Shown here: in pieces, positions 1 to 64,000 of the stretch | How positions within the stretch are numbered: the first letter of the stretch is position 1 | Layout of the letters: each line of letters opens with the position of its first letter | Sequence record: PZ496580.1 | Reading direction: 5' to 3' (one strand) | Source: a phage | Length of the DNA stretch: 64,000 bases | The notes under the pieces: model-generated | What the model was told of the DNA's origin: nothing | The model's input: only the letters and a program-made list of their open reading frames with translations | Databases searched by the model: none | Made by a program: the position numbers and the translations under genes

Positions 1-392
1 GATATCTCGTCGGTCATGTCTTCTTCCCCTAAGAGAGCACCATTTACCCATTCGTATTGTTCAGACACATAATCACAGATTGCATTATATTCTGCTGGGG
101 TTATGTTGTTATGTTTGTAATGTTTGAATACATTATCTCCAAAGTCTTCGGAGTGTACTTCATACATCACATTAATGATTTTCTTGACAAATCCATAATC
201 TTGCGTCTCACGCTCAAGGAAGCGAATAACCTTCACGTAATCATCAAAGTTAATCTGATCGCTGATCATCTCAGTGATCATGTAACCATTAATCCCCTCA
301 ATGCCATATGTTTCGATGTAATTATCCATACGTTCCATCATTGATTCGCGTGATTCTTCTGAAAGACGAAAATCCTGTAATTGTTTGAACAT
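1..392 (-). CDS. hypothetical protein, 5' part only (gene continues past window start)
   Basis: ATG at 392 preceded by GGGAGGT SD; frame open to position 1 (MFKQLQDFRLSEE...); absent from ORF track because no stop in window. Confidence 0.4.
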   Translation of the reverse strand, partial: MFKQLQDFRLSEESRESMMERMDNYIETYGIEGINGYMITEMISDQINFDDYVKVIRFLERETQDYGFVKKIINVMYEVHSEDFGDNVFKHYKHNNITPAEYNAICDYVSEQYEWVNGALLGEEDMTDEI

Positions 393-414
393 TTTAAACC
401 TCCCATATAACAGA

Positions 415-446
415 AAACGGGGCTAGTATAAAACTAGTCCCCGTTT
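415..446 (-). terminator. intrinsic terminator downstream of alt
   Basis: approx coords; GC-rich inverted repeat AAACGGGG..CCCCGTTT with 5-nt loop, followed on minus strand by U-rich run. Confidence 0.5.
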
Positions 447-470
447 GAGTCAACCATTATTTCTTAAAAA

Positions 471-2522
471 TTACATTTTAAATTTATCTGGCATTGCGTC
501 TACAGATACCAGATCAGCGATAAGCTGACGTAGAGTTGCCTTATCTGCTTTCTTACGTTCGGTTTTAGCTTCGGTAATGAAGCTGGAGAAAGAAAGGTCA
601 GAAGCAGGTTTAACAACACCTTCACGGATGAATGCATCACCGTCCGCGATCATCTCGCCAGATTCTTGTAATGCTGCCAGTTCATTTTTGTTCATAATAT
701 GTGCCTCAATGTAATAAGTTTCTTGTGAATCCGTTGATGCCGTAGCACGAGTTACCGTATCAAAGGATAACACAACACCGCGAGGAAGTAAAATCTCGCA
801 TTCTTTGTAAGCAAATGCCTTGTTACCTACTGGCAATACAGGGATGTTTTCCGCGCCAGCGATAGAGAAAGCAACATTAGCGCCACCTTCACCGCGAGAT
901 CCCGCCATAGAATCAACACCAGCAACGGCACTAGCCACGTTTGCATTCCACCCACCAAAAATATTAGGTGCAAGGGAAGTGCTCACATAGTTTTTAAAGT
1001 AAAACGCTTTTTGCTTACGTGCAGTTTCCCACATTTGAGACCGGAAGTCCATACCACGATACAGAATAGTACCAGGATCAAGTTTAACGCCATAGTTAGA
1101 GAAGGCATTATCCAGTGCATCACACATCTTGACCAATTCTTCTGGGTCTGCGATGCCATCAAACTCTTCCAGCTTACGATCGGTTAGGAAGTTGTTCATA
1201 TTGATGTATGCTGCATCGGCATATTCGCTCAACACAAAACCTTCCGCGCCAGGCAGGTCAAGATCAATATCTGCCATCATTTCACCCATGTTGCTAGCAA
1301 TTGCTTCAAACATACCGGAAGCAACATTACGCAGGGCATCGGTTTTAATCTGCGTGATGTGACTACGAAGCATTTCAGCTTTTACATCTGCTGGCATAGA
1401 CTGGTCTACTCGATCCATTGCTAAGGCAGTGATCTTGTTTTCGAATACTTCCTCGTTCATGATTTCTTTTAAGCGTTTGATTGATGCTGCGATAACTTCC
1501 GCAGACAACGGATCATATTGATCCTGAACTTTTACCAGTTCGCTTACTGCGTATTTTGCATCGGCCTCGCTTTCAAAAATAGTACGCATGAAACCATAGC
1601 GAGTGATAATATCACTTGTCCAATCATTCAGAGAACGCGCGGTTGAACGTTCTAAGGCTTGACGGTCAATCAGAGTATTAAACTGTTTCTTAGGTTCGGC
1701 TTCGGTGATATCTTCTTCCGGTTTAAGATTAATTTTTTCTGGATGATTCACATAGTCGCTGTTATAGGTCGCTTGAGTTTTCAGCATTTCTTCTTTAGTC
1801 AAACGAGATTTAGCCGCTACGCGTTGTTCTGCTTCCGCGTTTCGTTCTTCTTCTGACACAAGACTAGCCGCATACGCTTCATCTTTAGTCAGAGATTCGC
1901 CAGTAGCCTTAGATACCCAGCGATCACCTAAATCACTTTCTACTTTAGTGAACAAGGATTCATCAAGTTTAATCCCTTTAATCTTATCAATCGCCATCCC
2001 GCGACGTTTGACAACAACTAAAGCGATCTTTTTGCTGGTCATTACTTCCTGCTGGAATACTTCAAACTTCGGTGTACGACGCACCAAACGCTCTATAACG
2101 CGCTTAACCAGTTCGGTCTTACCTTTCATGCGGGATACGTTAAAACGGAACATAACAGCGTCTAATTGCGCTTTACGGGCTGTTTCCATAACCACATCAA
2201 AAGCACTTGCCATAACTGCAATCGGGTTATCGCCTAGACCATTTTTAAGCTGTACAATACGACCGCTTTTGTTCATTTCGCACAGTACAACATGTGCGGT
2301 CTTGTCACCCATACGAATGATTTTAGGTGTTTTGTTGGTGAAGTTACAAAGACGGACAATCACATCTTTATCGCGTGTCTGTACTGCAAAAAGCTGTTTA
2401 GGATTCTGCTTAGGCTTTAAGCACTGTACCGGGGCAATACTGCCAAAGTTTTCTTCCTCTTCTGTCAACAGCCATTTCTCGAAAGATTCAATCATTAGAT
2501 CGTCGATTTCTAAGTTAAACAT
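471..2522 (-). CDS. alt: Alt-like ADP-ribosyltransferase (virion-packaged RNAP-modifying enzyme)
   Basis: 683 aa (T4 Alt ~682 aa); C-terminal region has R (LYRGM), STS (YVSTSL) and ExE (KECEI) ART signature; sits after gene 30 as in T4. Confidence 0.7.
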   Translation of the reverse strand: MFNLEIDDLMIESFEKWLLTEEEENFGSIAPVQCLKPKQNPKQLFAVQTRDKDVIVRLCNFTNKTPKIIRMGDKTAHVVLCEMNKSGRIVQLKNGLGDNPIAVMASAFDVVMETARKAQLDAVMFRFNVSRMKGKTELVKRVIERLVRRTPKFEVFQQEVMTSKKIALVVVKRRGMAIDKIKGIKLDESLFTKVESDLGDRWVSKATGESLTKDEAYAASLVSEEERNAEAEQRVAAKSRLTKEEMLKTQATYNSDYVNHPEKINLKPEEDITEAEPKKQFNTLIDRQALERSTARSLNDWTSDIITRYGFMRTIFESEADAKYAVSELVKVQDQYDPLSAEVIAASIKRLKEIMNEEVFENKITALAMDRVDQSMPADVKAEMLRSHITQIKTDALRNVASGMFEAIASNMGEMMADIDLDLPGAEGFVLSEYADAAYINMNNFLTDRKLEEFDGIADPEELVKMCDALDNAFSNYGVKLDPGTILYRGMDFRSQMWETARKQKAFYFKNYVSTSLAPNIFGGWNANVASAVAGVDSMAGSRGEGGANVAFSIAGAENIPVLPVGNKAFAYKECEILLPRGVVLSFDTVTRATASTDSQETYYIEAHIMNKNELAALQESGEMIADGDAFIREGVVKPASDLSFSSFITEAKTERKKADKATLRQLIADLVSVDAMPDKFKM

Positions 2523-2563
2523 TTTATATCCTCTAGTTGATAACCTATAAACCTATATTTATG

Positions 2564-2588
2564 AAAAAGGGGCTTAACGCCCCTTTTA
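2564..2588. terminator. bidirectional hairpin terminator
   Basis: approx; AAAAGGGGC-loop-GCCCCTTTT with A-tract on one side and T-tract on the other. Confidence 0.45.
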
Positions 2589-2801
2589 TTATAATGCACC
2601 ATCAAGCAATTGCTCTAAGGTGTATCCTGAATAGTCTTTTTCAATCAGGATATATTTTCCTACTCGTTTAATCCAACCGCGCATTTCAACGTATTCTGCG
2701 TAGTTGATGGTACGAGTTGTTCCATCTTCCAGTAATGCAGTACCGATTTCGTTGATGCGGTCATAAGTTACGTCGGTAATGATGATTTCGATGTTAGCCA
2801 T
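2589..2801 (-). CDS. hypothetical small protein (70 aa)
   Basis: track ORF 2589..2852 trimmed to internal ATG (MANIEII...) because the upstream part overlaps the promoter -10; TAAGGAG SD. Confidence 0.5.
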   Translation of the reverse strand: MANIEIIITDVTYDRINEIGTALLEDGTTRTINYAEYVEMRGWIKRVGKYILIEKDYSGYTLEQLLDGAL

Positions 2802-2837
2802 TTGATACTCCTTAGTAGTTCGTTTCGGTATGTGTGC

Positions 2838-2866
2838 ATTATAGGGGATCACCGATCCCCTGTCAA
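2838..2866 (-). promoter_or_regulatory. sigma70-type early promoter cassette (PeSL-like)
   Basis: approx; TTGACA-17-TATAAT with palindromic spacer GGGGATCGGTGATCCCC, then conserved leader and SD. Confidence 0.6.
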
Positions 2867-2874
2867 CAACTTTT

Positions 2875-3393
2875 TTAGTTATTTTTTAATTGCTCATCTT
2901 GCAATAGGGCAATCACATGCTGGCGATGTTCTTCCGATTGAGGCACACCGAAAAAGTTTGTTTTGTAGAAATACTCTAATCGGTCTTCTCGTGTGCTCTC
3001 TTCCATCATGATCGCTGGTAGACCAAGATTGCGGAAACGTCGCTTTTCTGCTGGCGTAAAATCGCTGTAATACAGCATAGAATCATCATTACCAGCAATG
3101 CTAAACTCATCCTTCATGAAGGAGAATATTGCGTTTAAACGCTGTTTACCGTCCACGATTTCGATCTCATAGCGAGAGCCATCATCAATCTTAGCCATTG
3201 CGATAGCGCCTACCGGAAAATCATTAATCAGGTTTTCGATAAACATACGTTTGTTTTCTGTGTCCCATACCAAAGGACGCTGATAATCTGGGTTCATGTT
3301 GATATAGCCATCTTCTAACCATGCTTCGTAAACAGAGATGACAAAGTTTTTAGTATTGGTATAGTAACGGCGTTTAGGCGTTAAACGGTTCAT
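2875..3393 (-). CDS. DUF262 / ParB-Srx-like nuclease-NTPase domain protein
   Basis: 172 aa; DYQRPLVW ... DGKQRL motifs match the DUF262 N-terminal signature; ATGA overlap with upstream small ORF. Confidence 0.5.
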   Translation of the reverse strand: MNRLTPKRRYYTNTKNFVISVYEAWLEDGYINMNPDYQRPLVWDTENKRMFIENLINDFPVGAIAMAKIDDGSRYEIEIVDGKQRLNAIFSFMKDEFSIAGNDDSMLYYSDFTPAEKRRFRNLGLPAIMMEESTREDRLEYFYKTNFFGVPQSEEHRQHVIALLQDEQLKNN

Positions 3394-3569
3394 AATGTGC
3401 TTACCTTTTCAATATATGCGTCCGCATACTGGCGAATGCTCATTTCTTCTCGTACTGCTGCTACAAATTCTTTCATGGATTCAAACCATTTGTAGGTGTC
3501 GCGATACATGACCAACTCTTCCCAAGTAAGATCGCAAATCTCTTTACCGTGTAGTTGTGGTGTTATCAT
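3390..3569 (-). CDS. hypothetical small protein (59 aa, below ORF-track cutoff)
   Basis: ATG overlaps stop of zinc-ribbon gene (ATGA) and its stop overlaps the DUF262 ATG (ATGA); AGGAGAA SD. Confidence 0.4.
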   Translation of the reverse strand: MITPQLHGKEICDLTWEELVMYRDTYKWFESMKEFVAAVREEMSIRQYADAYIEKVSTL

Positions 3570-3901
3570 AATATAGTTCTCCTGAATGGATCATCACGTA
3601 AATCAATATCTTTTAAGAACTCATCCCATGAATGGCGGATATTGTTCTTAATTCTCCAGATAAGCGCAGGGATTGAACGCTCACCCATCTGGAAGTAAGG
3701 ATCATATGATCCGTATGCCCAATATGCTACTACAATTCCACAATCAGCGCAATAGTATTCTATCTCGCTTGCTGGCGACCAAAGTCCATCAATATGATCG
3801 GTGATCTTGCTTTCAATGTTATGACTATGGCAATTAGGGCAACGTATGCAATGACCTTGTTTATCGTAATTTGACGTTAGAGAATACTTAAACAATCTCA
3901 T
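3566..3901 (-). CDS. zinc-ribbon protein (CxxC..CxxC)
   Basis: 111 aa with CIRCPNCH and CADCG cysteine pairs; translationally coupled to the upstream methyltransferase-like gene. Confidence 0.45.
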   Translation of the reverse strand: MRLFKYSLTSNYDKQGHCIRCPNCHSHNIESKITDHIDGLWSPASEIEYYCADCGIVVAYWAYGSYDPYFQMGERSIPALIWRIKNNIRHSWDEFLKDIDLRDDPFRRTIL

Positions 3902-4617
3902 TATAGATCCTTATTGGCTTCAAATACTGCCTTTGCGAATCCTCGCGGGGTAAGTGACCTGATAGTCTTTGTTCTGGTTCCTTTCCCGCCTAGCTTAGAA
4001 TGCTGTTTGCTGTACCCTTTATTAATCGGCAACGGTTTCTTTTCTGGCATTATAAAGCCTTGTCCGGTCCACAAGCAAGTCTTTTTCGGGTACATATCAC
4101 GGGAGGCAATATACTCAGGAAACGTAGGATGTATATCATCTTCCGGCAAATAACCGCCATATTCCCACGGATGGAACATGTAATCAGGCTTACGCCACAT
4201 GCTAGAGATAACGCTTACAGGATTCTCTATCATGTAGGGAACTCCTAGCCATTCACCCAAATAAGCGGTTATTTTAGCTGCCCTTACATCATGAATTTGA
4301 ATTAATGGTCCTTGCTCTCGTTTCTTTCGTTCAAAGTGTGCAGCGCCACTAACAGCTAAATTGGTGCATGGTGGGAATGCAAATATAATATCCGGTTTCC
4401 CCCATTCAAGGTCCATTGCTCTTTCCAGCCAGTTCAAATCAATCCATGTGTTTACATAGGTAATGTTTGGATGTTCAAATCGGGTATTATATTTTTTGTA
4501 TGTACCGTGGTCGCCATCGTCAGCATTAAAGCAGATCACCTTATGACCTGCTTTAGCCCATTCTAGCCCCATTATCCCCGATCCGTCAAAGTTGCAGAAT
4601 ATTAATTTTTGTTTCAT
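3901..4617 (-). CDS. minimal C5-cytosine methyltransferase-like protein (no target-recognition domain)
   Basis: 238 aa; motif I-like FCNFDGSG, motif IV-like FPPCT (Pro-Cys nucleophile), motif VI-like ENP; much shorter than canonical DNA C5-MTases. Confidence 0.4.
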   Translation of the reverse strand: MKQKLIFCNFDGSGIMGLEWAKAGHKVICFNADDGDHGTYKKYNTRFEHPNITYVNTWIDLNWLERAMDLEWGKPDIIFAFPPCTNLAVSGAAHFERKKREQGPLIQIHDVRAAKITAYLGEWLGVPYMIENPVSVISSMWRKPDYMFHPWEYGGYLPEDDIHPTFPEYIASRDMYPKKTCLWTGQGFIMPEKKPLPINKGYSKQHSKLGGKGTRTKTIRSLTPRGFAKAVFEANKDL

Positions 4618-4859
4618 ATACGCCCCTTTAACCCAACACAGATTTTAGAAGGTTCTTTACCGTGCCACATTAAGTAAAGTCCGTTAGTGCGGCCTTGTTT
4701 TGTATATGATTCTTTTCTAATCTTCTTATAGTGTCGTGCTTCCTCAACCGATTGTTTAGAATACCAATCATAAAGGAAGATGAACAAAGGCCAACCATTA
4801 GCGGCCTTAATGCAGTTATTAAGAAATTCCTTATTGCGTTTAATTAATTTTCTTTTCAC
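4614..4859 (-). CDS. hypothetical protein (81 aa, basic)
   Basis: ORF track; overlaps neighbours by 4 nt at both ends (coupled). Confidence 0.4.
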   Translation of the reverse strand: MKRKLIKRNKEFLNNCIKAANGWPLFIFLYDWYSKQSVEEARHYKKIRKESYTKQGRTNGLYLMWHGKEPSKICVGLKGRI

Positions 4860-5107
4860 GCTGCCCCCGTTGGTTTGATAGTAACAGAATCTAAAAGACC
4901 TTTGTTAGCCAGTTCGCGGCAAGTTTTCAGATCCGCAACTTCCCAGCCAGCCGCAATCAGGTTATCAATCAGGCTGTTAGCAACTTCTTCGCTCATGAAA
5001 GAGCACTGTTTGCCGATGGTGTAGCGTACACGCTGTAATTTCAGTTTACGGAAGCCTTTAACGTTCAGGTCTTTAGCGATTTTCTTTGCGGTTTCGATGT
5101 TAGCCAT
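4856..5107 (-). CDS. hypothetical protein (83 aa)
   Basis: ORF track; ATG follows conserved leader and AGGAGAATC SD downstream of promoter cassette. Confidence 0.5.
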   Translation of the reverse strand: MANIETAKKIAKDLNVKGFRKLKLQRVRYTIGKQCSFMSEEVANSLIDNLIAAGWEVADLKTCRELANKGLLDSVTIKPTGAA

Positions 5108-5147
5108 TGTTTGATTCTCCTAAGTAGTATCTCGTCTTGATGTGTGT

Positions 5148-5176
5148 ATTATAGGGGATGGTGTCTCCCCTGTCAA
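5148..5176 (-). promoter_or_regulatory. sigma70-type early promoter cassette
   Basis: approx; TTGACA-17-TATAAT, GGGGA..TCCCC palindromic spacer. Confidence 0.55.
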
Positions 5177-5190
5177 CACTTTTTATAAAA

Positions 5191-5358
5191 TTATTTGTTA
5201 ATTTCCGGTGCGTTGCTCGGATAGTAACCTTCTTTAACTCCGAGGTATTTCGCAACCATCCCTACAATCTTCTGTGCTACTACAATGTCAAATTTCAGAT
5301 AATCTTCGCCGTGGGTTTCAATGATATATGCTTCACATGCTGCTTTAGTCTCGAACAT
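5191..5358 (-). CDS. hypothetical small protein (55 aa), copy 1 of duplicated gene
   Basis: MFETKAACEAYI...YYPSNAPEINK; about 90 percent nt identity to second copy at 8945..9112; follows conserved leader and SD. Confidence 0.45.
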   Translation of the reverse strand: MFETKAACEAYIIETHGEDYLKFDIVVAQKIVGMVAKYLGVKEGYYPSNAPEINK

Positions 5359-5391
5359 TTTGATTCTCCTATTTCGTTTCGGTATGTGTGT

Positions 5392-5420
5392 ATTATAGGG
5401 GATCTCCCGATCCCCGTCAA
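5392..5420 (-). promoter_or_regulatory. sigma70-type early promoter cassette
   Basis: approx; TTGACG-17-TATAAT. Confidence 0.5.
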
Positions 5421-5434
5421 CAACTTTTTTAAAA

Positions 5435-5716
5435 TTATTCGTGATTAGTTTCGATATTGTACATTTTGCACCAGTTCAGCCAATCGCCCAGATCTTGATA
5501 GTTGATGCTTTTATCTGCTGCCATAGTTTTTGTCTTGATACCCATATGTGCGTTATGAGTAAGCATTTTTACAGTGAACTCGATTTTATCGCCTTTAGCT
5601 TTAACATCAACCAGTTTGGTCCACTGGCTACCAGCGCCGCGAATGTTCATACCAACGATGTTTCCGATGTATGCTTCTTTGTTTTTCAGGATTTCGGTTG
5701 CTTTGATGAATTTCAT
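5435..5716 (-). CDS. hypothetical protein (93 aa)
   Basis: ORF track; conserved leader and SD upstream. Confidence 0.5.
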   Translation of the reverse strand: MKFIKATEILKNKEAYIGNIVGMNIRGAGSQWTKLVDVKAKGDKIEFTVKMLTHNAHMGIKTKTMAADKSINYQDLGDWLNWCKMYNIETNHE

Positions 5717-5749
5717 TTTTGATTCTCCAGTTCGTTTCGGTATGTGTGT

Positions 5750-5778
5750 ATTATGCTATGTTCTTACTTTGGTGTCAA
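5750..5778 (-). promoter_or_regulatory. sigma70-type early promoter cassette
   Basis: approx; TTGACA-17-CATAAT. Confidence 0.5.
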
Positions 5779-5786
5779 CAACTTTT

Positions 5787-6056
5787 TTAGATATTTTCAG
5801 AAATAAATTTTAAAACTTGACGTAAATGTTTCTCATCTTTGATAGTCGCCGGAAGTTCTTCTTTTACTTCCTGTGCAAGATAGATATTTCCGTTCCAAGT
5901 GAAAGATCCGTCTTCGTTTACGCGATAGCTGAACATCCACTCGCAATCATTTTCGATTTCATATACACACAGAAGGGTGTAATCATTAAAGCTGTTGATT
6001 TCAAGGTCGAGGCCGTGACGTTTTGCAAAGTTGGTAGTGGTTTTAGTCAATGCCAT
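5787..6056 (-). CDS. hypothetical protein (89 aa)
   Basis: ORF track; conserved leader and SD. Confidence 0.5.
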   Translation of the reverse strand: MALTKTTTNFAKRHGLDLEINSFNDYTLLCVYEIENDCEWMFSYRVNEDGSFTWNGNIYLAQEVKEELPATIKDEKHLRQVLKFISENI

Positions 6057-6096
6057 TGTTTGATTCTCCTAAGTGGTATCTCGTTTCGATAGGTGT

Positions 6097-6125
6097 ATTA
6101 TGATATAGGCGTGATCTGGTGTCAA
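6097..6125 (-). promoter_or_regulatory. sigma70-type early promoter cassette
   Basis: approx; TTGACA-17-CATAAT. Confidence 0.5.
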
Positions 6126-6146
6126 CAACTTTTTTAAAATTTAGGC

Positions 6147-6172
6147 AATAAAAAGCCGACACTAAGGTCGGC
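6147..6172 (-). terminator. intrinsic terminator (copy 1 of duplicated module)
   Basis: approx; GCCGAC-loop-GTCGGC followed on minus strand by TTTTTATTGCC; near-identical copy at ~6655..6680. Confidence 0.5.
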
Positions 6173-6177
6173 ACATT

Positions 6178-6495
6178 TTAAAAATTCTTGCTATATATGC
6201 AAGCCTCATAATCTAGAGGATGACCGCCAATCCTACCAGGCTTAATATTCCAACCGCATCGATATTTGCTGACCATGCTAACCGTTTCGGTTCTTAGAGC
6301 ATTTCTTTGCAAATCATACCCCCTAAATTCTTGTCTATAAGGACAGTCCGCTTTGCAAGTTGGCGGTTCTACGTCATTTAGCGGGTCAGAAGCAGTTGGC
6401 TTTATTATCAATTCTTTGTTTGCAATAATCATAAGCACATCCCATTGAAGGCAATTTAACATCTTCGCAATAAGTGTTGAATCCGTCAAATACAA
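6178..6495 (-). CDS. hypothetical Cys-containing protein (start uncertain)
   Basis: ORF track 105 aa; overlaps 6386..6565 in another frame; likely internal start (MIIANKEL...). Confidence 0.3.
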   Translation of the reverse strand: MYLTDSTLIAKMLNCLQWDVLMIIANKELIIKPTASDPLNDVEPPTCKADCPYRQEFRGYDLQRNALRTETVSMVSKYRCGWNIKPGRIGGHPLDYEACIYSKNF

Positions 6496-6565
6496 TCACT
6501 TCGTATTTGACTCCATCGGCGATAGCTTTTACTTTATACCATCCATGCTTGTATAAAATCTTCAT
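6386..6565 (-). CDS. hypothetical small protein (~59 aa)
   Basis: track ORF trimmed to ATG after GAGGGA SD in conserved leader. Confidence 0.35.
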   Translation of the reverse strand: MKILYKHGWYKVKAIADGVKYEVIVFDGFNTYCEDVKLPSMGCAYDYCKQRIDNKANCF

Positions 6566-6599
6566 CTTTATTTCCCTCAATCTCGTTTCGATGGGTGTA

Positions 6600-6628
6600 T
6601 TATGCTATAGGCGTGATCTGGTGTCAAT
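6600..6628 (-). promoter_or_regulatory. sigma70-type early promoter cassette
   Basis: approx; TTGACA-17-CATAAT. Confidence 0.5.
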
Positions 6629-6654
6629 GCCTTTTTTTTTAAAAATTTTATGCA

Positions 6655-6680
6655 ATAAAAAGCCGACACTAAGGTCGGCT
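6655..6680 (-). terminator. intrinsic terminator (copy 2 of duplicated module)
   Basis: approx; same GCCGACACTAAGGTCGGC hairpin plus T-tract as at ~6147..6172. Confidence 0.5.
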
Positions 6681-6687
6681 AATAAAA

Positions 6688-6996
6688 TCATTTAGACAAA
6701 TAATCATTCTGTGCAATCCGGTCGGCGTATGCTGGTGTTATGTCAATCGCCAGCACTTTAACGCGTGCTTTCTTGCGACCTGAGTTTTCTCGTAACCAGT
6801 GCTCATGACCGTGAACATTTTTATACTTTGATGCTGTTTCGAAAGTACGGATCGGACCTGGGTAATCAGCGTAAAGGATCTCTAGGTCTTCGGTGATGTA
6901 AAAATATACATCATAATTACTGTTCTCTAGTTTAAGCAGAGAGTTGCGTAATTGTGGTAAATTCTCGCGGGTAAATTCAACTACAAGATTTTTCAT
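6688..6996 (-). CDS. paralog family member A (HxHW / VLAxDV motif family)
   Basis: track ORF trimmed to ATG with GAGGAT SD; shares YFYI..D, H.HW and VLAIDI motifs with five neighbouring ORFs. Confidence 0.5.
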   Translation of the reverse strand: MKNLVVEFTRENLPQLRNSLLKLENSNYDVYFYITEDLEILYADYPGPIRTFETASKYKNVHGHEHWLRENSGRKKARVKVLAIDITPAYADRIAQNDYLSK

Positions 6997-7021
6997 AGTG
7001 ATATCCTCATTCAGATAGATT

Positions 7022-7040
7022 AAAAGGGGCTTAACGCCCC
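7022..7040 (-). terminator. hairpin terminator
   Basis: approx; GGGGC-TTAA-GCCCC with flanking A/T runs. Confidence 0.4.
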
Positions 7041-7045
7041 ATATA

Positions 7046-7333
7046 TTAAAACAGTCCTTCCTGTACACCGTAGTAGAGTTCATCGCTGATAATTTCATTA
7101 ATGCGACGGTGTGCATATTCCTGATTTGCGAAGTTGTCAGCAAGTTCTACTTTAGTTTCGCCGTCATGAGTCCATTTAGTGATAACTTTACCATCTGCAA
7201 ATTTGAAGTTGAACTCTTTAGCTACTGCATCGCGTACCAGACGTGCAAACTTGTTGTTACGGATTGCATTATCGGTCTCGTGTGCAGCGTGAGCAAATTT
7301 GTTAACTTTCAGCGTGATAGTGATGTATGCCAT
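7046..7333 (-). CDS. hypothetical protein (95 aa)
   Basis: ORF track; conserved leader and SD. Confidence 0.5.
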   Translation of the reverse strand: MAYITITLKVNKFAHAAHETDNAIRNNKFARLVRDAVAKEFNFKFADGKVITKWTHDGETKVELADNFANQEYAHRRINEIISDELYYGVQEGLF

Positions 7334-7373
7334 TGTTTGATTCTCCTAAGTGGTATCTCGTTTCGATGGGTGT

Positions 7374-7402
7374 ATTATGCTATACACCCGATCTTATGTC
7401 AA
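7374..7402 (-). promoter_or_regulatory. sigma70-type early promoter cassette
   Basis: approx; TTGACA-17-CATAAT. Confidence 0.5.
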
Positions 7403-7407
7403 CACTT

Positions 7408-7686
7408 TTATAAAATAATTTTTTGATATTTTTCTATGATGTTTGAGTAGGTCACATCAACCGCTAGCACCGTTGCTTCGAATCCACCGTCTAGCCAATG
7501 GCTATGGTCATGATCGTGAAAGAAACCAAGACCAGTACGAAGACCTTCTTTATATTCGGCGCGTACATTCAGTTTGTCGTCGATAAACAGATAAAACCAT
7601 GAATTTTTACTAGGATTGATGATACAACCTTTCAGATTAGGGAGAATATCACGACTAAGAATAAACTTATCACCTACTTTGAACAT
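7408..7686 (-). CDS. paralog family member B
   Basis: trimmed to MFKVGD start with GTGAGGA SD; motifs WFYLFIDD, HDHSHWL, VLAVDV. Confidence 0.5.
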   Translation of the reverse strand: MFKVGDKFILSRDILPNLKGCIINPSKNSWFYLFIDDKLNVRAEYKEGLRTGLGFFHDHDHSHWLDGGFEATVLAVDVTYSNIIEKYQKIIL

Positions 7687-7709
7687 AATATTGTCCTCAC
7701 TTATAAAGT

Positions 7710-8009
7710 TTAACTGTTGTTTTTCTCGTAATGCTGCATACGTGCTTGATCTGCTTCCGCTGGTGATAGATTCCATGCGATCACTACAACTTCTGACGCA
7801 TCATGATCATTATCACTTACCCAATGATTATGATTCATACAATTGTTTGCTATCGCGTGAGCAAATGATCTCATTACAGGAGACGTATAATCATAGTAAC
7901 GGATTTTCAGATTTTCATCAACGTACAAATAGATCGTATAAGGTTTATATTCAGTAACCAGTAACAGACAGTTACGCAATTCTGGGAAAATCTTTTTAGT
8001 TAATTTCAT
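7710..8009 (-). CDS. paralog family member C
   Basis: ORF track; motifs IYLYVDE, NHNHW, VVVIAWN. Confidence 0.45.
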   Translation of the reverse strand: MKLTKKIFPELRNCLLLVTEYKPYTIYLYVDENLKIRYYDYTSPVMRSFAHAIANNCMNHNHWVSDNDHDASEVVVIAWNLSPAEADQARMQHYEKNNS

Positions 8010-8211
8010 ATTCTAGTTCTCCGTAATACACGGTAATCCATTTTTCTTCATACTTTGTATCTTTCCAGCACACAATCCCGTTTACTGCGCAATCTTTGGA
8101 ATTGACGAATGATTCATATTGTTCTGCATCTTCCATCATTGCATGAGCGGTCTTTTCATCGAATATATCGCAGATCGCTTTATATGCTCGATAATCTTTA
8201 AATTTGCTCAT
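7996..8211 (-). CDS. hypothetical protein, MSKFKDY tandem duplicate 1
   Basis: trimmed to MSKFKDYRAY; paralogous to adjacent 8214..8423 (shared MSKFKDY..AY...MMEDA..W(K)(D/E)T.Y). Confidence 0.4.
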   Translation of the reverse strand: MSKFKDYRAYKAICDIFDEKTAHAMMEDAEQYESFVNSKDCAVNGIVCWKDTKYEEKWITVYYGELEYEIN

Positions 8212-8213
8212 AA

Positions 8214-8423
8214 TTAACACCATTCAAGAGTTTTTGAAAACACGTCTATCCATTGTTGAGTGTAGCATGTTTCTTTCCATGATACAATACGAGTAGAATA
8301 ATGGTTTTTGTTTCCAGAAAAGGACGGGCATTTTGATGCATCTTCCATCATCTTTTCGGCGAACTCTGGTTCGTATACCCGCAGGATCTGTTGATATGCT
8401 TTATAATCTTTAAATTTGCTCAT
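8214..8423 (-). CDS. hypothetical protein, MSKFKDY tandem duplicate 2
   Basis: ORF track; same N-terminal nucleotide motif as neighbour. Confidence 0.45.
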   Translation of the reverse strand: MSKFKDYKAYQQILRVYEPEFAEKMMEDASKCPSFSGNKNHYSTRIVSWKETCYTQQWIDVFSKTLEWC

Positions 8424-8688
8424 AATTGTTAACTACCTTATCAGCTTCTTTTATTGTTTTTACATCAACTGCGATAATCCGTAAAGGTTCGTCGAAGGTC
8501 CACCAATGATCGTGAATATCAGCTTGTGATTTATCACCAAAGGAATCACGAATATCATTTTTACATTTATAGCTAATATGGCCTTCATAGTCAACATAAA
8601 GGTAATTATCGAAAATCGGCGTTTTTAAGATCATACCGAAAAATCTTTCTTTGTGTGTCTTATCCAGCGTTGCAGTAATTCGCATCAT
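8410..8688 (-). CDS. paralog family member D
   Basis: ORF track; motifs NYLYVDYEG, HDHWW, IIAVDV; GAGGAA SD. Confidence 0.5.
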   Translation of the reverse strand: MMRITATLDKTHKERFFGMILKTPIFDNYLYVDYEGHISYKCKNDIRDSFGDKSQADIHDHWWTFDEPLRIIAVDVKTIKEADKVVNNYEQI

Positions 8689-8700
8689 AATATATTCCTC

Positions 8701-8880
8701 TTAGAAAGGGATGGTCATTTCTTGAGCTTGTACATTCTCATTAGGATTAAACTTCATCCAGCCGATATTGTCTACCAGCATATGCACATTTTTATCATAT
8801 CCTACGTGGGTAGTCAATACTGTATGTGCTTTACCTTCAATTATGAGTTCCATGTACTTCTGAACTTCGATAGCTTTCAT
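8701..8880 (-). CDS. hypothetical small protein (59 aa, below ORF-track cutoff)
   Basis: ATG directly after conserved leader and SD (cat tttgattctcc on plus strand); MKAIEVQKYMELIIEGKAH... Confidence 0.4.
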   Translation of the reverse strand: MKAIEVQKYMELIIEGKAHTVLTTHVGYDKNVHMLVDNIGWMKFNPNENVQAQEMTIPF

Positions 8881-8912
8881 TTTGATTCTCCGTTTGTTGT
8901 CTTGATGGGAGT

Positions 8913-8941
8913 ATCTTACTACTCCCTTTAATCATTGTCAA
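8913..8941 (-). promoter_or_regulatory. sigma70-type early promoter cassette
   Basis: approx; TTGACA-17-TAAGAT; -10 embedded in GGGAGTAGTAAGATACTCCC palindrome. Confidence 0.45.
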
Positions 8942-8944
8942 CTA

Positions 8945-9112
8945 TTATTTGTTAATTTCTGGTGCGTTGCTCGGATAGTAACCTTCTTTAACACCCAGAT
9001 ATTTTGCAACCATTCCGGTGATCTTCTGTGCTACTACGATATCGAATTTCAGGTAGTCTTCACCGTGGTTTGCTACAATGTATGCTTCGCATTCTGCTTT
9101 AGTCTGGAACAT
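8945..9112 (-). CDS. hypothetical small protein (55 aa), copy 2 of duplicated gene
   Basis: MFQTKAECEAYIVANHGEDYLKFDIVVAQK...; near-identical to 5191..5358. Confidence 0.45.
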   Translation of the reverse strand: MFQTKAECEAYIVANHGEDYLKFDIVVAQKITGMVAKYLGVKEGYYPSNAPEINK

Positions 9113-9147
9113 TTTTTGATTCTCCTATATCTCGTTGGTATGTGTGC

Positions 9148-9176
9148 ATTATAGGGGATCACCGATCCCCTGTCAA
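9148..9176 (-). promoter_or_regulatory. sigma70-type early promoter cassette
   Basis: approx; TTGACA-17-TATAAT, spacer GGGGATCGGTGATCCCC identical to cassette at 2838..2866. Confidence 0.6.
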
Positions 9177-9181
9177 CAACT

Positions 9182-9475
9182 TTATAATGCTTTATATGCG
9201 TATTTCATAAATTTGTCTGCCACTTCATTGGCATGTTCAGCTTCTACGCCTGATTCGAGAACAATAGCTAGGTCGGTTTCGTCATTCCCGCCGTACCAAT
9301 GATTTGATGTTCGATTTTTTTCAATTGGAAATTGGTCACTTTTATCTGTGCGACAAAATACATCTAAATGCTCGTCGATGTAAAAGATCCAATCTTCATA
9401 AAGAATAACGGTATTAGCCAGATTTTTATTGCCTTCAACGAAAGGTTCGGCTACAAACAAATTAGTATGTTCCAT
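9182..9475 (-). CDS. paralog family member E (divergent)
   Basis: trimmed to MEHTNLF start with GAGGAA SD; motifs IFYIDEHLDV, SNHW, AIVLESG. Confidence 0.4.
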   Translation of the reverse strand: MEHTNLFVAEPFVEGNKNLANTVILYEDWIFYIDEHLDVFCRTDKSDQFPIEKNRTSNHWYGGNDETDLAIVLESGVEAEHANEVADKFMKYAYKAL

Positions 9476-9491
9476 AACAATTTCCTCAAAA

Positions 9492-9683
9492 TTATACAAC
9501 TTCGTAAACTTCCCAATGTTCAGCGCCAGCACGCTTAACGAAAAGGTTTTCTTTGATGTTATTCATAAACGTATGAATGGATTTAATGCGGTTGGAAGGT
9601 TTCCAGTCTTCGTTAGCATTGCGGCGATACATTATAACATTACCAGATCGCTTATATTCAGCAACCATTTTAAGACCACACAT
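9492..9683 (-). CDS. hypothetical protein (63 aa)
   Basis: ORF track; GAGGAT SD. Confidence 0.4.
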   Translation of the reverse strand: MCGLKMVAEYKRSGNVIMYRRNANEDWKPSNRIKSIHTFMNNIKENLFVKRAGAEHWEVYEVV

Positions 9684-9732
9684 AATATTATCCTCAATTT
9701 GTGGGAGAGTATTACCCCTCCCGATGTTTGTT

Positions 9733-9761
9733 ATATTACATTACACAAAATGGCGTGTCAA
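9733..9761 (-). promoter_or_regulatory. sigma70-type early promoter
   Basis: approx; TTGACA-17-TAATAT, -35 lies inside 3' end of upstream ORF. Confidence 0.4.
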
Positions 9762-10061
9762 TGCTTCTTTTGCTGTTCCGCTAAGACTTTCGATCTCGCC
9801 TGGCATAACATCAACTGCCAGAACTTCTACAACATCCTCGGACCCTAACCAGTGAGTATGACCTTTGTAGAACTTGATGACCAGACTACCTTCCTCGTCC
9901 CATTTAACGCTATCGCTAGCCCACCACACATCACCGTCGATAAAGTTGATGTAAAGCACACTACGCCACATTGAATTAATTACTTTCAATACTGCGCCTT
10001 TCATCTCTTCCACGGTATGGTCTTCCATTTTGAAGACCTCACCTACCTGAACTTTTGCCAT
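9741..10061 (-). CDS. paralog family member F
   Basis: ORF track; motifs LYINFIDGD, GHTHWL, VLAVDVM; GAGAGG SD. Confidence 0.5.
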   Translation of the reverse strand: MAKVQVGEVFKMEDHTVEEMKGAVLKVINSMWRSVLYINFIDGDVWWASDSVKWDEEGSLVIKFYKGHTHWLGSEDVVEVLAVDVMPGEIESLSGTAKEALTRHFV

Positions 10062-10081
10062 TTAGTTTTACCTCTCGTTAA

Positions 10082-10261
10082 TTACATTACGATCACGCCA
10101 GCCGTTGAAAGTTGATGTTTCAACTGAGCATTTTCTGCTACCGTCAAATCAATGATTTCTTGTGACGCTGCAATCATATAGCCATTGGTGATATTGTTTT
10201 GCATCAGTTCAATGGTTTCTTCGTTGTAGCGGATTTTAGCGATGATTTCGTTGAAGTTCAT
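10082..10261 (-). CDS. hypothetical small protein (59 aa)
   Basis: track ORF 10082..10327 trimmed to MNFNEII start; upstream part is the promoter/leader itself. Confidence 0.45.
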   Translation of the reverse strand: MNFNEIIAKIRYNEETIELMQNNITNGYMIAASQEIIDLTVAENAQLKHQLSTAGVIVM

Positions 10262-10295
10262 AATTGATTCTCCTAGTTCGTTTCGGTATGTGTGT

Positions 10296-10324
10296 AGTAT
10301 AGGGGATCGGTGATCCCCTGTCAA
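10296..10324 (-). promoter_or_regulatory. sigma70-type early promoter cassette
   Basis: approx; TTGACA-17-TATACT; GGGGATCACCGATCCCC spacer. Confidence 0.5.
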
Positions 10325-10337
10325 CAACTTTTTTGAA

Positions 10338-10814
10338 TTATTTTTCTTGATGCTCGCGCTCGTACTTTTCGAAATAAAATTCTACTGGCTGGTCGTGGAT
10401 TGAAAGCAAGCCAAAGCGTTTAGCCGCTCGTAATCCCATATTGCGCTGAATGTACTTCTGGAAGTTCTCGCGTATACACTTACGCCAGTATTCTAAGCCC
10501 ATACAGCTTTTATAAAGATTGCATTGCACACATGCCGGATTCATGTTATCAAGTATATCATGCTCCGGTTTATGCATTCCTACAACCTTATACTTCCACG
10601 ATCCATCATCGTTACGGGAAATGCGCCCATTTTCATCATAGACTACTTTTGAGCGTCGTAATACTGGTTTGATATGATCCGCGTGCCAGCGTTCTCCTAG
10701 TACCTCTCCGCAATAGGCACAACGTCCACCGTATTTCATTTTCAGGATCTGGCGTTGCTCTTTCTTTGACAATTTTTTAGGTTTAGGGGCTTTCGCCCCT
10801 TCATTATCACACAT
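10338..10814 (-). CDS. HNH endonuclease (free-standing, candidate homing endonuclease)
   Basis: 158 aa; CAYCGEV...HADHIKP...C..CN motif typical of HNH; start overlaps 3' end of ligase gene by 8 nt. Confidence 0.6.
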   Translation of the reverse strand: MCDNEGAKAPKPKKLSKKEQRQILKMKYGGRCAYCGEVLGERWHADHIKPVLRRSKVVYDENGRISRNDDGSWKYKVVGMHKPEHDILDNMNPACVQCNLYKSCMGLEYWRKCIRENFQKYIQRNMGLRAAKRFGLLSIHDQPVEFYFEKYEREHQEK

Positions 10815-12303
10815 CGAATACCTCTTTTACTGTATTTGCAGTGGTCTTGTCGTAGCGAATACGTTTGATGATCGGGAGAAATAAAGAGAACTCCGGTTCA
10901 TCTTCTTTACGTGATTTGCTGCGGATATACCCGTTGCATGTCATCTCAATGACTTTTCCGATCAGGTTATGACGGTCAGCCCATAACATTTCTCGGTCAA
11001 GTTCATTTCGACGATCGAACGGAATTACACGTTCAATACCATCATCACCTTTTTCGGTTGTGGTGTCGGTCAATCCCGATCCGGTGTTAGTCATCATTCG
11101 TCCGCACGCACTACGGACAGTAAAACCGCCTACCTTATTAGGATCTTTACTATGCGGATATACATCAACAATTTCCGCGTCGAAGTCAATCACTTCTTTA
11201 AATTTAACCTGATCTTTACTGCGACGATCTTCAAATACACCATGTAAATTTTTAAGGATAATACCTTCTAAGCCCATGTTTACATAGCGATGATATACTT
11301 CGCGAGCTTCATCTATATTGTTAACTACAGTGTTTTCGATTATCTGAACACGAGGATCGTTAAGTTCTTCAACAATCTGTTTTAGTTCTTCGAATCGATC
11401 TTTATATTGCTTCGTTGCTTTCTCGTTTCCGTAATACACATCACGGTCGATAACATCCCAGACAGTGTAAACAATACATTGGGCTTCTTCTTTTGGAATA
11501 GTTCCTTTCAGTGATTTGTTGAGGATGCCATTTCCGGTCTGACGATCTGCAACAACGGATTCTTTCACTGCTTCCGCTACTGGCGTTAATGGCATTTCCT
11601 CTTCTTCAAATATCCATGACAGAGTACCGTCATAAACGCTCTCAACGAAGTTCTGCGCTGGTGTTTGCGAAAGGGTAGGCATATATACCAATTCGCCATC
11701 TAGAACAATTCCACGTCCTCGTAGACGCTCTAAAACCGCAAACAAATCATCAAGCCCCTGATAGGTATTACCTGAACGGGTATAGATTGCTAATGTTTCC
11801 CCGTCAATATCAGCCATACCACGAGCGCCATCGCTTTTAAGTTGTGCATATGCAGGATATTTGATATTAGCAATGGCCTTATCAGAATATGACGATGCAA
11901 GGTGGCACGGTTGCTGGGGGATCAGTTTCTTCCATACCTTGTTTGCAGTGGTAGCGGAACAACCGCATTCCAGGTCACGATTCAGGACCATCATTGCAAC
12001 TTTAGCATCATCTTCTGACAAGCAAGTCAGAGTATCGGTAACTAGCTGTAATGCTGCATTGCCAGTTACTTGACGTGTGGCAAGTTTATTTTTAAAGACT
12101 TGTAATGCACCGGATAAAGACAATACAGACGAATATCGCGATGGTTTATCGTATTTCTTTACGCCAAACGTAACCTGTTTGCAATATGCCAGATAAAAGC
12201 ATTCTTTCAGAGTGTCATTGCTTGCTGATTCTTTCAGGATCTTTTCTTTCAGCGATGTTTTGTCTGTTGCTGCAAGCTGATTAATGATATTAAGAATTGA
12301 CAT
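10807..12303 (-). CDS. 30: ATP-dependent DNA ligase
   Basis: ~498 aa; collinear with T4 gp30 from memory (KADGARC-type adenylation Lys region LKSDGARG, GLEGIILKN, C-terminal IKRIRYDKT); track start is GTG, likely true ATG 6 nt downstream. Confidence 0.85.
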   Translation of the reverse strand: MSILNIINQLAATDKTSLKEKILKESASNDTLKECFYLAYCKQVTFGVKKYDKPSRYSSVLSLSGALQVFKNKLATRQVTGNAALQLVTDTLTCLSEDDAKVAMMVLNRDLECGCSATTANKVWKKLIPQQPCHLASSYSDKAIANIKYPAYAQLKSDGARGMADIDGETLAIYTRSGNTYQGLDDLFAVLERLRGRGIVLDGELVYMPTLSQTPAQNFVESVYDGTLSWIFEEEEMPLTPVAEAVKESVVADRQTGNGILNKSLKGTIPKEEAQCIVYTVWDVIDRDVYYGNEKATKQYKDRFEELKQIVEELNDPRVQIIENTVVNNIDEAREVYHRYVNMGLEGIILKNLHGVFEDRRSKDQVKFKEVIDFDAEIVDVYPHSKDPNKVGGFTVRSACGRMMTNTGSGLTDTTTEKGDDGIERVIPFDRRNELDREMLWADRHNLIGKVIEMTCNGYIRSKSRKEDEPEFSLFLPIIKRIRYDKTTANTVKEVFDV

Positions 12304-12769
12304 TTTCACCTCGTTTTGTTAAACGTTCACGAATATCATTGAGGATACTACAAAATTCTGATTCGGTCAATATGGTCTTTAACGGATCAGTTCCACCTAT
12401 GCTATGACGTAATTTCTTATTTCCGGTAGCGAGTAACGCTTTACAAAATTCCGGGTTATTCCTTGCCATCGTAACAAATGCCAGATGTACCAGTCTGTAA
12501 TAATGCTCACTCATTCGATGAATCGGGCGACCCTGAAAATATAACATGTGATTCTCTATCTTTTCAGTCCTTCCGGTTCTTTTTGCTTTGCCACCGTACA
12601 TCAAAAAGATTTCTCTTTGTCTCTGAGGGTTCTTAAATCTTAGCCCCTGTAAAAATCCTTCTGTGCTGTTAATATCGCAACCAAATAGACGGAATGGTCT
12701 TTTATTGAAATTACTCAATTCACCAGATGGATAAGGTCCACCCGCATAGATATCAATTTCAGAAGTCAT
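12290..12769 (-). CDS. NADAR (YbiA/DUF1768)-like protein, candidate ADP-ribose-processing glycohydrolase
   Basis: 159 aa; GELSNF, STEGFLQGLRF and KALLATGNKKL motifs resemble NADAR family signatures. Confidence 0.5.
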   Translation of the reverse strand: MTSEIDIYAGGPYPSGELSNFNKRPFRLFGCDINSTEGFLQGLRFKNPQRQREIFLMYGGKAKRTGRTEKIENHMLYFQGRPIHRMSEHYYRLVHLAFVTMARNNPEFCKALLATGNKKLRHSIGGTDPLKTILTESEFCSILNDIRERLTKRGENVNS

Positions 12770-12923
12770 TGAAACTAATCTCGCTAATCAGAGAGAACGG
12801 ATCATAATCGTCATGAGGAATATCGATAGTAATCGAATGAGGATTTACCCATACACCAAACTGGTCTTCTTCGGTGAATACTTCGGTATGGATTTCGTGG
12901 ATGTTTACATTCATAGTTTTCAT
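12759..12923 (-). CDS. hypothetical small protein (54 aa, below cutoff)
   Basis: stop overlaps ATG of NADAR gene; weak AAGGAA SD. Confidence 0.3.
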   Translation of the reverse strand: MKTMNVNIHEIHTEVFTEEDQFGVWVNPHSITIDIPHDDYDPFSLISEISFNDF

Positions 12924-12977
12924 AATAAAAATTCCTTAATAATCAATAACTTACAAAATCATATAGCCAAAATATAG

Positions 12978-12998
12978 GCGGGATTATTACCCGCCGTT
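12978..12998 (-). terminator. intrinsic terminator after gene 31
   Basis: approx; GGCGGG-loop-CCCGCC then U-rich tail on minus strand. Confidence 0.45.
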
Positions 12999-13006
12999 TA
13001 AAATCA

Positions 13007-13330
13007 TTAACCGTAAACTACCACAATATTCTGTTTGTGCGTTACAGTCCATTTCAGGTCGATCTCTTCTTCCTTCTTAACGCCGTTAATAACGTCTGGA
13101 TGAGGAACTTTATTCATCTTTCCATGTGGCAGTAGAACAGTTTTACCCAGCAATTCTTTATCTACCGTTTCACCAATATCAATAATCTTACCTACCAGCG
13201 GAATCTCGCCCATAGTGCGCTTTTGCTCAATAATGATCCCCATAGAGCTTTTTACTTCGGTCCCTGCGCTTTCTGCTTTAGCTTCGATAATTACATAATC
13301 ACCAAGTGCTTTAGGAGTTTTAACGGTCAT
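13007..13330 (-). CDS. 31: GroES-like co-chaperonin
   Basis: 107 aa; position between cd and 30 and weak similarity to T4 gp31 (GxYV...E...G.I). Confidence 0.5.
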   Translation of the reverse strand: MTVKTPKALGDYVIIEAKAESAGTEVKSSMGIIIEQKRTMGEIPLVGKIIDIGETVDKELLGKTVLLPHGKMNKVPHPDVINGVKKEEEIDLKWTVTHKQNIVVVYG

Positions 13331-13371
13331 AATTTTATTACCTCTTCAAATCAATACAGTTTAATGATGAA

Positions 13372-13692
13372 TTATTTATAAATTTCGACGATCTGCGCTG
13401 GCGTCAATCCGTCTACATGAATCAGGCTATCAAGACCAAAACTACGAAAACCTTCAACTGCAATTTCATATACTGGCAAAGATGTTTCTGATTCTTTACG
13501 CGGTTTTTCAACATTCGGAACTAACCATTTTTCGTATGTTTCGAAAGGCATCAGTGCCGGATCTCGCGTGGCGATCATCTCGCGGACAGTACCATCTTTC
13601 TTAGTAAACTGCAAAGAGTGAGTACCGACCGAAAACATTTTCTTTAGTGCTTCACGAAGTGCGATATTATCAATTTGTTCAGTCATTATCAA
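13372..13692 (-). CDS. hypothetical protein (106 aa)
   Basis: ORF track; overlaps cd by 14 nt. Confidence 0.4.
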   Translation of the reverse strand: MIMTEQIDNIALREALKKMFSVGTHSLQFTKKDGTVREMIATRDPALMPFETYEKWLVPNVEKPRKESETSLPVYEIAVEGFRSFGLDSLIHVDGLTPAQIVEIYK

Positions 13693-14185
13693 TACCCTTC
13701 AAATCAGTCAATAATGCTTTTGGAATACGCGTGATCGTAATATCTGCATTATTCAGAATATCAGCCCAATCACGCCCACCATTTCGATCATATGTGTCGC
13801 AATAGTATAGATGTTTAATTCCACTGTTTGCAATTGCTTTAGCGCAATCTGGACACGGTGAAGCAGTACACCACATACTAGCGCCTTCAATCGATACACC
13901 GCTACGGGCAGCAAACAAAATAGCATTTAATTCAGCATGGATCTCGTTTTTCTGTGACCATGCACTATGTTCTGGTCGTTTTTCTGGGATCATTTTGCCG
14001 TCATCATCCAGCCAACCGCTTTTATGTGCATGACAGCTACAATTTACTTGCCCTGCTGGAGTGCCGTTAAATCCAGTAGAAATGATTCGCCCGTCTTTTT
14101 CAATTAGTGCGCCTACCTTCCACGAAACGCATTTAGAGTTCTTTGCGATTAGATAGGCGATCTGCATGTAAGTTTGTGACAACAT
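13679..14185 (-). CDS. cd: dCMP deaminase
   Basis: 168 aa; zinc-binding HAELNAI and PCPDCA motifs of the cytidine/dCMP deaminase family. Confidence 0.8.
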   Translation of the reverse strand: MLSQTYMQIAYLIAKNSKCVSWKVGALIEKDGRIISTGFNGTPAGQVNCSCHAHKSGWLDDDGKMIPEKRPEHSAWSQKNEIHAELNAILFAARSGVSIEGASMWCTASPCPDCAKAIANSGIKHLYYCDTYDRNGGRDWADILNNADITITRIPKALLTDLKGIDND

Positions 14186-14206
14186 AATATAATCCTCACA
14201 TATTAA

Positions 14207-14410
14207 TTAACCGTATACGCGAAAGTATTCTACCGATCCGTCGCTATACTGTTTTACATTGAATGTATTCACACCATGATCATTGCTCATAATGACATAT
14301 ACACTGCGACGCTCATCACCAAACGGGTTAACTGGTGCGGGTTCAATTTCAACATTAAAACCACGTTTAGCAAGTGCTTCGCCTAATTGCTTGAGTTTAT
14401 CGGTAAACAT
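14207..14410 (-). CDS. hypothetical protein (67 aa)
   Basis: ORF track; immediately downstream of pseT. Confidence 0.4.
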   Translation of the reverse strand: MFTDKLKQLGEALAKRGFNVEIEPAPVNPFGDERRSVYVIMSNDHGVNTFNVKQYSDGSVEYFRVYG

Positions 14411-15288
14411 TAAAAGTCTCCGTAGTTAACCTGAAAACATTCTACACCAATTGAGCGGTACATGTCAACCACTTGATCACGGTCATCTACTGCCAAAACA
14501 ACATGATAACGCGGTGCAATTTCAGAGAAGAAAATCTCTTTCTTTACTTCATGATCAGGACGACGATCATTAGTTTCACGCTGGAAGTGATCGCTAGGTT
14601 CAATACCCTGTTCACGCAGCCATTGCAGAGTATCTTCTTCGCAAACATCCTCACGCCCTGAGCATGTAATGATACGATAACCATTATCACGATACAGTTT
14701 AAGCATTTCGATCACTTGCGGACGCGGTTTATCTTCTTTGACCTTTGTCCAGTCAAACGGATGACGACCGCCCTTATCCGCTAATGTACCATCAATATCA
14801 AAGATCACTGCCTTTGGCAGCATGGTATTAGGTTTGTATACTTCTTGACCCATATATTCCTGCATCAGATAAAATTGGTTACGCAAATGAGATAGCGGAA
14901 TTGCTTTCTCTCCGCGATAGAAATTACGTTTCTTTAGTGTCTCAAACGGTTCATTGAACACTTGTTCAGTATACACCGCGTTAAATTCTTTTGCAAGTTC
15001 TTTGTAGAATACACGATGTTTTTCTTTCAGGTTGGTATCAGAGATAATGATACTCAATCCGCGTGATAGAGTCTCACGAGCAATCATTCTCTGAATAGAC
15101 TCTACCAGCTTTTCTTTTTCCTTAGTATACTTGTATTTCAAAAGTGAGTCAACACCAAACAACATAAGACGAAGATCATCACGATTCACATTACGATAAT
15201 TACTAAACCGTTTACATGTTTCCATAGCCCATGTAGTTTTACCGGACCCAGAACAACCAACGGTTAAAATCACTTCACATTTCGGCAT
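14410..15288 (-). CDS. pseT: polynucleotide 5'-kinase / 3'-phosphatase
   Basis: trimmed to MPKCEV start (GAAGGAGA SD); Walker A GCSGSGKTT, HAD motif DIDGT, C-terminal WQV..GDF as in T4 Pnk. Confidence 0.85.
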   Translation of the reverse strand: MPKCEVILTVGCSGSGKTTWAMETCKRFSNYRNVNRDDLRLMLFGVDSLLKYKYTKEKEKLVESIQRMIARETLSRGLSIIISDTNLKEKHRVFYKELAKEFNAVYTEQVFNEPFETLKKRNFYRGEKAIPLSHLRNQFYLMQEYMGQEVYKPNTMLPKAVIFDIDGTLADKGGRHPFDWTKVKEDKPRPQVIEMLKLYRDNGYRIITCSGREDVCEEDTLQWLREQGIEPSDHFQRETNDRRPDHEVKKEIFFSEIAPRYHVVLAVDDRDQVVDMYRSIGVECFQVNYGDF

Positions 15289-15740
15289 TATTTCTCCTTC
15301 GGTTTGCACCTTTCCTCATTAAGTTCTTTGCGATAATAACACATGATCATCTTACTTTCAAGTGTATATCTCTTAATATCCGCAAGCCAGACTCTGAATT
15401 TTTGGGAGTCCTCCCACGACATAGAAACTCTAGGTTTACCGTCTATTGTATCCACTTTCAGGTCAATGTCAACTTTTTCTATTGGTGCTGGTAGTGGTGG
15501 ATGTAATTTCGGTTCCTGTGAATAATGGTCCATTGTACACGAAGAAAGAGCAAATACAATAGGTACAGCGAAGACATGGATTATGGCGGTCTGAAAATTC
15601 TTATGTGCTTTCTTAAACATCCAGTGTATCACGAAAATTGAAAACACCATCAGGATAATAATGCTTGCACCTATCCCCAGATAATCAACCAGATTAAAAT
15701 TGCTTATCTGCTCTTGCGTAGGCAATATTTCTATGCTCAT
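15288..15740 (-). CDS. membrane protein, possible o-spanin (internal lipobox LSSC)
   Basis: 150 aa; ATG overlaps i-spanin stop (ATGA) with AAAGGAGG SD; N-terminal TM, second hydrophobic segment ending in LSSC, Pro-rich Cys-containing tail. Confidence 0.35.
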   Translation of the reverse strand: MSIEILPTQEQISNFNLVDYLGIGASIIILMVFSIFVIHWMFKKAHKNFQTAIIHVFAVPIVFALSSCTMDHYSQEPKLHPPLPAPIEKVDIDLKVDTIDGKPRVSMSWEDSQKFRVWLADIKRYTLESKMIMCYYRKELNEERCKPKEK

Positions 15741-16060
15741 TTAGTCGCCTCCTTTAATTCTTCGGTAAACTCCTTAAATGAATCATTAAGCTGTTTCTCT
15801 ACCAACTTGGGTTTTTGTGCTACTACATAGCCTCGTGTAGCGTCTTTCATTGCTTTGTTTTGTTCTTCTGCAAACTTAGTTCTTATTCCGTACATCTCCT
15901 TTTGCAGCGAGTCTACAATCTTCATCTTCTCATCTGTCTTTTTCTTATATTCTGTAAATTCCTGATTCAGTCGATCTACCTCCTTTTTATTTTCCCACCA
16001 CATATTGCCACCTACCCCCAGCAACACAGATATGATAACAATGTATATCAGCTTTGACAT
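15737..16060 (-). CDS. i-spanin-like protein (N-terminal TM plus coiled coil)
   Basis: track ORF (TTG start) trimmed to MSKLIYIVII; single N-terminal TM then charged helical region; next to pseT where T4 spanins lie. Confidence 0.45.
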   Translation of the reverse strand: MSKLIYIVIISVLLGVGGNMWWENKKEVDRLNQEFTEYKKKTDEKMKIVDSLQKEMYGIRTKFAEEQNKAMKDATRGYVVAQKPKLVEKQLNDSFKEFTEELKEATK

Positions 16061-16075
16061 ATTACCCCCAACGAC

Positions 16076-16098
16076 AAAAGGCGGGGAACTAGCCCCGC
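16076..16098 (-). terminator. intrinsic terminator after rnlA
   Basis: approx; GCGGGG-loop-CCCCGC followed by TTTTGT on minus strand. Confidence 0.4.
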
Positions 16099-16104
16099 TT
16101 ATTA

Positions 16105-17274
16105 TTACCAATCAATCTTATCAGCCGGAATCAGTTTCTTATAATTCCGTAGATAGTAAGTTTTCATTGAAGCCAGAATACGGTCATAATCAAGACCATC
16201 AAATGCAATCATCAGACACATGAAAATATATGCTTGTGCATCACCATGTTTACGTGATTCGATAGTCGCATTGGATGCATATGTCTTTCTGTCTTCTCCC
16301 GCGTGCGCGTTATAAAATTCTGTTGCTGTCGTAAAGGCATTGCGAAGAATGGACCTGAATGCTTCCTCGAATAGCTCGATTCGTTCCAGTGCTTCCGGTT
16401 CGCCTTCATATGCAGCACGCAAATCATCGGTTTCACTTTCTACGACATAGTAGATCAGGTTATTAGGAAACATCGATGTGTTTTTAATGTTATGCACACC
16501 AATATACCATTCACTCTTCACCTTGAACATTTGACCGTCTTTAGTGCGTGCAACAATTCCTTCGATACCTTCTGCGGTCCGAACTTCATCAAGAATATTG
16601 CTAAACCGCGCTGAATCAACCTGTAACGCGTTTACCAGATGAGGACGTAGGATTGCATCGGCGAATAGCATTTGATGCGGTACATACTCTCCTGTGACGT
16701 TATGGCGTACATTCAGAAGTGTTAGCGACGGTTCAGAATATTCTACAACAATTCGGTTGCTGGGTGCTGTATATTCAAAGTTGAAAGTATAATCAGATCC
16801 AATATCGGCGATCTTAGCGCGTAGATCCGCATACTTCTCGGAATACAGAAGACCGTTTGCTCTCTCTGCCTGGCTTGAGTACAAGGCCGCTTTAGACTTC
16901 AACTGAACATAGCCGTTATCAATGTATGTGCTTACTAGACTACCGTCCATTTTGTCCATGACCATTTCCACATCTTCCGGCTTAAAGCGAGCGCGATCAT
17001 TCTCACCTAAATTAAAAAACTTCTCCATAGGACGAGATGCAATGCGGACAGGTCGGTCTTTATCATCGATTTCAAACATGATCCCTCGACACTCTAACGC
17101 GTCTGGTTTATTCCACATTTCCGGTTTGCTCAAGTACAGATAACTAAAAATGCGCATACGGGTTTGCATCGCCGTAATTTCATCTTTGTAATAGAACGTA
17201 TCAGATCCGTTACATAGTGCCATCAGATTTTTGAACAATGCTAAAACTTTTTTGTTGTTTTCTTTTGTTGACAT
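16105..17274 (-). CDS. rnlA: RNA ligase 1
   Basis: 389 aa; ALECRGIMFE...PVRIASRPMEKFFNL...KMDGSLVSTY matches T4 Rnl1 including the catalytic Lys motif. Confidence 0.85.
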   Translation of the reverse strand: MSTKENNKKVLALFKNLMALCNGSDTFYYKDEITAMQTRMRIFSYLYLSKPEMWNKPDALECRGIMFEIDDKDRPVRIASRPMEKFFNLGENDRARFKPEDVEMVMDKMDGSLVSTYIDNGYVQLKSKAALYSSQAERANGLLYSEKYADLRAKIADIGSDYTFNFEYTAPSNRIVVEYSEPSLTLLNVRHNVTGEYVPHQMLFADAILRPHLVNALQVDSARFSNILDEVRTAEGIEGIVARTKDGQMFKVKSEWYIGVHNIKNTSMFPNNLIYYVVESETDDLRAAYEGEPEALERIELFEEAFRSILRNAFTTATEFYNAHAGEDRKTYASNATIESRKHGDAQAYIFMCLMIAFDGLDYDRILASMKTYYLRNYKKLIPADKIDW

Positions 17275-17671
17275 AATTTGTGTTCCATTCTGGTTTAAAT
17301 TTGGTGATCAAAACAGGTTCTTCGATATCGGCAGTGCTTATAATATCCTTACCCGTTGGATTCTCGATGTACAACTCAAAGCACTGGCGGTAATAGAATG
17401 TTACTGTCTTACCTTCCTCTAGCGCCTTATGAATATTCTTACTCTTGCGAGTATCCGCCGTTGGTGTTTGTCTGTTAATGCTAGTCCGGTAATAATTGAT
17501 CCGCTTTCTGAGATTAACAGTCTGACCAATGTATACCAGTTCATCATCAACCGCAATAGCGTAAAGAACATTTAAACGGTTCTTCTGAGGCGGTAGAATC
17601 ACATCACCATCTTTACACTCTAAACATGAATATTTAACGAATCCATAGTTTTCTATTAGCTCATTAATCAT
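17210..17671 (-). CDS. denA: GIY-YIG endonuclease II
   Basis: 153 aa; NVLYAIAVDDELVYIGQT..NLRKRINYYRT matches T4 DenA GIY-YIG core; C-terminus overlaps rnlA start. Confidence 0.7.
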   Translation of the reverse strand: MINELIENYGFVKYSCLECKDGDVILPPQKNRLNVLYAIAVDDELVYIGQTVNLRKRINYYRTSINRQTPTADTRKSKNIHKALEEGKTVTFYYRQCFELYIENPTGKDIISTADIEEPVLITKFKPEWNTNYVNKRKQQKSFSIVQKSDGTM

Positions 17672-17696
17672 TATCCTTTCCTCACGTCACAACAAA

Positions 17697-17716
17697 GGCG
17701 GGATTTCTCCCGCCCG
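17697..17716 (-). terminator. intrinsic terminator
   Basis: approx; GGCGGGA-loop-TCCCGCC then TTTGTTGT on minus strand. Confidence 0.4.
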
Positions 17717-17721
17717 CCTTA

Positions 17722-18120
17722 TTAACTTTCCAGAATATCTCGAGCTTCGTTACGCTCCTTGATGATTTTCAGGACAAATTCCAGTTTTTCTTTGTTCAGT
17801 GTTCCGTTTTCCATTGCTTCTTTGACGGTAAACACTCCGCCACCTTGCCCGTATACAGTGACAGTGATTTCACCTAACATCGTGGTATGAAAACCGCCAA
17901 TTTTCGGTGATTCGAAAGAAACAATTACCTCGCGGACAGTATTACCGTCGTTGATTTCTGAGAGGGTAATGTCGTTTTTGTAGGCGGTTGCTTTAACCAT
18001 ACGGATCAGCATAGTCTGATCTGGGGAGATGGTCATTTTGTCCATTGCATGTTGCAATGCAGCGTAACCGAAAACTTTAACGAAGTCCAGAACGTCTTTG
18101 CGAGTTTGAAATTTAATCAT
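17722..18120 (-). CDS. hypothetical protein (132 aa)
   Basis: ORF track; TAAGGAG SD. Confidence 0.45.
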   Translation of the reverse strand: MIKFQTRKDVLDFVKVFGYAALQHAMDKMTISPDQTMLIRMVKATAYKNDITLSEINDGNTVREVIVSFESPKIGGFHTTMLGEITVTVYGQGGGVFTVKEAMENGTLNKEKLEFVLKIIKERNEARDILES

Positions 18121-18161
18121 CTTGATACTCCTTAGTAAGTGTGTTTCGTTTCGATGGGGGT

Positions 18162-18190
18162 ATATTACTACCCCCGTTTCATGCTGTCAA
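18162..18190 (-). promoter_or_regulatory. sigma70-type early promoter cassette
   Basis: approx; TTGACA-17-TAATAT with GGGGGTAGTAATATACCCCC palindrome over -10. Confidence 0.45.
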
Positions 18191-18409
18191 CTACTTTTTA
18201 ATGACAAGTTCGAATTTTGCTACCTTACGTCCTCGTTTATTGAAAGCAACCCACGGACGGTTTTCAATGTAGAACAATTCTTCACCAATAATGAATACTG
18301 GCTGATTGTAAAGGCGACCCATCAGGTCACGCTGGCGAATGGTAGTAGATTCGTATACTTCGCCTACTACAAAGTGTTTGCTGATAGAGTCGGTGCAGAT
18401 AAATTTCAT
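18191..18409 (-). CDS. hypothetical protein, MK..C small-protein family
   Basis: 72 aa MKFICTDSI...; related ORFs at 20787..20954 and 45516..45722. Confidence 0.45.
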   Translation of the reverse strand: MKFICTDSISKHFVVGEVYESTTIRQRDLMGRLYNQPVFIIGEELFYIENRPWVAFNKRGRKVAKFELVIKK

Positions 18410-18442
18410 TTTGATTCTCCTTTGTTTCGTTTCGATGGGAGT

Positions 18443-18471
18443 ATCTTACTACCCCCGTTATTCAGTGTCAA
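18443..18471 (-). promoter_or_regulatory. sigma70-type early promoter cassette
   Basis: approx; TTGACA-17-TAAGAT. Confidence 0.45.
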
Positions 18472-18478
18472 CTACTTT

Positions 18479-18697
18479 TTACTTGTTGTATTCATTCCAC
18501 CATTGGGTTAACTTATCAATTATTTTTGTGTTTCTATCCAACTTATCCCACCGTTTTCGAGGGTTTATCAACCGGAATAGGTAAGGTGTACTTGTTAAGT
18601 GAACTCGGTCAATATAGTGATTGATGTACTGCTTTTCGATTCTAAGTTTCATCTTTTTACGATGAAAATATGCAATGACTTGTTCTTCTGTTTCCAT
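18479..18697 (-). CDS. hypothetical protein (72 aa)
   Basis: ORF track; GGAGG SD. Confidence 0.4.
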   Translation of the reverse strand: METEEQVIAYFHRKKMKLRIEKQYINHYIDRVHLTSTPYLFRLINPRKRWDKLDRNTKIIDKLTQWWNEYNK

Positions 18698-18721
18698 ATG
18701 TTCCTCCGTTTCGATGTGCGT

Positions 18722-18750
18722 ATTATGCTATGGCAAGATCCGATTGTCAA
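18722..18750 (-). promoter_or_regulatory. sigma70-type early promoter cassette
   Basis: approx; TTGACA-17-CATAAT. Confidence 0.45.
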
Positions 18751-18797
18751 CACCCAATAACAAAAAAGTCGCCACTATGGGCGACTTTGAACAAACA

Positions 18798-19274
18798 TTA
18801 ATCATGACCGTGATTTGCAATATCCGCTCGCGTCTTATCTTTGTGATTTCCTACGTCAAAGACACGATAACCATTTTCACGCAAAACTTTAATCACTTCT
18901 GGGTTATCCTCAAAGACTCCCACCACTTCATCTTTATCAAAGGATTTAATTACCTCTAATTTGATGTGATAGTCTTTACGAGAATCGGTACGGCCTCTCA
19001 TAAAGATTTTATCAAAACACACCCCGTTAGAAATTAACCAATCAATTGTTTCCATGTAAGCATGTGAACTTCGTCCGGTGAGGATGTAAATCAAATGCCC
19101 GTTGTCGGAAAGAGCATTAATAACACGAATTACATCGTAAATGGGGGAATCTCCCCCACATGCCTTGTTATATTCGATCCATGACTCGACTTTATCAAGA
19201 TTTTCGGTTGGCATCTTTGCTAGTCGATGTGTTGGATCTGTGATCGTAAAATCTAAATCGACAAAATATATCAT
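18798..19274 (-). CDS. HAD-superfamily phosphatase
   Basis: 158 aa; N-terminal DLDFT (DxDxT) motif and GNHKD-type downstream motifs. Confidence 0.5.
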   Translation of the reverse strand: MIYFVDLDFTITDPTHRLAKMPTENLDKVESWIEYNKACGGDSPIYDVIRVINALSDNGHLIYILTGRSSHAYMETIDWLISNGVCFDKIFMRGRTDSRKDYHIKLEVIKSFDKDEVVGVFEDNPEVIKVLRENGYRVFDVGNHKDKTRADIANHGHD

Positions 19275-20431
19275 AGATATTTCCCGAATCGGTTGTAGTC
19301 ATCGTCTGTTAAATCGGTATTAACCTGAGATACCAGATACATGATCTCTACTTCTTGCGCCGCGTTTTGAACTTCGTCAGAGTTTAACCACTTACGCATC
19401 CACGGTAAAGGATGACGACGAACACTAAACGGGCTTTTCAGTCCGGCAGCACGCATACGGGAATCTGCCAAATATTCTACATAGGTTTTCAGAATTTCCG
19501 GTGATAGGTTAGGAATTGCCCCCATTGCGAATAGGTGGTCTACCCATTCTTTTTCTTGCTCGACAACATCCAGAAAGATTTTCGTTGCTTCGTCTTCAAG
19601 TTCTTCCGCAATCTGTTTCCACTCATCACCATCAGCCCCCGTTTGCCATTGACGAATAATGTATTGTGTGCCTTTTAAGTGAAGTTGTTCATCACGCGCA
19701 ATAAATTTCATGATCTTCGCGTTACCTTCCAGTAAACCACGTTCGGCAAAGCTGAAAGTACATGCAAAGGACACATAAAAACGGATTGCTTCCAGTGCAT
19801 TAACGCAGTGTGCACACAGATAAATCGAAGCCATCAGATCTCGTTTTGTATCTTCAAAAAATCTTCTTGCATCATCTAATGCTGTCTGGTCGTCTCGTTC
19901 TTCCCAATAGCGGAGATCTTCTTTTGCATTCTCATACTTACGAATCCAATAGAGAACATCATCATAATATTGCCCGATAGATTCCGCTCGCTTCATGATA
20001 GCAGGGTTATCGATGATCTGGTCAAACTCACTAGCCGGATCAATGAAACAGTTACGCATGATGTGTGTATAGCTTCGGCTATGAATCGTTTCGCTGAATG
20101 TCCATGTTTGCAACCATGTATCAAGAGTTGGATCAGATACAATTGGACCAAATGCTGCGGACGGTGCGCGACCTTGAATAGAATCAAGTAATGTCTGATA
20201 CTTCAAGTTTTCTGTAAAGAAACGTTTTTCAACATCGCCCATATTCAGATATTGAATGCGGTCGGTTGCAAGTGAAATCTCTTCTGGACGCCAGAAAAAT
20301 GACAATTGCTTTTCGATCAGTTCTTCAAATACTTGATGACGCTGAATATCATAGCGAGCGATACCCAACCCACTACCCAGAAACATCGGTTCGTTCATAA
20401 TATCAACATGTTCGCGGTTAAATACGCTCAT
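19271..20431 (-). CDS. nrdB: ribonucleotide reductase beta subunit
   Basis: 386 aa (T4 NrdB ~388); ferritin-like fold motifs; ORF uninterrupted (no intron). Confidence 0.85.
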   Translation of the reverse strand: MSVFNREHVDIMNEPMFLGSGLGIARYDIQRHQVFEELIEKQLSFFWRPEEISLATDRIQYLNMGDVEKRFFTENLKYQTLLDSIQGRAPSAAFGPIVSDPTLDTWLQTWTFSETIHSRSYTHIMRNCFIDPASEFDQIIDNPAIMKRAESIGQYYDDVLYWIRKYENAKEDLRYWEERDDQTALDDARRFFEDTKRDLMASIYLCAHCVNALEAIRFYVSFACTFSFAERGLLEGNAKIMKFIARDEQLHLKGTQYIIRQWQTGADGDEWKQIAEELEDEATKIFLDVVEQEKEWVDHLFAMGAIPNLSPEILKTYVEYLADSRMRAAGLKSPFSVRRHPLPWMRKWLNSDEVQNAAQEVEIMYLVSQVNTDLTDDDYNRFGKYL

Positions 20432-20446
20432 TAATTCACCTCACTA

Positions 20447-20614
20447 TCACTTTTTAACACAAAAGAACTTAGTATTTCTGTTTATTTCGTTATCCTGTTG
20501 CAATTCCTGCACGGCTTCAAAACAACTTTGATGTGATGAAAACTCCACGCTGGTAACAGTTCCTTTATTATATGATCCTACGCTAACGGAAAGCAATAAC
20601 CATATTGTAGCCAT
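20447..20614 (-). CDS. hypothetical small hydrophobic-N-terminus protein (55 aa)
   Basis: MATIWLLLSVSVGSYNKG...; TAATG coupling to upstream paralog; below ORF-track cutoff. Confidence 0.35.
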   Translation of the reverse strand: MATIWLLLSVSVGSYNKGTVTSVEFSSHQSCFEAVQELQQDNEINRNTKFFCVKK

Positions 20615-20787
20615 TAGTTCACCTTCTGCTTTTCAATGCAATACAGATTCATAAAGCGTTTATTGTCTTCGCGGATAATCTCGCGAGCTTTAACGCAATC
20701 CTGCTTTGTTGCAAATTCAATGCTTGACATATTTCCGTAATTATACATTGAATTGCTTATTGCAATCAATAACCATACAGTAGCCAT
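20614..20787 (-). CDS. hypothetical small hydrophobic-N-terminus protein (57 aa)
   Basis: MATVWLLIAISNSMYNYG...; TAATG coupling with gene above; paralog of 20447..20614. Confidence 0.35.
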   Translation of the reverse strand: MATVWLLIAISNSMYNYGNMSSIEFATKQDCVKAREIIREDNKRFMNLYCIEKQKVN

Positions 20788-20954
20788 TATCCGACAACCT
20801 CAAAACATTTATCATCAGGAAGAATAGCCCATTCTACGCCGTATTCATCCTCAACGTAGTAGCAAGTCCCATCATGTCGAGCATCATATACATCACCGAC
20901 AACAAAGCTATCAGCTAGTTCAAAATCTACAGCAACACATTTTAATTTGGTCAT
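20787..20954 (-). CDS. hypothetical protein, MK..C small-protein family
   Basis: track ORF trimmed to MTKLKCVAVDF (promoter sits in the discarded part). Confidence 0.4.
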   Translation of the reverse strand: MTKLKCVAVDFELADSFVVGDVYDARHDGTCYYVEDEYGVEWAILPDDKCFEVVG

Positions 20955-20985
20955 AATAAAATCCTCACTTGTTTTTGATGGTTGA

Positions 20986-21014
20986 ATTATAGCGGGGATT
21001 TCTCCCCGCGTCAA
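20986..21014 (-). promoter_or_regulatory. sigma70-type early promoter with hairpin in spacer
   Basis: approx; TTGACG-17-TATAAT, spacer GCGGGGAGAAATCCCCGC doubles as terminator-like hairpin after nrdA. Confidence 0.5.
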
Positions 21015-21022
21015 CACTTATT

Positions 21023-23266
21023 TTACAGTTTACAAGATGAACATTCACTAGAGTCTTCCGTACCATCAGCACCATCACGCACGTTAGCGTAATACAGTGT
21101 CTTGAGGCCGTAATATTGAGCAAACAACATATCATCTAATACATCAGCAATATCGACTTTACCAGTCTTATAAGTGCTTGGATCATAGGATGTGTTGGAA
21201 CTAATCGCCTGATCTACAAACTTCTGCATGATCGCTGCCAGTGTCAGATAAGGCTTGTTACCTTTCTTGATCAGTGTCCAAAGCAGGTCAATAACATCAG
21301 CATTATTCTCTACGTTCGGAATAACCTGATTAAATTGCCCTTCTTTCGATCCTTTAACCGATACAATCCCGCGAGGCGGTTCAATACCGTTTGTGCTGTT
21401 AGATACCTGAGAAGACGACTCACAAGGCATCAGAGCCGAAAGCGTACTGTTACGAATGCCATATTTTTTCAGGTCTTCGCGCAGTTCCTCCCAATCCATC
21501 TCATACACCGGATCAACCAGTTCATCTACTGTCTTTTTGTACCAGTCGATAGGAAGTTCACCGCGACCATAACGTGTTTCGTGCATCAGTTCGCAAGCAC
21601 CCTTCTCTTTAGCCAGTTGCACACTAGCCTTAATCAGAGCATATTGCAAGCGTTCAAACGTTTTATGCGTAAACTCGTTAGCGTCTTCATATGTGAAGAA
21701 ATTATCCGCGAGATACGATGCAAAGTTAGTCACACCAACACCCAGAGATCGACGTTTTTTGGCTGTCAGAGCTTGTTCTACAGGATAATCCTGGTAATCT
21801 AACAAGTTGTCAAGTGCACGCACCATAACCATAGCAATGCGTTCTACTTCTTCCATATTTTCGATATCGAAATTACCTAAAACATATGCTGCCAAAGTAC
21901 ATAGGCTGATCTCTGAATCATCACGACCCATCGGTTTAGTAGGCAGTGCAATTTCACAACACAGGTTAGATTGTTTAATCGGTGCTACATTACGAATAAA
22001 CGCCCCGTGATTGTTCATGTTGTCTGTGAACGCTGGATAGATTCGACCAGTGTTAAAACGTTCAATTGCCACCGCTAAAAACAGGTCTTCGGCTTTAACA
22101 CGAGTTTTACGAACACTCGGATCTTTTTCCAGTTTTTCGTAAAGCTGGCGGAAACCTTCCTCATCTCGGAAGTACAGATCCCACAACAAGCCACCTGCAA
22201 CATCTGGACTAAACAGAGTAATGTAATCCCGTTTAAGGAATCGCTCTACCATCAGGTTATTAATCTGTACGCCGTAATCAAGATGGCGAATGCGGTTATC
22301 TTCTACCCCTTTGTTGTTCTTCAACACAATAAGACTTTCAAACTCTAAATGCCACATTGGGTAATAGAGAGTCGCCGCCCCGCCACGAATACCGCCTTGT
22401 GAGCATGACTTAACGGCAGTCTGAAAATGTTTCCAGAATGGGATAACGCCAGTATGACGAACTTCACCATGCCCGATCTTAGATCCTTCCGCGCGAATCA
22501 TGCCAGCGTTGATACCGATGCCAGCACGCTTACTAATATACTTGATGATTGCATTTGCTGTTTCGTTGATGCCCTGCAATGAGTCATCAGATTCGATCAC
22601 CACACACGAACTAAATTGGCGTGTTGGAGTACGCACACCAGCCATAATCGGAGTAGGAAGAGAAATTTGCTTATTAGCAACAGCATTATAAAAATCAATC
22701 ACATGTTCAAGTCGATTTTCTGTCTCTTCTTGATGTAAACACATACCGATCAGCATATACGCAAATTGCGGTGTTTCGATGATTTTCTTAGTGCTGCGAT
22801 CCTGAACAAGATATTTCTCTTTTAATTGCATCGCACCAGCATAGGTCATTTTAAAATCAAGTTTATGATCGATGAATTTCTCCAGATATTCCACTTCTTC
22901 ACGGGAATACTTTTGCAGAATTTCACGATCATATTTTCCGGTTGCAATATTACGCTCAATGTGGCTATAAAAATCAATAGGTTGGAATTGACCGTATACT
23001 GATTTACGAAGCGCGAACATTGCAAGGTTACTTGCTACATATTGATAATCTGGTGTTTCTACAGTAATGTTATCTGCTGCGACCTTAATCAATACTTTCT
23101 GGATATCATTGGTAGACATACCTTCTGTCAGAAGTGGTTCAACCATATCAAACAATTCATATGGATCAACGTTATGACCTTCGGCTGCCGCTTCCAGAAT
23201 TTTCATTACTTTTTCTTTTTCAAACGGAACAGTCAGACCGGAAGACTTAACAACATTTTTAATCAT
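21023..23266 (-). CDS. nrdA: ribonucleotide reductase alpha subunit
   Basis: 747 aa (T4 NrdA ~754); ATP-cone N-terminus, catalytic NLCCEI and C-terminal CSSCKL-type tail. Confidence 0.9.
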   Translation of the reverse strand: MIKNVVKSSGLTVPFEKEKVMKILEAAAEGHNVDPYELFDMVEPLLTEGMSTNDIQKVLIKVAADNITVETPDYQYVASNLAMFALRKSVYGQFQPIDFYSHIERNIATGKYDREILQKYSREEVEYLEKFIDHKLDFKMTYAGAMQLKEKYLVQDRSTKKIIETPQFAYMLIGMCLHQEETENRLEHVIDFYNAVANKQISLPTPIMAGVRTPTRQFSSCVVIESDDSLQGINETANAIIKYISKRAGIGINAGMIRAEGSKIGHGEVRHTGVIPFWKHFQTAVKSCSQGGIRGGAATLYYPMWHLEFESLIVLKNNKGVEDNRIRHLDYGVQINNLMVERFLKRDYITLFSPDVAGGLLWDLYFRDEEGFRQLYEKLEKDPSVRKTRVKAEDLFLAVAIERFNTGRIYPAFTDNMNNHGAFIRNVAPIKQSNLCCEIALPTKPMGRDDSEISLCTLAAYVLGNFDIENMEEVERIAMVMVRALDNLLDYQDYPVEQALTAKKRRSLGVGVTNFASYLADNFFTYEDANEFTHKTFERLQYALIKASVQLAKEKGACELMHETRYGRGELPIDWYKKTVDELVDPVYEMDWEELREDLKKYGIRNSTLSALMPCESSSQVSNSTNGIEPPRGIVSVKGSKEGQFNQVIPNVENNADVIDLLWTLIKKGNKPYLTLAAIMQKFVDQAISSNTSYDPSTYKTGKVDIADVLDDMLFAQYYGLKTLYYANVRDGADGTEDSSECSSCKL

Positions 23267-23313
23267 ATTACCTCACTTCATATTTTAGCAGGAACAAGTT
23301 TATCCTCCATAAC

Positions 23314-23330
23314 GGGGGCTTTCGCCCCCT
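23314..23330 (-). other. GC-rich hairpin in td-nrdA spacer
   Basis: approx; GGGGGC-TTTC-GCCCCC, no clear U-tract on minus strand. Confidence 0.3.
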
Positions 23331-23334
23331 TTGT

Positions 23335-24567
23335 TTATACTGCCATTTGAGCGGTGATTGCTGGATGGCTTTGATAGTTGTGAATTTTAAAGTCTTTCGG
23401 AGTCTTTGTCAATACCTCATCTAAAGATTTAAATTCCGGCAACTCGATTGTTGGTTTATCAAACGGAACACGGCTTAACTGTTCCATAACTTGATCAAAA
23501 TGGTTTTTGTAAATGTGAGTATCTCCACCAGAGAAAATCAGTTCTCCTACCTCAAGATCACACATTTTCGCTATGATGTGAGTTAACAGCGCATAGCTGG
23601 CAACATTAAAGGGCAAGCCCAAAAAGCTGTCTACGCTTCGCTGAAACCACATACAAGACAGTTTACCTTCATTGACATAGAATTGTACGAACGGATGACA
23701 TACACCCAATACAGCATTATGTGTTCCTTGTACGTTCCATGAGTCAATGATGATACGTCGATCCGTTGGATTGTTTTTAATTTGTTCAATCACGTTTTGT
23801 AACTGGTCTTCCCAAATCTTCGGGCGATAGACATATTCTTCATCGTCTTTAGTGCTCGATGTGTCTACGTCCATACTAGCAAAGATCGTGGTATCTGGCG
23901 CTAAAATATCCCCGCCCAGATAATCACTATCAAGCAGATAACCGAAATAACCATCATCTACCCATTCCTGGAATCCCCACAAGCAATATGCATCATTAAC
24001 AAAATTAGATTGAGTCTTCCAGTGGTCTGCTACTAAGAATAGATTATATTCAGAATCAAACTCTTCATAACGCATACCACGCCAGATAGCACATAAACGG
24101 TCTTCTGTTTCATTGGTTGGCGTAAAGTCTTCTACCCACGGGTGCTTAAATGTATGTGTATATTTGCTCTTAACGCGCTTAATTTTGATTTCACCGTGTG
24201 GATGAATCGGTTTGCGTCGCCACGCCATACCATACATATTGCCGACATTATAACCATTGAATCGCAAAGGATTCTTTTCTTTCATATCAAGACAGTTGCC
24301 GCGCCAAATGTCGAAGGCTTCTTCGTCAAACTGACCGCGTGTAATTTCCTGTAAGCGACGGCGGTCAAGTGATCCCTCCATAAACCATAGCAACTCGCCA
24401 ATTACAGAGGCTGTAGCCATCTTTTTAGTGGTCAGTAATGGGAAACCCTTGTTTAAATCGATTCGCATCTCTGCGCCGAATTTAGAGAGCGTACCTACCC
24501 CCGTGCGGTCTTCACGAGGCCAGCCATTATCAAGAACATCACGCAACAGTTTCAAATATTCTTTCAT
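23335..24567 (-). CDS. td: thymidylate synthase with large internal insertion
   Basis: 410 aa; ThyA motifs (DRTGVGT, CHPFVQFYV, GLPFNVASYALL, GGDTHIYKNH) flank a ~130-aa in-frame insert after the YGMAWR segment. Confidence 0.8.
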   Translation of the reverse strand: MKEYLKLLRDVLDNGWPREDRTGVGTLSKFGAEMRIDLNKGFPLLTTKKMATASVIGELLWFMEGSLDRRRLQEITRGQFDEEAFDIWRGNCLDMKEKNPLRFNGYNVGNMYGMAWRRKPIHPHGEIKIKRVKSKYTHTFKHPWVEDFTPTNETEDRLCAIWRGMRYEEFDSEYNLFLVADHWKTQSNFVNDAYCLWGFQEWVDDGYFGYLLDSDYLGGDILAPDTTIFASMDVDTSSTKDDEEYVYRPKIWEDQLQNVIEQIKNNPTDRRIIIDSWNVQGTHNAVLGVCHPFVQFYVNEGKLSCMWFQRSVDSFLGLPFNVASYALLTHIIAKMCDLEVGELIFSGGDTHIYKNHFDQVMEQLSRVPFDKPTIELPEFKSLDEVLTKTPKDFKIHNYQSHPAITAQMAV

Positions 24568-24835
24568 CCCACATCACCTTTTTCTTGTTGATTGCTTTCT
24601 TACGCAGTTTTGCTACTGTCTCGTCAATATTGATAAAGACAACGCCCGGATCGAATACAGTAACAGGTCTTGAAATATCGCTATTTTCCTGTACTGGAAG
24701 CCATGATGCTTTAGCTTCATCATAGAGATATTGTAAACCGTAATAATCTACGGCTACTGCGTAGTTTTCACTGGTAGCTGACCATAATTGAATAATGGTT
24801 ATTTTCATTATTGTTCCCGTCCACAATGTAAACAC
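24539..24835 (-). CDS. hypothetical protein (start uncertain)
   Basis: ORF track; overlaps td start; likely internal start MKITIIQ. Confidence 0.35.
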   Translation of the reverse strand: MFTLWTGTIMKITIIQLWSATSENYAVAVDYYGLQYLYDEAKASWLPVQENSDISRPVTVFDPGVVFINIDETVAKLRKKAINKKKVMWDERIFETVA

Positions 24836-24901
24836 CGACTACCAGCAAACATCAAAGATTCACCACAATGTTTGCACTCATAATCTGTCAGAATTTTCAT
24901 G

Positions 24902-25471
24902 TTACGCCTTCTTACGTTCCAAAATTTGCTCACTGATCAGGTAATCATCAAGGAAGTAATTATGTTCTTCTTTTGTTGCAAAGTCAAAATATAATTCCTG
25001 AATCATTTCCTTAGAGATACCAACATCATATTCGAACGGATCGTTGATTCCTGAACGTTGAACATACGTTAACACAATACGGTCCGCAAAGTCAACCGCT
25101 TTTTCAATCAGGGAAGGTCCGCCGATAACACTTACCAAACCTTGCGTTTTCTCTAGGGCTTTTAACAGATCCTTCAATTCAATTCCAGTGTACACATCTG
25201 GTTGGTCGCCGTTTTTTGTTTTCGGTTCTGGCTTGCTGGTATCGGTACTAACAACCACATTCAAACGTCCCCAAAGTGCTTTAGGCAGACTTTCAAAGGT
25301 ATTACGTCCCATTACTACCGCAGCAAAATCAACCTCGCCAATAGTGCGAATTTTAAAGTTTTCCATATCCTTTTTGATTGGACGACCCCACGGTAAACCG
25401 CCTTTAAAACCAAACGCCCAATTTTCATCTGACATTTTAGTGTCACCAATCGCAAATACACATTGAATCAT
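24902..25471 (-). CDS. frd: dihydrofolate reductase
   Basis: 189 aa; MIQCVFAIG...GLPW...MGRNTFESLP matches DHFR fold motifs and T4 Frd start. Confidence 0.8.
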   Translation of the reverse strand: MIQCVFAIGDTKMSDENWAFGFKGGLPWGRPIKKDMENFKIRTIGEVDFAAVVMGRNTFESLPKALWGRLNVVVSTDTSKPEPKTKNGDQPDVYTGIELKDLLKALEKTQGLVSVIGGPSLIEKAVDFADRIVLTYVQRSGINDPFEYDVGISKEMIQELYFDFATKEEHNYFLDDYLISEQILERKKA

Positions 25472-25485
25472 AATATAATCTCCTA

Positions 25486-25815
25486 TTAAATCAGTTTAAA
25501 GAAGTTTTCGTTTACATTTTCTTCGGTGATTGCTGTCTTAAATTCTTGACCGTTATCCGGTGTGATGAAATAACGGTCAGAATAATCACGAAAACGTTTT
25601 AAGTGAGATACTCCAACATTAACACCATTTTCCCAGAAACGAAAGGTAATCATTTTTGGTTCATATCGATAGTCGCTGGTTAACACAGTACCATCACCGC
25701 GACGGGCTTCATAAACCGTAATACACTCACGATTAGCGGCTTTAAGGCATTCTTCAATAGTGCCGCACGAGATAATACTTACTGTTTCATCTACGATTTG
25801 TTCTACTGTCCACAT
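25486..25815 (-). CDS. hypothetical protein (109 aa)
   Basis: ORF track; frd-32 spacer as T4 frd.x genes. Confidence 0.45.
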   Translation of the reverse strand: MWTVEQIVDETVSIISCGTIEECLKAANRECITVYEARRGDGTVLTSDYRYEPKMITFRFWENGVNVGVSHLKRFRDYSDRYFITPDNGQEFKTAITEENVNENFFKLI

Positions 25816-25846
25816 AATATAATCCTCTCTTTGTTTCGATGTTTGT

Positions 25847-25874
25847 ATTATACATCATCTGTATTCGGTGTCAA
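25847..25874 (-). promoter_or_regulatory. sigma70-type early promoter cassette
   Basis: approx; TTGACA-16-TATAAT. Confidence 0.45.
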
Positions 25875-26200
25875 CCTTTTTGTTCCATGAAAAGCGGTGC
25901 TGTTTCTTCTTTCAGTTTGATAACTAGCGCGGAAACTTCATCAAGAAAATCTTTTTCCATATGAGCAAGCATTGATTTAGAATCTTTGATGACTTTCAAA
26001 GAATATTCACTTAGATTTCCTTTTCCTAACAATAATGCGGGATACACACTATGTGGGATCTCGATTTCGTGATATTCGCTCATAGTATAATATTTGTGAA
26101 TTTTTAAATCTATATTTCTTCGTTGTACGTCTACATCAGCAATGACATACAGAAGTTCGATTTTATCACTTTTCTGGGAAAGGGTAGCATTCAAAAACAT
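25871..26200 (-). CDS. hypothetical protein (109 aa)
   Basis: ORF track. Confidence 0.45.
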   Translation of the reverse strand: MFLNATLSQKSDKIELLYVIADVDVQRRNIDLKIHKYYTMSEYHEIEIPHSVYPALLLGKGNLSEYSLKVIKDSKSMLAHMEKDFLDEVSALVIKLKEETAPLFMEQKG

Positions 26201-26229
26201 TGTTAATCCTCCGTTGTTTCGATGCTTGT

Positions 26230-26258
26230 ATTATACAACCTCATCTCAGCATGTCAAT
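26230..26258 (-). promoter_or_regulatory. sigma70-type early promoter cassette
   Basis: approx; TTGACA-17-TATAAT. Confidence 0.45.
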
Positions 26259-26283
26259 ATCTTTTTCATAAAATTTTAGGCAA

Positions 26284-26308
26284 TAAAAAAGCCTCCCCGA
26301 AGGGAGGC
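26284..26308 (-). terminator. intrinsic terminator after gene 32
   Basis: approx; GCCTCCC-CGAA-GGGAGGC followed on minus strand by TTTTTTATTGCC. Confidence 0.6.
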
Positions 26309-26319
26309 TGTAAAATTCA

Positions 26320-27288
26320 TTACATCGCTAACAGAGAGTCCAGGTCATCCAGATCAGAAGCGGAGGAAGTACCGCCACCCAGATCCAGTGATGCCATCAG
26401 GTCATCAGCGGAAGAATCTGACGCCGTGCTAGCTGCGTTAATACCAACTACAGTGCTAGCTGCGGTAATACCAGAATCGAATGCATTTAAAGCAGCGTCA
26501 AAATCGTCAAGCTGGCTGTTAATCGCTGCCGCAGCACTGGAAGCCGCAGCACCAGCTACCATAGAAACACCCATAGTTTTCTTAAATTTGGTTTCCAGTT
26601 CGTCAAACGGTTTAAACTGGCTAGGCGCTACAATCTCGCCCAGATCAACCATGTTTTCCATCAGATATTTCTGATATGCTTCGTCTTCAATTTTCGGAAG
26701 CTGTGATTGCTGCATGAAACGAGAATCATCATAGTTCTGGTGTTTATCAACTTTCTTAGCTTTCAGGAGGAAGTTAGAACCGGAGAACACACAAGTTACA
26801 TCTACCGGAACTTCGCCCATGTCGGTATTCACGTTCACCATTGCAACGATCTTATCATAAATTTTCTGACCGAAGCGGAATTTGAATACCTTACCTTCAT
26901 TTTCTGGTGCTTGAGGATCTTTCAGTACCAGAATATTTGCGTAGTAAGACGCTTTACGCTTAATCAGTTGCCATTCGGTTTTATCGGTATTGTACAGGTC
27001 TTTTTCGTTAATATATTTGCACACAGGGCAAGAATCAAAATCACCGTGGGTGCTGGAGCAGTTTTCCCAATACCATTTACCATTAACTTTGAAGGAATGG
27101 TTTACCAGTTTCACAATCGGCAGACCGTCTTCTGTCTTAGACGGCAGGAAGCGAATCAGGGCTTCACCGTTACCCGCTGCATCAGTCTTAATCTTCCACT
27201 CTTTCGGATCTTCTTTGGAGAAACCGTTGCCACCTTTCAGTGCGGCCAGTTGAGCTTGCAGTTTGGAAGAATCTTGGCGTTTAAACAT
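26320..27288 (-). CDS. 32: single-stranded DNA-binding protein
   Basis: track ORF trimmed to MFKRQ; collinear with T4 gp32 incl. zinc site [14 protein letters not shown] and acidic Ser/Asp-rich C-terminus. Confidence 0.9.
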
Positions 27289-27348
27289 ATTCACTATTCC
27301 TTCTTTTGATTAATTTACTAGACTATTATACAGATTTAAATTTACTTG

Positions 27349-28029
27349 TCAACTATTTGTTTCGGCTTTTAATTGAGATATTTCTTTACACTCTTTAACT
27401 ACTTTAACAAATAATGCTCTTGCTTTTGCGGCGTCAATAACAAGTAGTTTCTTGTACGCCTTCATTTTAACACTATAAGTTTGCCAAATCAAGTCTTTGG
27501 CTACCTTGTCGTGTTCGTCGATTATATTTAGAAAGCTATCTAACAACATAAACGACTCAAACGATATAATCCGATTTTGCAGTAGTTTAAAGATACCGCT
27601 AGTTTCGGTTGCGGGATTGTATGTAATTAGCTCTTTAAGAGTAACCCCGCGTTTCTCGGAGAAGTATACCAGACTTTTAATGTCATCGTCAAATCTTGTT
27701 GCTGCATCGGTTATCTTTCCTATGTATTCCATATAAAAGCCGTATGCGTCAACATCAGTGATTTCACCTACCCATGCATCGGTATTAGCTACCAGATTGC
27801 TTAGGAATAGGAAGTATAATTCTCTTAGATTGTACTTTTCCGCTAATTTCGCGAAATAATACTTATCTCTGCGTTTATTGAATGCGGCATCAGACAACCG
27901 CATCCTCCAATTGTATTTTACGCAATCATAACGCCCGTTCATATGAGCTTTCATCATGCAATATAACATATACACAGATTTAGCATTAATTCGCATATCT
28001 GGATCTGGAGGAAGACGGTTTCTGATCAT
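27349..28029 (-). CDS. 59: helicase loader
   Basis: 226 aa; KSVY.LY.M.K.HMNG.YD..KYNW.MR.SDAA..KRRDKY.F.KL matches T4 gp59. Confidence 0.85.
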   Translation of the reverse strand: MIRNRLPPDPDMRINAKSVYMLYCMMKAHMNGRYDCVKYNWRMRLSDAAFNKRRDKYYFAKLAEKYNLRELYFLFLSNLVANTDAWVGEITDVDAYGFYMEYIGKITDAATRFDDDIKSLVYFSEKRGVTLKELITYNPATETSGIFKLLQNRIISFESFMLLDSFLNIIDEHDKVAKDLIWQTYSVKMKAYKKLLVIDAAKARALFVKVVKECKEISQLKAETNS

Positions 28030-28038
28030 ACATACCCC

Positions 28039-28308
28039 TTAAATATCGAGAGTGTTGGTCGGTTCGTCGATCACTCCCTTCCTGAGCGTTCTATTTACTA
28101 TACATTCTTGTGTGATCTTGTCAATAATGGACACCGGAATATACTTCTGATAGTGACCATATTCGATAGAGTTTTCCTCTACAAACTGCGTTGTCGCTTC
28201 AAGATAAGTCAATCCCTCTTCAACAACCAGTTTTTCGATTGCAAGACCGTTTGCTGTTTTGTTCGCGGCTTTTACCGCATGTTCATTAAGCATTGAACAC
28301 CCGATCAT
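28039..28308 (-). CDS. 33: late-transcription accessory protein
   Basis: 89 aa; YLEATTQFVEENSI matches T4 gp33 core; true start may be the internal MLNEH. Confidence 0.65.
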   Translation of the reverse strand: MIGCSMLNEHAVKAANKTANGLAIEKLVVEEGLTYLEATTQFVEENSIEYGHYQKYIPVSIIDKITQECIVNRTLRKGVIDEPTNTLDI

Positions 28309-28561
28309 AGAGTTCTACTGCCTCGTCGCGTTCTGCTTCGAAAGTTTCGCGCTGTTGTTGGTGATACAGTTTAAACAGAATGCCCCACATTTTACCGTCT
28401 ACGCCTAATTCTTCTTTAGCACGCTGCTTGATCTCTTTGATCTTATCGCCATATGCTTCTTGAATGGTTTTCTGATCGCTGGCTTCTTTAATCAGTTGTG
28501 CCAGGGTATTTCCGTGCACTGCTTCGTCAAATACTACTTTTTCTTTTTTCTGTTCAGTCAT
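28286..28561 (-). CDS. hypothetical protein at dsbA position
   Basis: 91 aa charged protein between 33 and rnh side; assignment by position only. Confidence 0.35.
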   Translation of the reverse strand: MTEQKKEKVVFDEAVHGNTLAQLIKEASDQKTIQEAYGDKIKEIKQRAKEELGVDGKMWGILFKLYHQQQRETFEAERDEAVELYDRVFNA

Positions 28562-28565
28562 AATA

Positions 28566-29165
28566 TTAACCCTCTTTAGTCATTAATTGAAAACCACGTT
28601 CAGCTTTTGAGATTTCGCTAGGACTTAAATCGTCACCCACATATTCTAGCATCATTTCTCGGATAATGTCAAGTGCTTTTTCATCACCTGATTTTAACTC
28701 GAACTCAAGTTCATAGTGAGCAACATCACCAATTGATTCACCAAATTTGCCATAGTAGAACGTGTCTTTGCACATTTCAACTATACCACATCCCATATCT
28801 AGAGTCAATGCCTTGCGATATGTCAATACTTGCAATCGAGGAATGACATGGTCTGAGTTTACGCCTAGACTATCAACATAATGATCAAAATCATCCCATT
28901 TTGAAAATGTCATCTCCTCTCGGTTGAATAGCCCAGATTCAGCACTTCCTACTTTGACCATGACCAATGATCTGTTAAAGTCAAGTCGTGCATAAATTCC
29001 TTTTTGACGTAACGCATGATCTTCGGTATCATAATAAAATTCGTGTTTTAATATGTTATCTCGGTCTACGAGATTGTACCCGTCATACATTGCTACCCAC
29101 AAATCACAGATGGTTTCGACGCCAATTTGTGAGTGTGCATAGTATTTTAATTCAAGTTCTTTCAT
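28566..29165 (-). CDS. CYTH-domain (triphosphate tunnel metalloenzyme) protein
   Basis: 199 aa; N-terminal ELELKY (ExExK), FYYDTEDHALRQKG.YARL and C-terminal YELEFELK acidic strand motifs typical of CYTH. Confidence 0.5.
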   Translation of the reverse strand: MKELELKYYAHSQIGVETICDLWVAMYDGYNLVDRDNILKHEFYYDTEDHALRQKGIYARLDFNRSLVMVKVGSAESGLFNREEMTFSKWDDFDHYVDSLGVNSDHVIPRLQVLTYRKALTLDMGCGIVEMCKDTFYYGKFGESIGDVAHYELEFELKSGDEKALDIIREMMLEYVGDDLSPSEISKAERGFQLMTKEG

Positions 29166-29175
29166 ATGTCAACCC

Positions 29176-30123
29176 TTAGAACTCACCAATTTTCTGCAAC
29201 ATTTTAACTAACGCATTTGTTACAAAATAGTTATAAATTTTACCGCGTGGTGCTGGTTTAGATTTTTCCCATGCTAACAAAATTTCATATTCGATGTTAT
29301 CGGGAATAAATTCAAAATCAATAAGTTCGCGGTTTTCGTCAAAACGTCGTGCTTCTTCCTCTGTCATCAAAGACTTTGGATCTTCGGCATCGAAAATTTG
29401 CTCTAACCATTTGGTTGCAATTGGTTTAGCTCGTTCCCCTTCCAGTCGTGAGATAATGAAATCACTACGGCACTTGATAGAAGCTACACCGTCTTTTGCG
29501 TCACCCTTAACACATTTTACCATAAGGTCTTTGTAAGGGCTACCATATTTGCATTTCTTCCATGCTTTCTGTACTGGCGCCCACTGTTTCACGTTTTTGT
29601 ATTTGTGCAACTGTGTGTAGTCACCATCGCCGGAGTTGATCAGCACCTGACGACCTTCTACAGAAAACTTTTTAGTTAGCACAGCGATTATATCATCCGC
29701 TTCAACTTTGTCAACCTTAATAACGTGATAAGGCATGTTCTCTTTAAACTCTTCGGTGATCTTATTGATCGCAGCAAAGATCATCTCCCAATCACGCGGA
29801 TCTGCGTCTCGTTTTTCCTTACGGTTGCGTTTATAGTAAGGTGCGATATCACGTCGCCAGTAACCTTTGCTTGAATCAAAAGCAAGTACAGTAATCGGGT
29901 ATTGCTCTTTGAATTTTGTCATATTATAACGCATGGTGTCAAGAATAAGATGACGGATCATGCCTTCACTAATAGGATCTTCCGGTTTAAAGGTATGAGA
30001 GATAGTAGCAATCATAAGTTGAGACATATCAATCAAATGCACACCTTCCGGTAGTTTATCTTCTGGATCATCAAAAAAATCATTAAGTGTAGCGGTAGTT
30101 TTTGTAAACGGGTTATACGTCAT
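29176..30123 (-). CDS. rnh: RNase H / 5'-3' flap exonuclease
   Basis: 315 aa; FEN-family acidic clusters (VLAFDS, EADDIIAVL, SGDGDYTQL); position before tail-fibre genes as in T4. Confidence 0.8.
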   Translation of the reverse strand: MTYNPFTKTTATLNDFFDDPEDKLPEGVHLIDMSQLMIATISHTFKPEDPISEGMIRHLILDTMRYNMTKFKEQYPITVLAFDSSKGYWRRDIAPYYKRNRKEKRDADPRDWEMIFAAINKITEEFKENMPYHVIKVDKVEADDIIAVLTKKFSVEGRQVLINSGDGDYTQLHKYKNVKQWAPVQKAWKKCKYGSPYKDLMVKCVKGDAKDGVASIKCRSDFIISRLEGERAKPIATKWLEQIFDAEDPKSLMTEEEARRFDENRELIDFEFIPDNIEYEILLAWEKSKPAPRGKIYNYFVTNALVKMLQKIGEF

Positions 30124-30125
30124 AA

Positions 30126-30311
30126 TTAAGTTCTCTCCACTCTCACAACAACATATTCGCCAAACGAGTTAGATACTTCACGATCATACCCGTATTTCTC
30201 CATAACTCGCAGAATTGCATTGTTTAATTCGGCACGGAAATAATTGTAATCCTTATCTGGGATTCTGTCAACTATCCATTTTGCACCGTCTGACAAATCA
30301 ACTTTAACCAT
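30126..30311 (-). CDS. hypothetical protein (61 aa)
   Basis: ORF track. Confidence 0.35.
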   Translation of the reverse strand: MVKVDLSDGAKWIVDRIPDKDYNYFRAELNNAILRVMEKYGYDREVSNSFGEYVVVRVERT

Positions 30312-30350
30312 AATATATCATCCTCTTTTGTTTCTATCAAGCCTTATTTT

Positions 30351-30358
30351 ATAAATAT
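30351..30358 (+). promoter_or_regulatory. T4-type late promoter
   Basis: exact TATAAATA about 28 nt upstream of gp34 ATG. Confidence 0.7.
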
Positions 30359-30385
30359 GAACATACTATAAAAGGAGACCCAATA

Positions 30386-33300
30386 ATGGCAGATTTTTCT
30401 CAACATTTCAAGGCCACATTTGGCTTTGACGCTGGTAATGAAAAGGTCGTCAATGTAGCATTGGCTGATAAGAATGTCAACACCGATGCGGTCAACGTTG
30501 AATTTTTCAATTACCATAATGGTATTACTCAGTATGACACAACTCGCGGTTATGATCAATACGGAACTACAATCTATCAAAACCGCCCGTATTATGCAAA
30601 AGAAGATATCACAAAGCCAGCAGGTGATTTTGACCCGACTAAATGGCAAGCACTGCGCACGGACCCACGTTGGGATTATATTGCAGCAACTTCCGGTGAT
30701 ACTCCTTTAAAGTCTGGTGATTATATCGCAGCAGATGGTCAATTTGCAAACTTGACTTTCTCTATGCCAAATAAACCAGCAGAGGGAGACACTATAACAG
30801 TAAAAGATATCGGTGGCAAGTGTGGTGTTAACGAATTATCGTTCTTGAGTTCAGGACATGAGTTTTACCATAACGGTAATGTGTATAACCGCAAATGGTA
30901 TTGCACTACCCCGTATGCAATGAACTATTTCATCTTTGTTCGTAATCGTTGGCATGTTTATCAGACGGGAACAGAGCCACGCGGTGTGTACGCACAACCA
31001 GCGATTGATGCTATTCAAATGCAGAATGGTGATCAGGTATTTCGTCGTAGTTCGTTGGGTAATATTACCTTAGTGCTTCCTAAGTTTGCCAACAATGGCG
31101 ACATGATCCAAACTACAGATCTTGACGGGTTAACCGCAACCAACCACGTTACGGTTAAAGTTCATGAGCACGCAGAAGAACAATCAATTGGCACGTTCGG
31201 TCTAAAAGAGATTATCGGTAAGCGTAGCGGTCATGGTGTATTCATCTTTGACAAGCCGGAAAACTTATGGCGTGTGTGGGATGGTGATCAGTCTGTTCGT
31301 CTTAAACCGATCATCGATGACACTCGCTTGCAACCTAATAGCTATGTTGCTGTATTTGGTGATCATGATGTTACTCTGACGCTGCCGACCAATGTCGAGC
31401 CGGGTGATCGTATTCAAGTTTCTATGCAGTATATGCACGGAAACCAGAATTGCCGTATTATCACCGCCGCAGAGGATACAAAAATCCTTATGCAGAAAAA
31501 TATGGTTCAGTTTCCTAAGCGTAGCGAGTACCCATTCAACGGGACCGAGACATGGAAGGAAGTGTCTGAATTGTCGTTCAATGCGGCTAGTGATTATGTA
31601 CCTTATCTGGAGTTCTCTTATTCAGAAGGTGATGATGGTAAGAAACATTGGCTGGTAGCACACTCTCATCCGATCGTCGAACGAGTAGACCCTACTCGTA
31701 AAGAGCGTGTTGGTGTAATTGCACTGGCTACCCAGACTGAAACGAATAAAAACCATGAAGAGAATCCTAGCGACGAAGTTGCAGTAACACCAAAAATGCT
31801 GGCTAATAAAACCGCCAACGAAACTCGACGCGGTATTGCTCGTATTGCTACTCAGGCGGAAACGCATCAAGATACTGGTTCCAGCTTCCTGGATGATGTT
31901 ATCGTTACACCTAAAAAGTTAAATGACTGTGTTGCTACCGAAGCCCGTCGTGGTGTGATGGAAATTGCAACCCAGCACGAAACCAATGAAGGTTTAGATG
32001 ATACCCGCGCTATTACTCCTAAGAAATTAGAAGAACGTCGAGCGTCCGAGGATCTTGCTGGTATTGCTGAAATTGTTCAGGTTGGCGGTCGTGCTGCCGC
32101 TCGACGTGGCGAAGCTGGTACAGGGATCTATAACATCAACGACCATGCTAAAATTGTTACGCCACAAAACATCAACGAAGTTAAGGCGACAGAAACTTCC
32201 CGTGGTGTTGGCTATCTGGCAACTGACGCGGAAGTGCAAGGGGCTACAGAATCAACCCCGCAAGATGCTTTACTAATCACGACTCGCACGCTAACGAAAC
32301 GTACTGCTACCGAATCGCGTACTGGTATCGCTGAAATTGCAACTCAGGAAGAAACAAACTTAGGTCAAAGTGATAACCATATCATCACGCCTAAAAAGCT
32401 GCATACTCGCCGCGCAACGGAAACTTTACACGGTTTAGCAGAAATTGCAACTCAGCCGGAATTTGACGCAGGTCGTGACGATGCTCGCATTTCTACCCCA
32501 TTGAAGATTAAAACCTTCTTTGAGAATGCACAGCGCTTGAAAGTAGATCCGACTCAGGGGCTTAACCTTACTGGTGATTTGTGGCAAGGTATCATGATCA
32601 GCGGTCTGGATGCAACCGAAGACACAAAAGGTGTCGCTAAAGTTGCTACTACTCAGCTTACGGATGCTGGTCAAGATGATACTACAATCATTACTCCTAA
32701 AAAGCTGCAAGGCAAAAAGGCAACCGAAGGTAAAGAAGGTATTATCCGAGTTGGTACTCAAGCCGAAACCGTGGCTGGTACACTGGCTAATGTAGCAATT
32801 TCTCCGAAGAACTTCAAATATGTTGTTCAGACAGAGGATACATGGAAAGCAACCGAAGCGCGTCGTGGTTTCTTGAAAGTTGCTACTCAGGAAAACTGTT
32901 TTGTTGGTGACAATCTGCAAGGTTCTACTCAAGAACTAGTAAACTACCCGCATGACGGAATTGCTGTTACCCCGAAAGGATTAAACTATGCACTTGCTAA
33001 TTTCTTACCTAAGATGGCAACCGCTCAGAATAGTTTGAAATTGGGTAACGTAGAGGCCGCTAAATGGGCGCGTAGAGACATTGACCAGACCATTGAGAGC
33101 AATTACACGTTTAATAAAAACGTTAACGTGAAGGGCGATTTAGAGTGCTTAAAATCAGGTTCCTTTGAAACTCTGTATGTGACTAAGAACTCTACTGATG
33201 ATCCGAGTAATGGTCATCTGGTGTTGGGTGAGCGTGGAGTTGACGGTCACACCGGAATTACTCTGCATGGCACAACAGAATCGGAAGGTATGGAAAACTC

Positions 33301-34126
33301 ATGGTCTATTATCGTTGGTGGTACTGGTACGGCGCAAGTAGTTGATGGTGATGCGATCGCTTTCGGTAAAATTAATGATGGTGGATTCGTCGAGCATTAC
33401 GCCTTTGCTATGGAACACAATGGCGACGCGGCAGCATATCGAGACTTTATTGCAGGTCGTAACCTGTATGCGAAACAAGGCGGTTTATACATTGTTGACC
33501 AGTCTAATCCGGCAATGACTCGTTCCCCGGATGGTATGCTGAATATCGGTCACGGTGGAAGTGTTAACATCAAGGCAGGTTATCAAACGTTAACTACAGA
33601 GATCGCCGGACAGAAATATCAGATCGTACACGCAGGAAACGCTGACGAAGTTCTTAACCGTCAGTTTGTTAAGAATGCTGGCGATACAATGGTCGGTAAG
33701 CTGATTATGGATAATGCGCCTATTGTTTCTGTTAAGCATGAAGCTAGCGCAGCAACCGCTCCGGCAATCGGTAACATCGGTTTCTGGAATATGCGCGTTA
33801 CTACCCAGAACATCAAAGAAACTTATCCAGAGAAGAAAAACGGTACTCTGATGCAATGGGGTACTGACGAGGACGGGCTTACCCAGCTTTGGTCCCCTGA
33901 TGGTACTCATAAACATTATATCCGTTCCGGTACTGGTGGTCAATGGACCGCATGGGGTGAAATTTACACCAAACAGAATAAGCCTACCGCTCAGGAAATC
34001 GGGGCAGTAGTTGCAGAAGGTGGTTTAATGAACTCTATGACGGTTCGTGATTGGATCAAAGTTGGTAATGTTAAAATCATCGCCAATAATCTGACTCGTA
34101 CCGTAGACTTTATCTGGGAAGACTAA
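30386..34126 (+). CDS. 34: long tail fibre proximal subunit
   Basis: 1246 aa; strong collinearity with T4 gp34 incl. repeated ATE.RRG.A.IATQ.E...ITPKKL units and C-terminal NVKIIAN...DFIWED. Confidence 0.9.
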   Translation: MADFSQHFKATFGFDAGNEKVVNVALADKNVNTDAVNVEFFNYHNGITQYDTTRGYDQYGTTIYQNRPYYAKEDITKPAGDFDPTKWQALRTDPRWDYIAATSGDTPLKSGDYIAADGQFANLTFSMPNKPAEGDTITVKDIGGKCGVNELSFLSSGHEFYHNGNVYNRKWYCTTPYAMNYFIFVRNRWHVYQTGTEPRGVYAQPAIDAIQMQNGDQVFRRSSLGNITLVLPKFANNGDMIQTTDLDGLTATNHVTVKVHEHAEEQSIGTFGLKEIIGKRSGHGVFIFDKPENLWRVWDGDQSVRLKPIIDDTRLQPNSYVAVFGDHDVTLTLPTNVEPGDRIQVSMQYMHGNQNCRIITAAEDTKILMQKNMVQFPKRSEYPFNGTETWKEVSELSFNAASDYVPYLEFSYSEGDDGKKHWLVAHSHPIVERVDPTRKERVGVIALATQTETNKNHEENPSDEVAVTPKMLANKTANETRRGIARIATQAETHQDTGSSFLDDVIVTPKKLNDCVATEARRGVMEIATQHETNEGLDDTRAITPKKLEERRASEDLAGIAEIVQVGGRAAARRGEAGTGIYNINDHAKIVTPQNINEVKATETSRGVGYLATDAEVQGATESTPQDALLITTRTLTKRTATESRTGIAEIATQEETNLGQSDNHIITPKKLHTRRATETLHGLAEIATQPEFDAGRDDARISTPLKIKTFFENAQRLKVDPTQGLNLTGDLWQGIMISGLDATEDTKGVAKVATTQLTDAGQDDTTIITPKKLQGKKATEGKEGIIRVGTQAETVAGTLANVAISPKNFKYVVQTEDTWKATEARRGFLKVATQENCFVGDNLQGSTQELVNYPHDGIAVTPKGLNYALANFLPKMATAQNSLKLGNVEAAKWARRDIDQTIESNYTFNKNVNVKGDLECLKSGSFETLYVTKNSTDDPSNGHLVLGERGVDGHTGITLHGTTESEGMENSWSIIVGGTGTAQVVDGDAIAFGKINDGGFVEHYAFAMEHNGDAAAYRDFIAGRNLYAKQGGLYIVDQSNPAMTRSPDGMLNIGHGGSVNIKAGYQTLTTEIAGQKYQIVHAGNADEVLNRQFVKNAGDTMVGKLIMDNAPIVSVKHEASAATAPAIGNIGFWNMRVTTQNIKETYPEKKNGTLMQWGTDEDGLTQLWSPDGTHKHYIRSGTGGQWTAWGEIYTKQNKPTAQEIGAVVAEGGLMNSMTVRDWIKVGNVKIIANNLTRTVDFIWED

Positions 34127-34129
34127 TTA

Positions 34130-34150
34130 AAGGGGGGCGAAAGCCCCCTA
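34130..34150 (+). other. GC-rich hairpin between genes 34 and 35
   Basis: approx; GGGGGGC-GAAA-GCCCCCC, no T-tract; possible attenuator or processing site. Confidence 0.3.
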
Positions 34151-34160
34151 TGGGGTTATT

Positions 34161-35300
34161 ATGACACAAGAGATAGAATTACGCAATACTGGAATTAAGT
34201 TTGCGCATTTCGATGAGGACTCCGCGACATTTACCAGCATTTCAGAAAATAACTCTGTAATGTATAAACTTGAGGTTAGAGGATCTAATGCGGATTCTAC
34301 CAAACCAGCAAGGATTAGATTTAATGGAGTGGAGATCGTTGGCACTGGTTATGAAAATGGCCTAAATTTTAAAGTTCTTACTCCAACTGGACAATTACAC
34401 GAAGAAAAGGTATTCTATGGTCGAGGTGCTGTTTTGGCAATGCGTGATTATCTTTCTTTGCTGAAAGGTGATTATATCATTGCGATGGCAACGCATGGAG
34501 AATTGTTTGCAGATCCGGTAAGTGATGATGTATTTTCTAAGCTGGGATCGGTATCATTCCCGAATCACATTTTGCTACAGCAAATGCCTCGTGTATCATA
34601 TGCAGCAATTTATTCTACGAAAATGGGTAAAATTGTTTGTGAAGGTATGCAAGCGACCCACGGGGAAGGACAAGATTCATCTATACAAATTGAGAAGGTT
34701 TATGATACTATAGATGATCTTGCTATAACAGGAACACCACAACGATTTTTAGATTATCCGGTTGAATATGTTAGCGAAGATGCCGAACATTTCGAGCTAG
34801 TACAATGGCCTCATGATGAGATCAGCGCACCACTTGAATATTTTAACATAAAGGCAGGTGACAAACTATCAATATCTTTTGAATTGTTCCGTGATAGTGC
34901 CGCAGCCGCAGCCAACGTAACAGCGCGTTTCTATCACAACTACTTCACCGATGGACAATATAAAACTGGTGTTCGATACAATGCCAGCAAAAAAGATCAA
35001 TGGGAAAAGTTTGAAGCCGTCTATACCGTACCGGAAGGAGTTGATAGTGTAGTAACTGGTTGCGTTAGATATCCAACCAACTCCAATGAAGGTATTGTTA
35101 AAGTTAGAAACATACTAATAACGCCGATCAGTGGAGTCGTCAAAACTACTGGTCCTACTTCATTTGGTGTTAATGGTGTTAGAACAACTCATATTCAGGA
35201 TAACGGTGATTTTACTAACCCTGTAATGAGTCTTCTTAAACTACCCAGAGACAATAAACATATCACATCCAACAACTTTAAAGAGTTCGATGTTGATTAA
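34161..35300 (+). CDS. 35: long tail fibre hinge connector
   Basis: 379 aa (T4 gp35 ~372) located between 34 and 36. Confidence 0.7.
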   Translation: MTQEIELRNTGIKFAHFDEDSATFTSISENNSVMYKLEVRGSNADSTKPARIRFNGVEIVGTGYENGLNFKVLTPTGQLHEEKVFYGRGAVLAMRDYLSLLKGDYIIAMATHGELFADPVSDDVFSKLGSVSFPNHILLQQMPRVSYAAIYSTKMGKIVCEGMQATHGEGQDSSIQIEKVYDTIDDLAITGTPQRFLDYPVEYVSEDAEHFELVQWPHDEISAPLEYFNIKAGDKLSISFELFRDSAAAAANVTARFYHNYFTDGQYKTGVRYNASKKDQWEKFEAVYTVPEGVDSVVTGCVRYPTNSNEGIVKVRNILITPISGVVKTTGPTSFGVNGVRTTHIQDNGDFTNPVMSLLKLPRDNKHITSNNFKEFDVD

Positions 35301-35310
35301 CATTTTTAAC

Positions 35311-35340
35311 AAGCCGATCCATGTGGTCGGCTTTATTTTT
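35311..35340 (+). terminator. intrinsic terminator after gene 35
   Basis: approx; AAGCCGA-loop-TCGGCTT followed by TTTATTTTT. Confidence 0.6.
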
Positions 35341-35461
35341 ATACAGTTGGTTAAATTATAACCAAAACGAAGAAAGATCTTTAGAATATAGAAAAGTTTG
35401 TTTCGGTTAAAAATTAGTCAGTGCCTACGGCACGTCGCGAAGCGATATTTTGTTAACATTC

Positions 35462-35469
35462 TATAAATA
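35462..35469 (+). promoter_or_regulatory. T4-type late promoter
   Basis: exact TATAAATA ~34 nt upstream of gp36 ATG. Confidence 0.7.
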
Positions 35470-35502
35470 CTCGGAACTATAACTAATTTTTGAGGTTACT
35501 TT

Positions 35503-36993
35503 ATGGCAGATTTGAAACATGGATCTACTGTAGGCGGATCTCCCATTTGGACGCAAGGAAACTTGACGATCCAGCCAGCGGGAGATCAGCTTTTCTACAA
35601 AGGTCATAAAATCTATACCGCTTTTGATAGACCTTCGGCTACCGATTTTGATGCTGTTAGTGCATCCGAAGGTGGCACATTTCAAAAGCAAGTTCATTTC
35701 GAGGAAGGTTTAAGCGTAGGTAGCGCATCGGCTGGAGAAACCAAAAAGAATGGTATCTTTAAAGGCCAGAGTGATGCTGCTAATTTTGACGGCGTAAGCT
35801 GGGGTTTGCATTCATGGAAGTCAATCGGCTTTGTTAATGCCCGTGATGGCGTTATCATGGCGTATATTGACACCACAACGGGCGAATTTAAGTCTAAAGG
35901 GACTATCGAAGGGACAACCATTAAAGACACAGGTCAACGCGTCTACAGCCCTGTTAATAAACCGACGAATAATGATTTGGATTTGGTTTCCCGTCGCGGT
36001 GATACTCTCACAGGAACATATAATTTAAACACTGTCACTGTTAAACTATCGGTTGATTCGAAATTAATTGCAAGGGAACGTGATTTAATTAATTTTGATG
36101 CGACTAAGATCTATTATGGTAACGTTCTTGATACGTTGGTCTTCCGAAGTAAAGATGAGCCTACCATTTTTGTTAATGGCAAAGAAGGTCGTTTTTATCA
36201 CACCAACAATAAACCAACTAAAGCCGATGTTGGACTAGGCAATGTCACCAATGATGCACAGGTTAAACGTGCTGGTGATATTATGGAAGGTAACTTGCAA
36301 GCGCCTAGAATGTTGGCGACAAACGATCCTGCTGGTCCTAATGAATTGGTTCGTTTGAGCTACTTTGAGAAAAAATCAATGGTAGCAAATCCAACCATCA
36401 TTGGAAACGTTGATTGGAACACTCTTATTAATCGCGGTATCTATCGTGTGGAAAATGCTGGGTCAGGTACTAACAAACCGTCTGATAGCTATTATAACGG
36501 CGTTTTGATGGTATATCGCCCAGAAGATGCGGTCGGTACTCGTCGAATTGTTCAGGTTTATTATCCTGAATCTATTGACCATCCGATGTGCTGGCGTTCT
36601 TGTTCTAATGAATCATGGACTGCATGGAACTATGTAGATCACCGTAAATTAGCCGATATTCGCTATGTTAACGTAACTGGCGATACCATGACAGGACAGT
36701 TAACTGTTCCGGCTGCAAATGGCGTTAAAACGGCTAGAGGTGCATATAATGGTGATAACTACTATGCTGGGTTAAATAGTGCTGATGGCACGGCTATGAT
36801 TCACCGTATCAGCGATATTAAAGCCACCGAAAAATTGGGTATTACGCACGATTCTAAAGCTGTTTTCATTAAAGCGCGTGGAAATACTCAAGACACAGAC
36901 CGCTATGAACTTTACCACGAAGGCCATAAACCGACACCCGCAGAGGTTGGCGCGGTTCCACTTAATGCGGTGATTGATTTTGGTACTTTCTAA
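35503..36993 (+). CDS. 36: long tail fibre distal connector (enlarged)
   Basis: 496 aa; N-terminus MADLKHGSTVGGSPIW matches T4 gp36 (MADLKVGSTTGGSVIW) but protein is >2x longer. Confidence 0.8.
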   Translation: MADLKHGSTVGGSPIWTQGNLTIQPAGDQLFYKGHKIYTAFDRPSATDFDAVSASEGGTFQKQVHFEEGLSVGSASAGETKKNGIFKGQSDAANFDGVSWGLHSWKSIGFVNARDGVIMAYIDTTTGEFKSKGTIEGTTIKDTGQRVYSPVNKPTNNDLDLVSRRGDTLTGTYNLNTVTVKLSVDSKLIARERDLINFDATKIYYGNVLDTLVFRSKDEPTIFVNGKEGRFYHTNNKPTKADVGLGNVTNDAQVKRAGDIMEGNLQAPRMLATNDPAGPNELVRLSYFEKKSMVANPTIIGNVDWNTLINRGIYRVENAGSGTNKPSDSYYNGVLMVYRPEDAVGTRRIVQVYYPESIDHPMCWRSCSNESWTAWNYVDHRKLADIRYVNVTGDTMTGQLTVPAANGVKTARGAYNGDNYYAGLNSADGTAMIHRISDIKATEKLGITHDSKAVFIKARGNTQDTDRYELYHEGHKPTPAEVGAVPLNAVIDFGTF

Positions 36994-36997
36994 TTTT

Positions 36998-37024
36998 AGC
37001 GGGGAGATAATCCCCGCTTTTCTA
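36998..37024 (+). terminator. intrinsic terminator after gene 36
   Basis: approx; AGCGGGGA-GATAA-TCCCCGCT followed by TTTTCT. Confidence 0.5.
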
Positions 37025-37028
37025 AATA
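37021..37028 (+). promoter_or_regulatory. possible late promoter variant
   Basis: approx; TCTAAATA (one mismatch to TATAAATA) ~36 nt upstream of gp37 ATG. Confidence 0.25.
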
Positions 37029-37063
37029 ATATTATTCTAATAACCGTTTAAGGATTTTATAAA

Positions 37064-39976
37064 ATGGCAGATTTAAGCAGAATCCAATTTAAACGCACTA
37101 GCACTAAAGGTCGTCGACCTGATGCTGGTACGATGAATCCGGGGGAATTGGCAATCAACCTTGCGGATCAATATCTTCTTACTAAAAATGATTCCGGTGC
37201 TATTATCAATTTAAGTTGTCCTCCGGTTTATGACCGCGATGTTACAATGGCTGGTAAAGTTAAAGGTAATAATTATATCTTAAGTAAAACCGCTAACTAT
37301 TTGGAAGACCAGACAGCGAGAGACCTTAACTACTTTGGTGCTTTCCGTACCAATGGTCTTGATGGCTTTCTCGAACTCACGCTAAACGTTCCTCATTCTT
37401 CTGGTGTTCAGCATGGTCGAGGATTTACTTTCCAGTATGGACACACTGGATCACGAGTAGAAACCTATGGCTATAATAGAGAAGGTCAAAAAGCATTTAG
37501 CTATAAAATGTATCACGAAGGTGATAAACCAACTCCTGGAGAATTGAACGTTTACAGCAAACAAGAAGTTGACCGTATGTTTGTTAAAAACGTTAAACTT
37601 GCTACAGTTCCTGTTGATACCGTTGAAGGCTATTTTAAATTAGCAACTGCAATGATTCCACAAAACGGTCGTAGCGTATTTTTCCGTATTCATGGCGGCA
37701 ACGGATATAATGTTACTGCATACGATCAAGTTGATATTGTAGAAATTGTTATTCGCAGTGGAAATAATCGCCCTAAAAGTGTTAACGTTATTGCATATCG
37801 CCGAAATACAAACAAATCATTTGATGTTTTGGCTGTTAATACTTCTGGTGATAACTATGATATCTATGTGAAATATCAGCGTTACACTGATAACGTTATT
37901 GTTGAATTTGGTAAAAGTGTTGATGTTAATCTGGTAGTTCATGACGTTCCAGACTTTGTTGCTGACCGTCCTGCTGGCGATAATGTTATTGGCGGTCGCG
38001 CGGTAACTCTTTTCAACACCGAAAACAAACGCGGTGTATTGAGTTTTGACGATAACACACAAAATAGTTATGATATTGTTCACTTGAGTAATGATAAAGG
38101 TACTGGACGAAAATATATTCGTAAATTCCGTAGCAACTATAACGAAATGATCTGGCATGAGACTGTTCAAGGTAATACATATCGATTGGCAACCGGAACG
38201 ACTGATGCATCGGAAGTTTTTAGAATTACTAGTCGCACCATGTTTACTGGTAAAGGTGTATTTGATGCCGGACAAAACGTTCTTAGATTAGAGCGTCCTA
38301 GTAACCAATCAAACTATATTGAATGGCAAGATCGCCGAAATGGTGCTGATGCTCGTCAAGGTTGGATCGGTTTTGGTAGTGCTGAAACAAATAACTTCCA
38401 ATGGTATAGCGATCACGGAAAAAACTCATTCCAGTTGGATGCTAATGGTCAATGCTCTATTACTACTGGTGCGACCAAAATTGTATATACCAACGGACAA
38501 TATTATTCCGCTAACTCTGATGCATATCGTATGATCTATGGCAATTACGGTGCATTCTGGCGCAATGACGGGACTAAAGTTTATCTTCTTTCCACCAAAG
38601 AAAATGACCGTTTTGGTGGATGGAACGGCAACCGACCATTCATTTACGATTTGACGACTGGTAAAGTTACTTTAGGTGGTGACGGTAACGAAGGTGCATT
38701 AGTTCTTGAAAGAGATAGCCGTGCGGCTAGATTTGCTGGCGACATTTACGTTGGCAAAGGGATGTTAACATTTGATGCCGGACGATTAAATTCTCGTGAT
38801 TACTTCCGGTTTAACCATTGGGGCGATAGCAATAACGCGCGTGATAACATCCTACAGCTTGACGATAGCAAAGGTGCACACTTCACCACTGAACGTACTT
38901 TAGCAACTGGTGCGATTAAAACTAAATTCTTCGGTGATTTGGAATCTGCTGGTCAGATTAAATGGGGTAAAGGGACCGCCACATCTACGTTTACTATACG
39001 TGTTTGGGGTGCTGATGCTCGTAAACAAATATTTGAATGCGGCGATGAAAGCGGGTGGCATTGGTATACACAGCGTGCTGGTGGACCGGGAACTCCCGCA
39101 ATTGATTTTAGTATTAACGGTACTGTAAGGCCGCAAACTATGGATTGTGGCGGTAATATCACCCTTCGTGGTGCTGATATTGAATTTAAACGAAGCGGTA
39201 ACAAGCATTTATGGTTTAGAGATCCAAACGGATTAGAATTGGGTTTGATTTATTGTGATGATGCTGGTGTTATTCGTGTCCGTGGTGAGAAGTCGACCGA
39301 AGTATGGAAATTCTCGGCAAAACAGATTCATTTAGAAACGGGTACTGCCGGAAATGGTGTAGGCTTGCTTCGTGGTGCTGTAGGTGGTGGCGCATGGACT
39401 CAATGGAGAGATCGTGGTACTGGTTTGCAGGTTGACTGTCAGCAATCAGAAAACTCAGCACACAACATATGGCGAGCGACTCATCAAGGCAAATACCATC
39501 TTGCAGCAATGGGTGTTCATGCATCCGGTGGTAGTGTTGCTAATACCGTTGTTAGATTACATGTCCATGACTCAAACTATGATTTCACTGCGGTTGGTGA
39601 CTTCACCGCAGGTCGTAACGGTTCGTTTAACGATGTGTACATTCGTTCTGATGCTCGCCTTAAAATCAACAAGGAAGAGTATAAGGAGAATGCCACCGAT
39701 AAAGTTAATCGCTTGACGGTATATACCTATGACAAGGTTAAATCTTTAACCGACCGTACTGTCATTGCTCATGAAGTTGGTATTATTGCTCAGGATCTTG
39801 AGAAAGAATTGCCAGAAGCAGTAACAACCTCGAAGATCGGCGACGGTGATACACCAGAAGAGATCTTAACAATTTCTAACTCTGCTGTCAACGCTCTTTT
39901 AATTAAGGCGTTTCAGGAAATGAGCGAAGAATTGAAAGCCGTTAAAGCTGAACTAGCGGAACTTAAAAAGAATTAA
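37064..39976 (+). CDS. 37: long tail fibre distal subunit with C-terminal intramolecular chaperone domain
   Basis: 970 aa; N-terminus MADLSRIQFKRTSTKGRRP..GELAINL matches T4 gp37; C-terminal ~110 aa has SDARLK...GIIAQDL...coiled coil typical of S74-type auto-cleaving chaperone. Confidence 0.85.
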   Translation: MADLSRIQFKRTSTKGRRPDAGTMNPGELAINLADQYLLTKNDSGAIINLSCPPVYDRDVTMAGKVKGNNYILSKTANYLEDQTARDLNYFGAFRTNGLDGFLELTLNVPHSSGVQHGRGFTFQYGHTGSRVETYGYNREGQKAFSYKMYHEGDKPTPGELNVYSKQEVDRMFVKNVKLATVPVDTVEGYFKLATAMIPQNGRSVFFRIHGGNGYNVTAYDQVDIVEIVIRSGNNRPKSVNVIAYRRNTNKSFDVLAVNTSGDNYDIYVKYQRYTDNVIVEFGKSVDVNLVVHDVPDFVADRPAGDNVIGGRAVTLFNTENKRGVLSFDDNTQNSYDIVHLSNDKGTGRKYIRKFRSNYNEMIWHETVQGNTYRLATGTTDASEVFRITSRTMFTGKGVFDAGQNVLRLERPSNQSNYIEWQDRRNGADARQGWIGFGSAETNNFQWYSDHGKNSFQLDANGQCSITTGATKIVYTNGQYYSANSDAYRMIYGNYGAFWRNDGTKVYLLSTKENDRFGGWNGNRPFIYDLTTGKVTLGGDGNEGALVLERDSRAARFAGDIYVGKGMLTFDAGRLNSRDYFRFNHWGDSNNARDNILQLDDSKGAHFTTERTLATGAIKTKFFGDLESAGQIKWGKGTATSTFTIRVWGADARKQIFECGDESGWHWYTQRAGGPGTPAIDFSINGTVRPQTMDCGGNITLRGADIEFKRSGNKHLWFRDPNGLELGLIYCDDAGVIRVRGEKSTEVWKFSAKQIHLETGTAGNGVGLLRGAVGGGAWTQWRDRGTGLQVDCQQSENSAHNIWRATHQGKYHLAAMGVHASGGSVANTVVRLHVHDSNYDFTAVGDFTAGRNGSFNDVYIRSDARLKINKEEYKENATDKVNRLTVYTYDKVKSLTDRTVIAHEVGIIAQDLEKELPEAVTTSKIGDGDTPEEILTISNSAVNALLIKAFQEMSEELKAVKAELAELKKN

Positions 39977-40018
39977 GGAAAACTCCCAGGGAAGGGAAAC
40001 TACTAAGGAGAAACGGCT

Positions 40019-40258
40019 ATGGTCTATAATATCGTCATTGGTGCTTTGTCTAGTTTCGGAATGAAACTATTGTCAAAGTTAATTAGTGAAAAGATGCTCA
40101 CTAAAATTTTCTTCTATTGCGCTCGTCGTCTTGCGGCTTATACCAATACGCCAATTGATGATCGTTTTGTGGAAGAACTTTATAAGGAGTTTAATAAAGA
40201 TCAGTCAGAAGATAGTAACGAGCAAGATAAACCTAGTGATAGTCAACTACCTAAATAA
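40019..40258 (+). CDS. hypothetical small membrane-associated protein
   Basis: 79 aa; hydrophobic N-terminus; AAGGAGA SD; occupies the slot where gp38 would be expected but is unrelated in size. Confidence 0.45.
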   Translation: MVYNIVIGALSSFGMKLLSKLISEKMLTKIFFYCARRLAAYTNTPIDDRFVEELYKEFNKDQSEDSNEQDKPSDSQLPK

Positions 40259-40291
40259 GAGTACACTGTCATAGTTATCTTAGGGCATTAT

Positions 40292-40948
40292 ATGCAAGTT
40301 TCTGAAAAAGAGAAAGACTTTGCTATCTCAAATGTCCTGCGCGCTATTTTCACAACTAAAAGCACGGAGTTGCTCGTACTTCGTGTTTTTGCTGCCGTCG
40401 TGTTGTCCATATTAGCATTTGTCGTTTATAGTAAAAACGAGTTATTTGCGCTTTATAAAGAGACTCGTTATGAGACTTATGCTCACGTTCTCCAGGTAGA
40501 GAAAGACCGCAATTTTGATAATGCAGCACAGGAGCAGTTACAGATAGTTCATGTGTCGGCTGATGCCGATTTTTCTGCTGTTTTTAGTTTTCGTCCGAAA
40601 AACCTAAACTATTTTGTTGATTTGGTGGCATATGAAGGAAAGCTACCGCATACGATCGATGAAAAGAATTTAGGCGGATTCCCTATCAATAAAACGAGTG
40701 AAGAATATCGTAGGCATCTTTTAGGTAAATCCTATTTTACTGATAAAGATTTCCAGTATATTCCATCGAGGGAGAAAAAATTAGAGAATATCGATATAGG
40801 ATTCATGTATTCTTGTCCTATATTCAATCTCGATAATGTCTATTCTGGTAGTATCGCCATTGCATGGAAGAATAAACCGGATATTGACATTGAGAATTTA
40901 GATACTCTTTGCAATCAATCTGCCAGAATCCTCGGAAGGATTAGATAA
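40292..40948 (+). CDS. t: holin
   Basis: 218 aa; collinear with T4 holin T (LEQLQIVH.S.EADFSAVYSFRPKNLNYFVD..AYEGKLP...ARILGR). Confidence 0.9.
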   Translation: MQVSEKEKDFAISNVLRAIFTTKSTELLVLRVFAAVVLSILAFVVYSKNELFALYKETRYETYAHVLQVEKDRNFDNAAQEQLQIVHVSADADFSAVFSFRPKNLNYFVDLVAYEGKLPHTIDEKNLGGFPINKTSEEYRRHLLGKSYFTDKDFQYIPSREKKLENIDIGFMYSCPIFNLDNVYSGSIAIAWKNKPDIDIENLDTLCNQSARILGRIR

Positions 40949-40951
40949 CTT

Positions 40952-40988
40952 AAAGGGGAAGCCTTTCGGCCTCCCCTTCTTTTTTATT
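40952..40988. terminator. bidirectional intrinsic terminator between t and convergent minus-strand genes
   Basis: approx; GGGGAAGCC-TTTC-GGCCTCCCC followed by TTCTTTTTTATT. Confidence 0.6.
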
Positions 40989-41232
40989 GGTGCATAGAAG
41001 CCCCTGAATCACATTTTGACGCTGTATGATGAAAACAGGTAGCGTACCAGTCATCGGCTTGTTTGTCTTCGTCAGAAAACGCGTAATTTCGTTGTATACC
41101 GTTTTCTACTTTGACCAGTGCAATAGCTGTTTCTGGAAGATCAATCAATCGAACAAAATCACCATCTTCCCACTCTACACGAGCAATATCATAGCCCATC
41201 TCAAAATAAACAATCGCTTGTTCTAATTTCAT
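40984..41232 (-). CDS. hypothetical protein (82 aa)
   Basis: ORF track. Confidence 0.4.
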   Translation of the reverse strand: MKLEQAIVYFEMGYDIARVEWEDGDFVRLIDLPETAIALVKVENGIQRNYAFSDEDKQADDWYATCFHHTASKCDSGASMHQ

Positions 41233-41576
41233 TCTGGAAACTTCCCGTAAATGTTCTCTGCCAGCTTACGTGCATCGCTAATAATATCTTTCATGTGATG
41301 GTCGTATTGCTTTGCCATAATAAGAATACAATCAATGAAGAATGAATAACGTCTAGAATTTACTAAAAAGTTTTTACCTAGTGAATCAAACGGATCTAGA
41401 TCATCAAGTTCGATAGATTCTCTAACTTTAGACAATTCTTTCATTACAAGGTTTACATCGTTTATAATATCTTTTGATTTATATGCGCCTTTCTTTAACA
41501 ATATGGCGGTCAATTCTGACGCAGTTTCTTGAAATTCTTTCTGATAAGCTGAGTTTACATCATCGATATTAAACAT
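41229..41576 (-). CDS. hypothetical protein, tandem paralog 1 (MFN..D ... ENIYG)
   Basis: 115 aa; shares N- and C-terminal motifs with 41586..41918. Confidence 0.45.
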   Translation of the reverse strand: MFNIDDVNSAYQKEFQETASELTAILLKKGAYKSKDIINDVNLVMKELSKVRESIELDDLDPFDSLGKNFLVNSRRYSFFIDCILIMAKQYDHHMKDIISDARKLAENIYGKFPE

Positions 41577-41585
41577 AATCGCCTC

Positions 41586-41918
41586 TCAAATATTGCCGTA
41601 AATGTTTTCAGTCATGGTTCTTGCTTCTTCCAGCATTTTGGTCATGCTCATGGTGTAGTTGTTATCTCGTACAGACTTAATAACGACAAGCAAGGAATCT
41701 AGGAAAACTTTATATACTCTCCATTTTACGCTATTGTTGAATAGTTTTATATCTTCTACTTTATCGATCAGATAACCTAAAACAGATAGCGCCTCGTTCA
41801 CTTCTTCCGTTACTTTACTGCCACTAAACCAGATGGGGTAAAGCTGGATTGACAGCGACCGTGCTGCCTCTTTCAGTTCGGTCGCCTTCCATGATTCATA
41901 TTGATCAAAGTTAAACAT
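41586..41918 (-). CDS. hypothetical protein, tandem paralog 2
   Basis: 110 aa; MFNFDQYESW...TENIYGNI. Confidence 0.45.
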   Translation of the reverse strand: MFNFDQYESWKATELKEAARSLSIQLYPIWFSGSKVTEEVNEALSVLGYLIDKVEDIKLFNNSVKWRVYKVFLDSLLVVIKSVRDNNYTMSMTKMLEEARTMTENIYGNI

Positions 41919-41930
41919 TATAGAATACCC

Positions 41931-42263
41931 TTACAGATGAAAACCTGTTACGATCACCGCGTCGATCATACCGCTAGGGATAAACGGTTCACCCTCTTTT
42001 ATCTCAACTTTGAATTGATGCCATTTCGCTAATACTTCTTCCGGTACACCCAGCGATTCGGCATCTGCTTTAGTTTCATCCATAATCCAACTAGGCTGCA
42101 TGAGAGCATAGTTTACATAGTCCATTTCTGGGGTCATGTCATCAATGTTAATATATTTGCAGTTGACGCGTTTCAGAATTTCAAATTCTTTATCATCAAC
42201 CTGTACCATGTACAATTCGGTAGTTTCTGGAATCAGTTCCCATACAATCAGTACATTTTTCAT
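41931..42263 (-). CDS. hypothetical protein (110 aa)
   Basis: ORF track. Confidence 0.4.
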   Translation of the reverse strand: MKNVLIVWELIPETTELYMVQVDDKEFEILKRVNCKYINIDDMTPEMDYVNYALMQPSWIMDETKADAESLGVPEEVLAKWHQFKVEIKEGEPFIPSGMIDAVIVTGFHL

Positions 42264-42271
42264 AGGTCACC

Positions 42272-42640
42272 TCACTTAACAAAGATTTTCTTTAATGCTT
42301 TCAGGATCGTTGCTTCCGGCGCTTCTTCCGGTGGAGGAAGCAATTCTACCACTTCCTCTTCCAACTCGATATAGTCTACCAGATATTCTACATAGAATGC
42401 AAGTGCTTCCATGAAATTAAATGCTACATCCGATTCACCACACGCTCCTACATGCATTGTATAAACATCACTGCGATCAAGTTTGTGGATACTGCCTAGA
42501 TAGTTCCGGTTATACCAGACTTCCCACACTTTCAGCTTTCCGGTTTTGGTTGCTGTTTTATAATCGGTTTCGTAGTGGTGCAATTGACGTTGCAGATCAT
42601 TGATAATAACACATTTTTCGTAATTGTTTTGAATTTCCAT
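42272..42640 (-). CDS. hypothetical protein (122 aa)
   Basis: ORF track. Confidence 0.4.
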   Translation of the reverse strand: MEIQNNYEKCVIINDLQRQLHHYETDYKTATKTGKLKVWEVWYNRNYLGSIHKLDRSDVYTMHVGACGESDVAFNFMEALAFYVEYLVDYIELEEEVVELLPPPEEAPEATILKALKKIFVK

Positions 42641-42650
42641 GATGTAATCC

Positions 42651-42842
42651 TCACTTATCGTTAAGAAGTTCTAAAACTTTCTGTCGTACTTTGTCAATAT
42701 TAGTTGATTCAAAAACTGTACGGTATCCCCAGCTTTGACCGTATGACCGCGAGCAATCCCCATATCCCCATTGTTCAACCTGATAGTATTCAAGGAATGG
42801 ATGTTGCCGAACTATTATACCATCGCGATTAAAAATTACCAT
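42651..42842 (-). CDS. hypothetical protein (63 aa)
   Basis: ORF track. Confidence 0.35.
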   Translation of the reverse strand: MVIFNRDGIIVRQHPFLEYYQVEQWGYGDCSRSYGQSWGYRTVFESTNIDKVRQKVLELLNDK

Positions 42843-42864
42843 AATATAATCCTCACGTCAAAAC

Positions 42865-43164
42865 TTATTTTCGGTTGTGGTCACGATATGTTTTAAAATA
42901 TCCCTCGTACCACGGTAAAACATCTGGATTTTTACCACTATACAGACTTTTAACCATCATGTCAATAAGACCGTCCGGTGTTTGATAATTACCAGCTTTT
43001 ATAAGCTCTCTGATTAAAATCTCTCTGTATATGTCTTTAGGATCTTCGTAATCAACTTGTATTGTGGTTGTTGTCTCGCTTAATTTGGTTTCTGGGGTAT
43101 CTTGCATCGCCTTCCACCAATCTTTTGTAATCTTCATGCTGTTGAATTTCATAATTATCTGCAC
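42865..43164 (-). CDS. hypothetical protein (99 aa)
   Basis: ORF track; overlaps upstream gene by 10 nt. Confidence 0.4.
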   Translation of the reverse strand: MQIIMKFNSMKITKDWWKAMQDTPETKLSETTTTIQVDYEDPKDIYREILIRELIKAGNYQTPDGLIDMMVKSLYSGKNPDVLPWYEGYFKTYRDHNRK

Positions 43165-43925
43165 CCGTACTGGTCAACATAGATTTTAGAGTATCCTTGT
43201 TCGCGGACTTCTAAGCGAATGATATCGCTATCCTGTTCACGCCACACATAATACTTTTTATTTTCTTTCCAGCCGCTAAAAACGATCATTCCGTTGTCAT
43301 CAACTACTCGTTTTGTGTTTGCCTTATGCACATCATTATTGTCGATGTATGTAAAATGGATAATCTGACCATCTTTTACTTTCAGAGTCAATTCACCTGG
43401 ATTGTACTCTTTATAAAATGGCTGTGCTTTCGGCTTAGTGTTTGCTCCGTCGATATTTTTCCATTTAAAGTGAGATTCACATTGCAAGGTAAACTCGCTG
43501 GTTTGTGGTTTCTTTTCTTTCTTCGGTTGCTCTACCACTTTTTCTTCCTGTTTCGGTTGTTGTTCTTCGTCAACCTTAACGGAAGTCTCTGAATCGCTTT
43601 CTGACGCGGTTTCTTCTTTAGGTAATACATTCATCAAGTTTTGAATTTGAGCGTTATATACAGCCTCCAGTGGCTGAATCTGCCCGATATTGATCATAGT
43701 ATCACGAACAGTTTTATTCCAGTTGCGTTGCTCTTGTTTCAGAGACGGATCAATCTTAACAGCCTTAACATACACCTCATGAAGTTTCGAATCCAGTGCG
43801 GAGATTGACTCATTAGCACAAATAAACTTCTCTGATTTGGTAGTAGCTTTAGCGCAATCAAAGGACGCAGCATTGGCACCGAAAGCAGTAGCGGAAAGAA
43901 CGATAGCAGCGATAATGTTTTTCAT
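43155..43925 (-). CDS. secreted protein with LprI/DUF1311-like N-terminal domain
   Basis: 256 aa; signal peptide MKNIIAAIVLSATAFGANA; FDCAKATT.EK.IC....ALD..L...Y......EQRNWNK.VRD resembles lysozyme-inhibitor LprI family; Lys/Glu-rich linker. Confidence 0.45.
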   Translation of the reverse strand: MKNIIAAIVLSATAFGANAASFDCAKATTKSEKFICANESISALDSKLHEVYVKAVKIDPSLKQEQRNWNKTVRDTMINIGQIQPLEAVYNAQIQNLMNVLPKEETASESDSETSVKVDEEQQPKQEEKVVEQPKKEKKPQTSEFTLQCESHFKWKNIDGANTKPKAQPFYKEYNPGELTLKVKDGQIIHFTYIDNNDVHKANTKRVVDDNGMIVFSGWKENKKYYVWREQDSDIIRLEVREQGYSKIYVDQYGCR

Positions 43926-43959
43926 AATATATTCCTCAATGTTTTGTCTTGATGGGAGT

Positions 43960-43988
43960 ATCTTACTACTCCCTTAATCCGGTGTCAA
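43960..43988 (-). promoter_or_regulatory. sigma70-type early promoter cassette
   Basis: approx; TTGACA-17-TAAGAT. Confidence 0.45.
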
Positions 43989-43995
43989 CTACTTT

Positions 43996-44151
43996 TTAAA
44001 TTTCTTCTACAGTAAAGTCTTCAATGTTGTTGTGCTCTGCGAACGTTGCCAGACCAGCATCCCACGCATCATCCTCAGAGAAGAATACACCGTAACGTTC
44101 ATATCCTTTAGCGCCTTCAAATTTAACCATTAATTTGTGAGTATGTTTCAT
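43996..44151 (-). CDS. hypothetical small protein (51 aa)
   Basis: track ORF trimmed to MKHTHKL (upstream part is promoter/leader). Confidence 0.4.
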   Translation of the reverse strand: MKHTHKLMVKFEGAKGYERYGVFFSEDDAWDAGLATFAEHNNIEDFTVEEI

Positions 44152-44182
44152 TTTGATTCTCCTTCGTTGTCTTGATGAGTTC

Positions 44183-44211
44183 ATTATAGGGGATCTGCGA
44201 TCCCCTGTCAA
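44183..44211 (-). promoter_or_regulatory. sigma70-type early promoter cassette
   Basis: approx; TTGACA-17-TATAAT, GGGGATCGCAGATCCCC spacer. Confidence 0.55.
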
Positions 44212-44220
44212 TAACTATTT

Positions 44221-44433
44221 TTAATTTTTACCCGCTCGTGCATTAATACGCATTTTCTGCATAGCCATGATCTGGCTTACTGCTTCTTCTTTACGTTCTT
44301 GCGTGATAACGTGACCAGATTCCGCAAACTCTCCCGCAACTTCTTCTACGATCTCGCGAACTTGAGAACGTCCAAAGATGCGGTTTCCTTCGTAGCTCAT
44401 AAACTCTGTTACTACTTGCTCGATAGATTTCAT
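44221..44433 (-). CDS. hypothetical protein (70 aa)
   Basis: ORF track; leader and SD. Confidence 0.45.
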   Translation of the reverse strand: MKSIEQVVTEFMSYEGNRIFGRSQVREIVEEVAGEFAESGHVITQERKEEAVSQIMAMQKMRINARAGKN

Positions 44434-44462
44434 GTGATTCTCCTTTTGTTTGGTATGGGAGT

Positions 44463-44491
44463 ATGTTACTACTCCCTTATCTTTACGTCAA
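44463..44491 (-). promoter_or_regulatory. sigma70-type early promoter cassette
   Basis: approx; TTGACG-17-TAACAT. Confidence 0.4.
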
Positions 44492-44498
44492 CTAGTTT

Positions 44499-44741
44499 TT
44501 AGAAATTTTTCGCTTCTTCTTCGGTCATCATAACCGCGCATTCGTGCATAACTTTGAAAACCGGATCAATCATGTCGAATGCTTCGCGAGACAATTTACG
44601 AGAAGCGATTTTGATTGCTTCATCGTCTTCGACTACAGGAACAAAAACAGTTTTCAGTTCATCGAGAATGGCAGCTTCTTTTTCATTCAGGAAGATACCA
44701 GCGTCATACAGTGCAACTTCGATAACATTAACTTTAACCAT
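44499..44741 (-). CDS. hypothetical acidic protein (80 aa)
   Basis: ORF track. Confidence 0.45.
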   Translation of the reverse strand: MVKVNVIEVALYDAGIFLNEKEAAILDELKTVFVPVVEDDEAIKIASRKLSREAFDMIDPVFKVMHECAVMMTEEEAKNF

Positions 44742-44774
44742 TTTAATTCCTCCAGTTCGTTTCGGTATGGGAGT

Positions 44775-44803
44775 ATAATACTACCGATGACCTTTGGCGT
44801 CAA
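44775..44803 (-). promoter_or_regulatory. sigma70-type early promoter cassette
   Basis: approx; TTGACG-17-TATTAT. Confidence 0.4.
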
Positions 44804-45005
44804 CTGCTTTTTTATTATTTTCGTGAAAATTTTTCGTCGCCTCATGTGCTTTTCGCTGGGCTTCTTGTTGTGCTTGCTGGCGTGCTGCCTCTTGCGATGC
44901 CATAACAGACGCATTTGCAGCAGTTACAGCCGCGACCATCGCTGCGGTATTGGCATTTACAGTACATGCGCTCGCCAACAAAGCAATCGCAATCATTTTC
45001 TTCAT
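44781..45005 (-). CDS. small secreted protein (signal peptide, Ala/Gln-rich)
   Basis: 74 aa; MKKMIAIALLASACTVNA signal-like N-terminus. Confidence 0.4.
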   Translation of the reverse strand: MKKMIAIALLASACTVNANTAAMVAAVTAANASVMASQEAARQQAQQEAQRKAHEATKNFHENNKKAVDAKGHR

Positions 45006-45172
45006 AGTTTCCCCTTTATGTTATCTTCGACCTTCATCCATTCCGCGTATTCTTGCGCGGCTACTTTCGGATTTAGTCCGTCTTCGTACATTGCTTCAAG
45101 TAATTCTTCGTCGGTGGGCTTATACCCTAGATAAGCCTCCACCTGATTTTTCCAAATTTTATACCAGTTCAT
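45002..45172 (-). CDS. hypothetical protein
   Basis: track ORF trimmed to MNWYKIW. Confidence 0.35.
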   Translation of the reverse strand: MNWYKIWKNQVEAYLGYKPTDEELLEAMYEDGLNPKVAAQEYAEWMKVEDNIKGKL

Positions 45173-45176
45173 ATTA

Positions 45177-45449
45177 TCACCAGTCAAGAGCGCGTGTCTC
45201 TGCGTCTTCCCATGCTTGATCCATAACAGCCTTAAAAACATATTCTAAGGTATCATCTTTCGAGAATCCGAAGACCTTAGACGGAATATCTTCAATTGCT
45301 ACTCCAGCAACTTCCGCATTACGAGCCTGACAATAATGCAACTCTAAGTTATCGAGATAGCGACCGCCTAATTTCTCCATATCATCCCAACATTTCCAGT
45401 AACCTACTTTATCGGCAATTGCTAACACTTTGCTGTTTTCGTTGCTCAT
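45177..45449 (-). CDS. hypothetical protein
   Basis: track ORF trimmed to MSNENSKVL below the promoter. Confidence 0.4.
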   Translation of the reverse strand: MSNENSKVLAIADKVGYWKCWDDMEKLGGRYLDNLELHYCQARNAEVAGVAIEDIPSKVFGFSKDDTLEYVFKAVMDQAWEDAETRALDW

Positions 45450-45480
45450 CTTTGATTCTCCTTTCGTTTGGTGTGGGAGT

Positions 45481-45510
45481 ATGTTACTACTCCCATTATT
45501 CAGTGTCAAT
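45481..45510 (-). promoter_or_regulatory. sigma70-type early promoter cassette
   Basis: approx; TTGACA-18-TAACAT. Confidence 0.35.
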
Positions 45511-45515
45511 AGATT

Positions 45516-45722
45516 TTATTCGATTATTTCAAATTTTGCTACCGGATCACCGTTTCGTTTGGTTGCGGTAAGTTGTTGTTTGTCAAAGTAAAACCAAATA
45601 TAGTCACCATGAACTACATCAAATGTGTTTCCGTTATTGTTCGTGAATACATCAACATCATAATCACACCCGACACTAAAGCTATAATTGATGTGATCGG
45701 TTTCAATGCAACGTACTTTCAT
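45516..45722 (-). CDS. hypothetical protein, MK..C small-protein family
   Basis: trimmed to MKVRCIETDHI. Confidence 0.4.
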   Translation of the reverse strand: MKVRCIETDHINYSFSVGCDYDVDVFTNNNGNTFDVVHGDYIWFYFDKQQLTATKRNGDPVAKFEIIE

Positions 45723-45753
45723 TTTTGAATCTCCTTTTTGTTTCACTGTGTGT

Positions 45754-45782
45754 ATTATGCGGTGCTGGATTATGGAAGTCAA
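45754..45782 (-). promoter_or_regulatory. sigma70-type early promoter cassette
   Basis: approx; TTGACT-17-CATAAT. Confidence 0.4.
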
Positions 45783-45792
45783 CAACTTTTTA

Positions 45793-45823
45793 AAATAAAA
45801 AAGCCGACCACAAGGATCGGCTT
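45793..45823 (-). terminator. intrinsic terminator
   Basis: approx; AAGCCGA-loop-TCGGCTT followed by TTTTTTATTTT on minus strand. Confidence 0.5.
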
Positions 45824-45832
45824 AATAATCAG

Positions 45833-46228
45833 TTACTTACTAAATTTCTTTTTGGCTTCGTCTACTGCATGAGATGCCAGTACCGCCGCCGCATGTGCAT
45901 TTTTATCTGTGTTGCAGAGAACACCCAGATAAACATCACGCCAAAGTTTAATCATCTCGTAGATCATATCAATATCATTTTCTTGTTTGTTGGCGATGCT
46001 ATTCGTCGTTATCTGGTAAGGTAACGGCTTGATCTGTACTGGTTCCGCCATCGGGCTAATAGGTTTCGGATCGGTCATAATAGGTGCTGTTGTCGGTGAT
46101 GTTTTCCATACGTCATTATTCCACGGTTTAACGGTTGTACCGTATATTTTATAAGGATTTTTGTCTGGATCAACCATCCATGTATGATGAATACCTAAAC
46201 CATTTGAAGTAATGCGTCGCTCAGTCAT
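45833..46228 (-). CDS. hypothetical protein (131 aa)
   Basis: ORF track. Confidence 0.45.
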   Translation of the reverse strand: MTERRITSNGLGIHHTWMVDPDKNPYKIYGTTVKPWNNDVWKTSPTTAPIMTDPKPISPMAEPVQIKPLPYQITTNSIANKQENDIDMIYEMIKLWRDVYLGVLCNTDKNAHAAAVLASHAVDEAKKKFSK

Positions 46229-46433
46229 GTTTTACCCCCTCTGATAATTCTTTCATCCAATAATCTATCGTTGCTCTGTGTTCTGGTGTGTTTGTTATCC
46301 CTGCGAACTTGTTCAGAGATTCAATATTGATCCGGTTGGCTTCTTCCATAGTCTCAACGACCATTGGTACAATCTTTTCATTGTTGTACACGAAAGCCAC
46401 ATAACCACCTACGGGATATTCTTTCATAATCAA
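46221..46433 (-). CDS. hypothetical protein (70 aa)
   Basis: ORF track; coupled overlaps with both neighbours. Confidence 0.4.
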   Translation of the reverse strand: MIMKEYPVGGYVAFVYNNEKIVPMVVETMEEANRINIESLNKFAGITNTPEHRATIDYWMKELSEGVKHD

Positions 46434-47791
46434 CCCTTCTTAAGTTCTTTAAGATCCTTCTTATATTCCTTCATTGCGGTCGTCTTTGTCCAATACTCAT
46501 ATTCACTATGATGTTTATCGGCATCTTTGACCAGTCGATCATACTCTTCTTGAGTAACGCTATACAATGGCATAGAAACGAGCTTATCGGCGTATGAACG
46601 CAGTTTTTCATGTCCATTGATGGATTGCATTACCTCGGCCTTTTTCTTTCCCTGTAGCTCGATTTCGCCCTTAATTACGCGATCGATAAATTCGGCTTTA
46701 GCCATTGCATAATTGTATGCTTCCAGCGTTTCCGCTTGCATCAATTCAATGCGTTTATCGACATACCATAAGCGGATTTCGACGAATCGACGAATCAGGT
46801 CGCTAGCTTTCTCGAATACTTCAACTAAACCACGTTCATTAACCACTACGATATTCTGGGCTACTAACTGCGTTAGTTTAAAATCCTTCATGATTTGCTC
46901 ATGTCGAGCGGATTCATCTTCGCTTTTGAAATAATCGCGTTTCAGTGTTACTTCAAATCTAAATCCATCCTTAGAGCAACGGTCATTATATGAGACAATC
47001 AGATCTTTTTCTTCCAGTGCATCCAGTACCGCTACATATTCTTCACGGTCGAACTTATAAGGAACTTCTGATATTGTCAGTTTAGTCTTGCCGTTTAGTT
47101 CATATGTACCCTCAAGAATGACACCATCGCGGTCATCACGCGGGATAACTTTACCGGTGAATTTTGGGAATTGAACACTAGGTTCTTTATCCAGTTTTCC
47201 GGCAAGTGCTAGCTCTGTGCATTCAATGAGGCTTTCCAGTGAATGCGGTAAAATGTCAGTTTTATACCCTGTAGCAATACCACTAATACCATTAGCCAAT
47301 ACCATTGGCACAACTGGCAAGTAGAACGCTGGCGGGATGTGTTCCAGATCTTCGTGCTTAGGTGCGCAATTCATATCTTTATAGATTTTAAAGAAGTTTT
47401 CATGCACACGAGCAAAGATATAACGTGCCGCGCCTGCTTTCTGGACTAAACGCGAACCGAAGTTACCTTGACCGTCAAGCAGTGGAGTATTATTGCTCCA
47501 TGTATTCGCCATGAGTGATCCGGCTTCTACGGCATTAGTTTCGCCGTGGTGATACCCCAATTCAGCAACACCAGATCCAATATCTGCCATCTTACGGAAT
47601 TTCTTACGGTCGCCTTTACTCTTTTGCAAAGCACATTCCATAACAAAGCGTTGCACTGGTTTAAGCCCATCCACTAATTGAGGAATCCCGCGTTCCTCGG
47701 CAGAATAGATCGCATATTCCTTAGCTTCATTATGTACAATGCTTTCAAGGCTGCGGTAAGTAACTGATTTATTCATCTTCACCTCATACAC
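46430..47791 (-). CDS. 52: DNA topoisomerase II medium subunit
   Basis: 453 aa; GyrA-like DGLKPVQR motif and catalytic Tyr region. Confidence 0.85.
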   Translation of the reverse strand: MYEVKMNKSVTYRSLESIVHNEAKEYAIYSAEERGIPQLVDGLKPVQRFVMECALQKSKGDRKKFRKMADIGSGVAELGYHHGETNAVEAGSLMANTWSNNTPLLDGQGNFGSRLVQKAGAARYIFARVHENFFKIYKDMNCAPKHEDLEHIPPAFYLPVVPMVLANGISGIATGYKTDILPHSLESLIECTELALAGKLDKEPSVQFPKFTGKVIPRDDRDGVILEGTYELNGKTKLTISEVPYKFDREEYVAVLDALEEKDLIVSYNDRCSKDGFRFEVTLKRDYFKSEDESARHEQIMKDFKLTQLVAQNIVVVNERGLVEVFEKASDLIRRFVEIRLWYVDKRIELMQAETLEAYNYAMAKAEFIDRVIKGEIELQGKKKAEVMQSINGHEKLRSYADKLVSMPLYSVTQEEYDRLVKDADKHHSEYEYWTKTTAMKEYKKDLKELKKG

Positions 47792-48146
47792 GCTTACAAA
47801 TCACATTCTTTACTTTATCAGATTTATCAGCCCAATCCAATAGCCATTTTAACGGAAGGATTGAAACAATAAACGGGGTAGCAATCAAAGCAAACATGAT
47901 ACACCGGATAATCAGGAAAGCGCAAGTAACAAAGCTAGCGATAGCGATCCCGACAAAACAAAATACCATAGAAAACAGAGTAATGATATAGAAAGGCCAA
48001 AATACCCACTCCCGCATCTTAACGCCTTTGTATTCTCTGAATTGCTTAAAATCTACAAACAACTCTCGGATAGACGCGTACAGGACCGAAAAATCATCTT
48101 TCATTGCTCTGAATGAGCAATCTTCTATTTTAGAATGACCTAGCAT
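47784..48146 (-). CDS. hypothetical integral membrane protein
   Basis: 120 aa with 2-3 predicted TM helices. Confidence 0.45.
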   Translation of the reverse strand: MLGHSKIEDCSFRAMKDDFSVLYASIRELFVDFKQFREYKGVKMREWVFWPFYIITLFSMVFCFVGIAIASFVTCAFLIIRCIMFALIATPFIVSILPLKWLLDWADKSDKVKNVICKRV

Positions 48147-48148
48147 TA

Positions 48149-48442
48149 TTAACCGCCTTTCATCATTGATACTGGAATTGTTTTCTGATTTGTGTATAAT
48201 TGGCCTACTTCAATTTTTTCTTGAATCACCACAACGTTACAATAACCACTGTCTTTAAGTTTTCTGATAATGACTCTCTTTTGTTCGTCGGTGATAGGAT
48301 TGACTGTTCTCACCAATTCACCGCAAATAATAGCACCATCTTTACAATTACCAGTAACTTTCATGCTACGACCGTGAACAACAACCACATCACCGTAAAT
48401 CACATTTTCGTCGTCGTATTTGGTAATAATCGTGACCGTCAT
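48149..48442 (-). CDS. hypothetical protein (97 aa)
   Basis: ORF track. Confidence 0.4.
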   Translation of the reverse strand: MTVTIITKYDDENVIYGDVVVVHGRSMKVTGNCKDGAIICGELVRTVNPITDEQKRVIIRKLKDSGYCNVVVIQEKIEVGQLYTNQKTIPVSMMKGG

Positions 48443-48487
48443 AATGTATTCCCTCTAAGAAAGGCCGCGCAAAGCGGCCTATGTTGA

Positions 48488-48814
48488 TTATTGTTCTACA
48501 GTATAACCGTTGTTTTCAAGCCATGCAATAACAATCTTTTCGCCAATTTCATCGAGCATTTCATCAGAGCCATATTCTTTGATGAAAATCGATGGGTCAT
48601 TATTGCTTACTACGTGCTGGATCACAACATGTTCAGGAATTGCGTCTAGCAGTTCGCTATGATCATACTCATTAACGATATCTTCAACACTAACATTATT
48701 AACCAAATCAACATCATCCATAGTCACAGTAACGCGACCGGACGGACGCAATGAATATTGGCTACTTTCAACTTCAACATGTGCACTTTCGCAAGTAACT
48801 TTCATATCAACCAT
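48488..48814 (-). CDS. hypothetical acidic protein (108 aa)
   Basis: ORF track. Confidence 0.4.
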   Translation of the reverse strand: MVDMKVTCESAHVEVESSQYSLRPSGRVTVTMDDVDLVNNVSVEDIVNEYDHSELLDAIPEHVVIQHVVSNNDPSIFIKEYGSDEMLDEIGEKIVIAWLENNGYTVEQ

Positions 48815-48828
48815 AATTAATTCCTCTG

Positions 48829-49830
48829 TTAGTAATGGCTAAAACCTTCGGTTACATCTTCAACCACATAGTAACGATGACAGCGCATTTTGGCATTCGC
48901 ATAATCTTTCGGGATACTTACAACGTGACGCGGATCAACTTTACATTTAATGATTCGGCCTCGTCCACCGCCATAGTGCGGAATATAGTGTTTCGCTGCA
49001 ACGTGGAGGCCATTAGAGCAAGTACGGTCATCATCGGGGTCCACGTCTTTACGCTTCATTTTAACCGTGCGCCCTGGGCTATTATCAAACGTATGCGTAA
49101 AGAAATCTTTATAATCAACATCAACACGTTTCCATGCATAGAAACAACCATCTTCCCCGATCTCAATGTCGTTGTGCTCTAAGAAGTCAAACAGACGATC
49201 TACCGCCTTACGGCTAGGGTTTTTCTTGCACTTCTCAAAGAAGTTCAGATAGTGCGTATATGGCTTATTCTCTTTAATCGACTCCACAACTCGACGAGTC
49301 AGATTATTATCAAGAACAATATTATGATAATACACAATACCATTTTCGATACGGAAAGCGCCGTGATAATATACTTCAACCGCTTTCTTAATGTCAATCA
49401 GCGTAATTGCTTTAATGAAATCATTCTGCTTAACTGCCTCCAGTGCTTCATTAAAGTTAACATGCGACGGATCAGCAGTATAAACAATGTCACCACATGT
49501 AATAGTAATAAATTTAGATGAGGCTATTGCTACGATTTTTGAGGAAGTAGTCACGGGCTTTTTTGCGCGTTCACCGCCTTTTCCTTTACTGGTTTTACGT
49601 CGTGCTTTACGTTTTTCTAGTGCCTTGCGACCTTCCGCTACTGCGTCTTTCTGAATCAGTAATACACGGGAGGCAGTACGACGAGATACACCAAATGCTG
49701 CCGCAAGTGCTTCGCGGGTAGTAAACTTACCCTCACCCCACTGTTTAGCCAGTTTGATTTGTTTTGCAGAGTCCAGACATTGAACGTTACGGTCAGAGAC
49801 GGTGATTTTTGCTTTAGTCATAGTATTCAT
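48829..49830 (-). CDS. rIIB: rIIB protein
   Basis: 333 aa; C-terminal two-thirds collinear with T4 rIIB as recalled (NPS.KAV.RLFDFL..NDIEI.EDG.FYAWK, TFDNSPG..VKM.R..V..DD...CS.GLHV, PRDVVSIP.DY.DAKMR). Confidence 0.85.
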   Translation of the reverse strand: MNTMTKAKITVSDRNVQCLDSAKQIKLAKQWGEGKFTTREALAAAFGVSRRTASRVLLIQKDAVAEGRKALEKRKARRKTSKGKGGERAKKPVTTSSKIVAIASSKFITITCGDIVYTADPSHVNFNEALEAVKQNDFIKAITLIDIKKAVEVYYHGAFRIENGIVYYHNIVLDNNLTRRVVESIKENKPYTHYLNFFEKCKKNPSRKAVDRLFDFLEHNDIEIGEDGCFYAWKRVDVDYKDFFTHTFDNSPGRTVKMKRKDVDPDDDRTCSNGLHVAAKHYIPHYGGGRGRIIKCKVDPRHVVSIPKDYANAKMRCHRYYVVEDVTEGFSHY

Positions 49831-49882
49831 TCCTCTATTAGTGGGCGACTCTCGCCGCCCGATTCACATCATTATACCAGAA

Positions 49883-50014
49883 TTATTTTGCTTCTACAAC
49901 CTTGCGGATTGTGCGGTCTGATACATTATAGATTCGTGCCAGTTCGCCTTTAGTCAAGCCGCGAGCGTATTGTTTACGGATGGTTTCTTTCTGGATAGCG
50001 GTCAGTTTAGTCAT
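49883..50014 (-). CDS. HTH mini-protein (43 aa) resembling rIIB N-terminus
   Basis: MTKLTAIQKETIRKQYARGLTKGELARIYNVSDRTIRKVVEAK; GAGGTGA SD; fills rIIA-rIIB spacer; below ORF-track cutoff. Confidence 0.45.
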   Translation of the reverse strand: MTKLTAIQKETIRKQYARGLTKGELARIYNVSDRTIRKVVEAK

Positions 50015-50025
50015 AATATCACCTC

Positions 50026-52134
50026 TTAAAATTTAACATTCTTAACCAGTTTCATAAAGTCTTGTGCGCGTTTGTCGTTATGCAGAATACGATACCAGTT
50101 ATCTACAATATCATACAGTAACGGGCTATTCTCTTTAAACTTCGCACAAACTGCTTTAATTCGTTCGTTTGCTGCCGTGAATTTTTCGTCACAGATCTTT
50201 TTAGTTTCTTCGTCCATAATCCAACGAGTACGAAGGAGTAACTTGGAAACCTCTTTATTATAATGACGACCGTACAGTCTGTCAACAAATTCTGGAATAC
50301 AGCGTTCTAATTCATCGTCATGATACAACATAGTGATCACACCCAGATATTCGCCATACCCCAGATGATTGGTCTTAACCTTCTTAGCCAGACCAGCCAG
50401 CTTACCGCGAACAAATTCTAGCGCACATTCCAATTGTTCGTCAACGAGATATTTTTGTGTCTCATTACGGGTAATAATATACTTTGTTACCCCGAAGTAG
50501 TCAAGCGCCGTGTGTAATGTATTTTCATTATAGATCGATTGACGGCTACGGCTTTCGAATGCATCACCCACGCGGAACATGTGCAAGCCTGATAACTCGC
50601 GAATCTCTGCCGCTTTCATGTGATGGCTGGTTTTATGCCAACTGTCACCAATCTTTTCCATAATATACACGTTAGGTAGCTTAGGAGTCGCTTCACGCTG
50701 TGTACGTTCGGTCTTCTCCGGTTTAACTGCTTTAGCACGCAGATCATCGGCCTCAGATACCTTAATCACGGTCATTTCAGATTCATCATAATACTGTTTG
50801 ATGTACTCGAAAGTCTCCATATGTTTTTCGTTGCGCTGACGGAACACCAGTACCTTTTTATTGATGCCGTATTCCTGGACCATGCCGTTAAGAGTCAGTG
50901 CACGCAGTTTCGGTTTATCGGTATCATCAATAAGACACGTAATATCTTCTTTATGCATCCATACAAAATGCGTAATGTTGTATTGACTGCTAACGAAAGC
51001 AGGGCGCAATTTACTGATTGTGTGTCGAGTACGATACAGAGTATACACTTGACCTTCTACGTCATTAGGCGAATCTTTACCAGCATTAACAAACTTATTA
51101 TAGATTTCTACCGGATCATCCCATTGTCCGATCTTACCCATCTTGCTAATAATATTGCGTTGAGTCGATGAATACTCGCTCATAAATTGCGCAAGTTTAC
51201 GCTCTGTTTTAATGTTGGCGATCTTCTCTTTGACCTTTTCCAACATCATTTCATTGATTTCTGCAATACGTTTTTCGATGTTCGCTTTAGTCTCAATTGA
51301 CAAGTGAACTTCTTCACGCGATGGCATCAGGTCCAGATCACCCAAATCAAAATTAATGTAAATGGTCTGGTGCTGACGGTTTACAGCTTCTAACCATGTT
51401 CCGCGAACGTATTCATACGGGATCGGATACTGGATCTTACCCATGATTGCATATACTACATAGGAATCGTTATCACGCCCATTACAAACATAATAATTAT
51501 CAAAGCTAGGGAAATAATTAATTTCGATTGCATTGATATTAGGTTTGTGTTCCCCAAAATGACGCAGTACAAATTGTGCTTCTCTATGCCATGTCTGAAT
51601 ATCTTTCTCTTTCACTGGAATAGTGATTTTCAGACCATTGTCTTCATAGGTCGGTTCGTCGAAAATCTGCACCATTTTCGGCATAGAGTTTTGCACAAAT
51701 GCCGTAAAGCCATAAGCGCGACCATTGTAATAGTTTACGATTGTAAAGGTGTCGGTATAGCTATAAGCAGACTTCGCACCCAAACCAAAAGATCCGATAT
51801 AATCATTAGTTTGGTCTTTTGTTGATTCAAAGTAAACCGTAAACAGTTGTTCTAATTCTTTCTTAGACGGAATACCAGTACCATAATCACGCACAGAAAA
51901 ATACGGTTCGATTGCAGTCGGTAAATGAATATCAAACGGACGATCTAAGGTTCCGGCTTCTTTGTGGGTGTCGGTAGCATTACATGAATACTCACGGACG
52001 CAAGCACGCTCACAATATTGATAAGTGTTCTTAGAAAGCACCATAAAAGCCTTGCTACTTGCTTTCAGAGAAAAATCAACCGCACCGCTCAAGTCACTGC
52101 CAAATACTTCTTCATTATCAATATGCATTTTCAT
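50026..52134 (-). CDS. rIIA: rIIA protein
   Basis: 702 aa (T4 rIIA ~725); GHKL-ATPase-like GSFGLGAKSAYSYTDTF region; directly upstream of rIIB. Confidence 0.8.
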   Translation of the reverse strand: MKMHIDNEEVFGSDLSGAVDFSLKASSKAFMVLSKNTYQYCERACVREYSCNATDTHKEAGTLDRPFDIHLPTAIEPYFSVRDYGTGIPSKKELEQLFTVYFESTKDQTNDYIGSFGLGAKSAYSYTDTFTIVNYYNGRAYGFTAFVQNSMPKMVQIFDEPTYEDNGLKITIPVKEKDIQTWHREAQFVLRHFGEHKPNINAIEINYFPSFDNYYVCNGRDNDSYVVYAIMGKIQYPIPYEYVRGTWLEAVNRQHQTIYINFDLGDLDLMPSREEVHLSIETKANIEKRIAEINEMMLEKVKEKIANIKTERKLAQFMSEYSSTQRNIISKMGKIGQWDDPVEIYNKFVNAGKDSPNDVEGQVYTLYRTRHTISKLRPAFVSSQYNITHFVWMHKEDITCLIDDTDKPKLRALTLNGMVQEYGINKKVLVFRQRNEKHMETFEYIKQYYDESEMTVIKVSEADDLRAKAVKPEKTERTQREATPKLPNVYIMEKIGDSWHKTSHHMKAAEIRELSGLHMFRVGDAFESRSRQSIYNENTLHTALDYFGVTKYIITRNETQKYLVDEQLECALEFVRGKLAGLAKKVKTNHLGYGEYLGVITMLYHDDELERCIPEFVDRLYGRHYNKEVSKLLLRTRWIMDEETKKICDEKFTAANERIKAVCAKFKENSPLLYDIVDNWYRILHNDKRAQDFMKLVKNVKF

Positions 52135-52148
52135 AATATAATCCTCAC

Positions 52149-52406
52149 TTAATTAAAATCTTCTTTTTCCATCTCTGCGTAGATTACATCCCACGCCCAT
52201 AAATCAATAAACGCATTATATGTTATGGTGCAATCGTTATCAATCACTTCTTTCGCATATTTCTTGATGTTTTCGTAGGAAACTTGCGGATTAATTTTGT
52301 TCTTCCGAAGGTGCGCATATTCATACCTCAAACATTTCATAAACAGGTCCATCGATTTCTTTTCTCGATGACACTTGGCGATCATAAAATCAAAACTTCG
52401 ACTCAT
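52149..52406 (-). CDS. hypothetical protein (85 aa)
   Basis: ORF track. Confidence 0.4.
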   Translation of the reverse strand: MSRSFDFMIAKCHREKKSMDLFMKCLRYEYAHLRKNKINPQVSYENIKKYAKEVIDNDCTITYNAFIDLWAWDVIYAEMEKEDFN

Positions 52407-52417
52407 TTTTCTACTCC

Positions 52418-52612
52418 TTATACATTTTCAATTACCCATTGCAGATGGGCTTCTGCGTCAACCAGTTCAGCGCGGCTTTTCTCTAAGCACTTGCTGTATT
52501 CTTTACGTTCCCAATCAGCAATTTCGTTTTTCAGGACTTCTTCATAGTAAGCAATTACGCCTTTCAGGTCTGAAACTTTACGGCTTGCCAATTCGATGTA
52601 ATGGTTACGCAT
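52418..52612 (-). CDS. hypothetical protein (64 aa)
   Basis: ORF track; leader and SD. Confidence 0.4.
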   Translation of the reverse strand: MRNHYIELASRKVSDLKGVIAYYEEVLKNEIADWERKEYSKCLEKSRAELVDAEAHLQWVIENV

Positions 52613-52650
52613 TTTGATTCTCCTAAGTGGTATCTCGTTTCGATGGGGAC

Positions 52651-52679
52651 ATTATGATATATCCCCGATCCAGTGTCAA
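52651..52679 (-). promoter_or_regulatory. sigma70-type early promoter cassette
   Basis: approx; TTGACA-17-CATAAT. Confidence 0.45.
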
Positions 52680-52687
52680 CAACTTTT

Positions 52688-52987
52688 TTAATCTTTTTTC
52701 AGTGCGTCCATTACTCGCTCTGCGATCAGTTCTCGTAAGCACTGATAACCATGATATTTGATGGCAATGTCACGCAGATCATTAACCAGTTCCCGTACTT
52801 CATGGTCTTTCAGATCGTCTCTGTATTTCGATTTAATCGTATCTTTAGGTTGATTGCGGATAACCTGAAAACCTTGTTCTGCAATCACTGCGGCTTCTCG
52901 CTGGCGTTCATGCTGTACTGTATTTTTGATCAGGTTTGCTTCCATGAACTTTGCCATACTCATCATCATGTTATTCTTTTTGCTCAT
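52688..52987 (-). CDS. hypothetical protein (99 aa)
   Basis: ORF track. Confidence 0.4.
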   Translation of the reverse strand: MSKKNNMMMSMAKFMEANLIKNTVQHERQREAAVIAEQGFQVIRNQPKDTIKSKYRDDLKDHEVRELVNDLRDIAIKYHGYQCLRELIAERVMDALKKD

Positions 52988-53053
52988 CGTTAAATCCTCA
53001 TAAAAAGAAAAGGGAGACTCCCATTATAGAGAATCTCCCTTGTATGTCAAGTG

Positions 53054-54877
53054 TTATGATTGCATCCAAATTTTGCGTTGATCTGCATCTTCACTATAGA
53101 GCAAATCGAATAGCTCTTTATAGTTTTCCGGCAACGTGATGATCTCCATTACAGGATCGTTGATCACGCGATGATAGTCTGATTCTGTGAGCGATGCTAA
53201 ACCTTTGATATATCGAATGTTGTAACCTTTGATATTATCGCGATCGTTCTCAAAATCTTCTAGGTCATAATACCATCGAACATCATCACCTTTCTTTGGT
53301 TCCGCAATGATAATAGGTGTTTTGATAAACCGGATTCGACCATCTTCGAACAATTCAGGCCAACGTGCAAAGAAAGAGATCAGACTAGGCTTAATAGACC
53401 CGATCCCGTCAGTATCAGCGTCTGTCATAATCGCAATATTTTTGTATTGCATAACTTCCAATGCATCAACACCAAATTGCAAGCCAGTGATCGCCATGAT
53501 GTTAAAAATTTCGGCGTTCTTAACGATCTTTGCCTCCGGTTGTTCCCACGTTGTAAGAGTTTTGCCTCGCAACGGGAAACCGCCATGTAAATCTTGATCA
53601 CGTACAGAGATCAGATAGTTGATCGCGGAATCACCTTCCGTCAAAAACAGGGTAGTTTCTGCGTCAGTTCCAATAAGGTTAGCTTTAACGTGCTTTGCTA
53701 CCTTAGCCCGTTTTGCTGCCTTTGCTGCCTTAGTCGCTGCCGCTTTATCTGCTGCCTCTTTGCGTGCCAGGACTACAGCAATAATAGGCATGATAATGTT
53801 TTCTTTCTTCGCAATGATTTTAGCCAGTTTTTTAAAATCCAGATCAATGTGTCGCTTGATATCACCAGTTGGATTAGTCAAGCGTTCTTTTGTCTGTGAA
53901 TCAAAACGAAGGTTAGGCAATTCACGAACAATAAGAATACAGGTCAATCCAGACTTAACCGCAGCTTTAGTAACATCAACCTTATATTCTTTCTTGATTC
54001 GTTTTACAATCTCTTCACAAAGATCATCTGTCACGTAGTCTACGTGTGTTCCCCCGTTTTTGGTAAACAGACCATTAGCAAAGGATACTGATTTAAAACC
54101 TTCTCCCTCGACCGCAGGAACTAGGGCAAGTGAAAAGTTTTTATCTTCAATGACAAACGGATCATCATTGTATAGTTTAGCATAATCCTTGAACTTACTA
54201 ACAATACGTTTACCATTAAACTTAAACGTGATCTTAGGAAAGATTACGCTCAATGATTGCAGACGATCATGAACAATATCTAAAACAGAGTTGTCCATCA
54301 TATAACCTTCGAAGTGGTCGAAGTCTGGGCAAAATGTAACCTTTGTTCCCTTCAATTTTGATGGTTTCGATGACCATGTGATATTTTCAGCACCATTTGT
54401 ACACTGTACGGTCATTTCTGTTTCACCGTCACATGTCACACCAGTAAACCAATCGCTAAAGAAATTTGACAACGACGACCCTACACCGTTCATCCCTTGC
54501 GTTAATCGATTGGTATCATCAAAGTTAGACCCTGCTTTTGTTCGTGTCCATGCGGCTACAGGTTGCGGAATCTGCGTACCCTCTGGGGTAGTGACCATAT
54601 GTTGAGGAATACCGCGACCATTGTCTGTTACCGTAACAATATTGTTTTGGATATCGACGCTAATCACATTGGCAAATTCAAAATTAGTGCGAATCGCCTC
54701 GTCTACAGAGTTGTCGATGATCTCATCAATGATTTTAACCAGTCCGGGAACGTATGAAATTTTTGTCCACTTACCGAACAGGAAACGTTGATGTTCTTCG
54801 TATGTAGTTGACCCTATGTACATCCCAGCACGCTTAAGGACATGTTCACGATCAGATAAAATGCGGAACTCACTCAT
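53054..54877 (-). CDS. 39: DNA topoisomerase II large (ATPase) subunit, unsplit
   Basis: 607 aa; GyrB-like ATPase N-terminus (VDEAI, DNGRGIP) continuous through the region that is split into genes 39 and 60 in T4. Confidence 0.85.
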   Translation of the reverse strand: MSEFRILSDREHVLKRAGMYIGSTTYEEHQRFLFGKWTKISYVPGLVKIIDEIIDNSVDEAIRTNFEFANVISVDIQNNIVTVTDNGRGIPQHMVTTPEGTQIPQPVAAWTRTKAGSNFDDTNRLTQGMNGVGSSLSNFFSDWFTGVTCDGETEMTVQCTNGAENITWSSKPSKLKGTKVTFCPDFDHFEGYMMDNSVLDIVHDRLQSLSVIFPKITFKFNGKRIVSKFKDYAKLYNDDPFVIEDKNFSLALVPAVEGEGFKSVSFANGLFTKNGGTHVDYVTDDLCEEIVKRIKKEYKVDVTKAAVKSGLTCILIVRELPNLRFDSQTKERLTNPTGDIKRHIDLDFKKLAKIIAKKENIIMPIIAVVLARKEAADKAAATKAAKAAKRAKVAKHVKANLIGTDAETTLFLTEGDSAINYLISVRDQDLHGGFPLRGKTLTTWEQPEAKIVKNAEIFNIMAITGLQFGVDALEVMQYKNIAIMTDADTDGIGSIKPSLISFFARWPELFEDGRIRFIKTPIIIAEPKKGDDVRWYYDLEDFENDRDNIKGYNIRYIKGLASLTESDYHRVINDPVMEIITLPENYKELFDLLYSEDADQRKIWMQS

Positions 54878-54980
54878 TATTAAACCTCTTCATAACATAA
54901 CCATAACTTACTGCAACCGCCACAAAGACGGCTGCAACAATCATATTAAAAATTGAGTGATTGTCAAGTATATGACTCAT
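54870..54980 (-). CDS. hypothetical single-TM peptide (36 aa)
   Basis: ATGA overlap with upstream zinc-ribbon gene and 8-nt overlap with gene 39 start; hydrophobic core MIVAAVFVAVAV. Confidence 0.3.
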   Translation of the reverse strand: MSHILDNHSIFNMIVAAVFVAVAVSYGYVMKRFNNE

Positions 54981-55150
54981 GACACGCGCACATTTTTATC
55001 GTAATACCCGCCATTAATCCCGCGCGGGGCAGTCAATCCCTGTTTGCATTCTTTACCACATTCAGGGCATTCTGCCTTTTCACGCTCGGAAATTTTGCGG
55101 ATTTTCTGAAATTGACCGTGTTCTTCACAAGAATAATCATATAATGGCAT
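54977..55150 (-). CDS. FmdB-family zinc-ribbon protein
   Basis: track ORF trimmed to MPLYDYSCEEHG...CPECG (characteristic FmdB N-terminus and CxxC pairs). Confidence 0.5.
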   Translation of the reverse strand: MPLYDYSCEEHGQFQKIRKISEREKAECPECGKECKQGLTAPRGINGGYYDKNVRVS

Positions 55151-55151
55151 A

Positions 55152-55820
55152 TTATCCCCTTTGTTTCTTAACTGAATTTGGATCTGGATTTTCTGGCAAG
55201 TCTTCCAGACCCATAGCATAACGTTGTGCATAGATTAGCATAAGAATATCGCGAGCGCAATCATGAATTGCATCATGCGCGATAAATCCGTCTAGCGTAC
55301 CCATTGGTAACGGGCATTCACACATACCACGATGCATCAATGTACGCTCAATGGCGGTGCGAACATCTCGGATGTTCCAGAATCGCACAGGTTCAAGGCT
55401 GAACGTCTCTCGTGTATTGTGTGCACGTCGAATCATATCAACTAGTAACGGAATATCAAACGCATTACCGCGTGACCACATTACGGATTTAACCGGATCT
55501 ACTCCTACGGATTCACAGAATGCGTTAAAACGCGCTAAACCTTCTTTAGTTGATACTTCCGTACCATTTGTGATTAATTGCTTTCTCATGCCTTCTGAGG
55601 CGGTATTCTTCCACCATTCAACCACACCATGATCAAACACTCTTACACCTTTCTGGGAAGGAATATCAAATTTTACCAGAAAGGAATTGTCAACCAGTTC
55701 TTTAAATGTAGGTGGATTGTGCGGATCTTCTTTAAATCCGATTGCCGCCATATTGATAACCGCCCCATCAGGCGGATAACCTAAACTTTCAAAGTCAATC
55801 ATTAAATCCACTGGAAGCAT
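55152..55820 (-). CDS. dexA: 3'-5' exonuclease A
   Basis: track ORF trimmed to MLPVDLMIDFESLG; DnaQ-like exo motifs and C-terminal GTLDGF.AHD.IHDCA.DILM..YA.RYAMGLED as in T4 DexA. Confidence 0.8.
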   Translation of the reverse strand: MLPVDLMIDFESLGYPPDGAVINMAAIGFKEDPHNPPTFKELVDNSFLVKFDIPSQKGVRVFDHGVVEWWKNTASEGMRKQLITNGTEVSTKEGLARFNAFCESVGVDPVKSVMWSRGNAFDIPLLVDMIRRAHNTRETFSLEPVRFWNIRDVRTAIERTLMHRGMCECPLPMGTLDGFIAHDAIHDCARDILMLIYAQRYAMGLEDLPENPDPNSVKKQRG

Positions 55821-55821
55821 T

Positions 55822-56064
55822 TTAAATATCCTCCGCGATATGCCGGAACAACTCCAGATCGTTTTTATCCAGAATGAAACCGCTACAATCAATAATCCCT
55901 TTACCGTAATTATCGGTTAACAGTCGGTCCGTTGCCATGTATGCGCGTACTTTGTTGTTAAAATTCATTACATGTTGTGCATAGTCACAATGAATCTTTT
56001 GACGGTTCCACGCGACAATTGATTGTAGATGTATTACATTAGCCATATCATTAATAACAACCAT
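55822..56064 (-). CDS. hypothetical protein (80 aa)
   Basis: ORF track. Confidence 0.4.
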   Translation of the reverse strand: MVVINDMANVIHLQSIVAWNRQKIHCDYAQHVMNFNNKVRAYMATDRLLTDNYGKGIIDCSGFILDKNDLELFRHIAEDI

Positions 56065-56243
56065 ATCAAAACCCTCGCTTAGTGAAATGCTCGATCATTT
56101 TATTGATACATGCAGCTTCACTATCGCCGGACACATTCCAGCCATATAGACCCCATCTAAAACACATGGTAACAGTTCCATTGTGACGGCTTACCGTCAC
56201 ATCATTAAATTCTGGGATACTTCGCATAATCATAATAATTTCC

Positions 56244-57635
56244 TCAAATATAGTCTACTCGATACCGCGCACGGGTAACACCCACATATAATAACTGCAT
56301 TGCCAATTCAAAGTCAACATTGTCTGTACACATGCAAGGAGTATACAGGAACACGCGGTCTACGCTGATCCCTTGTGACTTATGAATGGTGCAAGCTGGT
56401 AATGCTTTTACATTCAAGAACATACGTTTCATCGTCCAGAAGGAATCCCAATCTGGTTTAAATTTTGGATTCTCTTTCTTCATTTCGCGATATTGTCCGG
56501 CGACCGTATTCAGATAGATAGAGAAAATGTTCTTCTGACGTTGTTCTGTCAGAATGTTGATTTCTACTAAATCCGGTTTATCTGTAGTGATTCCGACTGC
56601 ATCTAAACCAACTTTCTGATTTAGGATTTCTTTGTCTTCGTCATCATCGACGCTTTCCACTTTCAGAGTATAGCCTAAAACTGGTTGCGGATCTACCCCC
56701 GTGCAACGTAATGTAAATTCACGCGGGATGACCTCTTTAACTCGGATCATCTCACCATTGTTAAAAATAACATTGGGAATCTTCTTCCCGCGTTCATCTC
56801 GCAGATATTCGATCAATGGTTCCTGAGTAACCAGAATTTCATCTATAATCACTGGTTCATCGGTGTTATAAACGCGCTTACGTACAATTTCATTGAGTTT
56901 TTCGACGCTCTTGTTAGTGTAGGCCAGAATACGGTTTTCTAGAAGGTCTTCCGGCGTTTTAACGGTTTCGAAATAATGCTTCATAAACTCCGGCAGAGTT
57001 GAGCTATGGAATACACCCTCGTTACCGCACTGCTTTTCGAATACCCATTTACCATTACGAACAGCGGTCGCCACATCAATGATCGGTGCATTAGATCGTT
57101 TAATTTCTGTCAACTCCACGTTTTGAAAATTTTCATCCGTGAAGAAAGGAGAAATTGACGTTGCACCACTCGGATCAACTGGTCGTAACTGGTGCGGATC
57201 GCCAACTGCAATAACAACAATTCGACCGTTGATACTCTTCATGAGAATATCAAATAGTTTCTTATCGACCATACTCGCTTCATCAACAATGATGATCTGA
57301 ACATCATCTAGTTTAGGAGTATCTTTTTGCTCAAATACTTGAGTATCTTCATAGTTGGTCGGGTTAAGACGCAATAAAGCATGTAAAGTAAATGCTTGAC
57401 GACCTACCGCTTTACTCAAAACTTTTTTAGCCTGGTGGGTAGGCGTTGCCAAAACCACACCAGTCACACCCCGGCGGACCATTTCCTGAACAATGAATTT
57501 CATCATTGCGGTTTTACCAGTACCAGCCGCACCACGGACAGTTGTATGCTTCTTTTGTTCAATGCGTTTCATTAGAACATCAAAAGCATGTTTTTGTCCG
57601 TCTGTCAACATATCGAAAGTTAATACTCTGCTCAT
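56244..57635 (-). CDS. dda: Dda 5'-3' DNA helicase (SF1B)
   Basis: 463 aa; LT.GQK.AF..VMK.I..KKH....G.AGTGKT and AAPTH.AKK.L, C-terminal LYVGVTR.RY.V collinear with T4 Dda. Confidence 0.9.
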   Translation of the reverse strand: MSRVLTFDMLTDGQKHAFDVLMKRIEQKKHTTVRGAAGTGKTAMMKFIVQEMVRRGVTGVVLATPTHQAKKVLSKAVGRQAFTLHALLRLNPTNYEDTQVFEQKDTPKLDDVQIIIVDEASMVDKKLFDILMKSINGRIVVIAVGDPHQLRPVDPSGATSISPFFTDENFQNVELTEIKRSNAPIIDVATAVRNGKWVFEKQCGNEGVFHSSTLPEFMKHYFETVKTPEDLLENRILAYTNKSVEKLNEIVRKRVYNTDEPVIIDEILVTQEPLIEYLRDERGKKIPNVIFNNGEMIRVKEVIPREFTLRCTGVDPQPVLGYTLKVESVDDDEDKEILNQKVGLDAVGITTDKPDLVEINILTEQRQKNIFSIYLNTVAGQYREMKKENPKFKPDWDSFWTMKRMFLNVKALPACTIHKSQGISVDRVFLYTPCMCTDNVDFELAMQLLYVGVTRARYRVDYI

Positions 57636-57949
57636 TATCCTAAAATCCTCACCTTGCGAACACAGATAGTATTGAGTTCTCGCCGTACCCGTTCTTTTTC
57701 ATATTCAGGAATTTTGTATTCTATACCATCCCGAACAATTTCAGAAGATCGGATTATACCAAATTTTCGTTTAGGCACAACCTTGTATTTCGGTTCACCT
57801 GCCAATAGACTCTCACAATAATCTATCTGATCACACATTGACGCTAACGCTGCATCATGTGTTTCGCAAGTTAGGACGCGACCCTTCGCGTCCACTGAGT
57901 ATTGAAAGAATCCGTCTTTATCACGATAACATACAGCAAATACATGCAT
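57635..57949 (-). CDS. hypothetical protein (104 aa)
   Basis: ORF track; coupled to dda start. Confidence 0.4.
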   Translation of the reverse strand: MHVFAVCYRDKDGFFQYSVDAKGRVLTCETHDAALASMCDQIDYCESLLAGEPKYKVVPKRKFGIIRSSEIVRDGIEYKIPEYEKERVRRELNTICVRKVRILG

Positions 57950-58704
57950 TATAAACCTACCTTCGCTTTCATCAATTCAATCCACGACGCATCAATCGGA
58001 AGCCCGTATTTCACGCGTTCTTTTTGTGCTGGCGTTAAGTTCTCATACTTAGAAAGAGATTCAATCAAAACGCTGGTATATTTTAGCACGATTTCGGTAT
58101 TGTTTGCAATAGCCTTAAGTTTTTCTTCTTTCTTGTTGATTTCGCTAAGGGCTTGCTTGAGATCTGCAATTTTCTGATAACGTTCTTCCATACGGAAGAG
58201 AGTATTTTTAATCGCTCGCTCGGCTGCCTCTGCTTTCTCCGGTTCGTTGTGCTTTTTGTGGCGCTCGATTGCTAATTTCTTTTCTTCGATTGCCATTTCC
58301 TGATTTTTGATGCGATTCTCGTTAAGTTCGATCCACTCGATGTACTTCGCACGTAGGGCAATTTCATCATCAGAAAGTTTACCGTTAGTTCCTAGTTCCT
58401 GGATCTCTTTAAGAGATTCGATAGTGTGATTGCCACGGAAAGAATTGTATTTCAGTTTAACCGGAATTACATTGCCATCAACATATCCCAGATTGCAATC
58501 AATGCGCTCTAAGGAGAGTCCGTCATCACCTTCACCGAAAGCCTCACCTGAATAGGCGCAATGAGTCTGACGGTAAATGTTACGCACAGTGACTAAGCTC
58601 ATAGAGAAGTCTTTGTTGCGACGTGAAGCGCCAGCCATGATAGAGTTCAGACGGAAAACAACCAGCGCCAATTCTTCGTTAGATTTAAAAGCAAACAGTT
58701 TCAT
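57949..58704 (-). CDS. hypothetical protein with degenerate HNH-like segment and C-terminal coiled coil (srd position)
   Basis: 251 aa; CAYSGE...LSLERID.N.GYVDGNV resembles an HNH-type motif; rest Lys/Glu-rich helical. Confidence 0.35.
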   Translation of the reverse strand: MKLFAFKSNEELALVVFRLNSIMAGASRRNKDFSMSLVTVRNIYRQTHCAYSGEAFGEGDDGLSLERIDCNLGYVDGNVIPVKLKYNSFRGNHTIESLKEIQELGTNGKLSDDEIALRAKYIEWIELNENRIKNQEMAIEEKKLAIERHKKHNEPEKAEAAERAIKNTLFRMEERYQKIADLKQALSEINKKEEKLKAIANNTEIVLKYTSVLIESLSKYENLTPAQKERVKYGLPIDASWIELMKAKVGL

Positions 58705-58733
58705 AATTGATTCTCCTTAGTTGGTATGTGTGT

Positions 58734-58762
58734 ATTATTGTCTATCTGGTTTGTGCTGTCAA
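58734..58762 (-). promoter_or_regulatory. sigma70-type early promoter cassette
   Basis: approx; TTGACA-17-AATAAT. Confidence 0.35.
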
Positions 58763-58765
58763 CAC

Positions 58766-59269
58766 TTAAATTAAAGAAAATTTGTAAATCTCTATCAGAT
58801 CGCCGTTACATGCGTAAACTTCCTCGATCTCATCAAGGATCATGGTCGTCCCTGTCTTGTATATGCACTCGCGCTCATCCGCCAACATAGCATACAAAGA
58901 CAGTCGAGTAGTCGGATTGTCATACTCTTTAGACACCACTCGATCAATAGCATGTTCGTAATAATTCATGCAAGGCTTGGTAGGTTTTATTGCAATAATC
59001 TTTCCTGTTGCATAAACATCGGTTGCAAAGTCCTCTGCTGTTGATTGCAGTGGCGTAAAGCTCATAGGACGCTCTACAACGAAAGAATCACCTACAATTA
59101 AGGTATCCAGCTTACGGCCTTCTCTTTTGCTCACACCGCGATACAAGGCTTCATGATGCACTAACCGTTCAGTCTTTTCAATCAATCCATTAAGGATCGA
59201 CATATCGATATTTTCTTTAGAGTTCATCACTTCATCAATGATGTTAAGTTCTTCTGGTGTAAATTGCAT
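58766..59269 (-). CDS. ModA/ModB-like ADP-ribosyltransferase
   Basis: 167 aa; ordered R (ALYRG), ST (QSTAED) and ExE (DERECI) motifs with spacing typical of R-S-E ARTs; lies between dda side and gene 56 as T4 mod genes do. Confidence 0.5.
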   Translation of the reverse strand: MQFTPEELNIIDEVMNSKENIDMSILNGLIEKTERLVHHEALYRGVSKREGRKLDTLIVGDSFVVERPMSFTPLQSTAEDFATDVYATGKIIAIKPTKPCMNYYEHAIDRVVSKEYDNPTTRLSLYAMLADERECIYKTGTTMILDEIEEVYACNGDLIEIYKFSLI

Positions 59270-59272
59270 AAT

Positions 59273-59302
59273 AAAAAAGCCTCCAATCTTTCGACGGGAG
59301 GC
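59273..59302 (-). terminator. hairpin plus U-tract that also sequesters the downstream SD
   Basis: approx; GCCTCC-12nt loop-GGAGGC followed by TTTTTTATT ATG; 3' arm contains the GGAGG SD of the ART-like gene. Confidence 0.45.
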
Positions 59303-59331
59303 ATAATAAAACCATTATAGAGTAGTGTCAA
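59303..59331 (-). promoter_or_regulatory. sigma70-type early promoter overlapping hairpin
   Basis: approx; TTGACA-17-TATTAT; predicted start site falls inside hairpin 5' arm. Confidence 0.4.
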
Positions 59332-59338
59332 CTAATTT

Positions 59339-59863
59339 TTAGTAGCCGCGTTCTTGACGGGCGAAGTTTTCAGCATTTTTCAGATAGTACAGCTTGAAGA
59401 TATCCTTAGCGGTTAAACCTAAGCCCAGCATTTTAATCAGCACAAAATGCCAGATATCGATCAATTCCATCGCAATTTCGGTTTTATCGTCATCTGACAG
59501 ATCAGCAAATTTACGCGCTCGTGCTTCGCCGTGGTTCTTCTTCCACACTTTAGTAATTGCGCTTGCATCTTTGCCATTTGACATGCCACCCAGGGCAACA
59601 TAAAGTTCTCGTGTCTCGTCGTCGATTGCGTCATCCCACAACTTCATCCAGTCAAGGATCTCCCCGCAAGTTTCCAGCTTATCAGGATGCGGCACCCACT
59701 CAAATTTATCAGCTAGTGCGACCTGTAAGCCTTTTTGCATATCTAACATTACTTGCAGCGGATCTTTGCCGCTAGTGATTGCCTCGGAATACGCAATACC
59801 AGCTTTAGACATAGTTTCGTCGCTAACCAGACCAGCACAAGAATTAAATTCTGACATATTCAC
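59339..59863 (-). CDS. 56: dCTP pyrophosphatase-like NTP pyrophosphohydrolase
   Basis: 174 aa (T4 gp56 ~171) all-alpha MazG-like features (ELIDIWHFVL), position between mod region and gene 61. Confidence 0.45.
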   Translation of the reverse strand: MNMSEFNSCAGLVSDETMSKAGIAYSEAITSGKDPLQVMLDMQKGLQVALADKFEWVPHPDKLETCGEILDWMKLWDDAIDDETRELYVALGGMSNGKDASAITKVWKKNHGEARARKFADLSDDDKTEIAMELIDIWHFVLIKMLGLGLTAKDIFKLYYLKNAENFARQERGY

Positions 59864-59871
59864 CTCATTAA

Positions 59872-60900
59872 TTAAAATTTACAATATTTCATAAACCGCA
59901 TTTTAGCCATCAGACCTTGTACGGTGTTCTCTTTGATGTATTCCATGATCTGGTCGCGTGTAGCGCCCTCGTCCTGAATCATGGCGTTAACGTCTTTAGA
60001 ATGCCACGGGCAACGATCCCACAAAACAATCTTTTCCCCTGCATTGATAAACTTTTCCAGTCGGTGCATTGTATCGGCTGACCGTGGTTCCGCATCAAGT
60101 ACAAACACTCGCTGGTCTGGGAAAGGGATTTCATCTAATCCCAAAGTACCGCCAGTAATTGCACACCCGTTATCAATAAACAATGAATCGATCGGACCTT
60201 CTAAGAAATACACTGGCTTACTCGGATCGGCGCGTTCAAGACCATAGACCTTACTCGCTAACTCATGAGTTTTAATCGTCATATATTTGGTCTTTCCGTA
60301 ATCCTTTCTCAATGCTCTCCCCTGAATGGATTCTATCTTGTTCTCGCGGTTAAAGATAGGAATCACTAAACGCGGTTCAGGTTGTGGATTCTTGAAAGTA
60401 TCAGCTTTAATATGATTTGCTACCTTTTGCCATTCTCTCGTGAAATACAGAAGATCCCATTTATCGTGGGGAATGCAACGATCACTGACATACTTTATTA
60501 TAGGATGATTAGCCGGAAGAGTATCTAATCTCTCGCAGAAAGGCAATGTTTGCACTTTCTTAATCTCCGGCTTTTCTACCTTTTTCAGTGGCTTGAACGT
60601 GGTGTTCTTGTGGTCGCCTTGTTCCTTCCGTCGTTCCATAAGCCATTCCCTGAATAGGTCCGGCTTATATTGTTTAAGAAATTCACCTAACGGCTGATTG
60701 TAGTTACAGTTGAAACACCCGGCTCGCAAACTATCCTTATAGGTATAGATACGGAATCGCGCTTGAGTATGATTTTTCTTTGAGTCACCGCAGATCGGAC
60801 AACTACAGACCAGCGTAAATGAGCTAGTATGCAACCGTTTAAAATTTCGTTCGCCGTATATGGCTTTTTCCGCTATTTCATAATCTGCGTAGTAAATCAT
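59872..60900 (-). CDS. 61: DNA primase
   Basis: 342 aa (same as T4 gp61); N-terminal zinc ribbon CSCPICGD...CFNC and TOPRIM-like acidic core. Confidence 0.85.
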   Translation of the reverse strand: MIYYADYEIAEKAIYGERNFKRLHTSSFTLVCSCPICGDSKKNHTQARFRIYTYKDSLRAGCFNCNYNQPLGEFLKQYKPDLFREWLMERRKEQGDHKNTTFKPLKKVEKPEIKKVQTLPFCERLDTLPANHPIIKYVSDRCIPHDKWDLLYFTREWQKVANHIKADTFKNPQPEPRLVIPIFNRENKIESIQGRALRKDYGKTKYMTIKTHELASKVYGLERADPSKPVYFLEGPIDSLFIDNGCAITGGTLGLDEIPFPDQRVFVLDAEPRSADTMHRLEKFINAGEKIVLWDRCPWHSKDVNAMIQDEGATRDQIMEYIKENTVQGLMAKMRFMKYCKF

Positions 60901-60909
60901 AATAACCTC

Positions 60910-61113
60910 TTATATCTCAAATTTCATGAAAGTTCCTACACTTTCATTTTCATTCTCTCCGTTCTCATCTAAGCCAAATTTGTAGACACTACCATCTGGC
61001 GATGTGTAAGAGAATACACGAAAACGGCCTACCGGGTCAAGTTCTGTAAATTCATATTCTTTTCCGGCTTCAAACAGTGCATATGTGCTTTTAAGACATT
61101 TCATCGTAATCAT
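60910..61113 (-). CDS. hypothetical protein (67 aa)
   Basis: ORF track. Confidence 0.4.
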   Translation of the reverse strand: MITMKCLKSTYALFEAGKEYEFTELDPVGRFRVFSYTSPDGSVYKFGLDENGENENESVGTFMKFEI

Positions 61114-61268
61114 TTAAGCGCCACCGACAACAGAATGAGAACTACACCAACATACATTGTGATCTCGGATAACTTTTCTGTTTTTGTTTTGTGTCCAGAT
61201 AATCCGAAAACAACAACACCGATAATAGCGGACAGCAAGCCAACGATAAACATGATGATACTAAGCAC
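61110..61268 (-). CDS. hypothetical two-TM peptide (52 aa, GTG start)
   Basis: AGGAGA SD 6 nt before GTG; stop overlaps next ATG (ATGA); below cutoff. Confidence 0.3.
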   Translation of the reverse strand: MLSIIMFIVGLLSAIIGVVVFGLSGHKTKTEKLSEITMYVGVVLILLSVALK

Positions 61269-61437
61269 CGTCTTTCTCCTTTTTGCGTTTTTCTTTACCC
61301 GCTACACTAGGTCCACGATTGGTAATAGATCCGCTCGTTTCACCTGCTGCGATCTTCTCAGGATTGCCGCCAGCATCGCCAGCGGTCATATCTTCTTTGA
61401 GTTTATTTTCTTCAACAAACTGTTTAAAGCCAATCAT
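61261..61437 (-). CDS. hypothetical small protein (58 aa)
   Basis: ATG overlaps stop of 61434..61808 (ATGA); Gly/Lys-rich tail. Confidence 0.35.
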   Translation of the reverse strand: MIGFKQFVEENKLKEDMTAGDAGGNPEKIAAGETSGSITNRGPSVAGKEKRKKEKDGA

Positions 61438-61808
61438 AGAATAATCTCTTTCAGTAAGTCAACAATCTGGTCTTTCGTCAGTTTATCCTGATTCTCTACA
61501 ATCTTGATAACACAAGCGTTAACATCTTTTCGAGTCACGCGGGAGATCGTTTTAATACGGTTAAACGGTTCGTAGAAATACACTGCTTCATTATAGAGAG
61601 CGGATACTTTACGACGCATTTGATCTTTATCTGACAAGAAAACAAGTGCTGTTTTATGATCTACACCCGCCACGTTATATAGTTCAGCAACACCCCAGCG
61701 ACCTTCCGGTTCAATCATTCCGGCGTGTTTACCGTCGATAAAAATAAGAATATCTCCGTTGAATGCGGTTTTGAATGCTACATCTTCCGGCGTAATCATA
61801 TTTTTCAT
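61434..61808 (-). CDS. hypothetical protein (124 aa)
   Basis: ORF track. Confidence 0.45.
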   Translation of the reverse strand: MKNMITPEDVAFKTAFNGDILIFIDGKHAGMIEPEGRWGVAELYNVAGVDHKTALVFLSDKDQMRRKVSALYNEAVYFYEPFNRIKTISRVTRKDVNACVIKIVENQDKLTKDQIVDLLKEIIL

Positions 61809-61838
61809 AATATAGTCTCCTTAGAGTTTCAATATAGG

Positions 61839-62474
61839 TCAGGCGAACGTAGAAAGCAAATGTTTCGTTTCTTTCAGTTGTCGTTCAAGATCTTTTCGTT
61901 TCTCTTTAAGTTGCATTTTAGCATTATTTCGCTGTTTTTCAACATCTTTATCAATATGCTTAGTCCAATTATCAATATCAGAATAAGTTGGCATACCCAA
62001 TTCTAGACCTAATGCGGTTGGATACAGGGTAACAGTCCATAGACCGCTAATCTTCTTAAACAGGTCTGGGTTTAGTGTACTACCTACATCTTCCGGTGTC
62101 AACTCTTTTTCTTCTTTCAGTGGTGGGATCTCGTCATATGGTTCCAGTGCATTTACTTTAATATCAGATACCTCATCAAAGAATCCGCGTACATCCGCAG
62201 GAAATACACAAGCAATTTCCCAACCGTGATCACGCAGAGAAGTAATATTTTTCACTCCCCCACCATGTGTGATGATTGATGTGACATTGCCATCAAGGTC
62301 CACCGAATTTACGAGAAATGGCTTATCGTCTGTCAGATCATTATAAAACTGTGCTTCGGCTGTAGTCATCTCCAGAAACAGATCTCGGATCGGACGACCA
62401 TCAGGTGCGTTACCTTCCTTGAGAGTATAAAAACGACTTACGATCCATTTTGGCGGTAAAGCATTAGCGATCAT
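61839..62474 (-). CDS. hypothetical protein (211 aa)
   Basis: ORF track; between genes 41 and 61. Confidence 0.45.
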   Translation of the reverse strand: MIANALPPKWIVSRFYTLKEGNAPDGRPIRDLFLEMTTAEAQFYNDLTDDKPFLVNSVDLDGNVTSIITHGGGVKNITSLRDHGWEIACVFPADVRGFFDEVSDIKVNALEPYDEIPPLKEEKELTPEDVGSTLNPDLFKKISGLWTVTLYPTALGLELGMPTYSDIDNWTKHIDKDVEKQRNNAKMQLKEKRKDLERQLKETKHLLSTFA

Positions 62475-62524
62475 GTTATATCTCCTATCAAATCATTCAC
62501 CAGCGCCCCGCAGGGCGCATTTTA

Positions 62525-63937
62525 TTAGAAAGTCATGTTATTTGCTAGCTCGTCGAGTTTTTCTCGTTTCTCGGCTTGCTGTGCGCTTTGTGGTTTAACT
62601 TGTGCATTCTCCTGATCTGCGATCTGGTTTGGTACTTCATACCAACGCTGATTGCCTTTCTTCACACCAACGTTAAACCGTGAATAATAGTTCTTATCAC
62701 CGTAACGAGACTTGATCTGCTTCATGAGTTGAACGCCCATTTTAGCAAGGTCTTCGGTCTCGATAACACCCAACATAAAATCGGCTGTAGCCGGAAGACC
62801 TGCTGATTCAGCGGTATCACTCATGTTAAGGTCTGACGCATCCCAACCCGCGCGGGTAGTCTGTGCCGCAGTCCAACCAACAACATCCCACTTAACAAAA
62901 AAACCTCGCAGTTCTTCCGCAATCGCCTTAACTAGTGTGTAACTATTTTCAGAGTATACACGCAAGCGAGACGATGCGCAAATCCCCAGATAGTCAACAA
63001 TCACAACATCAGGTTTAAACTGTTTCTTGAGTCGCAATTCATTCATTAACGCCTCAAAGTGATTGGAGTTCGCGCCACCAGTCGGATACTGCTTGATCAT
63101 CAATTTTCCAACCGGACGATCTCCGATCTTCTTATTCTTAACACGCTTCATACGTGCGGAATATTCCGCAAAAGAAACATTACCATTATCCAATTCATCT
63201 AATGTAATGTCAAGCAAGTTTGCGTCGATACGTTTGGCTACGACATGCTCTGCCATCTCCATTGAGATATACAATACATCATAACCACATTCCATATAAT
63301 CCGCAGCAAGAGAACACAATCCAAGCGATTTACCAACATTTACACCAGCAAGCAACACATTTAGCGTTTTTCTTTCCGCACCTCCTTTCGTGATTTTATT
63401 CAACATCGGCAGCTTAAACGGGATCTTATTCGCCTTAGTCTGATATAGCAAGAATCGTTTTTCAAAGTCATTAAACCAGTCATGACCTACATCAGAATCA
63501 AACGTAATGGATAGTGCTTCCTGCATGATCTCAGGAATAGCTCCCTCGCCAGGCAATTTCTTATTCTGTTTCTCTTTTGGTAGTTGTGCGTTCGCCTGAA
63601 TCTCTAGCGCCCGTGACATTGCGTTATACATGGCACGGTCACGAATAAATTTTTCGGTTTCCTTCATTAACCAATCAAGGTCTTCCGGTGTATTCTCCAG
63701 CGAATCGAGAAGAGTTTTAGCCCCTTCATATGTTGTCTGATTGCCTCTCTCCTTGTCTAAAGCAATCTGTAATGCAGTTGGCGTAGGAATGTTGGAATAT
63801 TCGTCTACGTGCTTTTTAATCAGCTTATAAATCAGTTTTTCTTCGTCTTCGGTGAAGTAGTCCGCTTTAAGGTGAGGCCATACATTCGTAAAGAATGCGC
63901 CATTGTAAATCAACTGTGAAAAGATAGTTTTAATCAT
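62525..63937 (-). CDS. 41: replicative DnaB-like helicase
   Basis: 470 aa (T4 gp41 ~475); Walker A GVNVGKS and RecA-like core. Confidence 0.9.
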   Translation of the reverse strand: MIKTIFSQLIYNGAFFTNVWPHLKADYFTEDEEKLIYKLIKKHVDEYSNIPTPTALQIALDKERGNQTTYEGAKTLLDSLENTPEDLDWLMKETEKFIRDRAMYNAMSRALEIQANAQLPKEKQNKKLPGEGAIPEIMQEALSITFDSDVGHDWFNDFEKRFLLYQTKANKIPFKLPMLNKITKGGAERKTLNVLLAGVNVGKSLGLCSLAADYMECGYDVLYISMEMAEHVVAKRIDANLLDITLDELDNGNVSFAEYSARMKRVKNKKIGDRPVGKLMIKQYPTGGANSNHFEALMNELRLKKQFKPDVVIVDYLGICASSRLRVYSENSYTLVKAIAEELRGFFVKWDVVGWTAAQTTRAGWDASDLNMSDTAESAGLPATADFMLGVIETEDLAKMGVQLMKQIKSRYGDKNYYSRFNVGVKKGNQRWYEVPNQIADQENAQVKPQSAQQAEKREKLDELANNMTF

Positions 63938-64000
63938 ACATAGCCCCCAACTACACGCATAACAAAGGTCTTGAGTTTATACCAGAAAGTTTCTTTTTTC
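63936..64000 (-). CDS. 3' end of upstream gene (partial)
   Basis: open frame entering from window end, stop TGA overlaps gene 41 ATG (ATGA). Confidence 0.3.

Follow-up and report, generated by a model that had tools for sequence, protein, structure and literature searches.

Three small genes behind a promoter stem-loop in the nrdA-nrdB spacer of an RB49-like phage

What does a T4-type phage keep between the genes for the two subunits of its ribonucleotide reductase? In T4 the nrdA/nrdB spacer carries mobE, a free-standing HNH homing endonuclease gene (PMC2988022). Here we study the same spacer in a stretch of DNA of 64 kb (the window), which belongs to Krischvirus, the RB49-like T4-type coliphages, and is 95-99% identical to other genomes of this genus. 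A sequence-only reading of the window had stated, correctly, that T4 has a mobile endonuclease gene at this place. For the present phage it had described a promoter with a hairpin and three abutting ORFs, two of them tandem paralogs.

All features of the locus lie on the minus strand. The upstream border of the spacer is nrdA (21023..23266), a 747-aa ORF that codes for the large subunit of a class Ia ribonucleotide reductase and bears the name nrdA in the annotations of RB49 and related phages. The downstream border is nrdB (19271..20431), the small subunit gene, identified from the sequence, the ORF list and the RB49 annotation. The stop codon of nrdA, TAA, is followed by AATAAGTG, a promoter-early stem-loop (PeSL, 20986..21014), the Shine-Dalgarno sequence GAGGA (20966..20962) and, 7 nt after this, the ATG of ORF1 (20787..20954; 55 aa, MTKLKC...). 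Then come ORF2 (20614..20787; 57 aa, MATVWLLIAIS...) and ORF3 (20447..20614; 55 aa, MATIWLLLSVS...). The three ORFs are equivalent to RB49p233, RB49p232 and RB49p231, and profile matches place them in phrog_16302 (E = 1.1e-41), phrog_5579 (E = 2e-23) and again phrog_5579 (E = 7.6e-25), respectively. Both the ORF1/ORF2 and the ORF2/ORF3 junctions are TAATG overlaps, and these are kept in 15 out of 15 related spacers examined. From the stop of ORF3 to the start of nrdB there are 16 nt, and because the Shine-Dalgarno sequence of nrdB (GAGGTGA) lies within them there is no room for a separate nrdB promoter. The anatomy that had been described is thereby borne out by the sequence and the ORF list.

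Are such short frames really genes? All three are under purifying selection, with a pN/pS of 0.185 for ORF1, 0.060 for ORF2 and 0.218 for ORF3. The variable sites are distributed 19/10/45 over the three codon positions (chi-square p = 1.5e-6), and none of the 15 spacers has a broken ORF2 or ORF3. The sequence-only reading had suggested that its ORFs be compared with the same spacer in relatives; since the reading frames are conserved there, both by pN/pS and by codon-position bias, it withstood that comparison. That the ORFs are open by chance only, and that the spacer serves instead as regulatory RNA or DNA, is hardly credible. It is true that three sequenced isolates have a disrupted ORF1, and that searches of Pfam, NCBIfam and PDB sequences gave no significant match to a known domain for any of the three ORFs. 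However, a pN/pS far below 1 for every ORF and the unbroken ORF2 and ORF3 argue against chance, as do the confident AlphaFold2 models and a protein family of 70 representatives with invariant residues, while no Rfam match (E <= 1) speaks for a structured RNA in the spacer.

Public records agree with this. RB49p231, p232 and p233 are annotated as hypothetical proteins in more than 50 genomes, and ORF2 and ORF3 are present in a plain ORF scan as well as in these records. The three small genes are real and were annotated long ago. They are not among the novel ORFs of RB49 listed by Nolan et al. 2006, and a literature search found no transcriptome or ribosome-profiling paper on Krischvirus.

The promoter at the head of the ORFs consists of a -35 hexamer, TTGACG (21014..21009), and a -10 hexamer, TATAAT (20991..20986), separated by the 17-nt spacer CGGGGAGAAATCCCCGC; 11 out of 12 positions agree with the consensus. 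Between the hexamers lies the hairpin, with the arms GCGGGGA (21009..21003) and TCCCCGC (20998..20992) around the loop GAAA (21002..20999). Its stem is 7 bp long, and the folding energy of the 56-nt context is -17.2 kcal/mol (z = -4.1). PeSLs were described from the ORFan cassettes of RB49 and phi1 by Arbiol et al. 2010 (PMC2839356) and Comeau et al. 2014 (PMC4122927), including a subclass with the stem-loop between -35 and -10 (PMC2839356). Judged by its sequence, the promoter-hairpin studied here is a member of this class, already described in 2010. The main texts of the two papers mention neither this PeSL, nor ORFs 231-233, nor nrdA/nrdB.

In general, this type of promoter is common in the window: the PeSL promoter pattern has 33 matches where 2.5 are expected, a 13-fold enrichment, and several further PeSLs are found on the same strand. 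The stem at nrdA (GCGGGGA-GAAA-TCCCCGC) is of another sequence than the AGGGGATC...GATCCCCT type, which is the commoner one in the window. In the spacer itself there is only one other promoter-like match (10/12), located inside ORF2; promoter-like sites in the scanned region number 19, against 19.3 expected from shuffled sequence.

The annotation of this element differs between records, as it is a promoter in GEC-3S and a terminator in Ec_Makalu_003. A U-tract is absent 3' of the hairpin, and a terminator scan did not call it. The hexamers suggest that the element would be used as a sigma-70 promoter, and the hairpin between them may in addition attenuate read-through from nrdA.

The PeSL is highly conserved. 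Its hairpin is kept in 15/15 Krischvirus spacers, and 14 of them share the full 29-mer without a change. The same 29-mer is found in the metagenomic lineage L005 (about 75% identical), where it precedes a single-copy gene of the ORF2/ORF3 family. Further, the spacer has taken up other genes in relatives. In phage Delraymugoa a methyltransferase cassette has a PeSL copy on either side, the two differing by 1 nt, and in SSG23 a homing endonuclease gene is inserted between ORF3 and nrdB. The location of the ORFs would accordingly be well described as a PeSL-marked hot spot for insertion and recombination in T4-type genomes. ORF1-ORF3 were also considered as a homing endonuclease, the counterpart of mobE, and this was rejected: neither an HNH nor a GIY-YIG nuclease domain was matched in Pfam, PHROG or NCBIfam.

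By sequence comparison, ORF2 and ORF3 are tandem duplicates from a widespread family of phage mini-proteins. They are 38% identical to each other (pairwise E = 1e-16), and the window holds no paralog beyond the pair, the next match having E = 0.59. Both match phrog_5579 over their full length (profile positions 1-52 of 52). A profile search finds at least 70 diverged representatives at E <= 1e-3, with lengths of 52-65 aa, and 57 of the 66 family members that were collected match phrog_5579. In these 66 sequences C31 and C50 are invariant, and L7, G18 and F25 nearly so. Of the two paralogs ORF3 is the closer counterpart of P0018, the single-copy protein of lineage L005, to which it is 51% identical without gaps.

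Elsewhere, in many phages, the genes of this family are found among clustered small early genes or within modules for replication and DNA metabolism. How far the family is seen depends on the search. With ORF2 as query, tblastn against cultured phages matched Krischvirus only, and short queries of this kind have low power; divergent family members used as queries gave weak matches in Acinetobacter and Pantoea phages. IMG/VR searches with subsets of the family returned Krischvirus and one distant contig only. The family alignment has no conserved stretch of 7-10 residues, and there is no Pfam model for the family.

Next, the structure of these proteins bears on where they may act. ORF2 is modelled by AlphaFold2 with a pLDDT of 91.1, as a beta-beta-alpha-beta arrangement in which the strands cover residues 5-11, 20-25 and 46-52 and the helix covers 28-41. 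A Foldseek search of the PDB with this model returned no characterised relative (best E = 0.9), and matches in BFVD are to uncharacterised phage proteins only.

From the letters, ORF2 and ORF3 had been proposed to be small peptides that are secreted or anchored in the membrane, the N-terminus being a signal peptide or a transmembrane segment. The apolar starts MATVWLLIAIS and MATIWLLLSVS, together with the small residues behind the apolar stretch (SNS and SVG), fit such a role, and the two invariant cysteines would suit a periplasmic disulfide. Two invariant cysteines are commoner in exported, disulfide-stabilised proteins or in metal sites than in a plain cytoplasmic scaffold. However, the apolar run at the N-termini is 5-7 residues long. 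When hydropathy is averaged over 19 residues on the Kyte-Doolittle scale, the maxima of the two paralogs are 0.61 and 0.85 and the median of the family (n=66) is 0.91, while the usual membrane threshold of 1.6 is reached in 2 of the 66 members. The n-region of both paralogs is M-A-T, without lysine or arginine, and likewise 55 of the 66 members have neither residue before the apolar run. Few parts of the family are as well conserved as the N-terminal segment (W5, L6, L7, S11), which sets it apart from signal peptides, and AlphaFold2 builds this segment, at a pLDDT of about 90, into a compact three-stranded sheet as strand 1. Hydropathy, n-region charge, conservation and the model all go against a signal peptide or a membrane helix, and export is a very unlikely role for these proteins. 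The hydrophobic starts resemble a beta-strand buried in a soluble mini-protein and not an export signal, and the two proteins would then presumably reside in the cytoplasm.

ORF1 is a different protein. It is strongly acidic, with 13 D/E against 4 K/R and a net charge of about -9. AlphaFold2 predicts five strands in an SH3-like barrel with a pLDDT of 90, although only 2 of the 5 models are confident and the alignment is shallow. In the PDB it is structurally closest to SH3 domains (E about 0.1, TM about 0.6). ORF1 is thus like the SH3-like small beta-barrels in its predicted five-strand barrel, but the structural matches are not significant (E >= 0.1) and it has no sequence similarity to them, so the resemblance is one of fold only. 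The sole weak match in Pfam and NCBIfam is to DUF7244, with 16 bits against a cut-off of 27.

Homologs of ORF1 are found only in Krischvirus, and not all of them are intact: the gene is frameshifted in kaaroe and FL04, and in ELT3 its codon 12 is a nonsense codon. In GEC-3S it carries an in-frame duplication of 21 nt. ORF1 is specific to Krischvirus and, because it is broken in three isolates, dispensable for the phage. Its placement in an intragenomic 'MK..C' family had to be given up, as the best non-self ORF match in the window has E = 0.47, that is, there is no significant paralog within it; with the 72-aa ORF at 18191..18409 it shares just a 13-residue patch. Overall, the anatomy, the comparison with mobE and the conservation of the frames survive from the sequence-only reading, while the membrane or secreted peptides and the 'MK..C' family do not.

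What, then, are the three genes for? The explanation that we prefer, with a probability of roughly 0.6, is that the genes form an early transcription unit with a PeSL at its head, from which this RB49-like phage makes soluble accessory mini-proteins together with NrdB. From the sigma-70-type promoter of the PeSL, an mRNA would run over ORF1, ORF2, ORF3 and nrdB. The three ORFs would be translated from it, and the TAATG overlaps may permit coupling by termination and reinitiation. ORF2 and ORF3 would fold as soluble cytoplasmic beta-beta-alpha-beta domains, with the N-terminus as the first strand of the core, and ORF1 would add an unrelated, acidic, Krischvirus-specific small beta-barrel that can be lost. 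The most likely role of the small proteins is taken to be that of soluble early accessory proteins co-transcribed with nrdB. For ORF2 and ORF3 the function is most likely of a binding type, by analogy with other early phage proteins of 50-60 aa; the argument is one of analogy because Foldseek gave no characterised structural relative. The partner could be a host or phage protein, bound during takeover or in DNA metabolism, and the proteins possibly form homo- or heterodimers.

It is also conceivable, and on present evidence unlikely, that the small proteins are inhibitors in counter-defence or host takeover, with ORF1 as a DNA-mimic-like decoy and ORF2 and ORF3 as inhibitors of a host enzyme. 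The early-promoter context is in line with this. So are the acidity of ORF1 and its variable presence and breakage among isolates, as expected of an accessory gene for host range. One family member is located beside genes for Lar restriction alleviation and a methylase, and the fold of ORF2 weakly resembles that of p56, a phage inhibitor of uracil-DNA glycosylase (TM about 0.5, E = 2.8, not significant). On the other hand, no protein or family known from anti-defence is matched significantly, acidity by itself is weak evidence, and pN/pS within the genus is purifying and not diversifying. Inhibitors of this kind would be a more specific version of the early accessory unit.

The position of ORF3 directly before nrdB raises a second possibility, namely that the ORF2/ORF3 family is an accessory of nucleotide metabolism or of ribonucleotide reductase (RNR), with the cysteine pair serving redox chemistry or a metal, for instance as a Cys4 site across a dimer. 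A family gene is found directly upstream of nrdB in three lineages, Krischvirus, L005 and L026, whose NrdB identities are 81% for L005 and 92% for L026. Further, an unrelated contig has the gene order thyX, one ORF, family gene, one ORF, nrdA, nrdB. Given the fixed place before nrdB and this contig, a link to nucleotide metabolism is conceivable, and the invariance of the cysteines in 66 sequences and a presumed shared mRNA with nrdB would fit it.

Several observations weigh against such a link. In the three Krischvirus-like lineages the synteny was inherited from a common ancestor, so that they do not count as independent cases, and in about ten other contexts of the family there is no RNR gene nearby. 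The family is 47-51% identical where NrdB is 81% identical, so its rate of evolution is about three times that of NrdB. A CxxC motif is absent, as C31 and C50 stand 19 residues apart, and searches of Pfam, NCBIfam and the PDB returned nothing similar to NrdH, NrdI, YfaE-type or thioredoxin-fold proteins. An RNR accessory is therefore a long shot. A redoxin of the thioredoxin, glutaredoxin or NrdH type was rejected for ORF2 and ORF3 on the missing CxxC, the beta-beta-alpha-beta fold and the lack of a Pfam or PDB match. In a broader form, to which we give little credence, the PHROG 5579 proteins could be small, so far unrecognised partners of phage enzymes in nucleotide metabolism, such as a redox or metal accessory of class Ia RNR; this would account for the copy before nrdB in three diverged lineages and for the thyX-nrdA-nrdB neighbourhood.

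Compared with these alternatives, the early accessory unit is an ordinary explanation of an observation that is itself ordinary and largely known already. The genes have been on record as hypothetical-protein genes since the RB49 genome was published, and the class of promoter hairpin has been described, so the change for the field is small. What is gained is a correction of the secreted-peptide reading and a further clear-cut case in which a PeSL serves as an insertion site for cassettes, here with a core gene on either side. In addition, a family is defined: about 55-65 residues, a predicted beta-beta-alpha-beta fold, two invariant cysteines, and a place in early or DNA-metabolism modules. 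PHROG 5579 could be included at little cost in screens for the function of small phage proteins. Should it be true that the family works with ribonucleotide reductase, the interest would be moderate.

Finally, the locus can be set beside known systems. Like PHROG 5579 and the neighbouring PHROG 3766, ORF2 and ORF3 are phage proteins of unassigned function, and their match to the former is full-length. The PHROG 5579 entry has no function attached, so that membership names the family without explaining it; the fold, the cysteine pair and the genomic contexts are added here.

With T4 mobE the ORFs share the nrdA/nrdB intergenic position, as accessory cargo in an insertion-tolerant spacer, and a stop/start overlap that suggests translational coupling. 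An endonuclease gene does occur at this place in the relative SSG23. In contrast to mobE, ORF1-ORF3 are 55-57 aa long, with neither a nuclease domain nor similarity to MobE. They also have a promoter of their own, whereas T4 mobE depends on promoters upstream of nrdA (PMC2988022).

The closest likeness in layout is to the PeSLs of RB49 and phi1, phages of the same genus. There, as here, a sigma-70 consensus promoter has a stem-loop of a G-tract and a C-tract between -35 and -10, the element lies in an AT-rich stretch right behind the stop codon of the upstream gene, and a Shine-Dalgarno sequence and small ORFs annotated without function follow downstream. As in the known cases, an indel of a gene cassette in a relative has a PeSL copy at either end. 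Unlike them, the present PeSL lies between the core genes nrdA and nrdB and not in a large hyperplastic region.

On the minus strand of the window, 8 AT-rich bases separate the stop codon of nrdA (23266..21023) from a promoter-hairpin, TTGACG-CGGGGAGAAATCCCCGC-TATAAT (21014..20986), after which come a Shine-Dalgarno sequence GAGGA (20966..20962), three small ORFs and nrdB (20431..19271). ORF1 (55 aa, 20954..20787), ORF2 (57 aa, 20787..20614) and ORF3 (55 aa, 20614..20447) are joined by TAATG overlaps, and the 16-nt gap between ORF3 and nrdB contains no element other than GAGGTGA, the Shine-Dalgarno sequence of nrdB. All of these features were placed from the sequence and the ORF list. Coordinates and description in the sequence-only reading were exact, as judged by reading the sequence, promoter matching and hairpin folding. 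Among phage records, 40 share 95-99% identity with the 851-nt region and another 19 share 90-95%; every one of them is a Krischvirus, RB49, phi1, JSE, GEC-3S, ECD7 and Brandy included. The RB49 equivalents of the ORFs (RB49p233, RB49p232 and RB49p231) are annotated as hypothetical proteins, and the ORFs are likewise annotated in nearly all Krischvirus relatives. The thymidylate synthase ORF on the same strand (23335..24567) is 410 aa long, and its counterpart in the metagenomic lineage L005 has 412 aa. Both are well over the usual 265-290 aa or so, and the ORF in the window may therefore hold a large insertion within it.

The reading frames, whose conservation in relatives had been put forward as a check, are kept in an alignment of 15 Krischvirus spacers. 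Both TAATG overlaps are found in all 15, and ORF2 and ORF3 are intact in each. Pooled pairwise pN/pS is 0.185 for ORF1, 0.060 for ORF2 and 0.218 for ORF3, and the variable columns of the three ORFs sum to 19/10/45 over the codon positions (p = 1.5e-6). ORF1 is altered in several isolates: a 1-nt insertion within a T-run shifts the frame in kaaroe and FL04 (being in a homopolymer, this shift may reflect a sequencing error), codon 12 changes from GAA to the nonsense codon TAA in ELT3, and GEC-3S carries an in-frame tandem duplication of 21 nt. Truncated ORF1 products are also present in metagenomes. On this evidence ORF1 is a genuine gene, but one that the phage can do without. Going by these substitution patterns, ORF1-ORF3 are real conserved genes, and that they are non-genes is extremely improbable.

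ORF1 matches phrog_16302 (E = 1e-41), and homology searches found no homologs outside Krischvirus. It is acidic, with 13 D/E against 4 K/R. From a shallow alignment AlphaFold2 predicts a five-strand barrel (pLDDT 90, two of five models confident), for which the nearest PDB structures are SH3 domains at a non-significant E of about 0.1. Its proposed membership in an "MK..C" family found no statistical support when it was compared with other ORFs of the window.

With its 17-nt spacer, the promoter agrees with the consensus at 11 of 12 positions; its hairpin, a 7-bp stem closed by a GAAA loop, is much more stable than shuffled sequence (-17.2 kcal/mol, z = -4.1). It belongs to the promoter-early stem-loops (PeSLs) known from RB49 and phi1, in which a sigma-70 consensus promoter and a G/C-tract stem-loop lie 3' of an upstream stop codon and precede a Shine-Dalgarno sequence and small ORFans (PMC2839356; PMC4122927). 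For a few PeSLs promoter and terminator activity have been demonstrated experimentally, and PeSLs are recombination sites in cassette shuffling (PMC2839356; PMC4122927). The hairpin is kept in all 15 aligned spacers and the full 29-nt element is identical in 14; the -10 of Ec_Makalu_003 is TATACT. The window contains 33 promoter-like matches, 13-fold over expectation, with 31 on the minus strand. Several further PeSLs lie on this strand, such as the near-identical ones of a commoner type, TTGACAGGGGATC....GATCCCCTATAAT, at 2838..2866, 5392..5420, 9148..9176, 10296..10324 and 44183..44211. A second minus-strand hairpin of the same style, GGGCGGGA-GAAA-TCCCGCC with a T-rich tail (17696..17715), lies directly downstream of the ORF at 17722..18120 and was scored as terminator-like.

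ORF2 and ORF3 are tandem paralogs (38% identity, E = 1e-16), and each aligns to the whole of phrog_5579. When 1.84 billion representatives were scanned in full with HMMER, 70 proteins, nearly all of 52-65 aa, matched this family at E <= 1e-3. Across an alignment of 66 sequences C31 and C50 never vary, L7, G18 and F25 hardly do, and the consensus is xxWLLIxxSxGxYNxGxVTxxExF...C...C(V/I). Every named member is called a hypothetical protein, and searches of Pfam, NCBIfam and PDB sequences gave no meaningful match. One 44-aa protein on a 6.3-kb metagenome contig (P0017) joins the N-terminal 30 residues of ORF2 to the C-terminal 14 of ORF3, which looks like the outcome of a recombinational deletion between the paralogs.

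The hydrophobic N-termini of the paralogs had suggested small membrane or secreted peptides. However, only 7 residues of ORF2 and 5 of ORF3 form the strictly apolar run. Kyte-Doolittle means over 19 residues peak at 0.61 and 0.85 (family median 0.91, at least 1.6 in only 2 of 66), and 55 of the 66 members have no K/R ahead of the run. This segment is among the most conserved parts of the family, while signal peptides show the opposite pattern. Further, in an AlphaFold2 model of ORF2 built with the 66 sequences (pLDDT 91.1, pTM 0.73; strands 5-11, 20-25 and 46-52, helix 28-41) the hydrophobic N-terminus supplies the first strand of a three-stranded sheet, a confidently predicted soluble fold. 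Both a Sec signal peptide and a membrane helix were rejected on these grounds. As disulfides are typical of exported proteins, the invariant cysteine pair leaves a small doubt, and export or membrane insertion is a slim chance. Foldseek found no significant relative of the fold in the PDB (best PII-like SbtB and PsaD, E about 1), and its BFVD matches were small proteins from phages of many groups, all of them uncharacterised.

The cysteine pair could instead make the family a partner of ribonucleotide reductase or nucleotide metabolism. A family gene lies directly upstream of nrdB in three Krischvirus-like lineages. Outside this clade the only association with ribonucleotide reductase genes among the contexts found is on an unrelated phage contig (L032, 4070..9488) with thyX, a 92-aa ORF, a 63-aa family member, a 131-aa ORF, an intein-containing nrdA, and nrdB. 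Elsewhere members occur in arrays of small hypothetical genes (Acinetobacter phage Ab3-TPeters, Pantoea phage Kyle, contigs L027 and L035), beside the genes of a DnaB-type helicase and DNA polymerase A, at the start of a replication or recombination operon, within a nin-like region, and in a temperate-phage region with methylase, Lar and integrase. The gene neighbourhoods thus point to early or DNA-metabolism modules, not specifically to ribonucleotide reductase, and we consider a dedicated partner of this kind improbable.

In Krischvirus proper nrdB is preceded by ORF1 and two family copies. In lineage L005 (DNA about 75%, NrdB 81% identical) an identical PeSL is followed by no ORF1 and by a single copy, whose identity is 51% with ORF3 and 47% with ORF2. 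On contig L026 NrdB is 92% and the family member only about 40% identical, and the latter is TAATG-coupled to an upstream ORF as in Krischvirus. Between lineages the small proteins therefore diverge much faster than NrdB, despite purifying selection within Krischvirus.

By such comparisons the spacer is also an insertion site. In Escherichia phage Delraymugoa two PeSL copies (L002, 630..665 and 1527..1562, differing by one base, GCGGGG vs GAGGGG) bracket a DNA-methyltransferase gene between nrdA and ORF1, a textbook PeSL-mediated cassette insertion. In Shigella phage SSG23 a gene annotated as homing endonuclease (L003, 1247..1921) lies between the ORF3 stop and nrdB, right after the old nrdB Shine-Dalgarno sequence, so mobile endonucleases do enter this spacer, as they have in T4. 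As the sequence-only reading had said, the T4 spacer carries a mobile endonuclease gene; it is the HNH homing-endonuclease gene mobE (PMC2988022). In L005 and L006, both of the metagenomic lineage, nrdA forms two ORFs divided by a gene of 237 aa whose I-HmuI/NUMOD-like match is faint (L005 1753..4940), an arrangement like that in Aeromonas phage Aeh1, where mobE splits nrdA (PMC2988022). In the window, a 153-aa minus-strand ORF (17210..17671) contains ...LVYIGQT...LRKR...YYR..., to the eye similar to a GIY-YIG homing-endonuclease motif.

We consider a PeSL-headed early unit of real, conserved accessory genes the best reading, at a probability of roughly 0.6. The PeSL would start an early mRNA spanning ORF1, ORF2, ORF3 and nrdB, since there is no room or signal for a separate nrdB promoter, and its hairpin would dampen read-through from nrdA. 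The TAATG overlaps may couple translation of the small ORFs, whose products would be cytoplasmic accessory proteins that bind other proteins. A more specific role as anti-defence or takeover inhibitors is unlikely. For this accessory unit, the analysis adds the rejection of secretion, a clear PeSL-flanked cassette between two core genes, and the description of an uncharacterised two-cysteine mini-protein family without a Pfam entry. The ORFs and the regulatory element had been annotated or described before, and the region is typical accessory cargo of T4-type phages.

What the first reader, a model, noticed from the sequence alone, without database searches (positions are those of the whole stretch)
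23814..24216. Thymidylate synthase carries a ~130-aa in-frame insertion
The td ORF is 410 aa against about 264-286 aa for bacterial and T4 enzymes. Conserved ThyA blocks are intact on both sides, but about 130 extra residues sit between the YGMAWR segment and the DQ...DRRIII block (roughly aa 118-250). The insert has no intein terminal signatures and is translated in frame, so it is not the group I intron found at td in T4. It could be an inserted domain or a degenerate mobile-element remnant.
Basis: partly seen in the sequence, partly recalled or inferred. Interest (0 to 1): 0.55.

Follow-up and report, generated by a model that had tools for sequence, protein, structure and literature searches.

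The report
Decayed homing-endonuclease domain inside thymidylate synthase
The extra ~130 residues in this RB49-type phage thymidylate synthase are a shrunken, probably nuclease-dead remnant of a homing-endonuclease gene that sits in frame in a surface loop with no detected intron or intein, and fuller, apparently still mobile versions occur in jumbo phages.

Summary
The td ORF (23335-24567, minus strand) encodes 410 aa. ThyA homology covers aa 1-117 and 254-410, and about 135 residues interrupt the hairpin that is W101-D110 in the E. coli enzyme. The window is an RB49-like Krischvirus, and all 59 Krischvirus records carry the insert.

It is not an intron (no Rfam hit), not an intein (no Hint match or terminal motifs) and not an artefact.

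The insert is homologous to the atypical N-terminal HNH domain of free-standing "IPA-HNH" homing endonucleases such as ICP1 gp59 (hhalign 96%, E 3.5e-9). Longer inserts of 200-290 aa lie at the same site in Asteriusvirus, Alcyoneusvirus and Vibrio-phage enzymes. They are colinear with whole free-standing endonucleases and keep the family's invariant D-K-D...Y..C...N residues. Within Asteriusvirus the insert is present or absent as a 1029-nt cassette. Tenacibaculum phage PTm5 carries one in a different loop.

The RB49 version has lost both flanking modules, the motif helix and four of six invariant residues (LDSD). It is very acidic (pI about 4). It still folds confidently (pLDDT 93) and is under purifying selection (dN/dS 0.12-0.27).

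Verdict: a decayed in-frame homing-endonuclease remnant, possibly put to a new use.

The parts
23335..24567 (-). td gene, 410 aa plus stop. It encodes a thymidylate synthase carrying the insert.
   Evidence: ORF. It is 99.5% identical to RB49 Td. PF00303 E 1.2e-84. TIGR03284 is above its cut-off.
24217..24567 (-). N-terminal ThyA segment, aa 1-117, ending in the YGMAWR motif.
   Evidence: Aligns to E. coli ThyA residues 1-99. R21, W88, Y112, W116 and R117 are invariant.
23809..24216 (-). In-frame insert, aa 118-253, a remnant of an IPA-HNH-type homing endonuclease.
   Evidence: No ThyA homology. hhalign against free-standing homologues gives 96.1%, E 3.5e-9. Weak hit to phrog_2081 'HNH endonuclease'. 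dN/dS is 0.12-0.27.
24178..24216 (-). Stalk strand 1, aa 118-130 (RKPIHPHGEIKIK). It extends the first strand of the ThyA hairpin.
   Evidence: DSSP strand E118-130 in the AF2 model, pLDDT about 85-95.
23956..24111 (-). Helical half of the remnant, aa 153-204. It contains W161..M164, V179..W183..F189 and the LWGFQEWVD motif.
   Evidence: Helices H153-169, H181-193 and H199-204. W, M, V, W and F align with invariant columns of the free-standing family.
23875..23940 (-). Two-strand remnant of the beta-beta-alpha-metal motif, aa 210-231 (YLLDSDYLGGDILAPDTTIFAS). The degenerate LDSD is at 23923-23934.
   Evidence: Strands E210-213 and E228-231. It aligns to LDKD...YSPDTC.F in long inserts and free-standing proteins. 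K, Y and C are replaced.
23836..23874 (-). Acidic loop, aa 232-244 (MDVDTSSTKDDEE). It stands where the motif helix with the invariant Asn and the C-terminal module are found in long forms.
   Evidence: Alignment gap against the long forms. No helix in the model. The tip of the insert has net charge -18.
23809..23835 (-). Stalk strand 2, aa 245-253 (YVYRPKIWE). It returns into the ThyA hairpin.
   Evidence: Strand E245-254. The V.RP.I motif is conserved in all insert-bearing enzymes.
23335..23808 (-). C-terminal ThyA segment, aa 254-410 plus stop. It holds the catalytic Cys290 and the RR, RSxD, N and HxY motifs.
   Evidence: Aligns to E. coli 110-264 at 1.9e-47. Invariant columns are listed.
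24902..25471 (-). frd (dihydrofolate reductase), the upstream neighbour.
   Evidence: 189-aa ORF. The frd-td-nrdA order with a DHFR_1 Pfam hit is seen in relatives.
21023..23266 (-). nrdA (ribonucleotide reductase large subunit), the downstream neighbour.
   Evidence: 747-aa ORF. Annotated as nrdA in JSE.

Best explanation
The insert is the decayed core of a homing-endonuclease gene of the IPA-HNH family. These are phage endonucleases with an atypical N-terminal HNH-like domain, exemplified by ICP1 gp59. The gene entered td in frame, inside a surface beta-hairpin of thymidylate synthase (E. coli residues 101-110), and carried no intron or intein.

The whole polypeptide is translated. The first and last residues of the insert lengthen the hairpin into a two-stranded stalk that holds the foreign domain away from the enzyme body, so the enzyme should stay active. 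All of its catalytic residues are intact.

In the RB49 lineage the element then shrank. The N-terminal module and the C-terminal DNA-binding-type module were deleted. The helix of the beta-beta-alpha motif with its invariant Asn was lost, and D-K-D became D-S-D. The domain also turned strongly acidic. It is therefore very probably no longer a nuclease or a DNA binder.

It persists as a folded, selectively constrained appendage that is fixed in Krischvirus. Shown: the homology, the anatomy, the decay series, the selection, and the polymorphism of long forms. Inferred: the original insertion by homing, the loss of activity, and the absence of splicing.
For: (1) Identity and extent. The ORF and ThyA blocks are defined. 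Catalytic residues are invariant.

(2) Homology. Long inserts at the same site (UE-S1, phiKp_21, D181) hit the PHROG 'HNH endonuclease' families at 4e-32, 6e-25 and 8e-21, and match free-standing phage proteins in 1310 records. One of these is ICP1 gp59, a founding IPA-HNH member (PMC10448857). RB49-type short inserts against 28 free-standing proteins give hhalign 96.1%, E 3.5e-9 over 96 columns.

(4) Decay series. Lengths run from 517-560 aa (N module, core and C module), through 469-477 aa (no N module) and 417-418 aa, to 401-414 aa for the RB49 type. The free-standing family has D, K, D, Y, C and N invariant. Long inserts keep them. RB49 has LDSD, L for Y, T for C and no Asn helix.

(5) Charge. 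The RB49 tip has net charge -18 and pI 4.05, against pI 8.4-9.3 for long inserts and free-standing proteins.

(6) Mobility of intact forms. Asteriusvirus 121Q and BF17 have a 309-aa enzyme, UE-S1 has 517 aa and ph0011 has 546 aa with a different insert. UE-S1 and 121Q DNA are 96% identical up to codon 91. A 1029-nt cassette then replaces 405 unrelated nt, after which identity is 93%.

(7) Independent second site. PTm5 has a homologous insert (98%, E 1.7e-13) upstream of the YG.QW motif.

(8) No splicing element was detected.
Against: Purifying selection on the insert (dN/dS 0.12-0.27) argues that it is more than a passive relic. So do its confident fold, its fixation in 59 of 59 Krischvirus genomes, and a motif (LWGFQEWVD) that is more conserved in enzyme-embedded forms than in most free-standing ones.

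The cassette exchange in Asteriusvirus could be ordinary homologous recombination rather than endonuclease-driven homing. Absence of RNA or protein splicing is inferred, not measured.
Confidence: 0.7

Rival explanations
1. The domain has been put to a new use. It is endonuclease-derived but now serves the phage. Possible roles are an acidic protein-interaction or DNA-mimic module that docks thymidylate synthase to partners (T4-type dNTP-synthesis complex, gp32, replisome), or a regulator of the enzyme. This shares the origin story of the best explanation and differs only in present function.
For: dN/dS is 0.12-0.27 across pairs at several divergence levels. The insert is fixed in 59 of 59 Krischvirus genomes and in more distant T4-like relatives P0003-P0006, all in an frd-td-nrdA context. 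The fold is confident, and a full-length pTM of 0.91 suggests a defined orientation on the enzyme. The shift to net charge -18 is unusual for simple decay. The motif Y-C-L-W-G-x-Q-E-x-V-D is invariant in short forms.
Against: No partner or activity is known. Purifying selection could merely reflect the cost of misfolding inside an essential enzyme. Other short forms are not acidic (P0003 and P0005 pI about 5.9, P0013 pI 9.4), so no common surface property is conserved. dN/dS is still several-fold higher than in the ThyA flanks for most pairs.
Confidence: 0.22
2. The insert still acts as a homing endonuclease, or as a nickase made dimeric by the enzyme homodimer, in RB49-type phages. It would cut insert-less td alleles of co-infecting phages.
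For: It is homologous to a family regarded as homing endonucleases (PMC10448857). Krischvirus td is mosaic next to the insert: JSE aa 241-360 is only 60-86% identical at the nucleotide level to the window, against 93-100% elsewhere.
Against: Four of six family-invariant residues are replaced, and the motif helix and both accessory modules are missing. The domain is strongly acidic, which is unfavourable for DNA binding. There is no presence/absence polymorphism in Krischvirus.
Confidence: 0.04
3. The segment is removed before the mature enzyme forms, by an unrecognised intron or an atypical intein or other protein-splicing element.
For: td is a classic intron host in T4. The ShiLan case shows that in-frame insertions can hide unorthodox elements (PMC11855218).
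Against: There is no Rfam family hit at E 1 or better. There is no Hint or intein match, and no Cys/Ser/Thr follows the insert. Selection acts on the protein in the host frame. The insert termini are predicted to form a continuous hairpin with the enzyme. No alternative-frame ORF longer than 41 aa lies inside it.
Confidence: 0.03
4. The insert is a sequencing or assembly artefact, or a chance open frame.
For: None found.
Against: Fifty-nine independent genomes and several metagenome contigs carry it with an intact frame. The only indel seen is in frame. Homologues are detected at the protein level.
Confidence: 0.01

Closest known systems
IPA-HNH homing endonucleases (ICP1 gp59, gp115-116, gp209; Barth, Dunham and Seed 2023, PMC10448857)
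   Same: The insert core is homologous to their atypical N-terminal HNH-like domain. Long enzyme-embedded inserts are colinear with whole free-standing members, including the N-terminal beta module. Both associate with nucleotide-metabolism and replication genes.
   Different: Those proteins are free-standing genes with a C-terminal AP2 or NUMOD DNA-binding domain. This one is an in-frame internal domain of an enzyme. In RB49 it lacks the DNA-binding modules and the invariant K, Y, C and N. The paper states that T4 lacks the family and does not mention thymidylate synthase.
ShiLan domain in a mycobacteriophage DNA methylase (Arsenault, Gosselin and Gogarten 2025, PMC11855218)
   Same: Both are in-frame insertions in a phage enzyme that are neither intron nor intein, are predicted to loop away from the host protein, and are linked to an HNH endonuclease. 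In both cases the host protein appears to keep the extra residues.
   Different: In ShiLan the HNH is encoded out of frame and the in-frame product is a meaningless hairpin. Here the endonuclease-like domain is read in the host frame and there is no alternative-frame ORF. ShiLan is sporadic, whereas the RB49 insert is fixed and decayed.
Inteins carrying homing-endonuclease domains
   Same: An endonuclease domain is inserted in frame in a conserved enzyme of nucleotide metabolism or replication. Decay to smaller forms after loss of the endonuclease is well known (mini-inteins).
   Different: No Hint splicing domain or terminal residues are present, so the insert should stay in the mature protein.
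T4 td group I intron with I-TevI
   Same: The host gene is the same, and the logic is the same: a selfish endonuclease targets a conserved enzyme gene.
   Different: This is an RNA-level versus a protein-level solution. The endonuclease family differs (GIY-YIG). By Pfam and PDB alignment, the RB49 insert lies well upstream of the catalytic Cys region. No ribozyme is detected here.
Free-standing endonucleases that split host genes (Aeh1 mobE in nrdA)
   Same: An endonuclease invades an essential gene without any self-splicing element. Examples seen here are fPS-85 g045 between terminase fragments and L012, where nrdA is split.
   Different: Those insertions break the host gene into two polypeptides. 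Here a single chain reads through the insertion.
Lineage-specific loop insertions of thymidylate synthase (L. casei 50-aa small-domain insert; eukaryotic inserts)
   Same: They show that ThyA surface loops around the YG.QW motif tolerate extra residues. The 299-304-aa and 309-aa phage enzymes carry 25-45 extra residues at this same hairpin.
   Different: Those inserts are short and are not derived from a mobile-element protein.

Membership tests
Thymidylate synthase ThyA (PF00303 / TIGR03284) | Profile match above the curated cut-off | tested here: met
   PF00303 scores 284 bits against a cut-off of 24.3. TIGR03284 scores 282.7 against 108.35. PDB thymidylate synthases match at E 1e-68.
Thymidylate synthase ThyA (PF00303 / TIGR03284) | Catalytic Cys and dUMP/folate-binding residues (E. 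coli R21, R126-R127, C146, H147, R166, S167, D169, N177, H207, Y209) | tested here: met
   R21, R270, R271, C290, H291, R310, S311, D313, N321, H351 and Y353 are invariant or nearly invariant columns.
Thymidylate synthase ThyA (PF00303 / TIGR03284) | Enzymatic activity with the insert in place | not testable with these tools
   Requires an assay of purified RB49 Td.
IPA-HNH homing endonucleases | Sequence homology to the atypical N-terminal HNH-like domain | tested here: met
   hhalign of short inserts against 28 free-standing proteins gives 96.1%, E 3.5e-9. Long inserts hit ICP1 gp59 and PHROG HNH families.
IPA-HNH homing endonucleases | Family-invariant residues D-K-D ... Y-S-P-x-x-C ... N | tested here: not met
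   These are invariant in the free-standing set. RB49 has L-D-S-D and I-L-A-P-D-T-T, and the Asn helix is absent. Long enzyme-embedded inserts do meet this feature.
IPA-HNH homing endonucleases | C-terminal AP2 (or NUMOD-type) DNA-binding domain | tested here: not met
   No Pfam hit in the insert. The alignment shows the C-terminal module is deleted. Free-standing members carry AP2 or NUMOD.
IPA-HNH homing endonucleases | Free-standing gene, variably present among close relatives | tested here: not met
   It is in frame within td and fixed in 59 of 59 Krischvirus genomes. Long forms in Asteriusvirus are variably present.
IPA-HNH homing endonucleases | Site-specific DNA cleavage and homing | not testable with these tools
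   Barth et al. state that homing of these genes has not been verified experimentally.
Canonical HNH nucleases (PF01844 / PF13392, beta-beta-alpha-metal fold) | Profile match, or the beta-beta-alpha-metal fold with a His general base | tested here: inconclusive
Intein | Hint domain, N-terminal Cys/Ser, and C-terminal His-Asn followed by Cys/Ser/Thr | tested here: not met
   No Hint or intein Pfam match at E 10 or better. The insert ends ...RPKIWE and is followed by Asp254. There is no HN dipeptide at the junction (sequence).
Group I / group II intron | Ribozyme core detectable; the frame is usually interrupted | tested here: not met
   No Rfam match at E 1 or better over 22800-25200. The frame is continuous and under protein-level selection.
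ShiLan-type insertion with a hidden out-of-frame endonuclease | An endonuclease ORF in an alternative frame of the insert | tested here: not met
   The longest alternative-frame ORF overlapping 23800-24230 on the coding strand is 41 aa. A 70-aa ORF on the opposite strand lies mostly outside the insert.

The most novel reading that the evidence does not exclude
Thymidylate-synthase-embedded IPA-HNH domains may be a previously unrecognised kind of mobile element: a homing endonuclease that lives as a permanent in-frame domain of an essential enzyme, with no intron or intein. It would be tolerated because it sprouts from a surface hairpin, and it could be made competent for double-strand cleavage by the obligate enzyme homodimer. 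The jumbo-phage forms (UE-S1, phiKp_21, ph0011, PTm5) would be active, spreading as cassettes with co-converted td flanks. The RB49 form would be the end state of that life cycle, retained either because it destroys the homing site (immunity) or because the acidic remnant has acquired a host-beneficial role.
Probability: 0.3. Interest if true: 0.82.

Novelty: new variant of a known kind. Interest (0 to 1): 0.62.

Why it matters
Homing endonucleases are thought to survive inside essential genes only if an intron or intein removes them, or if they sit between genes or split the gene in two. This locus and its relatives point to a fourth arrangement. The endonuclease is simply read through as an extra domain of the host enzyme.

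The relatives preserve a full life-cycle series: intact and polymorphic forms, then partly deleted forms, then a fixed and nuclease-dead remnant. That makes domain gain from selfish DNA directly testable in a well-understood enzyme and a tractable coliphage.

There are two practical consequences. The 400-560-aa 'thymidylate synthase' or 'hypothetical protein' annotations in these phages hide an endonuclease-derived domain. The ThyA hairpin at E. coli residues 101-110 is also shown to accept more than 250 foreign residues, which may be useful for protein engineering.

Tried and rejected
- The word-index search with the insert alone returned nothing. This was an index limitation. The full-length query and the exhaustive phmmer search did find relatives.
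- IMG/VR gave only two near-identical loci.
- The afdb50 fold library was unavailable.
- Foldseek against the PDB and a family profile against PDB sequences found no solved relative. The ribosomal protein uL3 'LDKD' hit at E 0.13 is chance.
- Pfam has no model for the domain.
- The nrdA-splitting gene in L012 was checked as a possible family member. It is a canonical H-N-H protein unrelated to the insert, so it was left out of the profile.
- Two high-ranking phmmer hits were discarded as spurious. P0241 is a low-complexity repeat protein. P0242 gave 13 fragmentary matches and only unrelated Pfam hits.
- A hidden out-of-frame endonuclease of the ShiLan type was looked for and not found.
- Model coordinates cannot be exported, so contacts between the insert and the enzyme body, dimer interface or active site were not measured.
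- The RB49 genome paper (PMC135041) is not in the held library. Five literature searches found no description of this insert.

Full report
**What is there.** The region lies in a single ORF on the minus strand, 23335..24567, 410 aa. It sits between a DHFR gene (24902..25471) and nrdA (21023..23266), the T4-type frd-td-nrdA order. The protein is 99.5% identical to Td of phage RB49, so the window is a Krischvirus, one of the "pseudo-T-even" T4-like coliphages. Pfam PF00303, NCBIfam TIGR03284 and PDB thymidylate synthases all match strongly, but in two pieces. Residues 1 to about 117 and 254-410 correspond to E. coli ThyA 1-99 and 110-264. In multiple alignments every catalytic or ligand-binding residue is conserved: R21, R270/R271, C290, H291, R310, S311, D313, N321, H351 and Y353. 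The extra segment is aa 118-253 (window 23809-24216). It interrupts the hairpin that reads W101-PTPDG-RHI-D110 in E. coli.

**It is real and not a common ThyA feature.** Fifty-nine Krischvirus records carry the same ORF at 90% or higher protein identity, and the same 59 are found with the insert alone. They differ by substitutions and one in-frame 4-codon indel. Among about 8000 scored ThyA clusters, only about 25 are 400-613 aa long with extra sequence at this place. An exhaustive phmmer search of 1.84 billion representatives with the insert alone gave 14 hits. About 11 are long thymidylate synthases. Two are discarded as spurious: P0241 is a low-complexity repeat protein, and P0242 gave only fragmentary matches and unrelated Pfam hits.

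**It is not an intron, an intein or a hidden-frame element.** No Rfam family matches 22800-25200 at E 1 or better. No Hint or intein domain is detected. The insert is followed by Asp and has no His-Asn junction. No alternative-frame ORF longer than 41 aa lies in it on the coding strand. Nei-Gojobori dN/dS in the host frame is 0.12-0.27 for the insert, against 0.02-0.15 for the ThyA flanks. This holds over pairs with dS from 0.1 to above 1, so the insert is selected as protein in this frame.

**What the insert is.** tblastn with the insert found related but longer inserts at the same site in several phages. These are jumbo phage UE-S1 (Asteriusvirus, 517 aa), phiKp_21 (Alcyoneusvirus, 517 aa) and Vibrio phages D181 and D148 (477 aa, annotated 'HNH endonuclease'). 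The long inserts hit PHROG families annotated as HNH endonuclease: phrog_2081 at 4e-32, phrog_953 at 6e-25 and phrog_374 at 8e-21. They also match free-standing 170-290-aa proteins in 1310 phage records. Those genes occupy classic homing-endonuclease positions:
- between two terminase fragments in Yersinia phage fPS-85
- beside the ribonucleotide reductase genes in Bacillus phage Sophrita
- beside DNA polymerase in ICP1 and in phage alia

The ICP1 protein is gp59, one of three founders of the "IPA-HNH" class of Barth, Dunham and Seed (PMC10448857). The class is defined by an N-terminal domain too divergent for Pfam HNH_3 but recognised as HNH by HHsearch, plus a C-terminal AP2 domain. I confirmed AP2 or NUMOD-like C-termini in several homologues. 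A profile of the six RB49-type short inserts aligns to a profile of 28 free-standing proteins at 96.1% probability, E 3.5e-9, over 96 columns. The homology therefore does not depend on the long inserts as intermediates.

**A decay series.** Alignment of about 25 insert-bearing enzymes shows graded reduction.
- The 517-560-aa proteins hold an N-terminal beta-rich module, the core, and a C-terminal module (NGGG..FK.Y....F.S...L). All three are colinear with free-standing proteins.
- The 469-477-aa proteins lack the N module.
- The 417-418-aa proteins lack both modules.
- The 401-414-aa RB49 type is the smallest.

In 28 free-standing proteins the residues W, R, Y, V, W, F and the motif L-D-K-D ... 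Y-S-P-x-x-C ... N are invariant or nearly so. Long inserts keep the motif. RB49 reads L-D-S-D ... I-L-A-P-D-T-T, and the helix carrying the Asn is replaced by an acidic loop. Other short forms read LDCD, LTQK, LSCD, LSCK and LSLV. The RB49 tip has net charge -18 (pI 4.05), whereas long inserts and free-standing proteins are basic (pI 8.4-9.3). Together these make present nuclease or DNA-binding activity unlikely in RB49.

**Evidence that intact forms move.** Within Asteriusvirus, 121Q and BF17 encode a 309-aa enzyme without the element. UE-S1 encodes the 517-aa form and ph0011 a 546-aa form with a different long insert. UE-S1 and 121Q DNA are 96.4% identical up to td codon 91. A 1029-nt cassette then replaces 405 unrelated nucleotides, and identity resumes at 93%. 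The cassette comprises the insert plus 26 upstream and about 77 downstream ThyA codons, including the catalytic Cys. It is about 82% identical to Klebsiella jumbo phages KP13-7 and phiKp_21. This pattern is what homing with co-conversion would leave, but plain recombination is not excluded. Krischvirus td is also mosaic next to the insert: JSE codons 241-360 are only 60-86% identical to the window. Separately, Tenacibaculum phage PTm5 has a 527-aa ThyA homologue with an insert of the same family (98%, E 1.7e-13). That insert lies in a different loop, upstream of the YG.QW motif. This is an independent in-frame colonisation.

**Interpretation.** The most economical reading is as follows. An IPA-HNH endonuclease gene inserted in frame into a surface hairpin of td. 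It was tolerated because its ends zip into a stalk. In the RB49 lineage it lost its accessory modules and conserved residues and became a fixed appendage.

Its current role is open. Purifying selection, the confident fold and the acidic shift leave room for a new function (rival, 0.22). Protection of the former homing site is also possible. Activity as a nuclease (0.04), splicing (0.03) and artefact (0.01) are unlikely.

**Novelty.** The gene has been annotated simply as td since the RB49 genome was deposited. In five full-text searches I found no description of the insert or of endonuclease domains inside thymidylate synthase. The nearest concept is the ShiLan insertion in a mycobacteriophage methylase, where the HNH is out of frame (PMC11855218). 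I rate the window's feature as a new variant of a known kind: a homing-endonuclease remnant in an unusual read-through arrangement. The wider phenomenon is the more interesting part.

Noticed in passing
L022 1108-2691 (Tenacibaculum phage PTm5): A 527-aa ThyA homologue carries an intact-looking IPA-HNH-type insert in a different surface loop, between IWRDW and GAMYGVQW and upstream of the YG.QW motif. This indicates a second, independent in-frame insertion event.
   Followed up: partly
L020 894-2534 (Escherichia phage ph0011), L019 894-1823 (121Q), L021 3094-4023 (BF17): Asteriusvirus td has at least three alleles: 309 aa without the element, 517 aa (UE-S1), and 546 aa with a divergent long insert annotated only as 'hypothetical protein'.
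   Followed up: partly
L015 (phage JSE td) compared with window 23335-24567: Krischvirus td is mosaic. JSE codons 241-360, immediately downstream of the insert and covering the active site, are only 60-86% identical at the nucleotide level to the window. The rest of the gene is 93-100% identical.
   Followed up: partly
window 23267-23334; L017 and L018 from position 1513: The window and JSE have a spacer of about 68 nt between td and nrdA. SSG23 and Ec_Makalu_003 have an extra small gene there (nrdA.1). More distant relatives have a DUF4326 gene at this position (L010, L012, L013).
   Followed up: no
window 24539-24835 (-): A 98-aa ORF overlaps the td start by 29 nt. The equivalent ORF is annotated as a hypothetical protein in JSE, JK32, SSG23 and Makalu_003. 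Its function is unknown.
   Followed up: no
window 24808-24933 (-): A 41-aa ORF with two Cys-x-x-Cys pairs (CKHC...CLHC) looks like a zinc ribbon. It spans the gap between frd and the 98-aa ORF. It may or may not be a real gene.
   Followed up: no
L012 4588-7239: In a T4-like metagenome contig that encodes a short-insert Td (P0005), nrdA is split into two ORFs by a 237-aa canonical H-N-H endonuclease gene. That gene is unrelated to the td insert family.
   Followed up: partly
L011 671-1693: In the contig encoding P0002 (87% identical to the window Td), a 340-aa protein with CapR-type zinc-finger domains lies between gene 32 and frd. CapR domains are typical of T5orf172 homing endonucleases.
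   Followed up: no
L005 1292-3831 (Yersinia phage fPS-85): A 178-aa free-standing homologue of the insert (g045) lies between two ORFs that are both annotated 'Phage DNA packaging'. The terminase gene therefore appears to be split by it. A second 'homing endonuclease' (g043) lies just upstream.
   Followed up: no

Follow-up and report, generated by a model that had tools for sequence, protein, structure and literature searches.

A stand-alone CYTH-domain protein of Krischvirus phages: a predicted triphosphate tunnel hydrolase with an altered tunnel and a mosaic, hypervariable centre

Between rnh and dsbA, phages of the genus Krischvirus (the RB49-like T-even coliphages) carry a gene that, to judge from its sequence, very probably encodes a stand-alone hydrolase of the triphosphate tunnel (TTM) class and of the YgiF lineage. 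I analysed it in a window of 64,000 nucleotides, the whole stretch of phage DNA considered here (sequence record PZ496580.1), and the coordinates of the gene and of its features are collected in Table 1. The reading that I favour, with a probability of roughly 0.55, is that the protein is a catalytically competent TTM whose tunnel has been rebuilt, that it prefers an organic triphosphate, and that its gene is an accessory one diversified at an interface. The analysis below shows the fold with its invariant catalytic residues, the outcome of the motif tests, the synteny, and a mosaic gene that is under purifying selection; the chemistry, the substrate class, the time of expression and the biological role are proposals drawn from these. 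The domain call itself is not new: the RefSeq record of RB49 already reads "similar to ... ygiF", the G5211 record cites the CDD model CYTH-like_Pase_CHAD, and RB49ORF244c was listed as a CYTH domain in a Pfam table (E 0.0026; Nolan et al., 2006). Four points are new: the cyclase annotation is excluded, the tunnel carries a Y-x-R-x-D motif specific to the phages, the synteny upstream of dsbA runs deep, and the gene contains a mosaic cassette that is hypervariable. The literature searched yielded no work on the function of any phage TTM, only the 2006 Pfam table and speculation about jumbo phages.

Table 1. Position of the CYTH gene, its neighbours and its internal features in the window.
Feature	Position	Strand	Basis or remark
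CYTH/TTM gene, 199 aa	28566..29165	-	homolog of RB49p245 / RB49ORF244c, phrog_14893
rnh (T4 RNase H / 5'-3' exonuclease), upstream neighbour of the CYTH gene	29176..30123	-	Pfam
dsbA, downstream neighbour	28286..28561	-	Pfam Phage_DsbA 5.4e-22; starts 4 nt past the CYTH stop
ExExK motif, E3-L-E5-L-K7	29145..29159	-	invariant in 20/20 aligned sequences and in 43/43 phage-clade sequences covering the site
Hypervariable mosaic central cassette, aa 9-148	28722..29141	-	nucleotide identity, dS, nearest-allele switching
Beta-3 motif, Y58-A-R60-L-D62	28980..28994	-	R60 = YgiF catalytic Arg56; D62 replaces YgiF Arg58
Conserved 3' block, aa 149-199	28566..28721	-	backbone-level nucleotide identity
Beta-8 acidic strand, E152-L-E154-F-E156-L-K158	28692..28712	-	invariant; mapped on the YgiF alignment
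C-terminal plug-helix motif, S186-K-A-E-R-G191 (YgiF: SKAARG)	28593..28610	-	

The gene is an ATG-initiated open reading frame on the minus strand, separated by 10 nt from the stop codon of rnh, and genes 33, 59 and 32 follow 3' of dsbA (Pfam). The Shine-Dalgarno sequence of dsbA, AAAGAGGGT (about 28569-28577), lies within the last codons of the CYTH frame. Over the 2.4 kb around the gene, the window is 95-96% identical to ECD7, JSE, RB49 and about 55 other records. The original prediction took T4 to have no counterpart of this extra gene, and this is right, since in T4 rnh directly adjoins dsbA. The sequence blocks it named are likewise all present, namely ELELK (aa 3-7), FYYDTEDHALRQKGIYARL (aa 43-61) and YELEFELK (aa 151-158). 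On the other side of rnh, a 61-aa ORF (phrog_3594; 30126-30311, minus strand) lies between gene 34 and rnh and is conserved in all Krischvirus loci examined; T4 has no annotated gene at that site.

Among 50,697 phage records, the CYTH protein was found only in Krischvirus, where it occurs in 59 of 59 records. IMG/VR contributed three further copies only, all of them Krischvirus, and a tblastn search with the two most distant metagenomic alleles returned no cultured phage outside the genus. Homologs in metagenomic T4-like contigs (L010, L003, L009 and L012, at 57%, 47%, 38% and 30% identity) all lie directly upstream of dsbA-33 and, wherever the contig extends far enough, downstream of rnh. Because this position is fixed down to 30% identity, the gene is not a recent insertion but an old, long-retained accessory gene of the Krischvirus lineage. 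In phage vB_EcoM_G2494 (MK327935; L023, 301-896) a 1-nt deletion near codon 59 splits the gene, and its halves are annotated as two hypothetical proteins; this frameshift may be an error of sequencing or else a knockout that arose naturally.

The CYTH gene probably shares a transcript with the neighbouring replication genes rnh, dsbA, 33, 59 and 32, expression timing being deduced solely from gene packing and consensus promoter matches. The promoter scan found a perfect TTGACA-16-TATAAT inside rnh (29714-29687) from which the CYTH gene could be transcribed, a sigma70-like site across its start codon (29172-29144), and another in the conserved 3' block (28672-28643) whose position is not conserved in distant alleles. 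Two of three distant alleles (L009 and L012) have a TTGACA-type site of their own towards the 3' end of the gene, ahead of dsbA, which hints at a dsbA promoter embedded there. On the minus strand of 27300-30700 as a whole, 25 sigma70-like matches were counted against 11.6 expected, and a second perfect consensus match lies upstream of gene 32 (27352-27325).

The assignment of the protein to the CYTH, or triphosphate tunnel, superfamily, made at first from motifs alone, is borne out by the match of the family profile to E. coli YgiF (E 2e-13), by the motifs and by the fold matches. The single sequence scores only marginally, with 23.6 bits against a gathering cut-off of 23.2 for Pfam PF01928 and E 0.44 in a search of the PDB, for which the family profile was required. 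By every method YgiF is the closest relative that has been both solved and characterised, and CyaB and Cet1-type RNA triphosphatase structures are also among the fold matches. The predicted fold is the eight-stranded antiparallel beta-barrel tunnel of the superfamily, and the C-terminal acidic ExE strand and the tunnel Arg and Lys residues typical of its members are in place. NCBIfam and PADLOC scans of the protein gave no match.

Conservation was assessed in an alignment of 20 sequences (A1), a phage-clade set of 44 sequences and a comparison set of the 149 best cellular representatives. In A1, E3, E5, K7, R60, R82, E84, R117, E152, E154, E156, K158, S186, K187, R190 and G191 are invariant, and K71 does not vary across the 44-sequence phage set or in a further alignment, A2. 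In the alignment with YgiF, E3, E5 and E156 of the phage protein fall on E4, E6 and E162, which coordinate metal site 2, the one that activates the attacking water, and E154 falls on E160, the ligand of metal site 1 that all TTMs have in common (PMC4641920). Crystallography and mutagenesis established that these YgiF residues bind two metals and PPPi (PMC4641920). R82/E84, R117 and the plug-helix residues K187/R190 all have YgiF matches as well. An apparent loss of the equivalent of YgiF Lys69 (V70, against Lys in 135/149 cellular relatives) was rejected as an alignment artefact, the beta4-beta5 hairpin being one residue shorter than in YgiF; by strand register, K71 faces and may pair with E84.

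By homology with the solved YgiF, AtTTM3 and ThTPase complexes, one Mg2+ or Mn2+ ion would bridge the substrate to E154, while a second metal, with E3, E5 and E156 as its ligands, would activate a water and the terminal phosphate would be cut off. The enzyme would be a hydrolase rather than a cyclase, removing the gamma-phosphate of a small-molecule triphosphate with two metals.

Which triphosphate might this be? Within the phage clade, the substrate side of the tunnel appears to have been rebuilt. Position 58 is Tyr in 42/43 phage sequences, whereas the cellular relatives have A, G, S, V, T or I there (small, that is A, G or S, in 130/149; aromatic in 0/149), and position 62 is Asp in 43/43 phage sequences and Arg, the equivalent of YgiF R58, in 143/149 cellular relatives. 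Four more positions differ between the phage clade and the cellular relatives: Phe for His at 80, Thr for Glu or Asn at 86, Thr for Phe at 115, and His for Ile at 150. All six are conserved within the phage clade and are predicted to face the tunnel, by a strand parity anchored on the catalytic residues. Where a YgiF-type beta-3 strand reads small residue-x-Arg-x-Arg, the phage strand reads Y-A-R-L-D; in the two phage alleles furthest removed from it, position 58 is V or I and position 62 is D or N.

Y58, R60 and D62 align with W53, R55 and R57 of human ThTPase, in an hhalign alignment that is weak (probability 1.6%, 27 columns) and covers the YYDT...R segment only; the human THTPA query is identical in sequence to 3tvl_A. 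In ThTPase, W53 stacks on the thiazole ring of the substrate (PMC4641920, PMC8233210), and W/YxRxR is the published ThTPase determinant (PMC8233210). Of this determinant the phage protein has, in that weak register, Y58 and R60 at the positions of W53 and R55, with D62 for R57. At a probability of 1.6% it does not belong to the ThTPase cluster at the level of sequence, and the family-profile search of the PDB did not reach ThTPase. Y58 would be the aromatic hallmark of organic-triphosphate binding, next to the plug helix, and I treat it as a lead, not as proof. Given the rebuilt substrate side of the tunnel, I think an organic triphosphate of the nucleoside or thiamine type likelier than bare PPPi as the preferred substrate; I give this tentative assignment a little under even odds, and regard bare PPPi as clearly less probable.

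A preference for PPPi would make the protein a plain inorganic triphosphatase or short-chain polyphosphatase like YgiF, clearing PPPi during infection as metabolite housekeeping, and although I consider this explanation unlikely it is the most probable of the alternatives. YgiF, the nearest characterised relative, is specific for inorganic PPPi, which makes PPPi the default substrate by plain homology. PPPi could come from dNTP triphosphohydrolases (Dgt of E. coli, for example), from corrinoid adenosyltransferases or from the breakdown of polyphosphate. All the PPPi- and metal-binding catalytic residues are kept, the closest cellular homologs adjoin the phosphate-transport genes PhoU_div and PHO4, and some GenBank records label the phage protein an inorganic triphosphatase. 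However, the phage clade has Asp for a phosphate-binding Arg (YgiF R58) and Tyr where 149/149 of the nearest cellular relatives are non-aromatic. Furthermore, most PPPase activity of E. coli comes from inorganic pyrophosphatase and deletion of ygiF causes no measurable change in that host, so the benefit of such an activity to the phage is not evident. Housekeeping also leaves unexplained why the gene is among the three most divergent of those shared with a related phage, Skers. Were the enzyme a plain PPPi hydrolase, it would be the product of an ordinary accessory metabolic gene, and the main value of this analysis would lie in correcting "adenylate cyclase" annotations.

The hypervariable part of the gene is its central cassette (420 bp), where nucleotide identity to Skers and L010 is ~0.45-0.6, compared with 0.95-1.0 in the flanks; identity drops abruptly between ~29140 and ~28722 and recovers on both sides. 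In pairs of genomes with adjacent genes at 97-100% identity, the cassette stands at 57-60%. At the protein level the CYTH product is 86% identical to that of RB49, 60% to that of Skers and 56.5% to that of L010, whereas rnh, dsbA, gp33 and gp59 stand at 96.5%, 100%, 100% and 99.6% (RB49), 97%, 99%, 100% and 99% (Skers), and 99%, 97%, 99% and 100% (L010). Of about 80 genes in common with Skers, most of which exceed 90% identity, just two are more divergent, the distal tail fibre at 45% and a small ORF of phrog_9457 at 49.5%. Within the main clade, dS in the cassette is 0.27-0.62, and in comparisons with Skers and L010 it is saturated; the flanks have 0.1-0.2. With omega at 0.19-0.42 in the cassette (rnh: 0.01-0.09), the CYTH gene remains under purifying selection.

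Along the cassette, the nearest allele switches segment by segment. By the four-gamete test, 44% of informative site pairs are incompatible in the CYTH gene; the figure for rnh is 35%, so recombination is general in these genomes. Given that much of the divergence comes from the exchange of old alleles, as the elevated dS shows, and that recombination is pervasive, hypervariability alone is no proof of an arms race. Entropy is 0.54 at the predicted tunnel-facing positions as against 1.09-1.23 at outward-facing, helix and loop positions. A tunnel lining that is preserved while the outer surface is diversified through the swapping of old alleles is a pattern compatible with selection at a host interface, and under the favoured reading, a rebuilt TTM that prefers an organic triphosphate, the exterior would have been diversified by allele exchange as expected where phage and host meet. 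Retention at one site across very deep divergence, together with a rate of divergence that ranks with the tail-fibre tip, is the usual profile of a protein in direct contact with the host. Immediately upstream, the 3' end of rnh (~29260-29320, minus strand) contains a small mosaic patch of its own, with a nucleotide identity of 0.65-0.68 to RB49 and Skers and of 0.95 to L010.

Other loci in the window are variable too. The distal long-tail-fibre gene that is 45% identical to its Skers counterpart lies at 37055-39955 (plus strand); the window lacks an equivalent of the Skers adhesin gene, and the host-range module has been swapped. Tandem phrog_9457 paralogs occupy 41229-41576 and 41586-41918 (both minus strand) where Skers has a single copy, 49.5% identical amid neighbours at about 98%; this is another hypervariable locus, and no function is assigned to phrog_9457. 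At 43155-43925 (minus strand), a 256-aa phrog_14799 protein with a weak Pfam match to LprI, a lysozyme inhibitor (2.1e-5), is 68% identical to its Skers homolog, compared with about 98% for its neighbours. At 25486-26200 (minus strand), a 109-aa phrog_16287 gene, 75% identical to its Skers homolog, is adjoined by an orphan ORF (25871-26200) that has no PHROG or Pfam match. Skers encodes nucleases at the corresponding places, one of the GIY-YIG type and, in the interval from gene 59 to gene 32, an HNH endonuclease. In T4 the 32-59 interval is occupied by segG; the window has no segG, GIY-YIG or HNH gene there.

A specific sub-case of the organic-triphosphate explanation is that the enzyme removes the terminal phosphate of a host signal, such as the dITP of Kongming-type immunity, another NTP-derived messenger or ThTP, and so serves counter-defence. 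A ThTPase-like tunnel (Y58, D62) would here hydrolyse a host stress or immune triphosphate, and the recombining exterior would be the mark of an arms race against some host factor by which the enzyme is recognised or inhibited. I consider this version improbable, both as an explanation of the gene and as a claim about its substrate and its exterior. Triphosphate immune messengers do exist, for example dITP, which is made with phage dNMP kinases in Kongming; ThTP builds up in E. coli starved of amino acids, and no microbial ThTPase is known. The Tyr at the ThTPase-determinant position, and a fast mosaic divergence comparable to that of the tail-fibre tip over a conserved tunnel lining, would also fit. 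Of the suggestions in the original prediction, the destruction of a messenger is the one with which this evolution would agree. However, the known anti-Kongming factor is a different enzyme, Dmp of T5, the PADLOC and NCBIfam scans connect the protein with no known anti-defence family, the W/YxRxR determinant is incomplete (Y-x-R-x-D), and sequence similarity to ThTPase is negligible. If the substrate were indeed a triphosphate-bearing signal, the enzyme would be a new kind of phage counter-measure and could be the first microbial handle on ThTP biology or on NTP-type immune messengers.

Far less probable is an RNA 5'-triphosphatase that converts ppp-RNA to pp-RNA, either feeding host mRNA decay or acting together with the phage's own PNK and RNA ligase. 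Cet1-type enzymes belong to the TTM superfamily and are among the structural matches, and the phage encodes both PNK and RNA ligase A, but the protein neither matches mRNA_triPase (PF02940) nor has its closest similarity to Cet1-type enzymes, and the RNA 5'-end processing suggested in the original prediction is judged unlikely on that account.

Weakest of all, and very improbable, is a class IV (CyaB-like) adenylate cyclase making cAMP or another cyclic nucleotide, for which there are an "adenylate cyclase" annotation in four GenBank records (PHB13, AV108, KMB43) and the CyaB structures among the fold matches. Three motifs separate the activities of CYTH proteins (Vogt et al.; PMC8233210), and a class IV cyclase needs HFxxxxExExK, an ExE whose second Glu has become Ala, and a small residue for the central Arg (PMC8233210). 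The phage protein begins MKELELK, which leaves no room for HF four residues before ExExK, and E154-F-E156 and R60 are invariant; it fails all three published motif rules, so the CyaB/AC-IV assignment was rejected and the GenBank label is unsupported. The same three features contradict the suggestion that the protein makes a cyclic-nucleotide messenger.

For CYTH enzymes of jumbo phages, the proposed role is nucleoside triphosphate degradation or the exclusion of unmodified dNTPs. RB49 DNA has unmodified cytosine and is cleavable by Cas9. Since RB49-type DNA carries ordinary cytosine, sanitising of the dNTP pool for modified DNA was rejected as a role for the phage gene, and exclusion of an unmodified dNTP is unlikely. 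Because this DNA is unmodified and Cas9-cleavable, knockouts and allele swaps should be easy. TTMs are ancient and versatile, and here a CYTH gene is core to a genus of coliphages that are candidates for therapy.

Among characterised systems, the phage protein is closest to E. coli YgiF (PDB 5a60/5a61), an inorganic triphosphatase composed of a CYTH (TTM) and a CHAD domain, to which it is 24-25% identical. The polyphosphate-binding CHAD domain of the YgiF-type CYTH-CHAD triphosphatases (CDD cd07756) is absent: the phage protein has 199 aa against 433 aa for YgiF and stops 8 residues past the plug-helix motif. It also differs from YgiF in its beta-3 strand (Y-x-R-x-D for G-x-R-x-R) and at the tunnel positions F80, T86, T115 and H150. 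The mammalian 25-kDa thiamine triphosphatase (THTPA; PDB 3bhd, 3tvl, 5a64) has no significant sequence similarity to the phage protein and has Arg, not Asp, as the third residue of the aligned motif; ThTPases form a sequence cluster of their own. CyaB-type class IV adenylate cyclases have the TTM fold and the two-metal centre in common with the phage protein, which unlike them has no HF motif and retains both Glu residues of ExE as well as the central Arg. Other viral CYTH or TTM proteins, that is the CYTH triphosphatases of jumbo phages, the CYTH proteins of Aeromonas phages and the capping triphosphatases of giant viruses, belong to the same superfamily but are distant structural matches only (TM 0.3-0.55). 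The stand-alone YgiF-like CYTH proteins of proteobacteria (about 200 aa) have the size, the architecture and the catalytic set of the phage protein, and the nearest of them, P0044 and P0046, are 32-34% identical to it. Such relatives are widespread in Gamma- and Betaproteobacteria according to an alignment-based scan (a contig scan based on P0046 found nothing). They differ from the phage protein in having small-x-R-x-R and a longer beta3-beta4 loop that ends in QTLK, and the closest of them adjoin phosphate-transport genes, whereas the phage gene adjoins replication genes. Finally, the phage gene differs from that of YgiF in its mosaic evolution.
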